DNA of 35,677 bases, from positions 1 to 35,677 of the forward strand of contig JBHLON010000032.1 in assembly GCA_048940445.1 (NCBI GenBank), given 5' to 3'. Shown here piece by piece: positions 1-35,677 of this stretch. A program made the translations under genes and the position numbers. Origin of the DNA: Promethearchaeota archaeon. GTDB taxonomy: Archaea > Asgardarchaeota > Lokiarchaeia > Sigyniarchaeales > SOKP01. The notes under the pieces are model-generated. The model ran no database searches. It was not told the DNA's origin and saw only the letters and a list, made by a program, of their open reading frames with translations. Each line of letters begins with the position of its first letter. Positions within the stretch are counted from its first letter, which is position 1.

Positions 1-3
1 CTA

Positions 4-276
4 ATGAAAATCCAACATATGCTTATGAATATGAATTCAGAAATAGAGGTTATTAATGAGAACAAAATAATTCACAGGGTTTTAGATTGTGAAATCTGGA
101 GAATGGTGCAGAAAGTATGGAATCAGGATGCAATTCCTTGTCACAAGGTTACGCTAGCAAGTATTAGGGGTTTACTAAAGGGAGCTTTTCCAGAAAAAGA
201 ATTTATTTTAAAACATGAGAAGAAAATCCCTTTAGGAGATCCTTGTTGTGAGATTGAGATTTCTGTTAAAAATTGA
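4..276 (+). CDS. C-terminal part of a V4R/ATC-hydrolase-like small-ligand-binding protein (probably truncated by the window edge)
   Basis: Cys pattern C..(IPC)..GDPCCEIEI resembles V4R/L-2-amino-thiazoline-4-carboxylate hydrolase-like domains; the frame is open to the window start. Confidence 0.45.
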   Translation: MKIQHMLMNMNSEIEVINENKIIHRVLDCEIWRMVQKVWNQDAIPCHKVTLASIRGLLKGAFPEKEFILKHEKKIPLGDPCCEIEISVKN

Positions 277-375
277 TAAAAATTCTTAGAAACTTTATCT
301 CACGTTTTTCTTGAGAAAGGATATGCTAATTTTTTGAAAGAGTAATATTAATAATGTTATCTAAGTCACTTATCC

Positions 376-393
376 AATTTCCAATTGGAAATT
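376..393. repeat. 18-bp perfect palindrome AATTTCCAATTGGAAATT between convergent genes
   Basis: Read directly; identical to its own reverse complement. Confidence 0.7.
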
Positions 394-405
394 ACCAATC
401 CTCTA

Positions 406-972
406 TTAAAGAGTAGGACCTACGTATACTATTACTAGTAGAATGATGCTTAATAAAATTCCACCACCTAAAGCAATAAAAAAATATTGGAAATAAAAAT
501 CAATGAAGATTGTTGGAGTGCTAGCTGATAAAATAGAAATAATTATAGTATATAGAAGCAACCAAAAAACTGTTAAAGGTGCTAATGCATATATATAAGT
601 TGTTCTTTCACTAAAATTTATATTTTTAATTAATTTTATAATAGATGGAATTATAAACACTAAAATCCATAATGCGAAATTTACTGTTAAAAGAATTATT
701 AACATATACATATAAAGTGTAATTCTTATAATCATCAATGTTGTTATAATGATGAAAAAACCACCTGTTATTAACAACATAATCGCTCTATTTTTAATTG
801 ATAGTTCTTTATAAAGTAAAATAAATCCTATAAATATAGAAATAACAGATATAATAGGGAAAGCGATCCAATTTTGAAAAATAAATGGTAAAAATTCCAT
901 AATTAAAAGCATAGACATACCTATAATAAGAAGTACTATACCTGCTTTGCGTTTGGTTTTATTCTCTGCCAT
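406..972 (-). CDS. Hypothetical multi-pass membrane protein (~6 TM)
   Basis: 188-aa ORF of alternating hydrophobic helices. Confidence 0.7.
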   Translation of the reverse strand: MAENKTKRKAGIVLLIIGMSMLLIMEFLPFIFQNWIAFPIISVISIFIGFILLYKELSIKNRAIMLLITGGFFIIITTLMIIRITLYMYMLIILLTVNFALWILVFIIPSIIKLIKNINFSERTTYIYALAPLTVFWLLLYTIIISILSASTPTIFIDFYFQYFFIALGGGILLSIILLVIVYVGPTL

Positions 973-1411
973 AGATATGCCCTTTATTATTAATTTAAAA
1001 CATACTAAAAAGATACATAAATTTAATTAATTCAAACTTCATATAAAAACTTTACAAACCCTCTCTTTGGTTTAAAAAGTTTGATTATGCTTAAATTATT
1101 ATATATGAAAATAGTTTCCTCCGCTAAGAAACAATTTTAATTTATCTTTAAATCCCATCGCAGAAATATAAAAATAATCTCTATTCAATCTATAGTAAAA
1201 AAATTGACCTTTCCTAATGGCTATAAAGTATATCTGAAAGTCAAATAATGGTTGATTAATCCTTTATTATCTCAGAGTGTATTGTCAAAAATAAAAAATC
1301 GCTTTAAATTGGAATAATCGAAATCCCAATTAAATCGAAGGTCAAATTAAATGATTTTCTTTAAAAAATAGATCAAATATTTAATAACAATAAAAAACTA
1401 GTTTAAGCATC

Positions 1412-1759
1412 ATGGAAGGTAAATATGTAAGTCTTATCACATATAAAAAAAATGGGGATCCCATAACTACACCAGTATGGTTTGTAGAACAGAATAAAAA
1501 AATATATTTTGTTACATTACAACGAAGATTTAAATTGAAACGTATTAAGAATAATCCAAGTGTCAAAATTGCCTCTTCCAGCATGCGAGGTAAACCTAAA
1601 GGGGAATATTTTGATGGAATTGCTCGCATTCTCTCAGATGATGAGTCTAAACATATCATCGAATTATTTAAGAAAAAATATCGCATGTTTAAACTGATGT
1701 TTAAAGAAGATCGGGAAGGAGAAAAAAAATCAATTTTTATTGAAATTACCTTAAAATAG
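1412..1759 (+). CDS. PPOX-class (putative F420-dependent) oxidoreductase
   Basis: YVSLITYKKNGDPITTPVWF...KLKRIKNNPSVKIA is the typical PPOX-class signature. Confidence 0.85.
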   Translation: MEGKYVSLITYKKNGDPITTPVWFVEQNKKIYFVTLQRRFKLKRIKNNPSVKIASSSMRGKPKGEYFDGIARILSDDESKHIIELFKKKYRMFKLMFKEDREGEKKSIFIEITLK

Positions 1760-1825
1760 AGAGAACATTATAATTAGCTTAATAATTATAAAATAAAAAC
1801 TCTAATAGAAATTTTTTAGTCAATT

Positions 1826-2956
1826 GTGTTTACCCAAAAAGGATATGTAAGTTATATGAATCTTGAAAATAACGTTCAAGATAAAGCAATAATAATTGAT
1901 CTTGAAAATCGTGAGATAGTAAAAGGTTTATACGAGGCTTTTTTACAAGCAGAGATTCTTTCTCTCATTGATAAAACTCATGAAATATATGTACATGTAC
2001 CAATAGGAGCTAGTTTTTTTCGAGATGAACAACCTATAGAAGGAACTTATCTGGATGTCGAGTTTGCTGAAGCCATAATTTTAGCCAGTGCTGGTAAACC
2101 AATCACTTTTTATGAAACCCCTGCAACAAATAATCGAAATATTAAAAGCCTGTTTGAAAAGTTTGGTTATATGCAACTTGCTGAGAAATACTCGCAGGTT
2201 CGAATATTATGTTTAAAGGAAGATTTATTAAAACATGAAGATATAGTTAGTTTTAATTATGGTTTCGATTATCCACCAGTTAGACTTCCTAGCTTCCTTT
2301 TCAATAATAAAAATTTGATTATAAGTTTTAGTAATCCTAAAGCGCCATTTTCTGAAAATGTCGCTGGATTTAAGGGTCTTCCTTTTTCATTGAGTGGAAA
2401 GTCACTTATCATAGGATCAACATTATTTCCTAAGAAGAATTTATTGCATCTTGCTTTCTCTGATATTGGATTAGGGTTAAAAGATTATATAGTTGACGCA
2501 TTAGAAAAGATTCATAAAGCAGGTGTGGCTTGTATTGGAATCAATGGAGGGCATTATGCGGGTTATATGATCGAACAAGTAAAAGTAGAGCCTATTTATT
2601 GGAATGCACTTACAGTTTCTACAAGCATTGGAATTTCAGATGCTGTAACCGCTATCCTCATGGGCTATCAACCACAAAACCTAGATTTCTTTGCTAATTT
2701 AGCTCAAAAAGGGCTTATTCCTTCCAATATGAGTACTATACCAATTATAGAAATCGGAAATAGCCGTAAGCGTTTAGAAAAACAATTAAAACTAAATAAT
2801 CCATTTTTACTAAGGGGAAGCCCTATAACAACACGTAAATGGATTTTAGGACTCCTTAAACAGGTTTCACTTAAAGATAGGTTAAAAATAATTGGAAAGA
2901 TTATTCCTTCAATAATCAAATATAAATTTAAAAGAAAAAACAGATCAAATAAATAA
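1826..2956 (+). CDS. DUF362-like protein (start may be ATG 1856)
   Basis: VRLPSFLF..IISFSNPK and ISDAVTAILMGYQP resemble DUF362 motifs. Confidence 0.55.
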   Translation: MFTQKGYVSYMNLENNVQDKAIIIDLENREIVKGLYEAFLQAEILSLIDKTHEIYVHVPIGASFFRDEQPIEGTYLDVEFAEAIILASAGKPITFYETPATNNRNIKSLFEKFGYMQLAEKYSQVRILCLKEDLLKHEDIVSFNYGFDYPPVRLPSFLFNNKNLIISFSNPKAPFSENVAGFKGLPFSLSGKSLIIGSTLFPKKNLLHLAFSDIGLGLKDYIVDALEKIHKAGVACIGINGGHYAGYMIEQVKVEPIYWNALTVSTSIGISDAVTAILMGYQPQNLDFFANLAQKGLIPSNMSTIPIIEIGNSRKRLEKQLKLNNPFLLRGSPITTRKWILGLLKQVSLKDRLKIIGKIIPSIIKYKFKRKNRSNK

Positions 2957-3011
2957 TTCTTTTGTCATCAATTTTTCACTAAAAGTTACAGCTTGATATA
3001 GGAGTAAAAAT

Positions 3012-4040
3012 TTAATTTGGATCTAAAATTTCCTTTGCTAAAGCTGTTCCATATACCTCTTTAGCTAATTTTTTAATTCCCTCTATCCCAATTGGTTCAT
3101 TAATAAGACGATTCGATTCCCAAATTTTCAATTGCTTAAATTCCTTTTTAATCTCTTCAATGAATTTTAACTGGCTTTCACGTAAACTATTACAGAAGTT
3201 GCATTTTTTTGCTTTAGGAGTGATCATGTTTATATGAACAGCATGAAGGGAAATGTACCTTTGAGTCAAATCACGTGCTCTTTTTACTTCTTCAAAGCTA
3301 GGGCGCTCTGCAATAGTTACTAATCTTAAAGATCCAACATTATGAATTAATTCACTTATTCGTTCTCCTCTTTTTTCAAGTTCTACGATCATATTAAATA
3401 TTTCTTTTCCTAATTCTCTTCTCTTTTCATAACTACCGTCATCAAATGGTTTAACTATCTGTCTAAACATTTTAGACAAATTTCTAATGGCACCTTTTAT
3501 CGAATTATAGAAGTTTAAAGAATATTTTAGAACAACTTTTACTTGGTCTTCAGGAATTTCAAATAGTGCAACCATGTTTCCTGTAGGAGGAAAATCAGCT
3601 ACAATTATATCAAATTGGATGTCTTGAGTATTAATATCTTCAGCATCTAATAATTTCTGAAAAAACATTGCATTTTTTAAAGCTAGCGGGATAGAATCAG
3701 CCGTAAAACTAGTATTTATAAATTTTTCGATTTGTGGTAAACTTCCGATAATTGGCATTTGTTTTGTCAGATTTTTCATTTTTTCCACTAAATCTTTGGT
3801 ATATTGTTCAGCATATAAGTCTGGATCTGGCTCAATCGCCCATAAATTATCCGTTATTGGAGATACTTTACTTTTAATAGTAATTCCAAAGATATCAGTT
3901 AGATTATGAGCTATATCAAATGATATTAATAAAACTTTTTTATCTGGGAGTAATTCTGATAATCTAAGAGCAGTTGCTGCACTAATTGAGCTCTTTCCAA
4001 CCCCACCTTTTCCTCCAAACACAATAATTTTTTCAATCAT
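3012..4040 (-). CDS. arsA: ArsA/GET3 (TRC40)-family ATPase, single domain
   Basis: FGGKGGVGKSS P-loop, SFDIAHNL switch I-like, DFPPTG switch II-like, C-terminal CNFC, EPIGIEGI. Confidence 0.85.
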   Translation of the reverse strand: MIEKIIVFGGKGGVGKSSISAATALRLSELLPDKKVLLISFDIAHNLTDIFGITIKSKVSPITDNLWAIEPDPDLYAEQYTKDLVEKMKNLTKQMPIIGSLPQIEKFINTSFTADSIPLALKNAMFFQKLLDAEDINTQDIQFDIIVADFPPTGNMVALFEIPEDQVKVVLKYSLNFYNSIKGAIRNLSKMFRQIVKPFDDGSYEKRRELGKEIFNMIVELEKRGERISELIHNVGSLRLVTIAERPSFEEVKRARDLTQRYISLHAVHINMITPKAKKCNFCNSLRESQLKFIEEIKKEFKQLKIWESNRLINEPIGIEGIKKLAKEVYGTALAKEILDPN

Positions 4041-4518
4041 TTTTATATCCTTTAAAATGAAGAAAGTAATTATAATTTATTTTTTGTAAATTAACTCTTA
4101 AAAATAATGCTAGTATAAATTAGAGTTCTTTAGGAAAAAAAATAATTTTTCCATTAAATTGAGAATTTTCATTTTTAGCTTCTTTTTCGAAGTAAAAGTA
4201 AAAACGCCCGACTGAAGTACATAATCTGAATTTGATGCTTTTTTTATTTATTTTATAAATTCTTTTCAATAAGACATTGTTCCAATAGAGACTCATCAAT
4301 AAAGCTTCGAACTTATGATTTAAGAATTTATATCCTATGAGGATGTTATCACTTAGCAAAAAATAAATGGGATGAATAATTTACCTAATATGATCATTTG
4401 TATATCGATGATTGTTTATTAAAATATCAAAAAGAAGAAACTAAATTGGTTCAAAAGTTTTGAAATTTTCTAAAATCATAATTATCTCATTAGAATTTAA
4501 TAAAATTTAATAATAAAA

Positions 4519-5749
4519 ATGGAAGTGATCAAGATTACCAATAATCAAGTAGACTTTACTACAAAATATATTATTGAAGCAAAATTTGAAATTAAAGGAG
4601 TGGTTGAAAAAAGCGATATAGTCGGTGCCATTTTCGGTCAAAGATAATGAAAAAAGCCAGTTCGGCTCAATCGGCTAAACAGAGGGTCTCCTTTTAGATC
4701 TTGATTTAAGAGATCTTCAAAAATCAGGACGAATTGGAAGAATCGAAGTAGAAAACGAATCTAAGGAGGGACTTTCTATAGGAATTATAAAAATTCCATC
4801 TTCTTTAACTAGAAAGGAGACTGCATTATTGGCAGCGACTGTTGAAACTGTTACTCGTGTAGGACCATGCGAAGCTCAAATTAAATTAATCGAAATTAGA
4901 GATGTAAGAGAAACAAAACGAAAAAAAATTATTGAGCGAGCAGCAGAGTTATTAAAAGAGTGGGATCAAAAATCACTAGAACCAAGTGAGATTGAAGAAA
5001 AAATAGATACAGATATTAAACTTGGTGAAATAATAAAATGGGGTCCCGAAGGATTGCCAGCGGGGCCAGAAGTGGAAACTAGCGACGAACTGATTATAGT
5101 GGAAGGCCGAGCAGATGTATTAAACTTACTAAGAATAGGGATCAAAAATAGTATAGCAGTTCAAGGAACTCATATCCCAAAATCAGTAATAGACCTAGCA
5201 AAACAAAAAAAATCAATTACTATTTTTACCGATGGGGATCGTGGGGGTGAATTAATAACAAAAGAATTAATGCAGCTAATTAAAGTGGATTTTATTGCTC
5301 GAGCACCTGATGGATATGAAGTTGAGGAATTAACTAGAAAACAACTGATTAAATCTCTTCAAAATAAAAAAACTACGACAGAATCATCAGAAAAGACAGG
5401 AAGCGTCCCTCCAATTAAGGAAAAGAAATCTGTAGAAACTCTTATAAGTAAACTTCTTAAAAAGCTTAAAGTTAAAAACCAAAATACAATAATAGATGCA
5501 ATAAATACAATCTCTCGAGATTTTAGTATAGGATTTAACAATAAACTTGAGAAACTATTTGAACTCCCAGTTAAAGAATTGTTTGAAGAGATTGGTAAAT
5601 ATGGCAAAACTGAATTTTTACTTATAGATGGGATCCTAACAAAACGTCTCCTTTCAGAAGCATTAAAGTTGAAAATAAAATTTATCGCTTGTAAAAACAA
5701 GGAAGAAGATTTAAATATCCCAGATCAAATCATTATTTATTATTTTTAA
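4519..5749 (+). CDS. dnaG: Archaeal DnaG (Toprim; exosome-associated primase-like protein). Exons 4519-4641 and 4679-5749 join to give ~397 aa
   Basis: Exon 1: MEVIK..KYIIEAKFEIKGVVEKSDIVGAIFGQ. Exon 2: TEGLLLDLDLRDLQKSGRIGRIEV..RVGPC..IIVEGRADV..FTDGDRGG..ARAPDGYEVEELT. The ORF track start at 4829 misses the N-terminus. Confidence 0.9.
4642..4678 (+). other. Putative 37-nt bulge-helix-bulge-type mRNA intron in dnaG
   Basis: Removal restores FGQ|TEGL in frame; GGUC(4636-39)/GGCU(4673-76) 4-bp helix flanked by AAA bulges (4640-42, 4677-79). Confidence 0.8.
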
Positions 5750-6180
5750 ATATTTTTTTTAAATATTTCTTTACATTCAACATTTAACGGTATTCCGTTT
5801 ACTAGAGAATCTGAAACTACACAATATTGTTTAAATTCATTTATACAAGTGTCTGCTTTCTCTCTAAATGAATTATCTTCTAATTCGTATAAAATAACGA
5901 TATCAACCTGCACTAATCTCAAATTTAAAGTTGGACCTTTATGTTTTATCTTCCCATCTATTACTATCTTTAAATTACTTACTTTAATGGTTTTCTTGGT
6001 TAGACAATACATAAATGAACTTCCTAGACATCCTCCTATTCCAATTAATAAATATTCAACCGGACTTGGGCCTAAATTAGTTCCATGAAACGATTCTGGT
6101 TCATCTATATCAAGATTATTAAAATCCCTAACAGCTGCTTTAAAGTGGAGGTTTTTTTGATGGGTTATTTTTACTTGCAT
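5746..6180 (-). CDS. OsmC/Ohr (YhfA-like) family protein
   Basis: IDEPESFHGTNLGPSPVEYLLIGIGGC..YCVVSDSL; ATG at 6180 (MQVKI) fits the domain start better than 6324. Confidence 0.85.
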   Translation of the reverse strand: MQVKITHQKNLHFKAAVRDFNNLDIDEPESFHGTNLGPSPVEYLLIGIGGCLGSSFMYCLTKKTIKVSNLKIVIDGKIKHKGPTLNLRLVQVDIVILYELEDNSFREKADTCINEFKQYCVVSDSLVNGIPLNVECKEIFKKNI

Positions 6181-6328
6181 AATTAAGTTTAGTATCCTGG
6201 TAATATAATTAATTTTTAATATTCTTATCTCTTTTTTTAAGGTTACTAATCCTATATTATATACAAAATTGGAAATAATCAAAATAAAATATTTAACAGT
6301 CATTAATAATGTATTATGGTCCAAACGA

Positions 6329-6802
6329 ATGCTAGTTGAGGAATCTATACACCCTTGGACTTTACATCATATAGATGAAGATAAAATGGCTTTAGATTCA
6401 AATAAATTAGTCTTAGTATATGACTATGAGAACTTTAATGATATTCCTCATTTGTATAATCTGAACCAATAATTTAAAGGTAAGGTTTGCACATTAAGAG
6501 ATATTTATACAGTAAGGCGATTATTTAGGACAAGGAAAGTTATTACGCGTGATGGAGTTGTTCAGTTATTACAACTAGGTCGAATTATAACTAGAAATGA
6601 TCTTGATTTAATCAAACAGGTTTTAGATGAAAATCAACTTGATGATTTTATCGAAAGTATTAATTTCTTCATTACAGAAGGTGAAAAAGCATGGTTTAAG
6701 AAATACTTTGAAATATTTTATCATGATAATAAAGGTGAACCTTTTTGGAATACGCATTATTTAACTATATTAAGAAATCAGAAGCGTGACAATCCCATAT
6801 AA
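6329..6802 (+). pseudogene. Decayed HNH-like protein, copy 1 (in-frame TAA at 6470-6472)
   Basis: WTLHHIDEDK..NKLVLV; reading through the TAA continues FKGKVCTLR..FWNTHYL, colinear with copy 2. Confidence 0.7.
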
Positions 6803-6833
6803 ACTAAAAACATAGAGAATTTTATTAACTATA

Positions 6834-7070
6834 ATGAAAAAGGATTTGAAAAAGAAAAAAAAATCTAGATCACCATTAAGTAAAGAGGAATATTTAAAGG
6901 CATTTGTCTCAGAATTAAGAGAGGCAGAAAATAAACACAATTATAAATTAATTCGTAAAATCTCTGACGATGTCTTAAAGGAAAAGATTACTCCAGAACA
7001 AGCAAAAGAAACCTTTTTAATTCAAAACAAAAATATTATGGAAGATGCTGCAAAAAAATTGAGAAAGTGA
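6834..7070 (+). CDS. Small hypothetical protein, paralog of 7580-7825 (candidate immunity/antitoxin)
   Basis: PLSKEEYLKAFVSE..ISDDVLKEKITPEQA is shared with 7580-7825. Confidence 0.75.
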   Translation: MKKDLKKKKKSRSPLSKEEYLKAFVSELREAENKHNYKLIRKISDDVLKEKITPEQAKETFLIQNKNIMEDAAKKLRK

Positions 7071-7086
7071 TTTATTTATATCTTAA

Positions 7087-7558
7087 TTAGAAGATACAGA
7101 TAGTAACATTTGGGTAATACATCATATTGATGAAGACAAAATGTCTTTAGAACCCAAATGAAATGGTTCTTGGACATAAGTCTGAGAATCTAGCTCAAAT
7201 TTCACAGTTATATCGGTTGGGACAACATTTTAAAGATAAGATATGTACCATAAGAGAGATGCTTATAGATAAAAGAGTATTACGCATAAATAGGATTCTT
7301 ATGCGTAACGAAATTATTCAATTGTTAAAATTAGGGTGAAGTATTAAAATGAATGATCTTAAGCTCATTAGACAAGTCTTAGATACAAATCAATGTGATG
7401 AATTCATTAAGAGTATAAATTATTTCATAAAAGAAGGTGAAATTCAGCGATTCAAAAAATACTTTAAAAAATTTTATACTAACAATAAAGATGGTTATTT
7501 CTGGAATACACATTATTTAACTTCTTCAAGAAATCAAAAACAAGGAAATCTCAATTAA
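7087..7558 (+). pseudogene. Decayed, start-less HNH-like protein, copy 2 (frameshift ~7156-7161, TGA 7337-7339)
   Basis: WVIHHIDEDKMSLEP/NEMVL..FKDKICTIRE..QLLKLG*..FWNTHYL aligns with copy 1. Confidence 0.7.
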
Positions 7559-7579
7559 TTTAAATATTTAATATTTTTA

Positions 7580-7825
7580 TTGGATATAATGAAAGAAGAA
7601 AAAAAAAGTAAAAAAAAGAAACTCCATTACCCCTTATCGAAAGAAGAATTTTTAAAAGCATTTGTCTCAGAATTCAGTGAAAGCGGTTCTTCAAGTATCA
7701 TAGAAGAAATTTCTAAAGATGTTTTAAATGAAAGGATAACCCCTGAACAAGCGATAGATATTTTAAATGCTCAAGAACAAGAGTTAAGAAAAAGCAAAAG
7801 TTTTAATCAAAAAGAAGAAAATTGA
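7580..7825 (+). CDS. Small hypothetical protein, paralog of 6834-7070
   Basis: PLSKEEFLKAFVSE..ISKDVLNERITPEQA. Confidence 0.75.
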   Translation: MDIMKEEKKSKKKKLHYPLSKEEFLKAFVSEFSESGSSSIIEEISKDVLNERITPEQAIDILNAQEQELRKSKSFNQKEEN

Positions 7826-7952
7826 ATGATATCAACTTATCTAGATCGAATTTTTCAAAATCTCTTACTGATGCTTTAAAGTGAAGATTTTCTAGATGGT
7901 CTAATTTTACTTGCATAATTACGTTAAAAGCATAATAAAATTAAATGTTAAC

Positions 7953-8207
7953 TTATGAACCGATCCCTAAAGCATCATTAACGAGAGTAAAAATTAGTTG
8001 TATTACCCATGAAATTGCTCCTACAATTACTAAACCTATTGCACATATTTTAAATACTAGGAAATAATCTTTTCGTCCAGGTTTATTTGCAACTTTTAAA
8101 ACTCTTTTAGCATTTTGGAAGAAAATACCTAATCGTTCATATATACTTGGTTTCTTCTTTTTCTCGAACTTTTCGTATTTGTTATATTTGGGGTATTGCT
8201 TTGACAC
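7953..8207 (-). CDS. secE: Protein translocase subunit SecE/Sec61-gamma
   Basis: RVLKVANKPGRKDY..KICAIGLVIVGAISWVIQLI; directly downstream of ftsY. Confidence 0.9.
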   Translation of the reverse strand: MSKQYPKYNKYEKFEKKKKPSIYERLGIFFQNAKRVLKVANKPGRKDYFLVFKICAIGLVIVGAISWVIQLIFTLVNDALGIGS

Positions 8208-8262
8208 AGATAAATTAACGCTAAATCTTTAAAAAAGTTAACTAGTAATAATAGTAATTTAT

Positions 8263-9180
8263 TCAATTTCCATTAATATCGAGAATTTTGGAAATAAAGA
8301 ACTCTTTTTCAAAAGGTTTTAAGTCATCATAACTTTGACCTGTACCTATAAAAATTATTGGCTTTTTAGTTTCAAAAGATATAGATAATGCCGCTCCTCC
8401 TTTTGCGTCTGCATCCAGTTTAGTCAAGATATTAGCATCTATCCCAACCTTACTTTTAAATTCTTTAGCTTGAACTAGAGCATCATTTCCAGCTAAACTA
8501 TCTCCTATAAAAATGATTAAATCTGGTTGAGAGACTCTAACTATCTTTTGCATTTCTGTCATTAGATTTTTATTACTAACTTGTCTTCCAGCAGTATCTA
8601 TTAATACTACATTAATTCCTTTCGCTATAGCATGTTGAATTGCATCATAAGCAACACTCGCTGGATCCGATTTGTAATTATGTTTAATCACTCTAATTCC
8701 AACTTTTTCCATATGATAGGCCAATTGTTCTATAGCCGCGGCTCTAAATGTATCTGCTGCTGCTGCAACAGAAGAAATGTTATTTTTCTTTAAATAGCTT
8801 GCTATTTTTGCAATAGTTGTTGTCTTTCCGGTTCCATTAACACCAAGAAAAACTATTATATAAGGTAGATTATTTATCTTCTTTCTTTTTATATTGTCTA
8901 ATAGATTGATCTCTTGATCGGGAGTCAATACTTCAGTAATCACATTTTTCAATACCTCAAATAAATATTTTTTTTTGGATGATAATCTCCCGATTTGTTC
9001 ACCACTTAATGAGGCTTTAATATTGTTGCATAATTTATCAGCAGTTTCTGTTGCTACATCATTACTGATAAGAAGAAGTTTTAAATCGTTAATGGTATTA
9101 TCAATTTTATTTTCAGACAGGGATTTTTTTATAAAACTAGAAAATGCATTCTTTAATTGTTCAAGCATTAGTCCATTCAC
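8263..9180 (-). CDS. ftsY: SRP receptor FtsY (NG domain only)
   Basis: GVNGTGKTTT, DTFRAAA, DTAGR, TKLDADAKGGA, GTGQSYDDL. Confidence 0.95.
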   Translation of the reverse strand: MNGLMLEQLKNAFSSFIKKSLSENKIDNTINDLKLLLISNDVATETADKLCNNIKASLSGEQIGRLSSKKKYLFEVLKNVITEVLTPDQEINLLDNIKRKKINNLPYIIVFLGVNGTGKTTTIAKIASYLKKNNISSVAAAADTFRAAAIEQLAYHMEKVGIRVIKHNYKSDPASVAYDAIQHAIAKGINVVLIDTAGRQVSNKNLMTEMQKIVRVSQPDLIIFIGDSLAGNDALVQAKEFKSKVGIDANILTKLDADAKGGAALSISFETKKPIIFIGTGQSYDDLKPFEKEFFISKILDINGN

Positions 9181-9220
9181 CGTTTAAATCTCTAATAAAA
9201 GACATAATAAATCTAAGATT

Positions 9221-9643
9221 TTAACCTCTTCTGCCTGAATAACTCTGTTGAATTGATTGACTCATTCCCTGAATAGTGATATCTAAATTTTGAATTCTTT
9301 CTGATAGAGCTTTGATTTGTTCATTATGTTGTTCTATTAACTTTTCAATAAATGTAATGGATTCATCTATATTTCTTTCTATTACACTGTCATTTCCAAT
9401 AAATAGGAGGGTCTTTTCAGTATCTTGAATTAAGGCTTTTATTCCAACTAAACCTCCTATTGGAATAATGATCTCATCATTTTCTTTTACACCTTCTTTT
9501 ATATTTTGAAGTGTAGTTTTTGTGTTTAATAAGTTTCCTAATGAAGCATTAATGATTTCTAATTGACCCTGAAACATTTCACGCTGTTCTTTAATTATCC
9601 TAAATTGATATAATTGGTTTTCTATATTCTGATTATTTTCCAT
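9221..9643 (-). CDS. pfdA: Prefoldin alpha subunit
   Basis: Coiled coil / EIIIPIGG..LLFIGND hairpins / coiled coil; conserved position between rpl18a and ftsY. Confidence 0.9.
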   Translation of the reverse strand: MENNQNIENQLYQFRIIKEQREMFQGQLEIINASLGNLLNTKTTLQNIKEGVKENDEIIIPIGGLVGIKALIQDTEKTLLFIGNDSVIERNIDESITFIEKLIEQHNEQIKALSERIQNLDITIQGMSQSIQQSYSGRRG

Positions 9644-9663
9644 TTTTTATAAACCATAATAAT

Positions 9664-9891
9664 TTATTGAGATAATTCACGAATAAGGTAATCTTGCGCT
9701 TCTTCTGGAGGTATTTCTTTTATTTCTTTAATCCTAATTTGTCTTCTAAGAATTCCTATAGAAGTTATTTGACTTAATGCTTTCTCTAAAGCATCCTCTT
9801 GCTTTAATGCACGAACTTCTTTTCGAAACAAATATTTCTTATGATATTTAAAATAAGTGCCAATAATTCGATAAATTTTAATCTCTGACAT
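9664..9891 (-). CDS. rpl18a: 50S ribosomal protein L18Ae/LX (eL20)
   Basis: KIYRIIG..FRKEVRALKQEDALEK..RRQIRIKEIKEI; synteny. Confidence 0.9.
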   Translation of the reverse strand: MSEIKIYRIIGTYFKYHKKYLFRKEVRALKQEDALEKALSQITSIGILRRQIRIKEIKEIPPEEAQDYLIRELSQ

Positions 9892-10077
9892 GAAATTTTA
9901 AACCCAAATATTAACGAGATTAAAGTAAAAAATAATTCTGAAAATATTAAATTTTTGTTTTTTGAATAACTATTGGATTTAACATATTGGTAAATCAAGG
10001 AAGAGTATTTTTGAACTCAGTATGTGATTCTTTTAAAAAAAAAGAGAGAGATAACATTCAAGAGTTTACAAAACACT

Positions 10078-10758
10078 TCAAAGTCTCAAAATATCAGTCA
10101 TTCTCATCATTTCTGGTCCGGTGCAAGCTAATCCAAAAATACCACTATCATCATTCACAGTAGCTCCTGAAGATAAATAAGGAATACCTCTATTAACAGT
10201 CGATACGTCTACTTCGTTAACCCGTAGGATTGAAGAAATCTGTTCCACTTCTTCATCACTAGCTAAGGGATGTACCACACAACCATTATTATTCGCCAAT
10301 CCAATTGAACCAGGTAAATAATTGTCAGCAAAATCAAAAATCTGGCATTCTACATTTAAAACATTCTCAAGTTCATCTTTAAAATCTTTTAACAGTGAAC
10401 TTATAATCGCACCTTTATCATTACATAAAATTAGGTTTCCATAAGCATTATCTATAGATTTAACTATCCCAATTTGATAATCATTTTTCATACTTAAAGC
10501 AAATTTTGTTAAATTATTAAGCTCATCTTCTCTTACTATATGTGGTACAATAATCCCATATTTATTACTAGCAAGATAGACTCCTAAAAGTGTAGAATTG
10601 TTAATCGAAATAGGGAAAAATGGCTCTTTAAAAGTTGATTTTATCTTTTTTATTGCAAAATTTAATAATGATGAAGGATAAAGACCAAATATATTATTAA
10701 CAGAAAGATAGACTCCAACTGAGTTTTTTCCAAAAAGTTGATACTTGAGAATTGACAT
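10078..10758 (-). CDS. eif6: Translation initiation factor 6 (aIF6)
   Basis: GNLILCNDKGA, NNNGCVVHP, STVNRGIPYLSSG, TGPEMMR. Confidence 0.95.
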   Translation of the reverse strand: MSILKYQLFGKNSVGVYLSVNNIFGLYPSSLLNFAIKKIKSTFKEPFFPISINNSTLLGVYLASNKYGIIVPHIVREDELNNLTKFALSMKNDYQIGIVKSIDNAYGNLILCNDKGAIISSLLKDFKDELENVLNVECQIFDFADNYLPGSIGLANNNGCVVHPLASDEEVEQISSILRVNEVDVSTVNRGIPYLSSGATVNDDSGIFGLACTGPEMMRMTDILRL

Positions 10759-10923
10759 TTATAAGAAAAAAATAAAATACTGTTTGGTAAAAGAAACATT
10801 CAAACCATAAATATTTTTTTATAGGATTTAAACTGGGTTTCCTTCCCTTCCAGTTCTAAAAAAATCAATAAGTATTATTTATAAATATTAGCAAAACAAT
10901 ATTTATTAATTTTTTTTTAATTT

Positions 10924-11715
10924 TTACTTGATTTTAGGTAGTATTCCTTTTGATTTTAACAAATTAAAATATTTTTTTACATGTTTTTTTCGATTCTTCT
11001 TACTTAAACCATTTATGTACTCGATACTAATCCTATAATCAGCATATCGACCTTCAGGAGGTTCTTCCAAATAAAGCTTTGGACTCTTTTTTAATCCAAA
11101 TATTAACATAACAAATAAAAAAATTATTGAAAAAAGATACCAACCATTTAAATTTAAATCCTGAAATGTATAAATTTGAAAGAAACAGATTAATAATATT
11201 GCAATAATCACAACAGCATAACCTATTTTACATACTAATGTTTTTCGATATCTTGCATCCCAATATCGACCATGATAACCATCTGATATACTTCGAAATA
11301 GATTAATATAACGGGCGAATCGTTTTTTTTGCCAAGGAATTTTTCCCCACATTATTCCATCTCCCGATGAAATTGAATCAAAAATGAAGTGCCCTATATA
11401 GATACCTATTATAGGAACTAGGAAATATTCAATATAAAAATTAAATATGATACTAAATATCAATGCGATAACCAAAGGAGTGTAACTTAAGGGCCAATGA
11501 GTCCAATAATGAAAATGATGTTGATATTCTGTACCAGAATCTTTTCCTTTTCGGTTTTTTATAACCCAATATAATGTATCAAAATCAGGAAATATTCCAG
11601 AAAAAATTATGAAAAGTGTAAGAAGCGGAGGTAAGATAATAACTTTTTTCCATATCACGAAAATTATGTAGTAGATAATAAGTGAATAGGCGCCATGTTG
11701 TTCAGGTCTAGACAT
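10924..11715 (-). CDS. Membrane-bound metal-dependent hydrolase (YbcI/DUF457-like)
   Basis: N-terminal H, FPDFD, HH..THWPL and GHFIFD motifs with TM helices. Confidence 0.7.
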   Translation of the reverse strand: MSRPEQHGAYSLIIYYIIFVIWKKVIILPPLLTLFIIFSGIFPDFDTLYWVIKNRKGKDSGTEYQHHFHYWTHWPLSYTPLVIALIFSIIFNFYIEYFLVPIIGIYIGHFIFDSISSGDGIMWGKIPWQKKRFARYINLFRSISDGYHGRYWDARYRKTLVCKIGYAVVIIAILLICFFQIYTFQDLNLNGWYLFSIIFLFVMLIFGLKKSPKLYLEEPPEGRYADYRISIEYINGLSKKNRKKHVKKYFNLLKSKGILPKIK

Positions 11716-11781
11716 TTTACTAATCCAATTCTTAATTAAAAAAAATCAGAAAGATAGGATTTATCTAAAAATAAGTAACTT

Positions 11782-12243
11782 TTATTTACTTAAATAAACT
11801 ACTACTAAGCCATCTATATTTTTTGTTGCTCGAACTTTAAGCTTCCGAGGGGGGTGCATAATTCCTCTTTTCCAAATAGCTTCATTAACTTCTTGGGATA
11901 TAATTAGAGTTTCGGGTTTAAAATGCCTTTCCATAAACTCTCTTAGAAATCGAACACTTTTTTTAGCCCATTTAGTTCGTGGACCCCTCCTCGCTTTTAC
12001 TAATGGAACAATATAAATCCTTTCATCGATTATTTCTTCTTTTGGTGCTTCTTCTTCAACTTCTTCGATTTCTTCTATTGCTTCTTCAAAAACTTCGCTA
12101 ATCTCTTCTCCTTCAGCCATTTCATCTAAACTAAATTCCTCTATTTCTTCAATCTCTTCTGGTTCTTCAGCTACTTCTTCTGTTAGTTCTTCTTCCAAAT
12201 CATCTAAACTTACTTCTTTACTCTTCTTTTTAGCCATAGACAT
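11782..12243 (-). CDS. rpl31e: 50S ribosomal protein L31e with long acidic N-terminal extension
   Basis: ERIYIVPL..AKKSVRFLREFMERH..VNEAIWKRGIMHPPRKLKV. Confidence 0.92.
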   Translation of the reverse strand: MSMAKKKSKEVSLDDLEEELTEEVAEEPEEIEEIEEFSLDEMAEGEEISEVFEEAIEEIEEVEEEAPKEEIIDERIYIVPLVKARRGPRTKWAKKSVRFLREFMERHFKPETLIISQEVNEAIWKRGIMHPPRKLKVRATKNIDGLVVVYLSK

Positions 12244-12264
12244 TCCTCATTTTTACTAAAGAAT

Positions 12265-12426
12265 TTAATCTCTCTTTAAACGAGTGTTTCTCCATTCTCT
12301 TCTAGAATATGGACTATTTCTCATACGTCCCTTTGTACGTCTTATTACCCAATTAGGGATGGATTTGCTTTGCTTAGAATTTTTAGCTCTTCTAAGTTTT
12401 GAAGGTAAATCTTTATTCCTTGCCAT
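12265..12426 (-). CDS. rpl39e: 50S ribosomal protein L39e (53 aa; missing from the ORF track)
   Basis: Manual translation MARNKDLPSKLRRAKNSKQSKSIPNWVIRRTKGRMRNSPYSRREWRNTRLKRD; synteny. Confidence 0.93.
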   Translation of the reverse strand: MARNKDLPSKLRRAKNSKQSKSIPNWVIRRTKGRMRNSPYSRREWRNTRLKRD

Positions 12427-12443
12427 AATTATTAACCTAACAT

Positions 12444-12785
12444 TTATTTTTTAATTTTAAATTCTTTTTTGTTTTCCATAGAGGATAATTGTTCTAATAG
12501 TTTCTTAAATGCTTTATCTGGTAATGGTGTAGCACCCTTTAATCTTCCTCCTTGATATAATTGAATTAATTGCAATTCTATTTGTTCAGCATATTGAGGC
12601 TTTATCATTCTAATATTTTCTAATCTCTGTCTTCCTTCTGGACTCAAAATTAATCTCATAAGTTGATATTTCTTGTTTTCATATTCTCTTTGTTGTTGTT
12701 CTGCTATTTGTTTTTGGATTGCTTTTTGTTGTAACTCTTCCAACTTTCTTTTTCTAATGTTTTTTAATTGTTCTTCATCACTCAA
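12444..12785 (-). CDS. PDCD5/TFAR19-family DNA-binding protein
   Basis: ILSPEGRQRLENIRMIKPQYAEQIELQLIQLYQGGRL; canonical position after rps19e. Confidence 0.9.
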   Translation of the reverse strand: MSDEEQLKNIRKRKLEELQQKAIQKQIAEQQQREYENKKYQLMRLILSPEGRQRLENIRMIKPQYAEQIELQLIQLYQGGRLKGATPLPDKAFKKLLEQLSSMENKKEFKIKK

Positions 12786-12816
12786 AAATAATCCCTAAAG
12801 AAAATTCTTAATTATA

Positions 12817-13239
12817 TTATTGTTTTCTTGATAAATTGTGTGCTGTTCTTTCTAAAAGACTAATCCCATCTGGTGAAACTATTCTACCAGTCTTTTCTTC
12901 TTTTAATATCAAATTTGCATTCTCTAATTGTTGAAGTGCAACTCTAATAATTTTACCACTACCCTTTCTACTATGATGTAATCCTCTGGCTTTCCGACTT
13001 CTCCCTCCATAATACTTCCTAAGCTTGTTAACTCCAATAGGTCCAAATTTTCTTACTTTTCGTAATATTGAAGCACATCGAATGTACCAGAAATTTTCTG
13101 AATCTGTGGGAGCTATTTCTTTAAAATATGCAGTTTTCCAAAATTGACTTCCTTCGGGAGGCTTAATTTCAGGATATTCTTTTAACTTTTCTGCGATTGA
13201 TTTAATGAGTTTTGCTGGTTCAACGACATATATGGACAT
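12817..13239 (-). CDS. rps19e: 30S ribosomal protein S19e
   Basis: FWYIRCASILRK, GVNKLRKYYGG, GSGKIIRVALQQLE. Confidence 0.95.
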   Translation of the reverse strand: MSIYVVEPAKLIKSIAEKLKEYPEIKPPEGSQFWKTAYFKEIAPTDSENFWYIRCASILRKVRKFGPIGVNKLRKYYGGRSRKARGLHHSRKGSGKIIRVALQQLENANLILKEEKTGRIVSPDGISLLERTAHNLSRKQ

Positions 13240-13336
13240 GCTAATCTTTAATTCAATCTTTCTTTAATATTATTTATTAGATGTAAAAAGAATAAATAAA
13301 TTAAAAAATTTTTGGTATTTTAAGGATTTTGGGATA

Positions 13337-13627
13337 ATGGATTACCGAAAAGAATTTAAGAGGGTATTATTATCAAGAGCTCATTGTAATTTGGGAAAAA
13401 GAGGTATCACAGCTAATTTCATAGATAATGTAAATAGATTATTAAAACAGTATAAAATCATAAAAATTAAAGTTTTAAAATCTATTGCAAAAAGATCAGA
13501 TATTAATAGTATAGCAAAAGAAGTTTCTAATAAAACAAACTCCTATATTTTGGATATCCGAGGCAAACAAATTATATTTTCAAAGCAACTAATTAAAAAA
13601 AAGAAAGATAATGTTCTAGTAAATTAG
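13337..13627 (+). CDS. yhbY: YhbY/CRM-domain RNA-binding protein
   Basis: LGKRGIT..LKQYKIIKIKVLKS..DIRGKQIIF. Confidence 0.85.
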   Translation: MDYRKEFKRVLLSRAHCNLGKRGITANFIDNVNRLLKQYKIIKIKVLKSIAKRSDINSIAKEVSNKTNSYILDIRGKQIIFSKQLIKKKKDNVLVN

Positions 13628-13631
13628 TATA

Positions 13632-13979
13632 ATGGTCAAAAGAAAAATTTATAGAGGAATTGTAAAGCAAGTGGCAGAAGTTAGAATGAATTTTTTATTT
13701 AAAAAAGCTCATGAAGTTTTTCCACATAATAAAGATCTAGCAAATAGATATGTATATTTAGCAAGACGTTATGCTCAACGAGCTAAAATTGAAATCCCTA
13801 GAGTTTGGAAAAGAAGAACTTGTAATAAATGCAAGAAGTTTTTATATCCGGGGTTAAATTGCCGAATAAGGTTACATTCTCTCAAGAAAGCGACTCATAT
13901 CTCTGTAACTTGTTTTGAATGCAAGAAAACAACGCGTTATTATATAAAAACAAATAAATATATAATCAAAAACGTTTAA
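13632..13979 (+). CDS. rnp4: RNase P protein component 4 (Rpp21)
   Basis: LANRYVYLARR..KRRTCNKCKKFLYPG..TCFECK. Confidence 0.9.
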   Translation: MVKRKIYRGIVKQVAEVRMNFLFKKAHEVFPHNKDLANRYVYLARRYAQRAKIEIPRVWKRRTCNKCKKFLYPGLNCRIRLHSLKKATHISVTCFECKKTTRYYIKTNKYIIKNV

Positions 13980-14018
13980 TTTCATTTTAGAAATTAAATA
14001 AAATTAAATTAGAATATT

Positions 14019-14693
14019 ATGGTCTTATACTTAGTTTTAGTGCAGTGTGGATTAGAACTTATTCCTAAAGAAATAAGAGATCACCCTTCTGTGAAAAAAA
14101 GTATCAAAAGTAAGAATTATTCATCCCAAATTCTAGATAACGCATTACATCATTCTGCTATGGTTAAGCTGAGCAATTCTGAGAAGAGAGGTCGCCCAGA
14201 TATTCTTCATAATTGCCTACTTAATGCATTAGGGTCTCCATTATGTAAAAAAAATCTATTAAAAATTTACTTTCACACAATACATAATCGTATTTTTGAG
14301 TTAAATCCTGAAATAAGAATAACTCGTAACTATAATAGATTTAAAGGTTTAATCGCAAAATTACTGATAGAAGGTAATATCAAATTCAATCATAGGTTTC
14401 TTATTAAAGAAATTAAAGAAGAAATAACAAAATTAGTACATTCAATCAAAAAGGGAGAAATTTTACTATTCTCTAGTAAAGGTAATCTTATAGAACATCA
14501 TTTGGAAATATTTCGAAATGATTTATCTAAAAATTATATTGCAGTAATAGGTGGCTTTCAAAAAGGAGGTTTTTCAAAAAAAATTTTAGAATTAAACAAA
14601 AACTTAATCTCAATTTCCCAATATTCTTTAGATGCCTGGATTGTGGTAAGTAAAGTTATTAGTTTTTATGAAATTGTAAATGATATTAAATGA
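14019..14693 (+). CDS. nep1: 16S rRNA pseudouridine N1-methyltransferase Nep1 (SPOUT)
   Basis: ILDNALHH, RGRPDILH, RITRNYNRFKGL, IGGFQKG. Confidence 0.92.
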   Translation: MVLYLVLVQCGLELIPKEIRDHPSVKKSIKSKNYSSQILDNALHHSAMVKLSNSEKRGRPDILHNCLLNALGSPLCKKNLLKIYFHTIHNRIFELNPEIRITRNYNRFKGLIAKLLIEGNIKFNHRFLIKEIKEEITKLVHSIKKGEILLFSSKGNLIEHHLEIFRNDLSKNYIAVIGGFQKGGFSKKILELNKNLISISQYSLDAWIVVSKVISFYEIVNDIK

Positions 14694-14759
14694 AATTCAA
14701 GAAAGCAGTAAAGTTATAAGAAATGGTTTCTTTTTTATCATACTATTTATTTTAACTGT

Positions 14760-14859
14760 GCGTCGTTGGTCTAGATCCGATTAAAATACTTAATGGAGGA
14801 AAATGGTAGGATCTCGGCCTTCCAAGCCGGTGACCCGGGTTCAATCCCCGGACGACGCA
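14760..14859 (+). tRNA. tRNA-Gly(TCC) with 29-nt intron at position 15/16 (14775-14803)
   Basis: Acceptor GCGTCGT/ACGACGC, anticodon TCC 14821-14823, T arm CCGGGTTCAATCCCCGG; spliced D arm GTCTAG|TGGTAGGAT. Confidence 0.9.
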
Positions 14860-14878
14860 TCTTAAAATTCTTTTAACT

Positions 14879-14904
14879 TTTCGTGAAACGATGATTTCAC
14901 GAAA
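14879..14904. repeat. 10-bp perfect inverted repeat TTTCGTGAAA-N6-TTTCACGAAA just downstream of tRNA-Gly
   Basis: Read directly. Confidence 0.6.
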
Positions 14905-15136
14905 TCTTCTTATTTCACAATTTATTAAGCCCAAAATCCAATTAGAGTTCAAAAACTGAAAAGGAATATAATCGAATCATAAGGGTGAAATAAATTAACC
15001 AAAAAAAAAGTTCCCCTTTTCTCATATAATTCTTTATCTACTTTATTAAAATAATTTTGATTTTTTAATAAGAAAGGAAAGCTATTTATGAGAATTAATA
15101 CAAAAAGTTAAATTTGCAAAATAGTACCCATAAATT

Positions 15137-15214
15137 GAAAAAACGCCCTTAAGAATATTTTTCCATTTCCATATTTTAATCACTTCTCTAACAATATTAG
15201 CGGGGCGTTTTTTC
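15137..15214. repeat. 12-bp perfect inverted repeat GAAAAAACGCCC / GGGCGTTTTTTC with 54-nt spacer
   Basis: Read directly; inner AATATT pair could extend the stem. Confidence 0.65.
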
Positions 15215-15298
15215 CTTATCAAAATATTATAACTTTCTGAGCAATAATCTTAAATTCTTTTGTTTATTATTCAGCATTATCAAGTTCTCTGTATAGTA

Positions 15299-16441
15299 AT
15301 GACAAATAAATTCAAAATATCCTATAAAGAGTTCAAATCAACCTTAAACAAATTGAAGTATCCCGATTCATGGTTTTGGGCAAGATATACAATAAATCCA
15401 TATTCTGGTTGCAATCATAGATGTATTTATTGTGATGCAAGAAGCCAAAGATATTATTTAGAACAAGATTTTGAAACTGAAATAATAGTTAAAGTAGACT
15501 TAGATAAAAAGTTAGATAACAGAATAAAAAGAGCTCGCAGCCTCTTACCAGATGTTGTTGGACCTGGAGGTGTGTGTGATGCATATCAACCAGTTGAAAA
15601 AGAAGCTCAAAATACGAGAAAAATTTTAGAAATATTATTAAAGTATAAATTCCCCGTAAATATAGCAACAAAATCAAGTTTAGTAATAAAAGACCTTGAT
15701 ATTTTAAAGCAAATTGCAAGAGATACTTGGTGTACAATTGGATTTTCCATCACTACTACTAATGATGAGTTAGCAAAATTCTTAGAACCTTTTTCTTCTA
15801 CCCCCTCTGAACGTTTGAAAGCGATTAGCATTATTAAACAACAAGCTCCTAAAATACAAATTGGTACATACTTTATTCCTATTATTCCTTATTTAGAAGA
15901 TGATGACGATAACCTAGAAGATGTGATTAAGCATTCGAAAAGAGCTGGAGCTGAATTTATTTTATTTTCTCCAGGATTAACATTAAGGGATGCTCAAGCC
16001 CAATTTTTTATTAATAAATTAAAAAATAGTAAATATAATGGTGTTGTAAAACCAATCTTAGAATTATTCAAGGGAAAAATGTATCCACCTGTGGATTATA
16101 TTCAAAAATGTCATCAAAAATTATATAAATTATGTCAAGATCATAATATAGCTGTTCGCATTAAACGTTGGATTCCAAGCGATTATAGAAAGTGGAACTA
16201 TAAAATCTCTGAATTACTACTCAATAAAGAGTATCTTGATTGTGTGAGAACTGGAAGAACAAATAACAATCTGAAATGGGCGGGTTTAAATCTAAACAAT
16301 CTAGATGAATCAATAGTAAATTTGTATAAAAGAGGAAAGTTGTCGGAGTTAAAGAATTTTTCAAAGGATATCATTGAAGTAGTCACACCATATTTAGAAA
16401 ACATCAAAGAAACATATGGTTTAGAAAGATTTTTTAATTAA
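15299..16441 (+). CDS. Radical SAM protein, SplB/spore-photoproduct-lyase-like family
   Basis: INPYSGCNHRCIYCDAR, DAYQPVE, TKS..KDLDIL, EPFSSTPSERL; ATG 15299 preferred over TTG 15260. Confidence 0.85.
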   Translation: MTNKFKISYKEFKSTLNKLKYPDSWFWARYTINPYSGCNHRCIYCDARSQRYYLEQDFETEIIVKVDLDKKLDNRIKRARSLLPDVVGPGGVCDAYQPVEKEAQNTRKILEILLKYKFPVNIATKSSLVIKDLDILKQIARDTWCTIGFSITTTNDELAKFLEPFSSTPSERLKAISIIKQQAPKIQIGTYFIPIIPYLEDDDDNLEDVIKHSKRAGAEFILFSPGLTLRDAQAQFFINKLKNSKYNGVVKPILELFKGKMYPPVDYIQKCHQKLYKLCQDHNIAVRIKRWIPSDYRKWNYKISELLLNKEYLDCVRTGRTNNNLKWAGLNLNNLDESIVNLYKRGKLSELKNFSKDIIEVVTPYLENIKETYGLERFFN

Positions 16442-16491
16442 TTGATAGAATATAGATCAACCTAACTTGATCTACATTTTAATCGATTTGA

Positions 16492-17172
16492 ATGGGAAAG
16501 AAAAAGAAAATCTTGGATAGAAAAAATCATTGCATTTTTGAGCCAAGAAAATTATGGCAAATTGCAAAAAAAGGGATTGGATATCCGACAAAAGAGGCAT
16601 TTGATACTATTATTAAAACATTAGCTGAAGAATATCCTGGTTACATTGAAACAAAGCAAGATTGGGTTTTCAATTTTGCTGGAGGAGCAATGGGTCAAAT
16701 GATAGTTCTTCATGGTTCATTTCGAGAATATTTAATAATTTTTGGAACAAGTTTAGGTACGGAAGGAAATTCGGGTAGATATAAAGCAGAAGTTTTCGAT
16801 TTTGTATTTTCTGGTGAAATGTTATGTGAATATACGGGATGTTTTAAAAAAGAGATTTATAAACCAGGGTCACTGGCTTATCTCCCCCCCAGCATTGTAA
16901 AGCATTACTGCATCAAAGGGCAAGCTTGGATGCTTGAATATGCAAGAGGAAATATCGTCTCTATGCTTCCATTTGGTTTTGCAGATTCCATCATTAGCGC
17001 TCTTGATTACATGGCAGTACTAAAAACCATAAGACTTTATGGTAAACAGGTTGTGAAAAACTTATTTAAAAAAAGAAAAGATATAGATATTTTAATAAAA
17101 TGGCTGTTAATTATAGCAACATTAATCTGGCTTTTCTTTTATGGTATTCCAATGATTTCTAACCTTATTTGA
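16492..17172 (+). CDS. ERG2/sigma-1 receptor family protein (sterol C8-C7 isomerase-like)
   Basis: WVFNFAGGAMGQM..LHGSFREYLIIFGT..GTEGNSGRY..YKPG..WMLEYARG..LPFGFAD matches the ERG2/SIGMAR1 core. Confidence 0.88.
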   Translation: MGKKKKILDRKNHCIFEPRKLWQIAKKGIGYPTKEAFDTIIKTLAEEYPGYIETKQDWVFNFAGGAMGQMIVLHGSFREYLIIFGTSLGTEGNSGRYKAEVFDFVFSGEMLCEYTGCFKKEIYKPGSLAYLPPSIVKHYCIKGQAWMLEYARGNIVSMLPFGFADSIISALDYMAVLKTIRLYGKQVVKNLFKKRKDIDILIKWLLIIATLIWLFFYGIPMISNLI

Positions 17173-17221
17173 CCTAATAGCATTTAAATCTGTATTTAAA
17201 AAAAACTTAAAGAATAGGTAT

Positions 17222-17965
17222 ATGACTAAAATAATTATAGATGAGATTAGAAAACTTATTCAAAAGAATAAACCTGGTCTCACTGATAAACAAAAAACAA
17301 GATTATATAAAATAATAAATCCAGATATTAAAGATTATAAGATTTATGGTACTAGAGTTGCAGTGATCGAAAAAATAGTAAAAAAAGCCTTAATTAAATT
17401 AAATTGTTCTTTTGCAGATGCAATTGAAATCTTTAGGGAATTAATTAGCGCTAATATTGAGGAAGAAAAAATCGCTGGTTTTCTCTTCTTAAATCGATTC
17501 AAAAAGTACTTTGATGAGAATATACCATCATTAATTCGTGATGAATACATTATACATTGTCATACTTGGAGCGTATTAGATAGCACTTGTATAAGAGTGA
17601 TAGGTCCCTTTCTAGCCAAGAAAGGGAATGAAGAATTAGCAAAACAAGTAATTGAGGATTGGTCTGACTCCCAGAATATATGGATAAAAAGAGGCTCAAT
17701 GGTGATATTGCTTAAAATTTTTATGTTAAAGAAGGAGATTGATATGAAATTTTTATCTCATCTTGTTGAAAAATTGCTTATTTACTCTAGTGAAAATTAT
17801 ATAGAAAAAGGAATAGGTTGGCTTATTAGAACATGCTCAAAAATCGATCCTGATCAAATATCTGATTACTTAATAAAAAATAAAGATAATTTCACCCGAT
17901 TAATACTTAGAAATGGGAGCGAAAAGCTCTCTAAGGAAAGAAGGGAAATTATTTTAGAGAAATAA
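17222..17965 (+). CDS. alkD: DNA alkylation repair protein (AlkD-like HEAT repeat)
   Basis: YGTRV, TWSVLD, WSDSQNIWIKR, YIEKGIGWLIR. Confidence 0.8.
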   Translation: MTKIIIDEIRKLIQKNKPGLTDKQKTRLYKIINPDIKDYKIYGTRVAVIEKIVKKALIKLNCSFADAIEIFRELISANIEEEKIAGFLFLNRFKKYFDENIPSLIRDEYIIHCHTWSVLDSTCIRVIGPFLAKKGNEELAKQVIEDWSDSQNIWIKRGSMVILLKIFMLKKEIDMKFLSHLVEKLLIYSSENYIEKGIGWLIRTCSKIDPDQISDYLIKNKDNFTRLILRNGSEKLSKERREIILEK

Positions 17966-18062
17966 TCGTACTATTTTAAAATTATTTTTGATTAAGGCTC
18001 TAAAAAACTTTATATGAGATTTTATACTTTTTAAATTACAAATTTAAATTACTAGAAATGTC

Positions 18063-18170
18063 GCCAAGGTGGCGTAGCCCGGAATTTTAGGAACTTTTAT
18101 CTCTTATTTTGGGTATGAACGCACCAGACTGAAGATCTGGGTATCGAGGGTTCAAATCCCTCCCTTGGCA
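18063..18170 (+). tRNA. tRNA-Phe(GAA) with ~34-nt D-loop intron (~18083-18116)
   Basis: Acceptor GCCAAGG/CCTTGGC, anticodon arm CCAGA-CTGAAGA-TCTGG, T arm GAGGGTTCAAATCCCTC. Confidence 0.9.
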
Positions 18171-18359
18171 TTGAATAAGTTCAATTATATGTCCTTTCCT
18201 ATTAATTACAGTATATAAATATCCCCCTCTGGTACATACTCCGACTATGGAAATTTAATTATTCTAGGTACAATTTCTTTATAAATTAAAAAAATCATTC
18301 TCTCTTCTCTATAAAATTTTGTAAGAACCAATATGATTTAATAAAATTTTTTAAAGAAA

Positions 18360-18578
18360 ATGAAAAAAGTAAGACACTGCATTGATTGTCATAAATTAAT
18401 GAACTATAAGGAATTTTGCCGTGATAATCCTTCTCTTTCTGAGAAAAGGGCAGATGAATTTTGGAATAATCAAATATATTCAATACATTGTCCCAGATGT
18501 TTCTTTAATCATTCAGCAAAACCATTTAAGGTTAGGAGAGGGTATCAAAGATATAAAATAAGGAACTGGGTTAAATAA
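18360..18578 (+). CDS. Small Zn-binding protein (CxxC..CxxC)
   Basis: HCIDCH..HCPRCF in 72 aa. Confidence 0.6.
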   Translation: MKKVRHCIDCHKLMNYKEFCRDNPSLSEKRADEFWNNQIYSIHCPRCFFNHSAKPFKVRRGYQRYKIRNWVK

Positions 18579-18585
18579 AAGAAAT

Positions 18586-19143
18586 TTAATATAATTTTTC
18601 TAATTTATTTCTTCTACCATCATTTTTGATAAAATCTTGAAAATCCTTGTTAGTATCATCAATAAAATCCCAAAATTCATTATAAATATCTTCTTGATTC
18701 ATTTTATATTTTTTATCTAAGCACTTAACTTCACTTTCAAATTGGTCTTTTATTTTCGCTTTTTCAATTATAATTTGATTTTCTTTTGGTTTATAAGCAA
18801 GATAGTTCTCTTCTATCACTATATATTCATAAAATTCTTTTCCAGTGCCTCCCTTTGATAAAGATTTTTTAGATTTAACAAGATCATAAGCATATTCAAA
18901 ATCTACTTTCTGATATCCACGAATCATAAAATTTTTATCTACAAAAGCTTGAAAATGATGTTCACATATTAGATCTTTTGGAATGGATATTGTAGTAAGG
19001 TTTTTTGCTTGATTTATTACAGATTTAGGAAATTTCAGCTCTCTTTCTAATTTACAAACTGGGCATTTAATAGGTATTATTAAAGTTTCTTTTTCATTAT
19101 TTTGAGCACTTTCTTCAATTAATTCCAATATATATCTCCCCAA
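18586..19143 (-). CDS. Zn-ribbon hypothetical protein of the Loki-type CPxC..CEHxFxxFVDKNF family
   Basis: CPVC..LTTISIPKDLICEHHFQAFVDKNFMIRGYQKVDF. Confidence 0.7.
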   Translation of the reverse strand: MGRYILELIEESAQNNEKETLIIPIKCPVCKLERELKFPKSVINQAKNLTTISIPKDLICEHHFQAFVDKNFMIRGYQKVDFEYAYDLVKSKKSLSKGGTGKEFYEYIVIEENYLAYKPKENQIIIEKAKIKDQFESEVKCLDKKYKMNQEDIYNEFWDFIDDTNKDFQDFIKNDGRRNKLEKLY

Positions 19144-19216
19144 TACTCACTTTAAATTTAAAAATAAAAACCCCTTTAATAATTAAGAATGAGAATATGA
19201 ATCTTAAAAGATGTTA

Positions 19217-19765
19217 TTAAAAATACGAGATAACTTCATCTAGCTTTTTATTCATATTCTTATGATTCAATTCAAAGTTAAATTCTAATTTTGGAACTAA
19301 TTCTGATTCTAAAGCAAGTTTATGCTTTCCCTCAGAAAATTTAGCAATTGTTTCTTTATCTACTTTTATAAGAATTTCTATACTATCACCTAAAGCGACT
19401 ATTCTTCCCGCCAATTTACCTTTTATTAGGTCATCTATTCTAAATTCTTCACCTTTATGATATATACAAAATCTTTCTTTGAGTTTTTCAACTTCAAATT
19501 CCATTTTTGAGATATCAATAGGATTGTCATCTAGATAAAGCTTTCCATAATCAGACAAATCAAAATTTTTTACATTAAAATTTTCAGAATTAAAACCCCC
19601 TATCTCGATTTTATCAGGAATTTCAATTGGCATAAAAACATTTAGCGCCTTAATAACGATAGAATCTGCTGTCCCATCTGCATTAGAATCGACAGTATAT
19701 ACTGATTCTTTAGGTGGAAATATCTTCTTGATTAAAACTTTCAAAGCAGAAATATCATAAGACAT
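19217..19765 (-). CDS. Hypothetical protein
   Basis: 182-aa ORF with normal composition; no recognised motif. Confidence 0.65.
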   Translation of the reverse strand: MSYDISALKVLIKKIFPPKESVYTVDSNADGTADSIVIKALNVFMPIEIPDKIEIGGFNSENFNVKNFDLSDYGKLYLDDNPIDISKMEFEVEKLKERFCIYHKGEEFRIDDLIKGKLAGRIVALGDSIEILIKVDKETIAKFSEGKHKLALESELVPKLEFNFELNHKNMNKKLDEVISYF

Positions 19766-19853
19766 ATTATTTCAAATTCAGGATTTTAAAAAAATATATT
19801 CTTTATAAATTAATAATGCTCGGGTAATTAAAAAGTTTAAAATCACTAACTTT

Positions 19854-20915
19854 TCAAGGTTTAACAATTACTTTAACACACTTTTTTTTTTTCATCAGAT
19901 CAAAACCTTTAGTCACCAAATCTTCTAATGGGATCGCTTTTGTTATTAATTTCTTTATTTCTATGACGTTATTAGCAATTACTTCGATAGCATCTAAAAA
20001 ATCTTCAGCATAACCAATATATGATCCCATAATCTTTCTTTGATATCTGACTATATCGTTAGGTTTAATCTTTGCTTCGGCGCGATAATCTTGTCCAAAA
20101 CATATTAATCTAGCTCCAGGAGCCCAAATATTTAAAGCCATCTCAAATGTTTCCGAAAGTCCAACAGCATCTATAATAACGTCTGGTCCATGTTGTTCAG
20201 TAAACTTCATAATTTCTTTTTTAACATTTTGAGAAAGAGGATTTATTACATAATCTGCTCCTAGATCTAACGCTTTTTCTCTACGCCAATCGTTTAATTC
20301 GATAATACCTAAGTTTTTAATTGGATGTTTTCTAATAACTGACTCTATAATTAGTCCCATCGGTCCGGCTCCAATTATTACTATACTATCAGATTCTCTA
20401 ATATCAGCAATATTATGACAGTGGATTGCACAAGATAAAGGTTCTACCAAGGCTGCTTCTGTTAAACTGATATCATTTGGAAGTTTAAACACAGCACTTC
20501 TAGGAATAACGCAATATTTAGCAAAACCACCATGTTGGAATATGCCAAAAGTAGTACCTAAAGCCAAACGTTCACATAAATTTGAGTGACCTCTGCGGCA
20601 ATTAACACAATAACCACACTTTTCATTGGGATCTACAACTACTTTATCTCCTACTTTTAAATCTTTAATACTTCTTCCTAATTCTTTTATTATTCCAGCA
20701 AATTCATGTCCTAATATGATATTATCATTAGCAGGATGAGCTCCTTCAATAATCTTTAAATCGGTTCCACAGATTCCACATGATTTTACTTCAATTAATA
20801 AATGATCCTCCCTCGTAATTCTTGGTATACCTATTTCTTCTAATTCTAATCTTCCTCCTCCACTTTTATCTTTATGAAAAATAGCTGCTTGCATTCTCTC
20901 CAATAATATGTTCAC
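19854..20915 (-). CDS. Zn-dependent medium-chain dehydrogenase (sorbitol/threonine-DH-like)
   Basis: CGICGTD, GHEFAG, CGYCVNCRRGHSNLC, GAGPMG. Confidence 0.9.
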   Translation of the reverse strand: MNILLERMQAAIFHKDKSGGGRLELEEIGIPRITREDHLLIEVKSCGICGTDLKIIEGAHPANDNIILGHEFAGIIKELGRSIKDLKVGDKVVVDPNEKCGYCVNCRRGHSNLCERLALGTTFGIFQHGGFAKYCVIPRSAVFKLPNDISLTEAALVEPLSCAIHCHNIADIRESDSIVIIGAGPMGLIIESVIRKHPIKNLGIIELNDWRREKALDLGADYVINPLSQNVKKEIMKFTEQHGPDVIIDAVGLSETFEMALNIWAPGARLICFGQDYRAEAKIKPNDIVRYQRKIMGSYIGYAEDFLDAIEVIANNVIEIKKLITKAIPLEDLVTKGFDLMKKKKCVKVIVKP

Positions 20916-20962
20916 TCTTAATTTTTGTAAATTTTTACATTAAAGTAATTTAATTTATCTAA

Positions 20963-20976
20963 TTACTAAATCAAAA
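20963..20976 (+). promoter_or_regulatory. 14-bp motif TTACTAAATCAAAA, copy 1 (between the divergent dehydrogenase and MFS genes)
   Basis: Exact copy at 22310-22323. Confidence 0.35.
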
Positions 20977-21063
20977 TATACATATTTTATTAAAGATTTA
21001 AATTTCATTAAGTCTATTTTGAATAGATAATTGATAATTTATATCTATTAAAAAGATGATACT

Positions 21064-22272
21064 ATGAGTGAAGAAAAATTACAACTATATAGCTATCGTT
21101 GGATAGTGTTACTTTTATTTATGTTTGCTAACATAACAATGCAAATTTTGTGGATAACTTTTGCACCAGTTACCAATGGAGCGATGGCATTCTATAATGT
21201 GGAAGAATTCTCGATTCTATTCTTATCTTCAATTTTTATGATAGTTTACATTCCAGTAACTTTCTTATCGTCCTGGTTAGTTGAAAAAATAGGCTTTAGA
21301 TGGGGAGCGGGTATTGGTGCATTGTTGGGAGGAATTTTTGGTTTTTTAAGATTTTTTGCTGGTAGAAATTATTCATTATTATTGATCTTTGAGATTGCTA
21401 TCGCAATTGGTCAGCCATTCCTTTTAAACAGTATTACAAAGTTATCCGCAAACTGGTTTCCTGATACCGAAAGAACTACTGCTACTGGACTTTGTTTAAT
21501 TTCCCAATTTATTGGAATTTTGTTAGGATTCTTGATTACTCCATTTTTAGTGTTTGGAAATGACTTATCAATTATGCTTTTGGTCTATGGGATTGTTGCT
21601 TTAATTTCAGGAGGATTATTTATAATTTTTGCTAAATCGAGGCCGCCAACACCTCCATCACATGCGATATCCTCAGAAAGGGTTTTCTTGTGGGAAGGCC
21701 TTAAGAAATTATTCACTAATAAGTACTTTATAATACTGGTCGTTTTGTTTTTCGTAGGTTTAGGGGCATTTAATATGATTTCTACATATATCAATTTGTT
21801 TGTTAATAGAAGAGGAGGGTACACAGCAGAAGATGCTGGAATTTTAGGAGCCTTGATGCTTTTAGGTGGTATTATAGGGGCCATATTAATGTCAGCTCTA
21901 TCGGATAAATTTCGAAAAAGGAAGCTGCTTCTGTTAATTTCAATTTTTATAACGCTAGTATCTCTATGTGTTTTATCATTTACAACCGATCTATTTCTTT
22001 TAGATCTTTTTGGTTTCCTTTTTGGATTTGGAATTTTGTCCGCTGGACCTGTAGCATTAGAATACGCTGCTGAAATTACGCAACCTGTTCCTGAAGTTTC
22101 TTCGAATGGTATACTTATGATGGTCGGTCAAATTGGAGGTATTTTATTCATTACCGTATGGGCGAATTATTCCGGAGATTACTTTCCAGCGATCGTTTTA
22201 CTTGCCGTTCTAACCTTTATAATTTTTATACTAGCATTTTTTCTAAAAGAAGCCAAAAAGAACAATCTATAA
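21064..22272 (+). CDS. MFS transporter (FLVCR/SLC49-like)
   Basis: YRWIVL..WITFAP, GQPFLL..KLSANWFP..ERTTATG, SDKFRKRK; ~12 TM. Confidence 0.88.
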   Translation: MSEEKLQLYSYRWIVLLLFMFANITMQILWITFAPVTNGAMAFYNVEEFSILFLSSIFMIVYIPVTFLSSWLVEKIGFRWGAGIGALLGGIFGFLRFFAGRNYSLLLIFEIAIAIGQPFLLNSITKLSANWFPDTERTTATGLCLISQFIGILLGFLITPFLVFGNDLSIMLLVYGIVALISGGLFIIFAKSRPPTPPSHAISSERVFLWEGLKKLFTNKYFIILVVLFFVGLGAFNMISTYINLFVNRRGGYTAEDAGILGALMLLGGIIGAILMSALSDKFRKRKLLLLISIFITLVSLCVLSFTTDLFLLDLFGFLFGFGILSAGPVALEYAAEITQPVPEVSSNGILMMVGQIGGILFITVWANYSGDYFPAIVLLAVLTFIIFILAFFLKEAKKNNL

Positions 22273-22309
22273 CCTAAAAAAATTTTATTTTTTTAATTTT
22301 TAATAACAC

Positions 22310-22323
22310 TTACTAAATCAAAA
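22310..22323 (+). promoter_or_regulatory. 14-bp motif TTACTAAATCAAAA, copy 2 (upstream of iolM)
   Basis: Exact copy of 20963-20976. Confidence 0.35.
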
Positions 22324-22387
22324 AAAAAATTATTATTTCATAAGACAATTTCATCATTATTAAAATCTAAAAAATTGACAAATAATC

Positions 22388-23566
22388 ATGAAAGTAATTG
22401 AATTATCAGCAAATTGGAATCCTAAACCCAATTTTAAGCTAGGTTTGAAAGATGTAGAAGGCAAATTAACTTATTTAGGTTCCCAAGTTTGGAAACACCC
22501 AGAAGTAAAACTAGTTGAAAAAGAAGTCCCTAAAATCAAATCCAATGAAGTATTAATCAAAGTAAACAGATGCGGAATTTGTGGATCGGATGTTCATATG
22601 AACCAGACGACTAAAGATGGCTACATTTATTATCCAGGACTCACTGCTTTTCCCGTTACTCTTGGACATGAGTTTTCTGGAGAAATAATTGAATCCGGAA
22701 CTAATACTTTTAATAAAAGGACAGGAAAACCATTTGAAGAAGGAGAACCAGTCACAGTTGAGGAAATGGTATGGTGTGGAGAATGTAAGCCATGCTGTGA
22801 TGGATATCCTAATCATTGTGAACGTCTTCAAGAAATTGGTTTCTCAATTGATGGGGCATTTGCTGAATACATAGCAGTTCCAGCCAAGTTGTGCTGGAGC
22901 CTTAAAAAGCTAGAAAAGCGTTATGATGATATCTATAAAATTGGAAGTTTAGTAGAACCTACTTCAGTAGCATATAATGCGGTAATTGAAAGAGGAGGGG
23001 GGATTCGTCCTGGGGAGAACGTTGTGATATTAGGAGCTGGGCCAATAGGGTTAGCTGCTGCCAAATTATTGAAGTTTGCGGGTGCTGGAGTATGCGTAAT
23101 GTCTGAACCGGACCATAACCGTAGTGAACTAGCAAAAAAAATGGGAGCAGATTATGTTATTAATCCAATAACAGAGAATTTTGTGGAAAAAGTCAAGGAA
23201 TATACCGGAAATGAAGGTGCTGCAATATATTTAGAAGCAACTGGATTACCTCATATAGTTACAGATGATATTCAAAATGCTATTTGGGAATGCAAAGCTG
23301 TTAATAGCACTGTTGTAATTGTAGCACGAGCTGAACAAAAAATGCCTGTATGTGGAGAATACTTCCAAGTGAAACGTGCTCGAATCATTGGAGCCCAAGG
23401 TCACTCTGGTCATGGTACCTTTCCTAATGTTATTTCTTCTATGGCAGCCGGAATGGATTTGACTCCAATGATTACCAAGGAGATATCACTCGAAAAAGTA
23501 CCAGAAAATCTGAAATTATTACAAATAGACAGAGAGAATTGCAAGATTTCGGTTAAAATTAACTAA
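22388..23566 (+). CDS. iolM: scyllo-inosose 3-dehydrogenase
   Basis: Distinctive N-terminus WNPKPNFKLGLKDVEGKLTYLGSQVWKHP, GYIYYPGLT, GAQGHSGHGTFP, plus Zn-ADH motifs. Confidence 0.85.
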   Translation: MKVIELSANWNPKPNFKLGLKDVEGKLTYLGSQVWKHPEVKLVEKEVPKIKSNEVLIKVNRCGICGSDVHMNQTTKDGYIYYPGLTAFPVTLGHEFSGEIIESGTNTFNKRTGKPFEEGEPVTVEEMVWCGECKPCCDGYPNHCERLQEIGFSIDGAFAEYIAVPAKLCWSLKKLEKRYDDIYKIGSLVEPTSVAYNAVIERGGGIRPGENVVILGAGPIGLAAAKLLKFAGAGVCVMSEPDHNRSELAKKMGADYVINPITENFVEKVKEYTGNEGAAIYLEATGLPHIVTDDIQNAIWECKAVNSTVVIVARAEQKMPVCGEYFQVKRARIIGAQGHSGHGTFPNVISSMAAGMDLTPMITKEISLEKVPENLKLLQIDRENCKISVKIN

Positions 23567-23842
23567 CTTATGGATTGTTCGGAGAATCTAATTTTGAATG
23601 ACAGAATTTTTCCATATTTATTCCTAAAGAGAAAATAATAACTCTTTAGTATATATAAAATTAATTAAAAATTAACAAATTTGATTCAAAAATTAATTCT
23701 TTTCTACTCTTAATCTTTTTAAAAATATTTGATAGCAATAAAATTTAAATATGTGTGGTGATTATTGTCAATCAAGGGTTTACAATAATAGCATTACAAA
23801 ATCTCTAAAATAAAAATTAAACATAATTATGAGGTGAATTAA

Positions 23843-24397
23843 ATGGTAGATGATAAAAAAATTGAAGTTAAAAAGGGAAAAAAGGAAGTAAGAGAAGAAA
23901 CTGATAAAAAAAGTCGTGAACTTGCTATAAGAAAGGAAAGCCCTTTCTCATTATTCCAAGAAATGGATAAAATGTTTGATAGTTTGTGGAGAGATGCTGA
24001 TGATTGGTTCTGGCCCTTCGGAAGGAGAAGAAGATTCGCTCCAATTAGATGGGAAGAAGCACCAATTTTTAGAACACCTCTGTCTAATATTACTGAAACC
24101 GAAAAAGAGTTTTCTATCTCTGCAGAATTACCTGGTTTGGATAAAGGAGATATCCACATAACATTTGATGATGGCCTTTTAGAGATTAAGGGTGAACAAA
24201 AGAAAGAAGAGAAGGAAGAAAAAGAAGGATATGTGCGTAGAGAATATAGCTCGGCAAGCTATTATAGGGCTTTTCATTTACCTCAAAACATCGAAGAAGA
24301 AAATATTGATGCAAATTTAGATAAAGGTATATTAACAGTTAAAATCCCAAAGAAAGAACCAGAGAAAAAGGAGAAAAAGAAAATAGAAGTTAAATAA
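23843..24397 (+). CDS. hsp20: Small heat-shock protein (Hsp20/alpha-crystallin)
   Basis: AELPGLDK, RAFHLPQNI, ANLDKGILTVKIPK, C-terminal IEV; SD GAGGTGA at 23831-23837. Confidence 0.93.
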   Translation: MVDDKKIEVKKGKKEVREETDKKSRELAIRKESPFSLFQEMDKMFDSLWRDADDWFWPFGRRRRFAPIRWEEAPIFRTPLSNITETEKEFSISAELPGLDKGDIHITFDDGLLEIKGEQKKEEKEEKEGYVRREYSSASYYRAFHLPQNIEEENIDANLDKGILTVKIPKKEPEKKEKKKIEVK

Positions 24398-24515
24398 CTT
24401 TATTTCAAACAATAAACTTTATTTTTTCCTTTCTAATCAAAATTTAATTAATTGCTCTTTAGAAGTTTTAATCATTTGAACCAAATATTCATTTAAAATT
24501 AGATTCTAGTATTTG

Positions 24516-25328
24516 CTATAAAATCAATTTTAAATATTCTGATGATTTTCTAGCAACCTCTTCAAATGAAGGCTTCATTATGGTTTCAATGGAAGCAAAA
24601 CCATCATATTCAATTCTTTTAAAAATATCTAAAAATGTTTTAAAATCGAAGTGTCCCGTACCTGGAGCCCTTCTATTTGTATCAGCTAAATGGAGATGTC
24701 CTACAAGAGGAGATACATCTTTTAGATCTTCCCACATAAAACCAGGATCTTCCTCTAAGTATGTATGAAAAGAATCGATAAGCAATTTTAGGTTATCCGA
24801 TCCAATCTCTTTTAATAATTCTAAAGATTGAGAAATTGTATTAAATGAGTCAGTCTCGAATTGATTTATTGGCTCAAAAACAAGTTCTACATTACTATTA
24901 TAGGCAATCCAGCAACACTCTTTCAAAGAGTGGATAATATTTAATCGTTCCTTTTTAGGACTGCTATCAAATCTATAACGTCCTCTAATTAACCCAATAA
25001 TTACTTTTGATTCTATTGCGTTGGCAAACTCAATATATTTCTTTATCCTCTCAATAGCTTTCTTTCTGATTGCCTCATCATTATCCCCTAAAGAATATCC
25101 AAATCTTAAAAAAGTGCCTCCTGTTCCTAAAGCGGGAATCTTCATTTGAAAAGATTCAATCACATCTAAGAACTTTTTAGCATCGAGTTTTTCAGGCTCT
25201 AGAAGGCTTAACTCAATACCTTTGTAATGGAGTGGTTTTAATAATTTACATAAATCATTAAATTTCTTAAGTACAACATCTCTAGGGTTTTTGGATTCAT
25301 TCAACCCAGTAACTATACTGAGTAACAT
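24516..25328 (-). CDS. iolO: Sugar phosphate isomerase/epimerase (xylose-isomerase-like TIM barrel), likely 5-keto-L-gluconate epimerase
   Basis: PALGTG, VIIGLIRG, FEPINQFE, DSFH, HLADTNRRAPGTGHFDF; lies next to iolM/iolN. Confidence 0.72.
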   Translation of the reverse strand: MLLSIVTGLNESKNPRDVVLKKFNDLCKLLKPLHYKGIELSLLEPEKLDAKKFLDVIESFQMKIPALGTGGTFLRFGYSLGDNDEAIRKKAIERIKKYIEFANAIESKVIIGLIRGRYRFDSSPKKERLNIIHSLKECCWIAYNSNVELVFEPINQFETDSFNTISQSLELLKEIGSDNLKLLIDSFHTYLEEDPGFMWEDLKDVSPLVGHLHLADTNRRAPGTGHFDFKTFLDIFKRIEYDGFASIETIMKPSFEEVARKSSEYLKLIL

Positions 25329-25422
25329 ACAATTATTTTATTATTTGCCTTCATTAAAAAATTTAACAGAATAACAAAATTAAAAGTATAATTATAAAAA
25401 TATTTTCTAAAGTGAAATAATA

Positions 25423-26391
25423 ATGGGAAAATGGAATTTACCTCCCAAAGGGGGGCATTTAGATCTCGCTGATGGAATCTATCTCCAAAATATGAATATA
25501 AATGAAATTAAGGAACGTGTTGAAAAAAATGATTTAATCATTATTCCTGTTGGATCCACTGAAAATCATGGTCCTGCAGCATGTATTGGTGAAGATACAT
25601 TTTTGGTAACTAGAATGGCAGAATTAGTTGCCCAAAAAACAGGATGTACCGTTGCACAACCGATCTGGTATGGATCCCATCCATATCATCATATGGGTAT
25701 GCCAGGTACGATTATTGTGCCAGAAGAAATATTTAAAGGTCTCTTGAGATCAGTAATTAGTGGATGTTGGAATATAGGATTTAGGAAAATGATCCTATTG
25801 AATGGTCATGGTCAAGAATATGTCATTCCTAGTGCGATTCATGAATGGGCAAAAAAGTATCAATTGCCAGCTCTTATTTGTAATGTAAATTGGTATCATG
25901 CTATACCTGAATACTGTAAAGATAAAGAACATGGAGGTCCTTTTGAAACTCCATTTATTCATGCAGATGAAGCTGAGACTTCTTTCTCAATGACTTTATT
26001 CCCAGAAATGATTAAGAAGATAGATAAATGCGAGGATAATGAAGTTGTTGGGTGGATGCCTGAAGGACACGTTGATAAAGCTGGAAATATTTACCAAAAA
26101 CCAATTAAATGGTATGGACAAGTGGGATTCGGTCCAATTGAACTTGCAGCCTATCCAGTGGGGCATGTAGGATGCCCCAGTAAAGCTAGCTTCGAAAAAG
26201 GAAAACCAGGAATAGAGGCTTTTCTAGATTATTTAGAAAAGTTGGTTAATGATATTTTAAGTACATTCCCTCCTGGAAAATTACCACCAATTGAGGGAAT
26301 AACTCAAAGAGACCCAATAGAGATTGAACCTTATATAAAGGGACCTTTAAATGGGGGAAAAAGTATCTATGAATTAAGATATCCTCCATAA
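25423..26391 (+). CDS. iolN: 3-dehydro-scyllo-inosose hydrolase (creatininase family)
   Basis: KWNLPPKGGH..GIYLQNM, PVGSTENHG..GEDT, NGHGQE, PFIHADEAETS. Confidence 0.85.
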   Translation: MGKWNLPPKGGHLDLADGIYLQNMNINEIKERVEKNDLIIIPVGSTENHGPAACIGEDTFLVTRMAELVAQKTGCTVAQPIWYGSHPYHHMGMPGTIIVPEEIFKGLLRSVISGCWNIGFRKMILLNGHGQEYVIPSAIHEWAKKYQLPALICNVNWYHAIPEYCKDKEHGGPFETPFIHADEAETSFSMTLFPEMIKKIDKCEDNEVVGWMPEGHVDKAGNIYQKPIKWYGQVGFGPIELAAYPVGHVGCPSKASFEKGKPGIEAFLDYLEKLVNDILSTFPPGKLPPIEGITQRDPIEIEPYIKGPLNGGKSIYELRYPP

Positions 26392-26459
26392 AATCTTATT
26401 TTCTTAAATTAAGGTTTAATTTGATCAGAAATTTATTCAAAAATATAGAAATGAAAGTT

Positions 26460-26954
26460 TTATAATTTTGATCCACATAAAGCACAATATGCTGCTTTTT
26501 CTAATTCAATTGGAGCTCCACAAGTAGAGCAAAAATTAAATTTTTCTCTATTATTGTCTACTTCTGAATTCTGAATAACTTGTAATGGCTCTTCTGTGGA
26601 AGTAGATGAGTTACCTATTGACATACCAGATGCCTTTAAATCTAACAATATAGCTCTTACATCTCTTACAGATATACCTGTATTTGAGCTTATGGATTCA
26701 ATAGAAATATTTGGATTTAATTTATACTCTTCAATTACTACATTTCTTAATTTATTTCGATTAACTAAGGTAGCAATTTGGCTACTTAAAATTGCTATTC
26801 CTATGGCAAACCATAAGAACCCCATCCAATTAATCTCAAAATGCCAAAAACTTTGAATGAAAAGGGCATCAATACCCCAATAAAAAAACATACCTGCAAT
26901 TAATAACGCACAAACAGAAAATCCAGAAGAATATTGATTTGGGTTGTACTTCAT
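26460..26954 (-). CDS. Membrane protein with HTH-like region and C-terminal zinc ribbon
   Basis: 2 TM helices, ISIESISSNTGISVRDVRAIL, FCSTCG..YCALCGSKL. Confidence 0.7.
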   Translation of the reverse strand: MKYNPNQYSSGFSVCALLIAGMFFYWGIDALFIQSFWHFEINWMGFLWFAIGIAILSSQIATLVNRNKLRNVVIEEYKLNPNISIESISSNTGISVRDVRAILLDLKASGMSIGNSSTSTEEPLQVIQNSEVDNNREKFNFCSTCGAPIELEKAAYCALCGSKL

Positions 26955-27067
26955 TATTATATCATTACTTTATTTTGAGTGACCAGAATTTTTAACAATA
27001 TATATTTTTTAAAGAGTCCAATTTTTAAAGGCCAAATAAAATAGAAAGAATTAATGACTTACTCAAT

Positions 27068-27424
27068 TTAGTCAGCATTTATTGAGTTATTAATTATTTT
27101 GAAAACATCTTTTACCCTTATTTGATCAGTTGTTAATAGGATAATTAATTTCTCCACTATCTTGATTGATAAAATATAGTAATTATCTGAATGAATAATA
27201 TTAAAATCTGGATTGTGTAATCCAATAGATTCTGTAGTATCTTCTGCTAACTCATAAAGTTGTGATATATTTAAAGAAATTGAGGCTTTATTGAATTCTT
27301 CTTCATTTATATAAGATTTAATTACTGCTCCATTTTCAGAAGATATTAAAATAAAATAAACTGACGATCCCAATTCACTGATTAAGTTCCTTAAAATTAA
27401 GTCTAAATCTATTAAAATCGTCAT
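27068..27424 (-). CDS. Roadblock/LC7 (MglB-like) domain protein
   Basis: Helix / FILISSENGAVIKS / helix / three strands / helix pattern in 118 aa. Confidence 0.6.
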   Translation of the reverse strand: MTILIDLDLILRNLISELGSSVYFILISSENGAVIKSYINEEEFNKASISLNISQLYELAEDTTESIGLHNPDFNIIHSDNYYILSIKIVEKLIILLTTDQIRVKDVFKIINNSINAD

Positions 27425-27553
27425 TACTATATATTTTATATCTCAAAACCTTATATATTTTTGGTGAGAACAGAATAAAGCATTAGAGATTATGTTCAGT
27501 TTGAGTTTTAACTTTTTTGAATAGCTTAGAAGAATAAAGCAACGAAAGGGTTA

Positions 27554-28354
27554 TTAAATTAATAAGTAATTATCGATAACACTTTCAAATTCACTGAAAG
27601 GAGTTACATCTCCGTTAAAATCTTTTAAATTATTATCAAATCGCTCCAAAAACTCATCAGCAATTAATTCTATAAATCTCTTAAGATGCTTCGATTCATT
27701 TTTCTTATTAATAAGATATGCAAAAATTATATTATCTTTTACATGAACAAAAAACCTTTCATTTTCAAAATTAATTGCTTTTAGACTTCCTCCAGATTCC
27801 TCTCCTATTACTTCTTTAGAAAAGGCCAAGATGGCTGAAATAAATCCGCTTACTTGGATATAATTATCAGCTAAAAATTTCTTCTCCTTATTAATCTTAG
27901 TGAATAAAGAATGACCACTACTATAAATTATAAATAATGCTGAAATTCCTCTCACACAGGGAATAATTTTATTACACACTCGATGTAACTCAACATTGGA
28001 AAGATTTAAATTGTAGCATCTTAATAAGATATTTGAAAGAGAACATAAACTTTCATATTTAATTAGCTTATCTTTTTCATTAAGATAAAAAATAGCAACA
28101 ATCTCTCTTTTTATTTCATAGAAATGAATATAGACAGTAAAAGAACCTAACAAATCTATAATTTTTCCTTCTCGTTTTTCAATTATCTCTTCTTTATATA
28201 ATTTAATTAATTTATTTAGAAGAGGGGTTCCCATCCCCTTGTAGCAAATTATATTATGATTCTTTGGTGTTATGGAAACTAACCCCAATCCTAACATTTC
28301 TAAAGGATGATAGTCCTCTATTATTTCAGGAATTGAATCTTCTAATACAATCAT
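27554..28354 (-). CDS. Longin-like domain protein (possibly tandem domains)
   Basis: ALFIIYSSGHSLF..QVSGFISAILAFSKEV..LKAINF..DEFLERF..FNGDVTPFSEFE, typical of Asgard longin-like domains. Confidence 0.65.
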   Translation of the reverse strand: MIVLEDSIPEIIEDYHPLEMLGLGLVSITPKNHNIICYKGMGTPLLNKLIKLYKEEIIEKREGKIIDLLGSFTVYIHFYEIKREIVAIFYLNEKDKLIKYESLCSLSNILLRCYNLNLSNVELHRVCNKIIPCVRGISALFIIYSSGHSLFTKINKEKKFLADNYIQVSGFISAILAFSKEVIGEESGGSLKAINFENERFFVHVKDNIIFAYLINKKNESKHLKRFIELIADEFLERFDNNLKDFNGDVTPFSEFESVIDNYLLI

Positions 28355-29070
28355 TATATTTTAGGGATATTATTGTGTTAATAACTATTCTCTTTTTGCT
28401 AACAAATAAATATTATTTTTACATTTATAAACTTTTGTGTTAATAAAGAACATTCGTGTACAAAAATGAATTTTATTTGTGCCAATAATTTTCTTTTATA
28501 AGGTAAGAAAATAGAGGAATATTTAAATTTTCAATGATATAGAAATATTTTGTTTCAGAAGTACATAATAAAAGTAAGTCTATTTCAGAAAAAAAATATC
28601 ATTTAATTTGTTATAAAAAAATAAGAAACTTAATATTATTTGAGACAAGCAAAATTAAATAATTTTTTCCTTTTCCTTTAAGTTTAATCAGCAGTTACGT
28701 TCTGAAAACCCTTTCCCCTTTTCCTCTCTTTTAGAAGGACTGTTCTATAAGGTTCAAAATCGGGATATGTTAGAAATACTGACTCTTTTCCCGAATCTAT
28801 TCGAAAATTATTTATTAGAACTCCTTTTTTTTTGAAAACTAACCATAAAAAAGAACTCGAGGATTTATAAACAATTATTACACGCATTATCCTTACCTTT
28901 ATTGATAATAAAATCTAGGATCAGTCTAACATTTAAGTCTAATCCTTTTAGATTATTAGAATTGCGATTCAGTGAAAGAGATTAATTTTTCTTAGTTAAA
29001 ATTTATATTTAATTTAATACTATGCAATTTCAAATAGAAATATAAATTTGAAATCTACAGAGGAATTAAT

Positions 29071-29334
29071 ATGGGTAAATCTCTTGGTATTGTATCATTA
29101 ATTTTTGGAATAATAGGGTTATCGTCTGCTTTACTTCTAATCATTCCAATGACTCTGCCAATTGTAATCTTGTGGTATGCACCACTTGTATTTTCAGTTG
29201 TCGCCATAATTTGTGGGGGGATTGGAATTAAGAAAGATGACTCTCCTGGTTTAGCAATAGCAGGGTTAATACTTGGGATAATTGGTATAACATTGTGGCT
29301 AATATCTTTTATTATGAGCTTGTTGTTTCGATAG
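29071..29334 (+). CDS. Small 3-TM membrane protein (DUF4190-like), paralog 1
   Basis: AIICGGIGIKKDDSPGLAIAGLILGIIG. Confidence 0.75.
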   Translation: MGKSLGIVSLIFGIIGLSSALLLIIPMTLPIVILWYAPLVFSVVAIICGGIGIKKDDSPGLAIAGLILGIIGITLWLISFIMSLLFR

Positions 29335-29361
29335 ATTAATTCTGATTCGTAGTTATTCTAA

Positions 29362-29562
29362 AAAAACAGACTCACATTAACTCCAACTCTATTTGTTATC
29401 TTATGGTATGGACCCGTTATATTTTCAGTTGCTCTAATTTGTGGGAGTATAGGCATTATAAAAGACAATTCACCCGTTTTAATAATAGCTGGATTAGTGC
29501 TTAGTTTAATTGGATTTATAGTCTGGGCACTAACTTTCGTGATATTATACTTTTATTTATAA
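29362..29562 (+). pseudogene. 5'-truncated copy of the DUF4190-like gene
   Basis: ILWYGPVIFSVALICGSIGIIKDNSPVLIIAGLVLSLIG..*; no start codon between in-frame TAA 29359-29361 and the homologous region. Confidence 0.65.
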
Positions 29563-29682
29563 ACACATATTTCGACAAATAATTTATCAGTGATTTTTAA
29601 AAATAAATTTATATACAACATTTTCCCTATTATGATTTATAAAATAAATTAAAATCAAAAAAAAATCTAAAGGAAGATATCA

Positions 29683-30012
29683 ATGGGTAAAACTTTTGGA
29701 ATAATTGCCTTAATTTTTAGTGTAATTGGAGTAGTTGTGTTTCTTCTAGCTTTAATAGTAATTAACATGCTTATTATGATGTCACCATTCATATTAATAT
29801 ATTCATCCATCCCGTTGCCTTTAATGATAGCAATAGATATTATTCCGATAATCTGTATTATTGTAGCAATAGTGTGTGGGGCAATAGGAATTAAAAAAGA
29901 TGATTCACCTGGTTTATCAATAGCAGGATTAATTATTGGTACTATTGGAGCCATACCTTATATAATTGCGGTCATAATGATAATTGTTAATTCAGGAGCA
30001 CCTCTATTTTAA
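29683..30012 (+). CDS. Small membrane protein (DUF4190-like), paralog 3
   Basis: MGKTFGIIALIF..AIVCGAIGIKKDDSPGLSIAGLIIG. Confidence 0.75.
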   Translation: MGKTFGIIALIFSVIGVVVFLLALIVINMLIMMSPFILIYSSIPLPLMIAIDIIPIICIIVAIVCGAIGIKKDDSPGLSIAGLIIGTIGAIPYIIAVIMIIVNSGAPLF

Positions 30013-30070
30013 AATAAGCATCTAACTTAAATTTCTTTTCGTTCTTAATTAACTGTTAATTTAAAAAGAA

Positions 30071-30174
30071 CGGGCCTAGCAGGATTCGAACCTGCGACAT
30101 CCCAGTCCGAAGCCGGGCACCCTTTCCGTTAATTTCAGTTATAGAAACTTAAATCCAGACTAGATTATAGGCCC
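30071..30174 (-). tRNA. tRNA-Arg(TCG) with ~30-nt D-loop intron (~30123-30153)
   Basis: On the minus strand: acceptor GGGCCTA/TAGGCCC, anticodon arm CCCGG-CTTCGGA-CTGGG, T arm GCAGGTTCGAATCCTGC. Confidence 0.9.
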
Positions 30175-30266
30175 TGAATTAGGGAATCAAAGAATAACTA
30201 TATAATTCTTTTATATTTCCATTCTAAAAAAATTTTTCATGACTAGATTAAATATAACTCTTTTTC

Positions 30267-30707
30267 TTATATATATTCTAAGCAATGAGTATATATTTTT
30301 ATTAAGTTTTTTGCAATCATAGCATCAGAGAAACTGCCATCAAATTCAACAAAACCTTTCATATAAGCTTCTGCGGCATCCATTTCTTTTGTAAAAATCC
30401 TTCTTAATATATCTTTTCCAAGAATGAAATGGATTGTTCTCTTTCTTTGAGTTTCAGGTTCATAGAAACTTGTGTTATAAGCTAAAATTCCGTCTGAACT
30501 CATAATCCATATATTGAAATCGATATCTTTCAGATAAAGGTGGAATATAATATCCCCAAATAATCGTAATTCGTCTTGAAAATCTATTGATTTGTTAGCA
30601 ATCTTTACGCATACACCCATAAATTTATCAATATTAACTTTAAATGCATCATCTGCTAATTGTAATGCATTTAACATTGAATGGAGTACTTTCGAATCGG
30701 TCGTCAT
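30267..30707 (-). CDS. SCP2 sterol/lipid-binding domain protein
   Basis: IFTKEMDAAEAYMKGFVEFDGS. Confidence 0.78.
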   Translation of the reverse strand: MTTDSKVLHSMLNALQLADDAFKVNIDKFMGVCVKIANKSIDFQDELRLFGDIIFHLYLKDIDFNIWIMSSDGILAYNTSFYEPETQRKRTIHFILGKDILRRIFTKEMDAAEAYMKGFVEFDGSFSDAMIAKNLIKIYTHCLEYI

Positions 30708-30815
30708 CTCTTAAACTCAATCTATAAAAATAGAGATTATTATTTGAATTAACTCATGATCATTTAAAAATTCGTAATATATATTAGTATATAATATAGC
30801 GATGATAACCGTTAT

Positions 30816-31250
30816 TTAATTCGCAGAATGATTCTTTTTTTGTATATATTTAAAAAACATTCGGAAAAGTTTTACATATCTTAAACCTTGAGTTATATCC
30901 CCTTCGACATTAAGTTTTCCTCTCATAAATGCATCTGTTCCGCTAATCTCACCCTTTAGAATCTTGATCACCATTTCTGAAGTGTAATTCATCCTAAAGA
31001 GAGAATTTGGATTATAACCTTTTTCATACTCTATTTTTCCATTTTTCACTTTTAACCAATAACTAAAATCCACATCTTTGACATAAGTTTGATAAATATC
31101 ATCAAATCCAATCAATTCTTCTTGTAGCTCTTCTGCTGAATTAAAGATCTTTACTCCAATTTTAATAATTTTATCTAAAACTTTCACAAATTGTTTCTTA
31201 TCTTTTTCTAAAAGTTCCAATAACGAATTAATAGGATTGTTAGTAGCCAT
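30816..31250 (-). CDS. SCP2 sterol/lipid-binding domain protein
   Basis: ILKGEISGTDAFMRGKLNVEGD. Confidence 0.85.
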   Translation of the reverse strand: MATNNPINSLLELLEKDKKQFVKVLDKIIKIGVKIFNSAEELQEELIGFDDIYQTYVKDVDFSYWLKVKNGKIEYEKGYNPNSLFRMNYTSEMVIKILKGEISGTDAFMRGKLNVEGDITQGLRYVKLFRMFFKYIQKKNHSAN

Positions 31251-31471
31251 ATCTTAATTATAAATTTATTTAAAAGTCACGTTTTCTTATACCTATAATT
31301 GATTATCTTTTTCTTCTTATTTATGTGTTTTTTATCCGCAATTATCAATATGAAATATGGTGTAATCCTTCCTTCTAACATTTTTTAATAAGTAAAAAGA
31401 AGACCAGTAAAGCATGAGAATAAAATTTTTATAGTTTTATTTATTTTTTCTGATATATCACTATAAATTAA

Positions 31472-31609
31472 GCCCACATAGTGTAGAGTATGTCTTTATT
31501 TAAAAGATACGCAAAACCCGGCCCAGCATTCGGGACTGTCACTCCTGCGACGCGGGTTCAAAATAATGTGTGTTTTCCACATATGAAGAAAATCCCGCTG
31601 TGGGCGCCA
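31472..31609 (+). tRNA. tRNA-Asp(GTC) with two introns (15/16: 31487-31516; T loop: ~31562-31591), CCA encoded
   Basis: Acceptor GCCCACA/TGTGGGC + G + CCA, anticodon arm CGGGA-CTGTCAC-TCCTG, T stem GCGGG/CCCGC. Confidence 0.88.
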
Positions 31610-31817
31610 TTCACTTAATTATTTATCAATATTCTGATTTTTAAAAAAATTCCTATATTTTTCAAGATTAATAAAAACTTTTTGCTAACACTTTGCTAAA
31701 AAGTTTAAAGTTTTTTAAATCAAAACGAATTATCTAAATCACAATTTCAAAAAAAATTTAAAATATAAAATTTTAAATTTAAAGGGTTAAAAAATAAAAA
31801 AAGGTTGAAAAACCAAA

Positions 31818-32246
31818 ATGGTCGATCAAGGATTAATAGATGAAGTAAAGGAAAAATTAGATGCAGGAGCAGCTGCTACTGAAATCAGCTTTGCTCTTAA
31901 AATGTATGAACTCTTCAAGCAAATTGCTGAAGAGAATGAAGATTTGAAAGAAGAATTAGAAGACATGGACATCACAGTCCAAATGATAGTTACTGATGCC
32001 GACACGAAGGCTTGGATGAAAGCACACGACGGAATACTGGAATATGGAGAAGGAGAAGTAGATAATCCTTCTTTTACCTTTTCTGCCAATAAAGAAGTTG
32101 CATTAGGCTTACTCTTTGGAGAGGTTGATGCAACAAGTGCTTATATGGCTGGAGATATAACTGTAGAAGGTAATCTTCAGGATGCTATGGCTTTTCAAGA
32201 AATTATTGAATTAGCCATAGAAGCTTTTGAAGATCTCTCAGAATAA
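31818..32246 (+). CDS. SCP2 sterol/lipid-binding domain protein (acidic)
   Basis: LLFGEVDATSAYMAGDITVEGNLQDAM. Confidence 0.88.
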   Translation: MVDQGLIDEVKEKLDAGAAATEISFALKMYELFKQIAEENEDLKEELEDMDITVQMIVTDADTKAWMKAHDGILEYGEGEVDNPSFTFSANKEVALGLLFGEVDATSAYMAGDITVEGNLQDAMAFQEIIELAIEAFEDLSE

Positions 32247-32351
32247 GCTAAATTTCAATCAAATCCCATATTAAATTAATTAACACTCTTTTTATTTTAA
32301 ATTATTCTCAATTTTTTTATCCTACTGATTTAATTTTGTAGTTTAAAACTT

Positions 32352-33611
32352 TTAGATTAAGTTTTTCAATTTAAAGATTTTATCATTCTTTTTGACTGGT
32401 TTATCAACCGTAATTCCAATTGTCAATCTCTCATCACTGGCGGAAATAAATGGTGTTTCGGTTAAGTTTTTCTTCTGTTTGATTTGAATAGATTTCACTT
32501 TTTGTCTAATATATGTATCTGTATGAGTTCCCATAATGAAAATTTCATCGTTTAATTTTAATTTGTCAGCAGTTAAGAGAATTTTAGCAGCTTTTTTTTC
32601 TGGATAATACCTTAAAACTTTGCCAATTTCAACTTTTTTATACTCAGAGGCATTGCCGTCAAAATCCCGTTGTATTTCACTACCGTTAGGTAGTCCAAAA
32701 TAGAATCCTGTTGAAAATCCTCTATTATAAATTTTATTTAATCTTTTAAGCCAATTATCTACTTTTTCCTGAGTGAAGGAATTGGCATAATATGCCTCGA
32801 TTGCTTCATGATAACATGCACTAGCTTCTTCAATATAGATAGGGTCTCTCATTCTTCCCTCAATCTTAAATGCATCAATTTTAGCTTCGATTAGCTTGGG
32901 TATATGTTCAATCATACAAAGATCTTTTGTATTAATGAAGAAAACTCCGTCATAAAGTAGTTCATTATTCTGATCATCAATCACTCGCCATCTTCTGCGG
33001 CATGGCTGAACACATTTTCCTCGATTTGCGGAATAGTCTTGAGATTCACATAATTCAGCAGAGAAATAGCATCTTCCTGAAATCGAAGTGCATTGAGCTC
33101 CATGTACGAAAGTCTCAATTTCTGCTGTTTTAAGCTTGCTTTTTATCTGTTTGATCTGATTTAAAGACAATTCTCGTGCTAAAATTAGTCTATTTGCTCC
33201 TAATGATTCATAGAACATAGCTGAATAAGAATTTGAAATACTTGTTTGAGTGGATATATGAAATTTAAGCCCTCGTTCCTTAGCAAGTTGAATTGCTCCT
33301 ATATCATGAACAATGACTGCATCAATATCCGCTTCTGAGGCCCTATCTAGAATCGATTTCAAAAGTTTAAGCTCATTTTCATAGATAATTATATTTGTAG
33401 TAAGATAAGCCTTTAAATGATTCTCATGACAAGTTTTTACAATATTATTTAGCTCTTCTAATTTAAAATTATCGCTATACATTCTCATATTAAAAGATTC
33501 GACACCAAAATAAACCGCATCAGCATTTCCTATTACAGCATTAAGAGACTTTAAGTTCTTTAGAGGTGCCATTAATTCAACTTTCTTGTTATCAGAAATA
33601 GTCATTTTCAC
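32352..33611 (-). CDS. U32 peptidase-family Fe-S protein (TrhP-like RNA hydroxylation candidate)
   Basis: ELMAP, ADAVYFG, HISTQ, ILARELSL, ETFVHGAQCTSISGRC..NRGKCVQPCR, KIEGRMR. Confidence 0.9.
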   Translation of the reverse strand: MKMTISDNKKVELMAPLKNLKSLNAVIGNADAVYFGVESFNMRMYSDNFKLEELNNIVKTCHENHLKAYLTTNIIIYENELKLLKSILDRASEADIDAVIVHDIGAIQLAKERGLKFHISTQTSISNSYSAMFYESLGANRLILARELSLNQIKQIKSKLKTAEIETFVHGAQCTSISGRCYFSAELCESQDYSANRGKCVQPCRRRWRVIDDQNNELLYDGVFFINTKDLCMIEHIPKLIEAKIDAFKIEGRMRDPIYIEEASACYHEAIEAYYANSFTQEKVDNWLKRLNKIYNRGFSTGFYFGLPNGSEIQRDFDGNASEYKKVEIGKVLRYYPEKKAAKILLTADKLKLNDEIFIMGTHTDTYIRQKVKSIQIKQKKNLTETPFISASDERLTIGITVDKPVKKNDKIFKLKNLI

Positions 33612-33703
33612 ATAATATTAATTGTAATTACAGTATACTATTCATGATCTACAAATTTTACATATGTATTAAAATGAAATAGAAAAAAAATAAAGATTAT
33701 TTT

Positions 33704-35434
33704 TTAGAAGAAATAGGTAGCAAACCAGAAATAAAAGATTACAGCACTAATAATAAAAAACACGACTGCTAGAATATAGGTCATATGTTTCGAATAATTT
33801 CGATGACGTTTACCCATTTCTGTTTCTAACGTGTCAATCTGCAAATATGGTCCAGGTCCCCTACGATACCATCCTTTAATCCTAACTCGTTGTCCTATTA
33901 ATCTATTAACCTTTGTTATTGCCCAGAAGAAGTCGACAATGCTCAATCCAAATCTATAATCAATGTACATCAAACCAGTGTTGTCTTGAAAATACAAGTC
34001 CTCACTAAAATAATAGCCCGGGATTCCTTTACCAATAATTCTTCCTTCGATAATTGCAGGAATAGGACGAACTGGTGAAACATTAATCTGGGTAACCAAA
34101 TCAACTACTTTTGCTGGTTCAAATCCCTTCCTATACATAAATAAGGTTCTGATTATAGAAGAAATACCCATAACAAAAAAGCCAGTCGCCCACATAAGGA
34201 TTATATTACTAACTGTTGCTACGCTTCCAATCTGTAACCAGCCAATAAATGCAAATAACCATACTACACTTAGAGCAATTAAAACAAAGAAGACTATGGA
34301 AGGTAAGGATTTAATAAATATATCTGTGAGAAATTCCCCGGCCATTGATTTACCTACTTGTTCCTCTTTTATCTTACGGGCTTGAGAAAAATCAATTTCT
34401 ATAGATTTCCCATAGAATTCACATTGTTCATTTAAACGTTGAATTCTTTTAGCTGGTAGTGGATGAGTGCTAAAAAGTTGAAAATATTTAGCCCATGGAT
34501 TAAATAAATCCCATCCAGCTGCAGCTTCTATTGCTTCTTTTGAATATTGACCAGAAGCGCCAATACCTTGCATAGCGAAATATTGTGCTCTGTTTGGGTC
34601 AAAAATCCCTAAGCCCCTAAGTGCTCTGACTCTAGATTTATTCCTCTCTTTAGCTTCGGCCTGACTTCCACCAACTAATAATCCATAAGCAATCTTCACT
34701 AAAGCAGTCGATAAAGTATTCGGATCTTCGGTAACTTCAGCTGAATGTTGATCAGCATAGTATTCTCTGATTCTACTCACAACTAATGAGACTAGATATC
34801 CTATATAATAGGATAGATAGGATATTACGGCAACTACTATTAATATTAAGGGAAGAAAATTTGCTTTACCTCTACTACCAGATCTGACGCCTGAAAAGCG
34901 AACCGCATAATATGACCATCGAGCAATTGTTAATAAGATTAGTGGAATGGCAAAAACAACAGTCATTAATATAAAATCATTATGTACAATATGCCCTAAT
35001 TCATGCCCCACGACTGCAGTTTGCTCATCTTCATCTAAAAAATGTAAGATTCCCTCTGTAATTACTAATCTTGCAGAATTTTTAGACCAACCATAGCAAA
35101 AAGCATTTGGATTTTTATCGTAAATTATTCCGAGTCGTGGAGGCTTTATTCCTTGTATAGATACGACCTTGCTTATAGCATCTCCTAAATGAGGGTATTG
35201 ATGAATGAATTTTTCATATGGAATCCAATCAATACGATATAACCATCCTACTATCAGAGGGCTTATCCCATATTGAAATAATACGATCATAACGGTAAAT
35301 CCGACCATAATCAAAAGACTCCACCAAGCATTGGGCAAAAACCAAACTCCTATTACAAATACTACAGCATAAATAAGTGCAAATAAGAAAAATACCGATA
35401 TTGTGGATGCTAATTTCAATCCCATTTTTTTCAC
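33704..35434 (-). CDS. htpX: Zinc metalloprotease HtpX (M48) with C-terminal membrane/OB-like extension
   Basis: PNAFCYG, HELGH, SRIREYYAD, FSTHP. Confidence 0.88.
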   Translation of the reverse strand: MKKMGLKLASTISVFFLFALIYAVVFVIGVWFLPNAWWSLLIMVGFTVMIVLFQYGISPLIVGWLYRIDWIPYEKFIHQYPHLGDAISKVVSIQGIKPPRLGIIYDKNPNAFCYGWSKNSARLVITEGILHFLDEDEQTAVVGHELGHIVHNDFILMTVVFAIPLILLTIARWSYYAVRFSGVRSGSRGKANFLPLILIVVAVISYLSYYIGYLVSLVVSRIREYYADQHSAEVTEDPNTLSTALVKIAYGLLVGGSQAEAKERNKSRVRALRGLGIFDPNRAQYFAMQGIGASGQYSKEAIEAAAGWDLFNPWAKYFQLFSTHPLPAKRIQRLNEQCEFYGKSIEIDFSQARKIKEEQVGKSMAGEFLTDIFIKSLPSIVFFVLIALSVVWLFAFIGWLQIGSVATVSNIILMWATGFFVMGISSIIRTLFMYRKGFEPAKVVDLVTQINVSPVRPIPAIIEGRIIGKGIPGYYFSEDLYFQDNTGLMYIDYRFGLSIVDFFWAITKVNRLIGQRVRIKGWYRRGPGPYLQIDTLETEMGKRHRNYSKHMTYILAVVFFIISAVIFYFWFATYFF

Positions 35435-35677
35435 TTAATTTTTATTATTTTTTATTTTAAAGCTTAAATTGGATAAGGCTTTGTTTTTTTAAAACAATTA
35501 TTAATGATATACATGTAACATTTTCTAATTAATATTATTGTAGGAAATTATAACCATTGTTATAATCAAGTCAGATTAAGATCAAAAAAATTAAATCATT
35601 GTATTTTGATAATTATTGTAGTATTTATCTTATGTCAAAATGAAAAGTGATTTTAAGGTGTTCTAAAGATCGATACA

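What the first reader, a model, noticed from the sequence alone, without database searches (positions are those of the whole stretch)
4630..4687. Candidate tRNA-endonuclease-type (BHB) intron inside the protein-coding gene dnaG
Seen: the conserved archaeal DnaG motif GAIFGQ-TEGLL is split exactly between Q and T by 37 nt (AGATAATGAAAAAAGCCAGTTCGGCTCAATCGGCTAA, 4642-4678). The insert shifts the frame, has TAA-TGA in the upstream frame and TAA in the downstream frame; both flanks are otherwise intact. Seen: the junctions fold as a 4-bp central helix GGUC(4636-39)/GGCU(4673-76) with 3-nt AAA bulges (4640-42, 4677-79), an intron stem GAU/AUC + UGA/UCA + GCC/GGC, and a weak, shifted exon-exon helix (AUUUUC/GAGGGU), so the motif is relaxed on that side. 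Cutting after the second base of each bulge, the archaeal EndA rule, removes exactly these 37 nt and restores the frame. Established: archaeal mRNA introns are rare, the crenarchaeal cbf5 BHB intron being the known case, and archaeal DnaG is an exosome-associated RNA-binding protein. Inference: this organism splices an mRNA with its tRNA-splicing machinery, possibly coupling DnaG production to RNA-processing capacity. Standard gene callers would miss it.
Basis: partly seen in the sequence, partly recalled or inferred. Interest (0 to 1): 0.95.

Follow-up and report, generated by a model that had tools for sequence, protein, structure and literature searches.

The report
tRNA-type mini-intron splitting Asgard dnaG
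The only dnaG gene found in this Loki-type Asgard archaeon is broken by a 37-base insert shaped like the introns that archaea cut out of tRNAs, and dozens of relatives carry matching inserts, so the messenger RNA very probably has to be spliced; the papers I could search confirm this for the coding part of only one other archaeal gene (cbf5).

Summary
Confirmed at the stated coordinates. Removing 4642-4678 gives a 397-aa DnaG, the only copy found in this Lokiarchaeia genome. At the same codon boundary, 51 of 136 distinct Lokiarchaeia dnaG genes read (sample enriched for split genes) carry 29-43-nt inserts. All 51 keep the 4-bp exon-intron helix, the intron base tracks the exon's Gly wobble base, and all have an in-frame stop within three codons. 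Only the EndA cut register restores the protein in all 43 genes tested. Inserts with different interiors sit at this site in two Asgard families outside the class, and three neighbouring sites of the same motif carry similar introns elsewhere. The genome encodes a two-subunit EndA with the broad-specificity loop, RtcB, tRNAs with similar introns, and such inserts in purA, mevalonate kinase, uL11, a GH38 and a UvrA-like gene. Best reading: EndA/RtcB-spliced mRNA intron (0.9). Splicing is inferred; I obtained no RNA evidence. The exon-exon helix and a regulatory role are not supported. This scan noted the same dnaG intron before in other genomes.

The parts
4519..4641 (+). dnaG exon 1 (41 codons, ends in the Gln codon CAA; start of the N-terminal RNA-binding domain)
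   Evidence: NF003108 positions 1-26; under purifying selection in intron carriers: 373 synonymous vs 121 non-synonymous codon differences, no stops
4642..4678 (+). 37-nt phase-0 intron (3n+1)
   Evidence: same-site inserts in 51 distinct Lokiarchaeia genes and in two independent assemblies of close relatives, L276 and L277
4679..5749 (+). dnaG exon 2 (356 codons plus stop; rest of the N-terminal domain, TOPRIM, C-terminal domain)
4636..4639 (+). exonic strand GGUC of the 4-bp central helix
   Evidence: 100% paired, one pair with changes on both sides
4673..4676 (+). intronic strand GGCU of the central helix
4640..4642 (+). 5' 3-nt bulge AAA; predicted cut 4641/4642
   Evidence: register 0 is the only one restoring FGQTEG in 43 of 43 genes
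4677..4679 (+). 3' bulge or loop AAA; predicted cut 4678/4679; followed by a C-C mismatch (relaxed exon side)
4643..4672 (+). intron-side helix GAU(4643-45)/AUC(4670-72), enclosing an A-rich linker and the hairpin GCC(4656-58)/GGC(4664-66)
   Evidence: 92% and 100% of cells paired
4645..4650 (+). TAA-TGA stops that end the unspliced message after 42 residues
   Evidence: a stop within three codons in 51 of 51; about 0.20 per intron expected from shuffles
31472..31609 (+). tRNA-Asp(GUC) with two ~30-nt relaxed-BHB introns (about 31487-31516 and 31562-31590); an obligatory substrate of the same machinery
   Evidence: not called by ARAGORN as it stands; called after both removals

Best explanation
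The insert is a small endonuclease-type intron in the dnaG pre-mRNA. The exon end GGUC pairs with the intron end GGCU. The AAA bulge and the GAU/AUC stem complete a relaxed bulge-helix-bulge, with the intron-side helix kept and the exon-side helix not. The two-subunit EndA cuts after the second base of each bulge (4641/42 and 4678/79), RtcB joins the exons, and the spliced mRNA gives a 397-aa DnaG. Unspliced messages stop after 42 residues. Shown: the split, the geometry and its conservation, the register, and the presence of the enzymes. Inferred: transcription, cleavage, ligation by RtcB, and the protein. The intron is most likely a tolerated passenger, one of at least 7 in 6 protein genes of this genome, sitting in a conserved motif that has gained, lost or exchanged such introns repeatedly.
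For: Single dnaG in a 93%-complete genome. Same-site inserts of all three phases (23 of 3n+1, 16 of 3n+2, 4 of 3n, the last all with stops). Central helix intact in 51 of 51, with the Gly wobble base and its intron partner matched: C:G 26, U:G 11, A:U 7, G:C 5, G:U 2. Slid structures pair 25-54% against 93.8%. Register 0 fits 43 of 43; other registers fit 0-42. Introns with different interiors sit at the same site in another family of the order (L024) and in two families outside the class. Three further sites each have an intron end that pairs with its own, different exon sequence: GCCU/GGGU-type in 14 of 14 genomes, AGAU/AUCU-type, and GUAG/CUAC-type. The EndA alpha subunit has the Tyr/His/Lys catalytic motif and the loop KPR, matching A. 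pernix K44/R46, which confers cleavage of relaxed motifs (PMC3241643). A second EndA-family subunit lacks the His, and RtcB is present. Genome scan: 9 of 479 structure-only candidates restore an ORF in the EndA register against 0-1 in four shifted registers. In a motif-free comparison, both high-scoring frame-breaking inserts have the motif.
Against: The single-sequence fold is weak (z -0.20; two G-U pairs in the helix) and the exon-side helix is missing. The covariation rests on few independent events (about 3-5 changes on the tree; the independent-pairs test has no power). Two outside-class introns and one upstream-site intron have only 3 of 4 helix pairs. The filter of the genome scan (A-led bulges, 26-45 nt) was chosen after seeing examples, and one of its 9 hits is false (two tandem ABC genes).
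Confidence: 0.9

Rival explanations
1. Translational bypass or programmed frameshift: the ribosome hops over the insert, as in T4 gene 60 (from my own knowledge), helped by the stop codon and hairpin just after the take-off codon.
For: A stop follows within three codons in 51 of 51, followed by a hairpin, which is the anatomy of known hops. PMC2738675 notes that cbf5 introns were once confused with frameshifts.
Against: The take-off codon (CAA/CAG) equals the last insert codon in only 1 of 43 genes. Inserts come in all three phases, which excludes a fixed frameshift. A hop does not explain why the intron end pairs with exon positions -6 to -3 at four different sites.
Confidence: 0.03
2. The gene is translated as two pieces (a 42-aa peptide plus a re-initiated C-terminal protein), or only as the truncated protein that databases annotate.
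For: Gene callers predict exactly this. A separate primase PriS is present, so DnaG need not be essential for replication.
Against: Exon 2 has no conserved start: the first possible start codon lies at codons 5-71, or none within 80; here it is codon 51. Residues right up to both sides of the junction are invariant. The N-terminal domain is the RNA-binding domain (PMC4227792).
Confidence: 0.03
3. Decaying pseudogene, or an assembly or sequencing artefact.
For: The genome is a fragmented assembly (139 contigs, 93% complete). One relative (G022, 6% contamination) holds both a split and an intact copy.
Against: Dozens of independent assemblies carry the insert at the same boundary, including close relatives from other samples. 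Both exons are intact and conserved, and synonymous changes dominate. The intron-carrying clade of this genome is 7 of 7 on the tree.
Confidence: 0.01
4. The intron is spliced as described but is kept by selection as a regulator that ties DnaG (an exosome subunit) output to EndA/RtcB activity. This is an add-on to the best explanation, not an alternative to splicing.
For: Four sites within about 15 codons of dnaG carry introns in several Asgard lineages. The early stop is universal. An exosome Rrp41-like gene is present. cbf5, the known case, is also an RNA-processing protein.
Against: Presence is patchy within one genus, with 10 changes on the tree and at least 5 forced. The site was uninterrupted in the genes read from the sister family. 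purA, mevalonate kinase, GH38 and uL11 carry the same kind of insert. Conserved motifs are also where inserts are easiest to detect.
Confidence: 0.12

Closest known systems
BHB intron of the cbf5 pre-mRNA in Desulfurococcales and Sulfolobales (PMC2738675; Watanabe 2002 and Yoshinari 2006 as cited there)
   Same: Small intron in a conserved coding motif, with an unconventional BHB. Cuts fall after the second bulge base, and it occurs with a hetero-oligomeric EndA. It shows lineage-specific loss and is missed by annotation.
   Different: Different gene and lineage (Asgard). Here there are four intron positions within one motif rather than one, and it is one of several protein-gene introns per genome. 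cbf5 splicing is proven by cDNA; this one is not.
Non-canonical tRNA introns of Asgard archaea (bioRxiv 10.64898/2026.10.13.758758)
   Same: Sit at BHB-type boundaries, were gained repeatedly, and are often missed by standard software. Similar ~30-nt introns are in tRNA genes of this window.
   Different: That study covers tRNA genes only ('mRNA' and 'cbf5' occur 0 times). The substrate here is a translated message.
BHB processing in the 5' UTR of HVO_1309, Haloferax volcanii (PMC7714728)
   Same: An mRNA handled by the archaeal splicing endonuclease.
   Different: It lies outside the coding sequence, and the alpha2 enzyme needs a strict motif. The paper names cbf5 as the only other mRNA case.
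IRE1/RtcB splicing of XBP1 mRNA in animals (own knowledge; RtcB-complex role also in the abstract of 10.1101/2025.08.01.668163)
   Same: Short, frame-shifting, non-spliceosomal mRNA intron sealed by a tRNA ligase.
   Different: It is cut by IRE1 at two separate stem-loops and is stress-regulated. It is an analogy only; no homology was tested.

Membership tests
Archaeal EndA-type (BHB) intron | 4-bp central helix between the exon 1 end and the intron end | tested here: met
   51 of 51 at this site in Lokiarchaeia; unaided RNAalifold consensus
Archaeal EndA-type (BHB) intron | Cuts after the second base of each 3-nt bulge remove exactly the intervening sequence | tested here: met
   register 0 is the only one that restores FGQTEG in all 43
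Archaeal EndA-type (BHB) intron | Intron-side helix h' | tested here: met
   GAU/AUC-type, 92% of cells paired
Strict hBHBh' motif | Exon-side helix h directly flanking the second bulge | tested here: not met
   the first pair is a mismatch in all carriers and the further pairs are patchy; the motif is the relaxed form, described as unconventional for most cbf5 introns too
Archaeal EndA-type (BHB) intron | Host encodes an EndA able to cut relaxed motifs, and an RNA ligase | tested here: met
   two EndA subunits, alpha with the K44/R46-type loop; RtcB. Sequence-level only
Archaeal EndA-type (BHB) intron | The intron is actually excised and the exons ligated in RNA | not testable with these tools
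Archaeal DnaG (PRK04031) | N-terminal domain plus TOPRIM, score above the family cut-off | tested here: met
   exon 2 alone scores 363.9 bits against a cut-off of 300; exon 1 covers profile positions 1-26
Translational bypass element (gene 60 type) | Matching take-off and landing codons | tested here: not met
   1 of 43
Group I / group II self-splicing intron or other Rfam family | Catalytic RNA core, match to a covariance model | tested here: not met
   37 nt; no Rfam match at this place down to E 0.05

The most novel reading that the evidence does not exclude
Several Asgard lineages routinely splice protein-coding mRNAs, including essential ones (uL11, purA, mevalonate kinase, dnaG), with their tRNA-splicing enzymes. 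The mini-introns are still moving: the conserved dnaG motif has been occupied at four positions, and in at least one lineage a similar intron body sits 22 nt upstream of the site used by its sister taxa, as if relocated. This would be a working, genome-wide, spliceosome-free mRNA intron system in the closest prokaryotic relatives of eukaryotes.
Probability: 0.6. Interest if true: 0.9.

Novelty: new variant of a known kind. Interest (0 to 1): 0.8.

Why it matters
In the papers I could search, archaeal coding-sequence splicing is confirmed for cbf5 only (PMC2738675, PMC7714728), and none links dnaG, BHB and intron. If this intron is spliced, Asgard archaea have mRNA introns in core genes. Public annotations of these genomes then truncate or split proteins (for example a 338-aa DnaG in NCBI for the nearest relative), which biases gene-content claims about the origin of eukaryotes. 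It also offers a compact test system for two open questions: how BHB introns arrive, and how an mRNA is spliced in a cell where translation is thought to be coupled to transcription. The scan has reported this dnaG intron and similar ones in other genomes, so this is a further instance with added evidence rather than a first sighting within the scan.

Tried and rejected
RNA evidence: no RNA holder was listed for window 4300-5800, so read laying could not be used; this is no evidence either way. Exact spliced-junction patterns for this clade and for the downstream-site family found nothing in the JGI collection. No full-length database protein was more than about 90% identical to a carrier's spliced product. 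An earlier AI note (e1-5589140) claims an RNA data set with a 40-nt dnaG intron removed; I could not check it. A permissive de novo BHB scan gave no excess over shifted controls; only the restricted class did. Single-strand folding was not significant. The independent-pairs tests were underpowered. The careful tree did not finish; quick and FastTree trees were used and are unrooted, so gain and loss cannot be told apart. The minus-strand terminator-like hit at 4654-4668 is just the intron hairpin read backwards and was rejected as an explanation. The candidate at C56:9027-9070 was rejected as a junction between two ABC ATPase genes. No solved archaeal DnaG structure was found, and no fold was run because the spliced protein has no reference.

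Full report
VERDICT. The insert is real and is very probably an endonuclease-spliced mRNA intron (0.9). Splicing is inferred from comparative evidence; I did not observe it.

1. THE OBSERVATION. The 37 nt at 4642-4678 are as described. The gene starts at ATG 4519. Unspliced, it reads ...GAIFGQ R and then two stops; without the insert it is one 397-aa frame. Exon 1 matches positions 1-26 and exon 2 positions 27-277 of the archaeal DnaG model, so no residue is missing or added. It is the only dnaG found in the genome, which is 3.64 Mb, 139 contigs and 93% complete. The window alone is weak evidence for the mechanism. Four registers give the same protein. The proposed fold is the minimum-energy structure of 4636-4679 but is no more stable than shuffles (z -0.20), and longer flanks favour other folds.

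2. ORGANISM AND DISTRIBUTION. The nearest records are Promethearchaeota/Lokiarchaeia bins. In the first, unselected sample, 33 of 96 distinct dnaG genes had an insert at the same Gln/Thr boundary. After deliberately fetching more split genes the count was 51 of 136, with lengths of 29-43 nt. Two contigs from other samples, close to this genome, carry 36-nt versions, which excludes mis-assembly. The site was uninterrupted in the genes read from the sister family f2. On the protein tree the insert needs 10 changes, at least 5 forced by well-supported branches; the root is unknown.

3. WHY IT IS A SPLICING SUBSTRATE. (a) Among 43 genes, the lengths are 3n+1 in 23, 3n+2 in 16 and 3n in 4, and all four 3n inserts contain stops. 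No single frameshift or read-through rescues the gene. (b) Only removal exactly after the Gln codon gives FGQTEG in all 43; other registers give 0-42. This is the position predicted by cutting after the second base of each bulge. (c) The four exon bases before the bulge pair with the four intron bases before the last two in 51 of 51. The freely variable Gly wobble base is tracked by its intron partner: C:G 26, U:G 11, A:U 7, G:C 5, G:U 2. RNAalifold, given no structure, predicts exactly these four pairs. Sliding the partners drops pairing from 93.8% to 25-54%. The caveat is that this is only about 3-5 independent changes. (d) More independent evidence comes from other lineages. Inserts with different interiors occupy the same boundary in another family of the order (L024, GGGC/GCCU, z -2.6 on its own) and in two families outside the class (GGCC/GGUU, GGUC/GACC; two genes have 3 of 4 pairs). 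(e) Three more positions in the same motif are interrupted: 13 nt downstream in 14 of 14 genomes of family f17, 22 nt upstream in four genes of this family, and 33 nt upstream in two genomes of another order. In each case the intron end pairs with its own exon sequence. No gene read carried two of these introns. (f) Exon 1 in carriers shows 373 synonymous against 121 non-synonymous codon differences and no stops.

4. The intron-side helix (GAU/AUC) and the GCC/GGC hairpin are conserved. The UGA/UCA stem is particular to this genome. The shifted exon-exon helix is made of amino-acid-constrained bases, and its free wobble position is unpaired in 17 of 37. The motif is therefore the relaxed form. 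A feature not stressed before: every one of the 51 introns places a stop (TAA, TGA or TAG) within three codons of exon 1, against about 0.20 for shuffled introns, and the other two frames do not show this. This may be selection to end translation of unspliced messages, or a by-product of the GAU stem; related sequences are not independent.

5. THE MACHINERY. The genome encodes two EndA-family proteins. One aligns to A. pernix EndA alpha (3P1Z, E 3e-38) with the catalytic Tyr/His/Lys motif and the loop SKPR opposite EKPR. The paper on that enzyme shows that this loop and its Lys44 give broad specificity for non-standard and bulge-helix-loop introns (PMC3241643). The other protein lacks the His and is the likely structural subunit. 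RtcB is present. Two subunits are also found in the other intron-carrying lineages and in one intronless genome tested, so the enzyme permits the introns but does not predict them. Two tRNA genes in this window are read by ARAGORN only after ~30-nt relaxed-BHB introns are removed, so the cell must already process such motifs.

6. NOT ALONE IN THE GENOME. A permissive scan showed nothing over controls. I then restricted it, after seeing examples, to 26-45-nt inserts with A-led bulges: 9 of 479 candidates restored an ORF in the EndA register, against 0-1 in shifted registers. Verified by protein motif or family: purA (inside the WGDEGKG Asp codon), mevalonate kinase, a GH38 hydrolase and a UvrA-like gene (also against an intact homologue from a relative), and uL11 with two introns read by eye. 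One hit was false (C56) and three are unverified. A motif-free comparison with about 440 reference proteins from relatives found two high-scoring frame-breaking inserts, both with the motif. That suggests very roughly 10-20 per genome, an extrapolation from two events. Several of these genes were leads from earlier scan notes, which I re-tested.

7. MECHANISM. Shown: split gene, conserved geometry, unique register, enzymes encoded. Inferred: the pre-mRNA folds, EndA cuts twice, RtcB ligates, and the product joins the exosome as in Sulfolobus, where the N-terminal domain binds RNA (PMC4227792; Rrp41-like gene present; PriS present). Rivals are ribosomal hopping (landing codon matches in 1 of 43), a two-piece or truncated protein (no conserved restart) and decay or artefact; together they total under 0.1. 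A regulatory purpose is possible (0.12), but the patchy distribution and the unrelated host genes favour a tolerated passenger. One hint on mobility: L065 lacks the intron at this site although it lies inside a carrier clade (support 99). It has a 31-nt intron 22 nt upstream, whose hairpin GUC-AUUUC-GAC resembles the GCC-AUUUC-GGC of its sisters. Relocation or replacement is an inference.

8. COMPARISON AND NOVELTY. It works like the cbf5 intron and meets every sequence-level criterion of an EndA intron except the exon-side helix, which most cbf5 introns also relax. Excision was not testable. Eight searches on archaeal introns found no paper on dnaG introns or on Asgard mRNA introns; the library lacks most subscription journals, and PMC2738675 mentions earlier unconfirmed predictions for other genes. 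Taken alone the intron is a new member of the cbf5 kind. The multi-gene, multi-site pattern makes it a new variant. The scan has noted this intron on other DNA several times; those notes are not independent evidence. Interest 0.8.

Noticed in passing
G000 C134:73775-73804(-), C78:74261-74291(-), C78:67401-67430(+), C63:31206-31236(-), C61:~46030-46150(+): BHB-type inserts of about 29-38 nt in purA, mevalonate kinase, a GH38 hydrolase, a UvrA-like gene and uL11 (two), each in a conserved motif.
   Followed up: yes
G000 C139:6059-6092(+), C14:2477-2516(+), C81:27444-27475(+), C42:13813-13854(-), C87:3976-4005(-): Further scan candidates (the first upstream of a lysA-like domain, the second upstream of an APS-kinase-like domain); junctions not verified and may be false.
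   Followed up: partly
L227-L238, L240, L242 (family f17): A different 28-31-nt BHB intron 13 nt downstream, inside the second Leu codon of GQTEGLL, in 14 of 14 genomes read.
   Followed up: yes
L056, L065, L099, L278: 30-31-nt introns 22 nt upstream (inside the Ile codon of SDIV) in genes lacking the Gln/Thr intron; three have interior hairpins resembling the Gln/Thr family, suggesting relocation.
   Followed up: partly
L173, L189 (family f6, another order): 37-nt BHB introns after the Glu codon of VE-K/R-PD, 33 nt upstream.
   Followed up: partly
window 31472-31609 (+) and about 30071-30175 (-): tRNA-Asp with two introns and tRNA-Arg(UCG) with one, missed by ARAGORN until the introns are removed.
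   Followed up: partly
G022 C91 and C40: One relative holds both a split and an intact dnaG; the bin has 6% contamination, so this may be a binning mix.
   Followed up: no
window 3012-4040 (-) and 5746-6324 (-): dnaG is flanked by a divergent GET3/ArsA ATPase (also in the close relative L276) and a convergent OsmC-like gene whose end overlaps the dnaG stop.
   Followed up: no
P0001, P0122, P0198, P0215 and others: Public databases hold only N-terminally truncated DnaG (305-361 aa) for intron-carrying clades.
   Followed up: yes

Follow-up and report, generated by a model that had tools for sequence, protein, structure and literature searches.

Gene and locus

The window, by which we mean the whole stretch of 35,677 nucleotides analysed here, encodes on its forward strand a protein of the ERG2/sigma-1 receptor family, set between genes for a radical SAM protein and an AlkD-like repair protein. 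The locus is laid out as follows.

15260..16441, + strand: radical SAM protein (PA0069/Rv2578c-like), left partner of the flanking pair (Pfam Radical_SAM, E 4.8e-13)
16442..16491, + strand: 50-nt upstream spacer, 5' edge of the inserted segment (sequence, repeats)
16492..17172, + strand: complete coding sequence of the ERG2/sigma-1 receptor family protein, 226 aa and stop (ORF list, Pfam, dN/dS)
16522..17073, + strand: ERG2_Sigma1R domain, residues 11-194 (Pfam envelope, AlphaFold2, Foldseek)
17173..17221, + strand: 49-nt downstream spacer, 3' edge of the inserted segment (sequence)
17222..17965, + strand: DNA_alkylation (AlkD-like) repair protein, right partner (Pfam PF08713, E 1.1e-32)

The reading frame starts with ATG and its product matches Pfam PF04622 (ERG2_Sigma1R) at 211.7 bits (E 9.9e-63; cut-off 21); residues 11-194 cover profile positions 19-209 of 210, that is, the full domain. 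A phmmer search of the PDB returns sigma-1 receptors only (E 1e-31), pairing query residues 14-188 with receptor residues 36-212, such that sigma-1 homology begins at residue 14 of the query and residue 36 of the receptor. Close homologs already carry the NCBI label 'ERG2 family protein'. No NCBIfam model matches the protein, no homolog was found among the IMG/VR viral contigs, and literature searches for an Asgard or archaeal ERG2 or sigma-1 found no paper describing such a protein.

The radical SAM gene, whose NCBIfam matches fall below their cut-offs, is present in 35 of the 42 genomes of the genus. The AlkD-like gene comes immediately after it in 27 of the 29 other loci of the genus, with 0-3 nt between stop and start in most congeners. 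Only in three species (G000, G262 and G260) does an intact ERG2-family gene lie between the two. Relics of deletion are found in G265 (about 48 nt of the ERG2 3' end), G240 (16-17 nt), and G238 and G263 (spacer only); the equivalent of the spacer between the ERG2 and AlkD-like genes, as in G260, persists in sister-subclade genomes that deleted ERG2. Carriers and relic genomes all fall within one eight-species clade of the AlkD tree (SH-aLRT 97). The upstream spacer contains a 15-nt inverted repeat (16446-16481), and the insertion flanks show no target-site duplication or mobile-element signature, only AT-rich chance repeats. The family as a whole is carried by 9 of 400 Asgard genomes, and by 4 of 42 within the genus.

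Compared with the 82%-identical orthologue in L010, the gene has a dN/dS of 0.106 at a dS of 0.87. This is the same level of constraint as in its neighbours EMG1 (0.107) and radical SAM (0.100), the dS equals that of the flanking genes, and the GC content (0.33) is similar to that of the neighbours. The gene is dispensable in the genus, accessory and selectively maintained, and its history, an insertion and then deletions whose relics survive in sister species, amounts to a clean natural experiment on dispensability.

A 535-kb contig of a congener shares the gene order across more than 10 kb; synteny is lost in congener L011. The archaeal origin of the contig is sound, because it carries genes for an SRP54-type GTPase, prefoldin, eIF6, L31e, S19e, Rpr2 and EMG1/Nep1. 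Since the neighbours are DNA-repair and RNA-processing genes, the window context gives no functional clue, and we rejected a function read from it: radical SAM, AlkD-like and EMG1 were already a conserved unit before the insertion took place.

Predicted fold, pocket and membrane anchor

AlphaFold2 models the protein (pLDDT 95.6, pTM 0.90) as two N-terminal helices, a cupin beta-barrel (residues 58-153) and two further helices (155-169 and 173-194), which are the equivalents of alpha4 and alpha5 of sigma-1. Foldseek superposes the model on human sigma-1 (5hk1) with a TM score of 0.77-0.82 and an rmsd of 1.2-1.3 Å over 183 residues at 34% identity; the next-best folds are generic cupins (E 3e-8). 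As in solved sigma-1, the modelled barrel is capped by two C-terminal, membrane-facing helices. The following features were mapped onto the protein.

16492..16530, + strand: polybasic N-terminus, residues 1-13, MGKKKKILDRKNH (6 K/R in 13, no hydrophobic segment)
16729..16731, + strand: codon of Tyr80, equivalent of sigma-1 Tyr103 (invariant, 52/52 in alignment A2)
16798..16800, + strand: codon of Asp103 ('AEVFD'), equivalent of sigma-1 Asp126 (Asp in 44/52 aligned)
16936..16938, + strand: codon of Glu149 ('WMLEYARG'), equivalent of sigma-1 Glu172 (invariant, 52/52 aligned)
17068..17082, + strand: basic hinge KKRKD, residues 193-197, between helix alpha5 and the transmembrane (TM) helix (sequence, model break)
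17083..17166, + strand: C-terminal TM tail anchor, residues 198-225 (hydropathy, model, conservation)

The sigma-1 triad of Asp126, Glu172 and Tyr103 is kept as D103, E149 and Y80; D103 and E149 were mapped through the vertebrate sigma-1 orthologue P0222, whose numbering equals that of the human protein. In sigma-1, Tyr103 hydrogen-bonds the ligand-binding Glu. Y80, S94, Y97, D103, E149 and Y183 are invariant across the 18 Asgard-clade sequences, all of which have Asp at position 103. Phe stands at this position in the eight class II (ERG2-type) sequences of the alignment, from eukaryotes and bacteria alike, and their Asp comes two residues earlier. With class I defined as Asp at the sigma-1 126 position plus Glu at 172, the protein is an intact, genuine family member of the sigma-1-type branch (class I). 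The acid pair does not distinguish enzymes from binders, as it is also present in sigma-1, which is not known to have isomerase activity.

Over the sigma-1 pocket residues, the list of which we take to be that of the 5HK1 paper, the protein differs from sigma-1 at many positions (W89A, V84N, F133M, H154L, V162Y, W164I and T181M), and A129 stands against V152 in human sigma-1 and I152 in the sigma-1 orthologue used. At the positions that diverge from sigma-1 the pocket equals the bacterial class I consensus. Asn93, at the position of sigma-1 His116, is found where about 90% of the family have His.

A trimer was predicted with an ipSAE of 0.91 against 0.00 for the best control (3 runs), a score that may reflect likeness to the solved sigma-1 trimer; contacts agree to at least 97% and partner pLDDT is at least 88. 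The ipSAE mark was reached in calibration by 20 of 30 proteins solved as homodimers (pairs of one chain) and 1 of 23 single chains, counts that apply only roughly to a job run with three copies and an alignment of our own.

The sole hydrophobic segment (198-216/205-223) has a Kyte-Doolittle 19-residue mean of 2.29. AlphaFold2 breaks the chain at the KKRKD hinge, between helix 173-194 and residues 198-225, which it models as one helix with a single residue after it. This C-terminal helix is retained across the Asgard clade and also by homologs from Spirochaetota; because the latter have one too, we ruled out the tail anchor as an archaeal peculiarity. At the other end, the polybasic segment takes the place of the eukaryotic N-terminal TM helix and sits where that of sigma-1 would exit the membrane, and its basic character is conserved across the Asgard clade. 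An N-terminal hydrophobic helix is found in most full-length eukaryotic homologs retrieved (named or transcriptome-derived), and the Asgard protein does not have this single N-terminal anchor. Since bacterial members are also without it, the N-terminal anchor is a trait of eukaryotic members and not of the domain family. The architecture is that of tail-anchored proteins, which have one TM helix in the last 30 or so residues, no signal peptide and a cytosolic N-terminal domain: here the TM helix lies at 198-225 of 226 residues, with a basic hinge N-terminal of it and a polybasic, non-hydrophobic N-terminus. By the positive-inside rule, the N-terminal domain would face the cytosol. The same window encodes a TRC40/GET3/ArsA ATPase (3012-4040, - strand; TIGR00345, 157.7 bits, cut-off 135) and contig C139 of the same genome a second ArsA-family member, such that the host has, as judged by gene presence alone, a GET3/TRC40-type targeting ATPase.

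The original prediction had proposed an ERG2/sigma-1 homolog in an archaeon, with acidic residues in EVFD and WMLEY equivalent to sigma-1 D126 and E172, and with its anchor at the C-terminus instead of the N-terminus. The profile match, the exclusively sigma-1 PDB hits and the superposition of the fold on that receptor bear out the first point, the acid pair maps to D103 and E149 as proposed, and residues 198-225 supply the only TM helix. The family identity of the reading frame and its inverted anchor are confirmed, far beyond chance.

Sterol pathway and proposed function

Discussion of the ERG2/sigma-1 family usually centres on a eukaryotic sterol enzyme and a human drug target, with a few copies known from bacteria. 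In G000 (93% complete) and four further ERG2-bearing Asgard genomes (90-100%), SQS, squalene epoxidase, FA_hydroxylase and P450 are absent, as are ERG25-type and true ERG24 genes; oxidosqualene cyclase and ERG24 gave weak partial matches only. The sterol pathway (squalene synthase, squalene epoxidase, oxidosqualene cyclase, CYP51, ERG24/25) is not present in these five genomes. The Asgard genomes examined yielded no tocopherol-cyclase-like gene, no sterol transporter and no partner enzyme. In one Spirochaete MAG the genes flanking the tail-anchored homolog encode an ERG4/ERG24-family reductase (428 bits), a tocopherol-cyclase-like protein and an outer-membrane transporter resembling FadL/TodX; this genome has no squalene epoxidase.

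We think it probable that the protein is an accessory, tail-anchored and probably trimeric lipid-binding cupin of the membrane surface, whose ligand is a polycyclic or isoprenoid lipid that the cell does not make itself and possibly scavenges. Once synthesised in the cytoplasm, it would enter the membrane through its single C-terminal helix, leaving the barrel on the cytoplasmic face, where alpha4, alpha5 and the polybasic N-terminus would rest against the lipids; like sigma-1, it would probably form a homotrimer. The barrel would take up a hydrophobic ligand from the membrane side. The buried Glu149, Asp103 and Tyr80 could then protonate a C=C bond and stabilise the carbocation, which is double-bond isomerisation of the ERG2 type; alternatively, a cationic or steroid-like lipid could occupy the same pocket and leave it unconverted, as in sigma-1. 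From the sequence we infer, as did the original prediction, an isoprenoid- or sterol-binding protein or isomerase. Because there is no squalene, oxidosqualene or sterol route and congeners can dispense with the gene, the ligand is most likely something other than a core lipid of the cell's own making; it may be a scavenged polycyclic or isoprenoid lipid, for example a sedimentary sterol. The scavenged sterol, an idea drawn from the absent pathway and one bacterial gene cluster, may be the right one. The stronger proposal, that the archaeon imports environmental sterols or polycyclic triterpenoids and remodels or senses them at the cytoplasmic face, we regard as a long shot; if true, it would mean sterol handling on the archaeal side that is independent of sterol synthesis.

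The most serious competitor is a non-catalytic, sigma-1-like, ligand-regulated membrane protein: a sensor or chaperone whose ligand is a lipid or cationic amphiphile and which carries out no isomerase chemistry. Its class I character, with Asp at the 126 position and not at the ERG2-type 124, the sigma-1 fold and predicted trimer, and the lack of a pathway to supply or consume an isomerase substrate all speak for this. However, the pocket differs from that of sigma-1 at many positions and there equals the bacterial class I consensus, which includes homologs from sterol-producing Myxococcota (PMC2817430). The reductase-family gene that adjoins the Spirochaete relative also suggests enzymology, and we judge the non-catalytic protein unlikely, though it deserves weight.

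More doubtful is an isomerase or binder for an endogenous archaeal isoprenoid (unsaturated archaeol, GDGT precursors, polyprenols or quinones) instead of an exogenous lipid. Archaeal membranes are isoprenoid-based, the pocket is strictly conserved in the clade, and the putative location on the cytoplasmic leaflet is where such intermediates occur. Yet about 90% of congeners, presumably with the same core lipid pathways, have no copy of the gene, deletions have removed it repeatedly, and the same subfamily occurs in Spirochaetota, which are ester-lipid bacteria.

Origin and comparison with known systems

The family comprises roughly 790 representative clusters. In the tree, the Asgard protein belongs to a tail-anchored clade (support 100/99) together with sequences from Spirochaetota, an Actinomycetota-labelled MAG and unassigned sources. 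ERG2 proper, fungal and kinetoplastid, groups with Myxococcota as class II (100/98) and sigma-1 lies in a third clade; eukaryotic proteins occupy three clades, all outside the tail-anchored one. A tree that groups the Asgard clade with sigma-1-type (class I) eukaryotes is worse by 41 lnL units and is rejected (AU p 0.027). A monophyletic grouping of the two Asgard lineages is compatible with the data (AU p 0.11), and the second of them (L005-L008), which is TM-less, joins sigma-1-type eukaryotes at no likelihood cost (AU p 0.50); that sigma-1-type proteins of eukaryotes came from the Asgard gene pool through this lineage is, like sterol uptake, a long shot. The class I backbone has no supported order. 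Inside the tail-anchored clade the tree is a polytomy that sets no direction of transfer between archaea and bacteria. Three small groups within it (P0028/33/34, P0029/30 and P0025-26) carry one label between them, Actinomycetota, on a 2-kb contig; a metagenome scan seeded with P0034 returned only class I loci of the myxobacterial type.

The original prediction left the gene as either ancestral to the eukaryotic family or horizontally acquired, and named nesting within a bacterial clade beforehand as evidence against the former. The clade of the gene is nested with bacterial tail-anchored forms, and of the two alternatives the second fits better, because the gene was inserted between normally abutting genes and later deleted in sister species. 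That this Asgard gene represents the lineage that gave rise to eukaryotic ERG2 and sigma-1 is, we consider, very improbable. In its favour are the Asgard host, the 34-40% identity to eukaryotic proteins, the poorly ordered backbone and the tolerated monophyly of the Asgard lineages; against it stand the 100/99 grouping with bacterial tail-anchored forms, the placement of eukaryotes in three other clades, the rejected union with sigma-1-type proteins, the grouping of ERG2 proper with Myxococcota, and the rarity, insertion and repeated loss of the gene. On the sequence evidence, its closest relatives are in anaerobic bacteria, and the tail-anchored Asgard gene does not appear to be the ancestor of eukaryotic ERG2 or sigma-1. 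It belongs to a tail-anchored subfamily that anaerobic bacteria (Spirochaetota and others) also have, and we suggest that it was inserted between the radical SAM and AlkD-like genes in an ancestor common to a few species, after which purifying selection would have kept it in some and deletion removed it from others. An artefact, whether a contaminating or mis-binned bacterial or eukaryotic contig or a decaying pseudogene, has a negligible chance of being correct and is refuted by synteny and selection: the gene is rare and one nearest 'bacterial' homolog (L013) sits on a 2-kb contig of uncertain binning, but the gene lies mid-contig amid archaeal informational genes with neighbour-like GC, shared gene order, an intact frame and a low dN/dS at the dS of its flanks.

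The gene gives eukaryotic sterol biosynthesis no ancestor among the archaea, and the most exciting interpretation has to be toned down accordingly. The family divides deeply into sigma-1-type and ERG2-type classes with prokaryotes in each, and since it does so sigma-1 need not be a derived ERG2. The existence of a distinct tail-anchored subfamily in anaerobes that do not produce sterols prompts one to ask what role the fold has apart from sterol synthesis, and the protein is small, confidently modelled and easily expressed, making ligand and activity tests practical.

The sigma-1 receptor (SIGMAR1; PDB 5HK1, 6DJZ, 7W2B) shares with the Asgard protein the Pfam family, the cupin barrel with alpha4 and alpha5, and the Glu172/Asp126/Tyr103 triad together with Tyr120, Ser117 and Tyr206; a trimer is predicted with high confidence for the Asgard protein, though the score may reflect likeness to the solved one. 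It differs in its N-terminal anchor and at no fewer than eight pocket positions, and the Asgard host has neither sterols nor an ER. The protein falls outside the sigma-1 orthogroup, marked by the metazoan clade and by W89, H154, W164 and others. Fungal and kinetoplastid ERG2 belongs to the same family (about 40% identity over 80% of the length) with the Glu of WxLEYxRG invariant. In contrast to AEVFD, ERG2 proper has an 'ADDxF' motif, with the Asp two residues earlier and Phe at 126, and it has an N-terminal anchor and works in a full sterol pathway that the Asgard host does not possess. The orthogroup defined by the clade of characterised fungal ERG2 and 'ADDxF' is separated from our protein at 100/98.

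Among the nearest relatives are the homologs from Spirochaetota/Leptospirales MAGs (L014-L021; 47-54% identity, same 100/99 subfamily), which occur only rarely within that phylum. A basic hinge followed by a clear C-terminal TM helix is present in at least six of the eight (L014-L020), and as a group they have AEVxD and WM[LIM]EYxRG motifs in common with the Asgard protein. Their hosts are bacteria, their N-termini are longer and less basic, and some hosts have a triterpene cyclase (G401, G402), and one host has the adjacent ERG4/ERG24-family reductase. The TM-less bacterial homologs of about 185 aa (Myxococcota, Mycobacterium, Bacillota) have the same class I pocket consensus at 44-53% identity; they differ in having no anchor at either end, form a separate clade, and many of their hosts make sterols (Myxococcota). 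Bacterial ERG2 homologs are known in the literature (PMC2817430, PMC8237579), and those of sterol-producing Myxococcota have been taken as the C-8 isomerase (PMC2817430).

Identity, fold and pocket of the ERG2-family protein

The gene lies among the following features of the window.

Features of the window (coordinates, strand where recorded, description)
3012-4040 (-): TRC40/GET3/ArsA-family ATPase (TIGR00345, 157.7 bits against a cut-off of 135)
14797-14851 (+): partial, sub-threshold Rfam tRNA match (20.8 bits, model positions 9-63)
15260-16441: radical SAM gene (PA0069/Rv2578c-like), directly upstream flank of the ERG2 gene
16492-17172 (+): ERG2-family ORF, 226 residues, ATG start
17222-17965: AlkD-like DNA-alkylation-repair gene, downstream flank of the ERG2 gene
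18586-19143 (-): conserved ORF of 185 aa, 70% identical in L010, a congener locus
19217-19765 (-): conserved ORF of 182 aa, 93% identical in L010
30071-30148 (-): Rfam tRNA, 32 bits

The two conserved ORFs have no matches in Pfam or NCBIfam, and an ARAGORN scan of the window gave no tRNA.

The protein matches PF04622 (ERG2_Sigma1R) with an E-value of 9.9e-63 and 211.7 bits (cut-off 21 bits) over profile positions 19-209 of 210, and its sole matches among PDB sequences are sigma-1 receptors (E about 1e-31, query 14-188 aligned with receptor 36-212). The profile search proposed with the original prediction therefore upholds its assignment of the protein to the family from ERG2/SIGMAR1 motifs. 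The structure prediction, also proposed, gave a confident AlphaFold2 model (pLDDT 95.6, pTM 0.90; input alignment of 52 sequences) whose superposition on human sigma-1 receptor 5HK1 gives an rmsd of 1.2-1.3 Å over 183 residues (TM-score 0.77-0.82); the folds ranking next are generic cupins (E about 1e-8 to 1e-7). Residues were mapped through P0222, a vertebrate sigma-1 orthologue (E 1e-104 to Xenopus sigma-1) in which D126 and E172 carry their human numbers. The acidic pair claimed from the sequence is indeed equivalent to D126 and E172, as D103 and E149, and Y103, S117, Y120 and Y206 correspond to Y80, S94, Y97 and Y183; we take these sigma-1 positions to be those that form the pocket in 5HK1. 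All six are invariant across the 18 Asgard-clade sequences; E149, D103 and Y80 make up the buried Glu/Asp/Tyr triad. This strictly conserved pocket equals the bacterial class I consensus (defined below), not the sigma-1 pocket. Residue 93 (window 16768-16770) is Asn; about 90% of the family, including the 82%-identical orthologue and sigma-1 (His116), have His here, in the motif GHSGRY.

The contig encodes archaeal informational genes (SRP54-type GTPase, prefoldin, eIF6, L31e, S19e, RNase P Rpr2 and EMG1/Nep1) and, over a stretch of more than 10 kb that includes the gene, is collinear with a 535-kb contig from a MAG of the same genus, Promethearchaeota archaeon DZ3S.305. The closest homologs, from Heimdall-, Hod-, Thor- and Promethearchaeota MAGs, are named 'ERG2 family protein' by NCBI. 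Compared with the 82%-identical orthologue, the gene has a dN/dS of 0.106 (dS 0.87), in line with its neighbours EMG1 (0.107) and radical SAM (0.100). The ERG2-family gene is real, resident in an archaeon and under purifying selection.

Phylogeny and history of the gene

The phylogeny called for with eukaryotic, bacterial and viral homologs was run for the first two (90 sequences, 197 columns, IQ-TREE LG+C20 PMSF; supports are ultrafast bootstrap/SH-aLRT); the viral contigs searched yielded no family homologs. The tree divides the family into two classes, each with prokaryotic and eukaryotic members in the alignments and the tree. Class II (100/98) comprises fungal, kinetoplastid and euglenid ERG2 with myxobacterial sequences and has the motifs ADDxF, which places Asp at sigma-1 position 124 and Phe at 126, and [WF]ALEY. 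Class I, all remaining sequences, has WMLEY and AExxD, whose Asp is at 126 as it is in sigma-1. Since the sigma-1-type acid pair occurs throughout the class I prokaryotes, its geometry is a widespread prokaryotic one and no metazoan novelty.

The window's clade (100/96) sits within a 25-sequence clade (100/99) that also takes in Spirochaetota (100/99), a GC-rich group including a contig labelled Actinomycetota, and two groups without taxonomic assignment; the branching order inside it is without support. Separate class I branches, whose order along the backbone likewise lacks support, hold sigma-1 with some protists, another protist group, a second Asgard group, a secreted bacterial group and a bacterial group without a TM helix. 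The second Asgard group forms its own clade (100/95), is about 39-47% identical to the window's protein and ends in a hydrophilic tail without a TM helix. It comprises L005 (1501-2121) and L006, loci in Heimdallarchaeota-labelled MAGs, the loci L007, L008, L071 (5998-6669) and L074 (5977-6666), and the protein P0187; the window's genome has a single PF04622 match and so lacks this lineage.

The original prediction had offered an ancestor of the eukaryotic family as one reading. Monophyly of the window's clade with sigma-1 and the class I eukaryotes is rejected by the AU test (delta lnL 41, p 0.027), and this, with the placement of the clade alongside bacterial and unassigned sequences at 100/99, disfavours that reading for the window's gene. 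When the second Asgard group is joined to sigma-1 and the class I eukaryotes, the cost is a mere 0.11 lnL units (p 0.50), so the TM-less lineage is a better candidate than the window's gene for a possible Asgard-eukaryote link. A single clade of the two Asgard groups is not rejected (p 0.11).

Of 400 Asgard genomes 9 carry the family, as do four of the 42 genomes of the window's genus. Sampling of 301 Spirochaetota genomes gave 5 carriers, and four of these had seeded the search; GTDB species representatives hold 152 loci, predominantly in Myxococcota and Mycobacterium, and the family totals 791 representative clusters. The radical SAM gene is found in 35 of the 42 genomes of the genus and is directly followed by the AlkD-like gene in 27 of 29 other loci, often overlapping and in most with a gap of 0-3 nt; the two genes may together form a DNA-repair unit. 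The pair is interrupted by ERG2 only in the window's genome and in two congeners, G262 and G260 (the G260 contig begins within ERG2 and runs on into AlkD). A further congener, G234, has the pair intact and ERG2 at another site, adjoining ClpB and a LuxE-like gene. The AlkD tree places the window's genome, G262 and G260 in a single eight-species clade (SH-aLRT 97), whose non-carriers have junction spacers of 51-178 nt. Relics remain in these: G265 (L104:1312-1531) keeps about 48 nt from the 3' end of ERG2 together with the ERG2-to-AlkD spacer seen in G260, G240 (L109:1404-1531) keeps 16-17 nt of the 3' end plus the downstream spacer, and G238 and G263 keep the spacer only. The edges of the inserted segment carry neither a repeat nor a mobile-element signature. 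The simplest history would be a single insertion in the ancestor of the subclade and several later deletions, which makes ERG2 a dispensable accessory gene.

The C-terminal membrane anchor

The basic, soluble N-terminus and hydrophobic C-terminal helix described from the sequence are borne out by hydropathy, sequence and model. The N-terminus, MGKKKKILDRKNH, is polybasic, not hydrophobic; the sole hydrophobic segment, residues 198-225, is modelled as a single helix that follows helices 155-169 and 173-194 (sigma-1 alpha4/alpha5) and a KKRKD hinge. Across 117 homologs and 89 loci, hydropathy scans gave four family architectures.

Architectures in the ERG2/sigma-1 family
Asgard clade: about 229 aa, basic N-terminus and C-terminal TM helix
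Spirochaetota/Leptospirales homologs: 47-54% identity, C-terminal TM helix in most
Myxococcota, Mycobacterium, Bacillota and other bacterial homologs: about 185 aa, no TM helix
Full-length eukaryotic homologs, named or transcriptome-derived: N-terminal TM helix in most

The C-terminal anchor is thus a trait of a subfamily, not of archaea. The ArsA-family ATPase of the window and a second, more strongly matching ArsA-family gene in the same genome (C139:16691-17647) are candidate targeting factors for tail-anchored proteins.

Ligand and proposed function

Neither the window's genome (93% complete) nor any of four further Asgard genomes that carry ERG2 (90-100% complete) contains squalene/phytoene synthase, squalene epoxidase, FA_hydroxylase (ERG3/25) or cytochrome P450; positive controls match for three of the four models, and the squalene-epoxidase model, which matches only two non-sterol bacteria, is weakly controlled. 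The cyclase model gives a partial 28.6-bit match to a squalene-hopene cyclase C-terminal repeat in a 335-aa ORF of the window's genome (C49:41986-42237), and the ERG4/ERG24 model matches only at the C-terminal end, with 20-26 bits, ORFs of 200-250 aa (including C121:1082-1555 of the window's genome). Rather than sterol enzymes, the proteins concerned are probably prenyltransferase-repeat and ICMT/steroid-reductase-like membrane proteins. Judged by gene content, the protein cannot serve endogenous sterol synthesis.

Spirochaete relatives offer clues. In Spirochaetes bacterium Prado232 (L014:2934-8077), a tail-anchored homolog is flanked by a tocopherol-cyclase-like gene on one side and a full ERG4/ERG24-family reductase (428 bits) on the other, a FadL/TodX-like outer-membrane transporter adjoins the cluster, and squalene epoxidase is absent from the genome. 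Possibly the cluster serves to take up and modify sterol-like lipids in an anaerobe. A full-length triterpene cyclase is encoded by two other Spirochaete carriers, and this gene content hints that the tail-anchored subfamily handles polycyclic or exogenous lipids. Partner genes of this type were sought in the Asgard genomes and are absent. Given that the gene can be dispensed with and that no triterpenoids are made by the host, the ligand is more probably scavenged or facultative than a core lipid.

ERG2 homologs in bacteria are already published (PMC2817430, PMC8237579), and the Asgard proteins already carry labels from the NCBI and JGI pipelines; our literature search found no paper on an archaeal or tail-anchored member.

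Three copies of the protein are predicted to assemble as a trimer (ipSAE 0.91 against 0.00 for the best control; at least 97% of contacts agree over three runs; partner pLDDT at least 88). The calibration mark was reached by 20 of 30 proteins whose solved structure is a pair of one chain and 1 of 23 single chains, counts that hold only roughly for a job of three copies with its own alignment. A similar complex has already been solved, so we regard the prediction as a likeness, not proof.

On balance we favour, with some reserve, a tail-anchored trimer on the cytoplasmic face that handles a scavenged or facultative lipid. The protein would be inserted post-translationally, TRC40/GET3-family ATPases being encoded in the genome, and lipid would enter the barrel from the membrane. 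Protonation of a double bond and stabilisation of the carbocation are the established ERG2 chemistry of the family, and the Glu/Asp pair could act in this way. Equally, it could bind a cationic or steroidal ligand, as sigma-1 does; we rate predicted enzyme and predicted binder about evenly. The basic hinge and polybasic N-terminus would hold the cupin domain at the cytoplasmic face, where alpha4/alpha5 would rest on the membrane, so that the protein would present the same face to the membrane as sigma-1, from an anchor at the opposite end.
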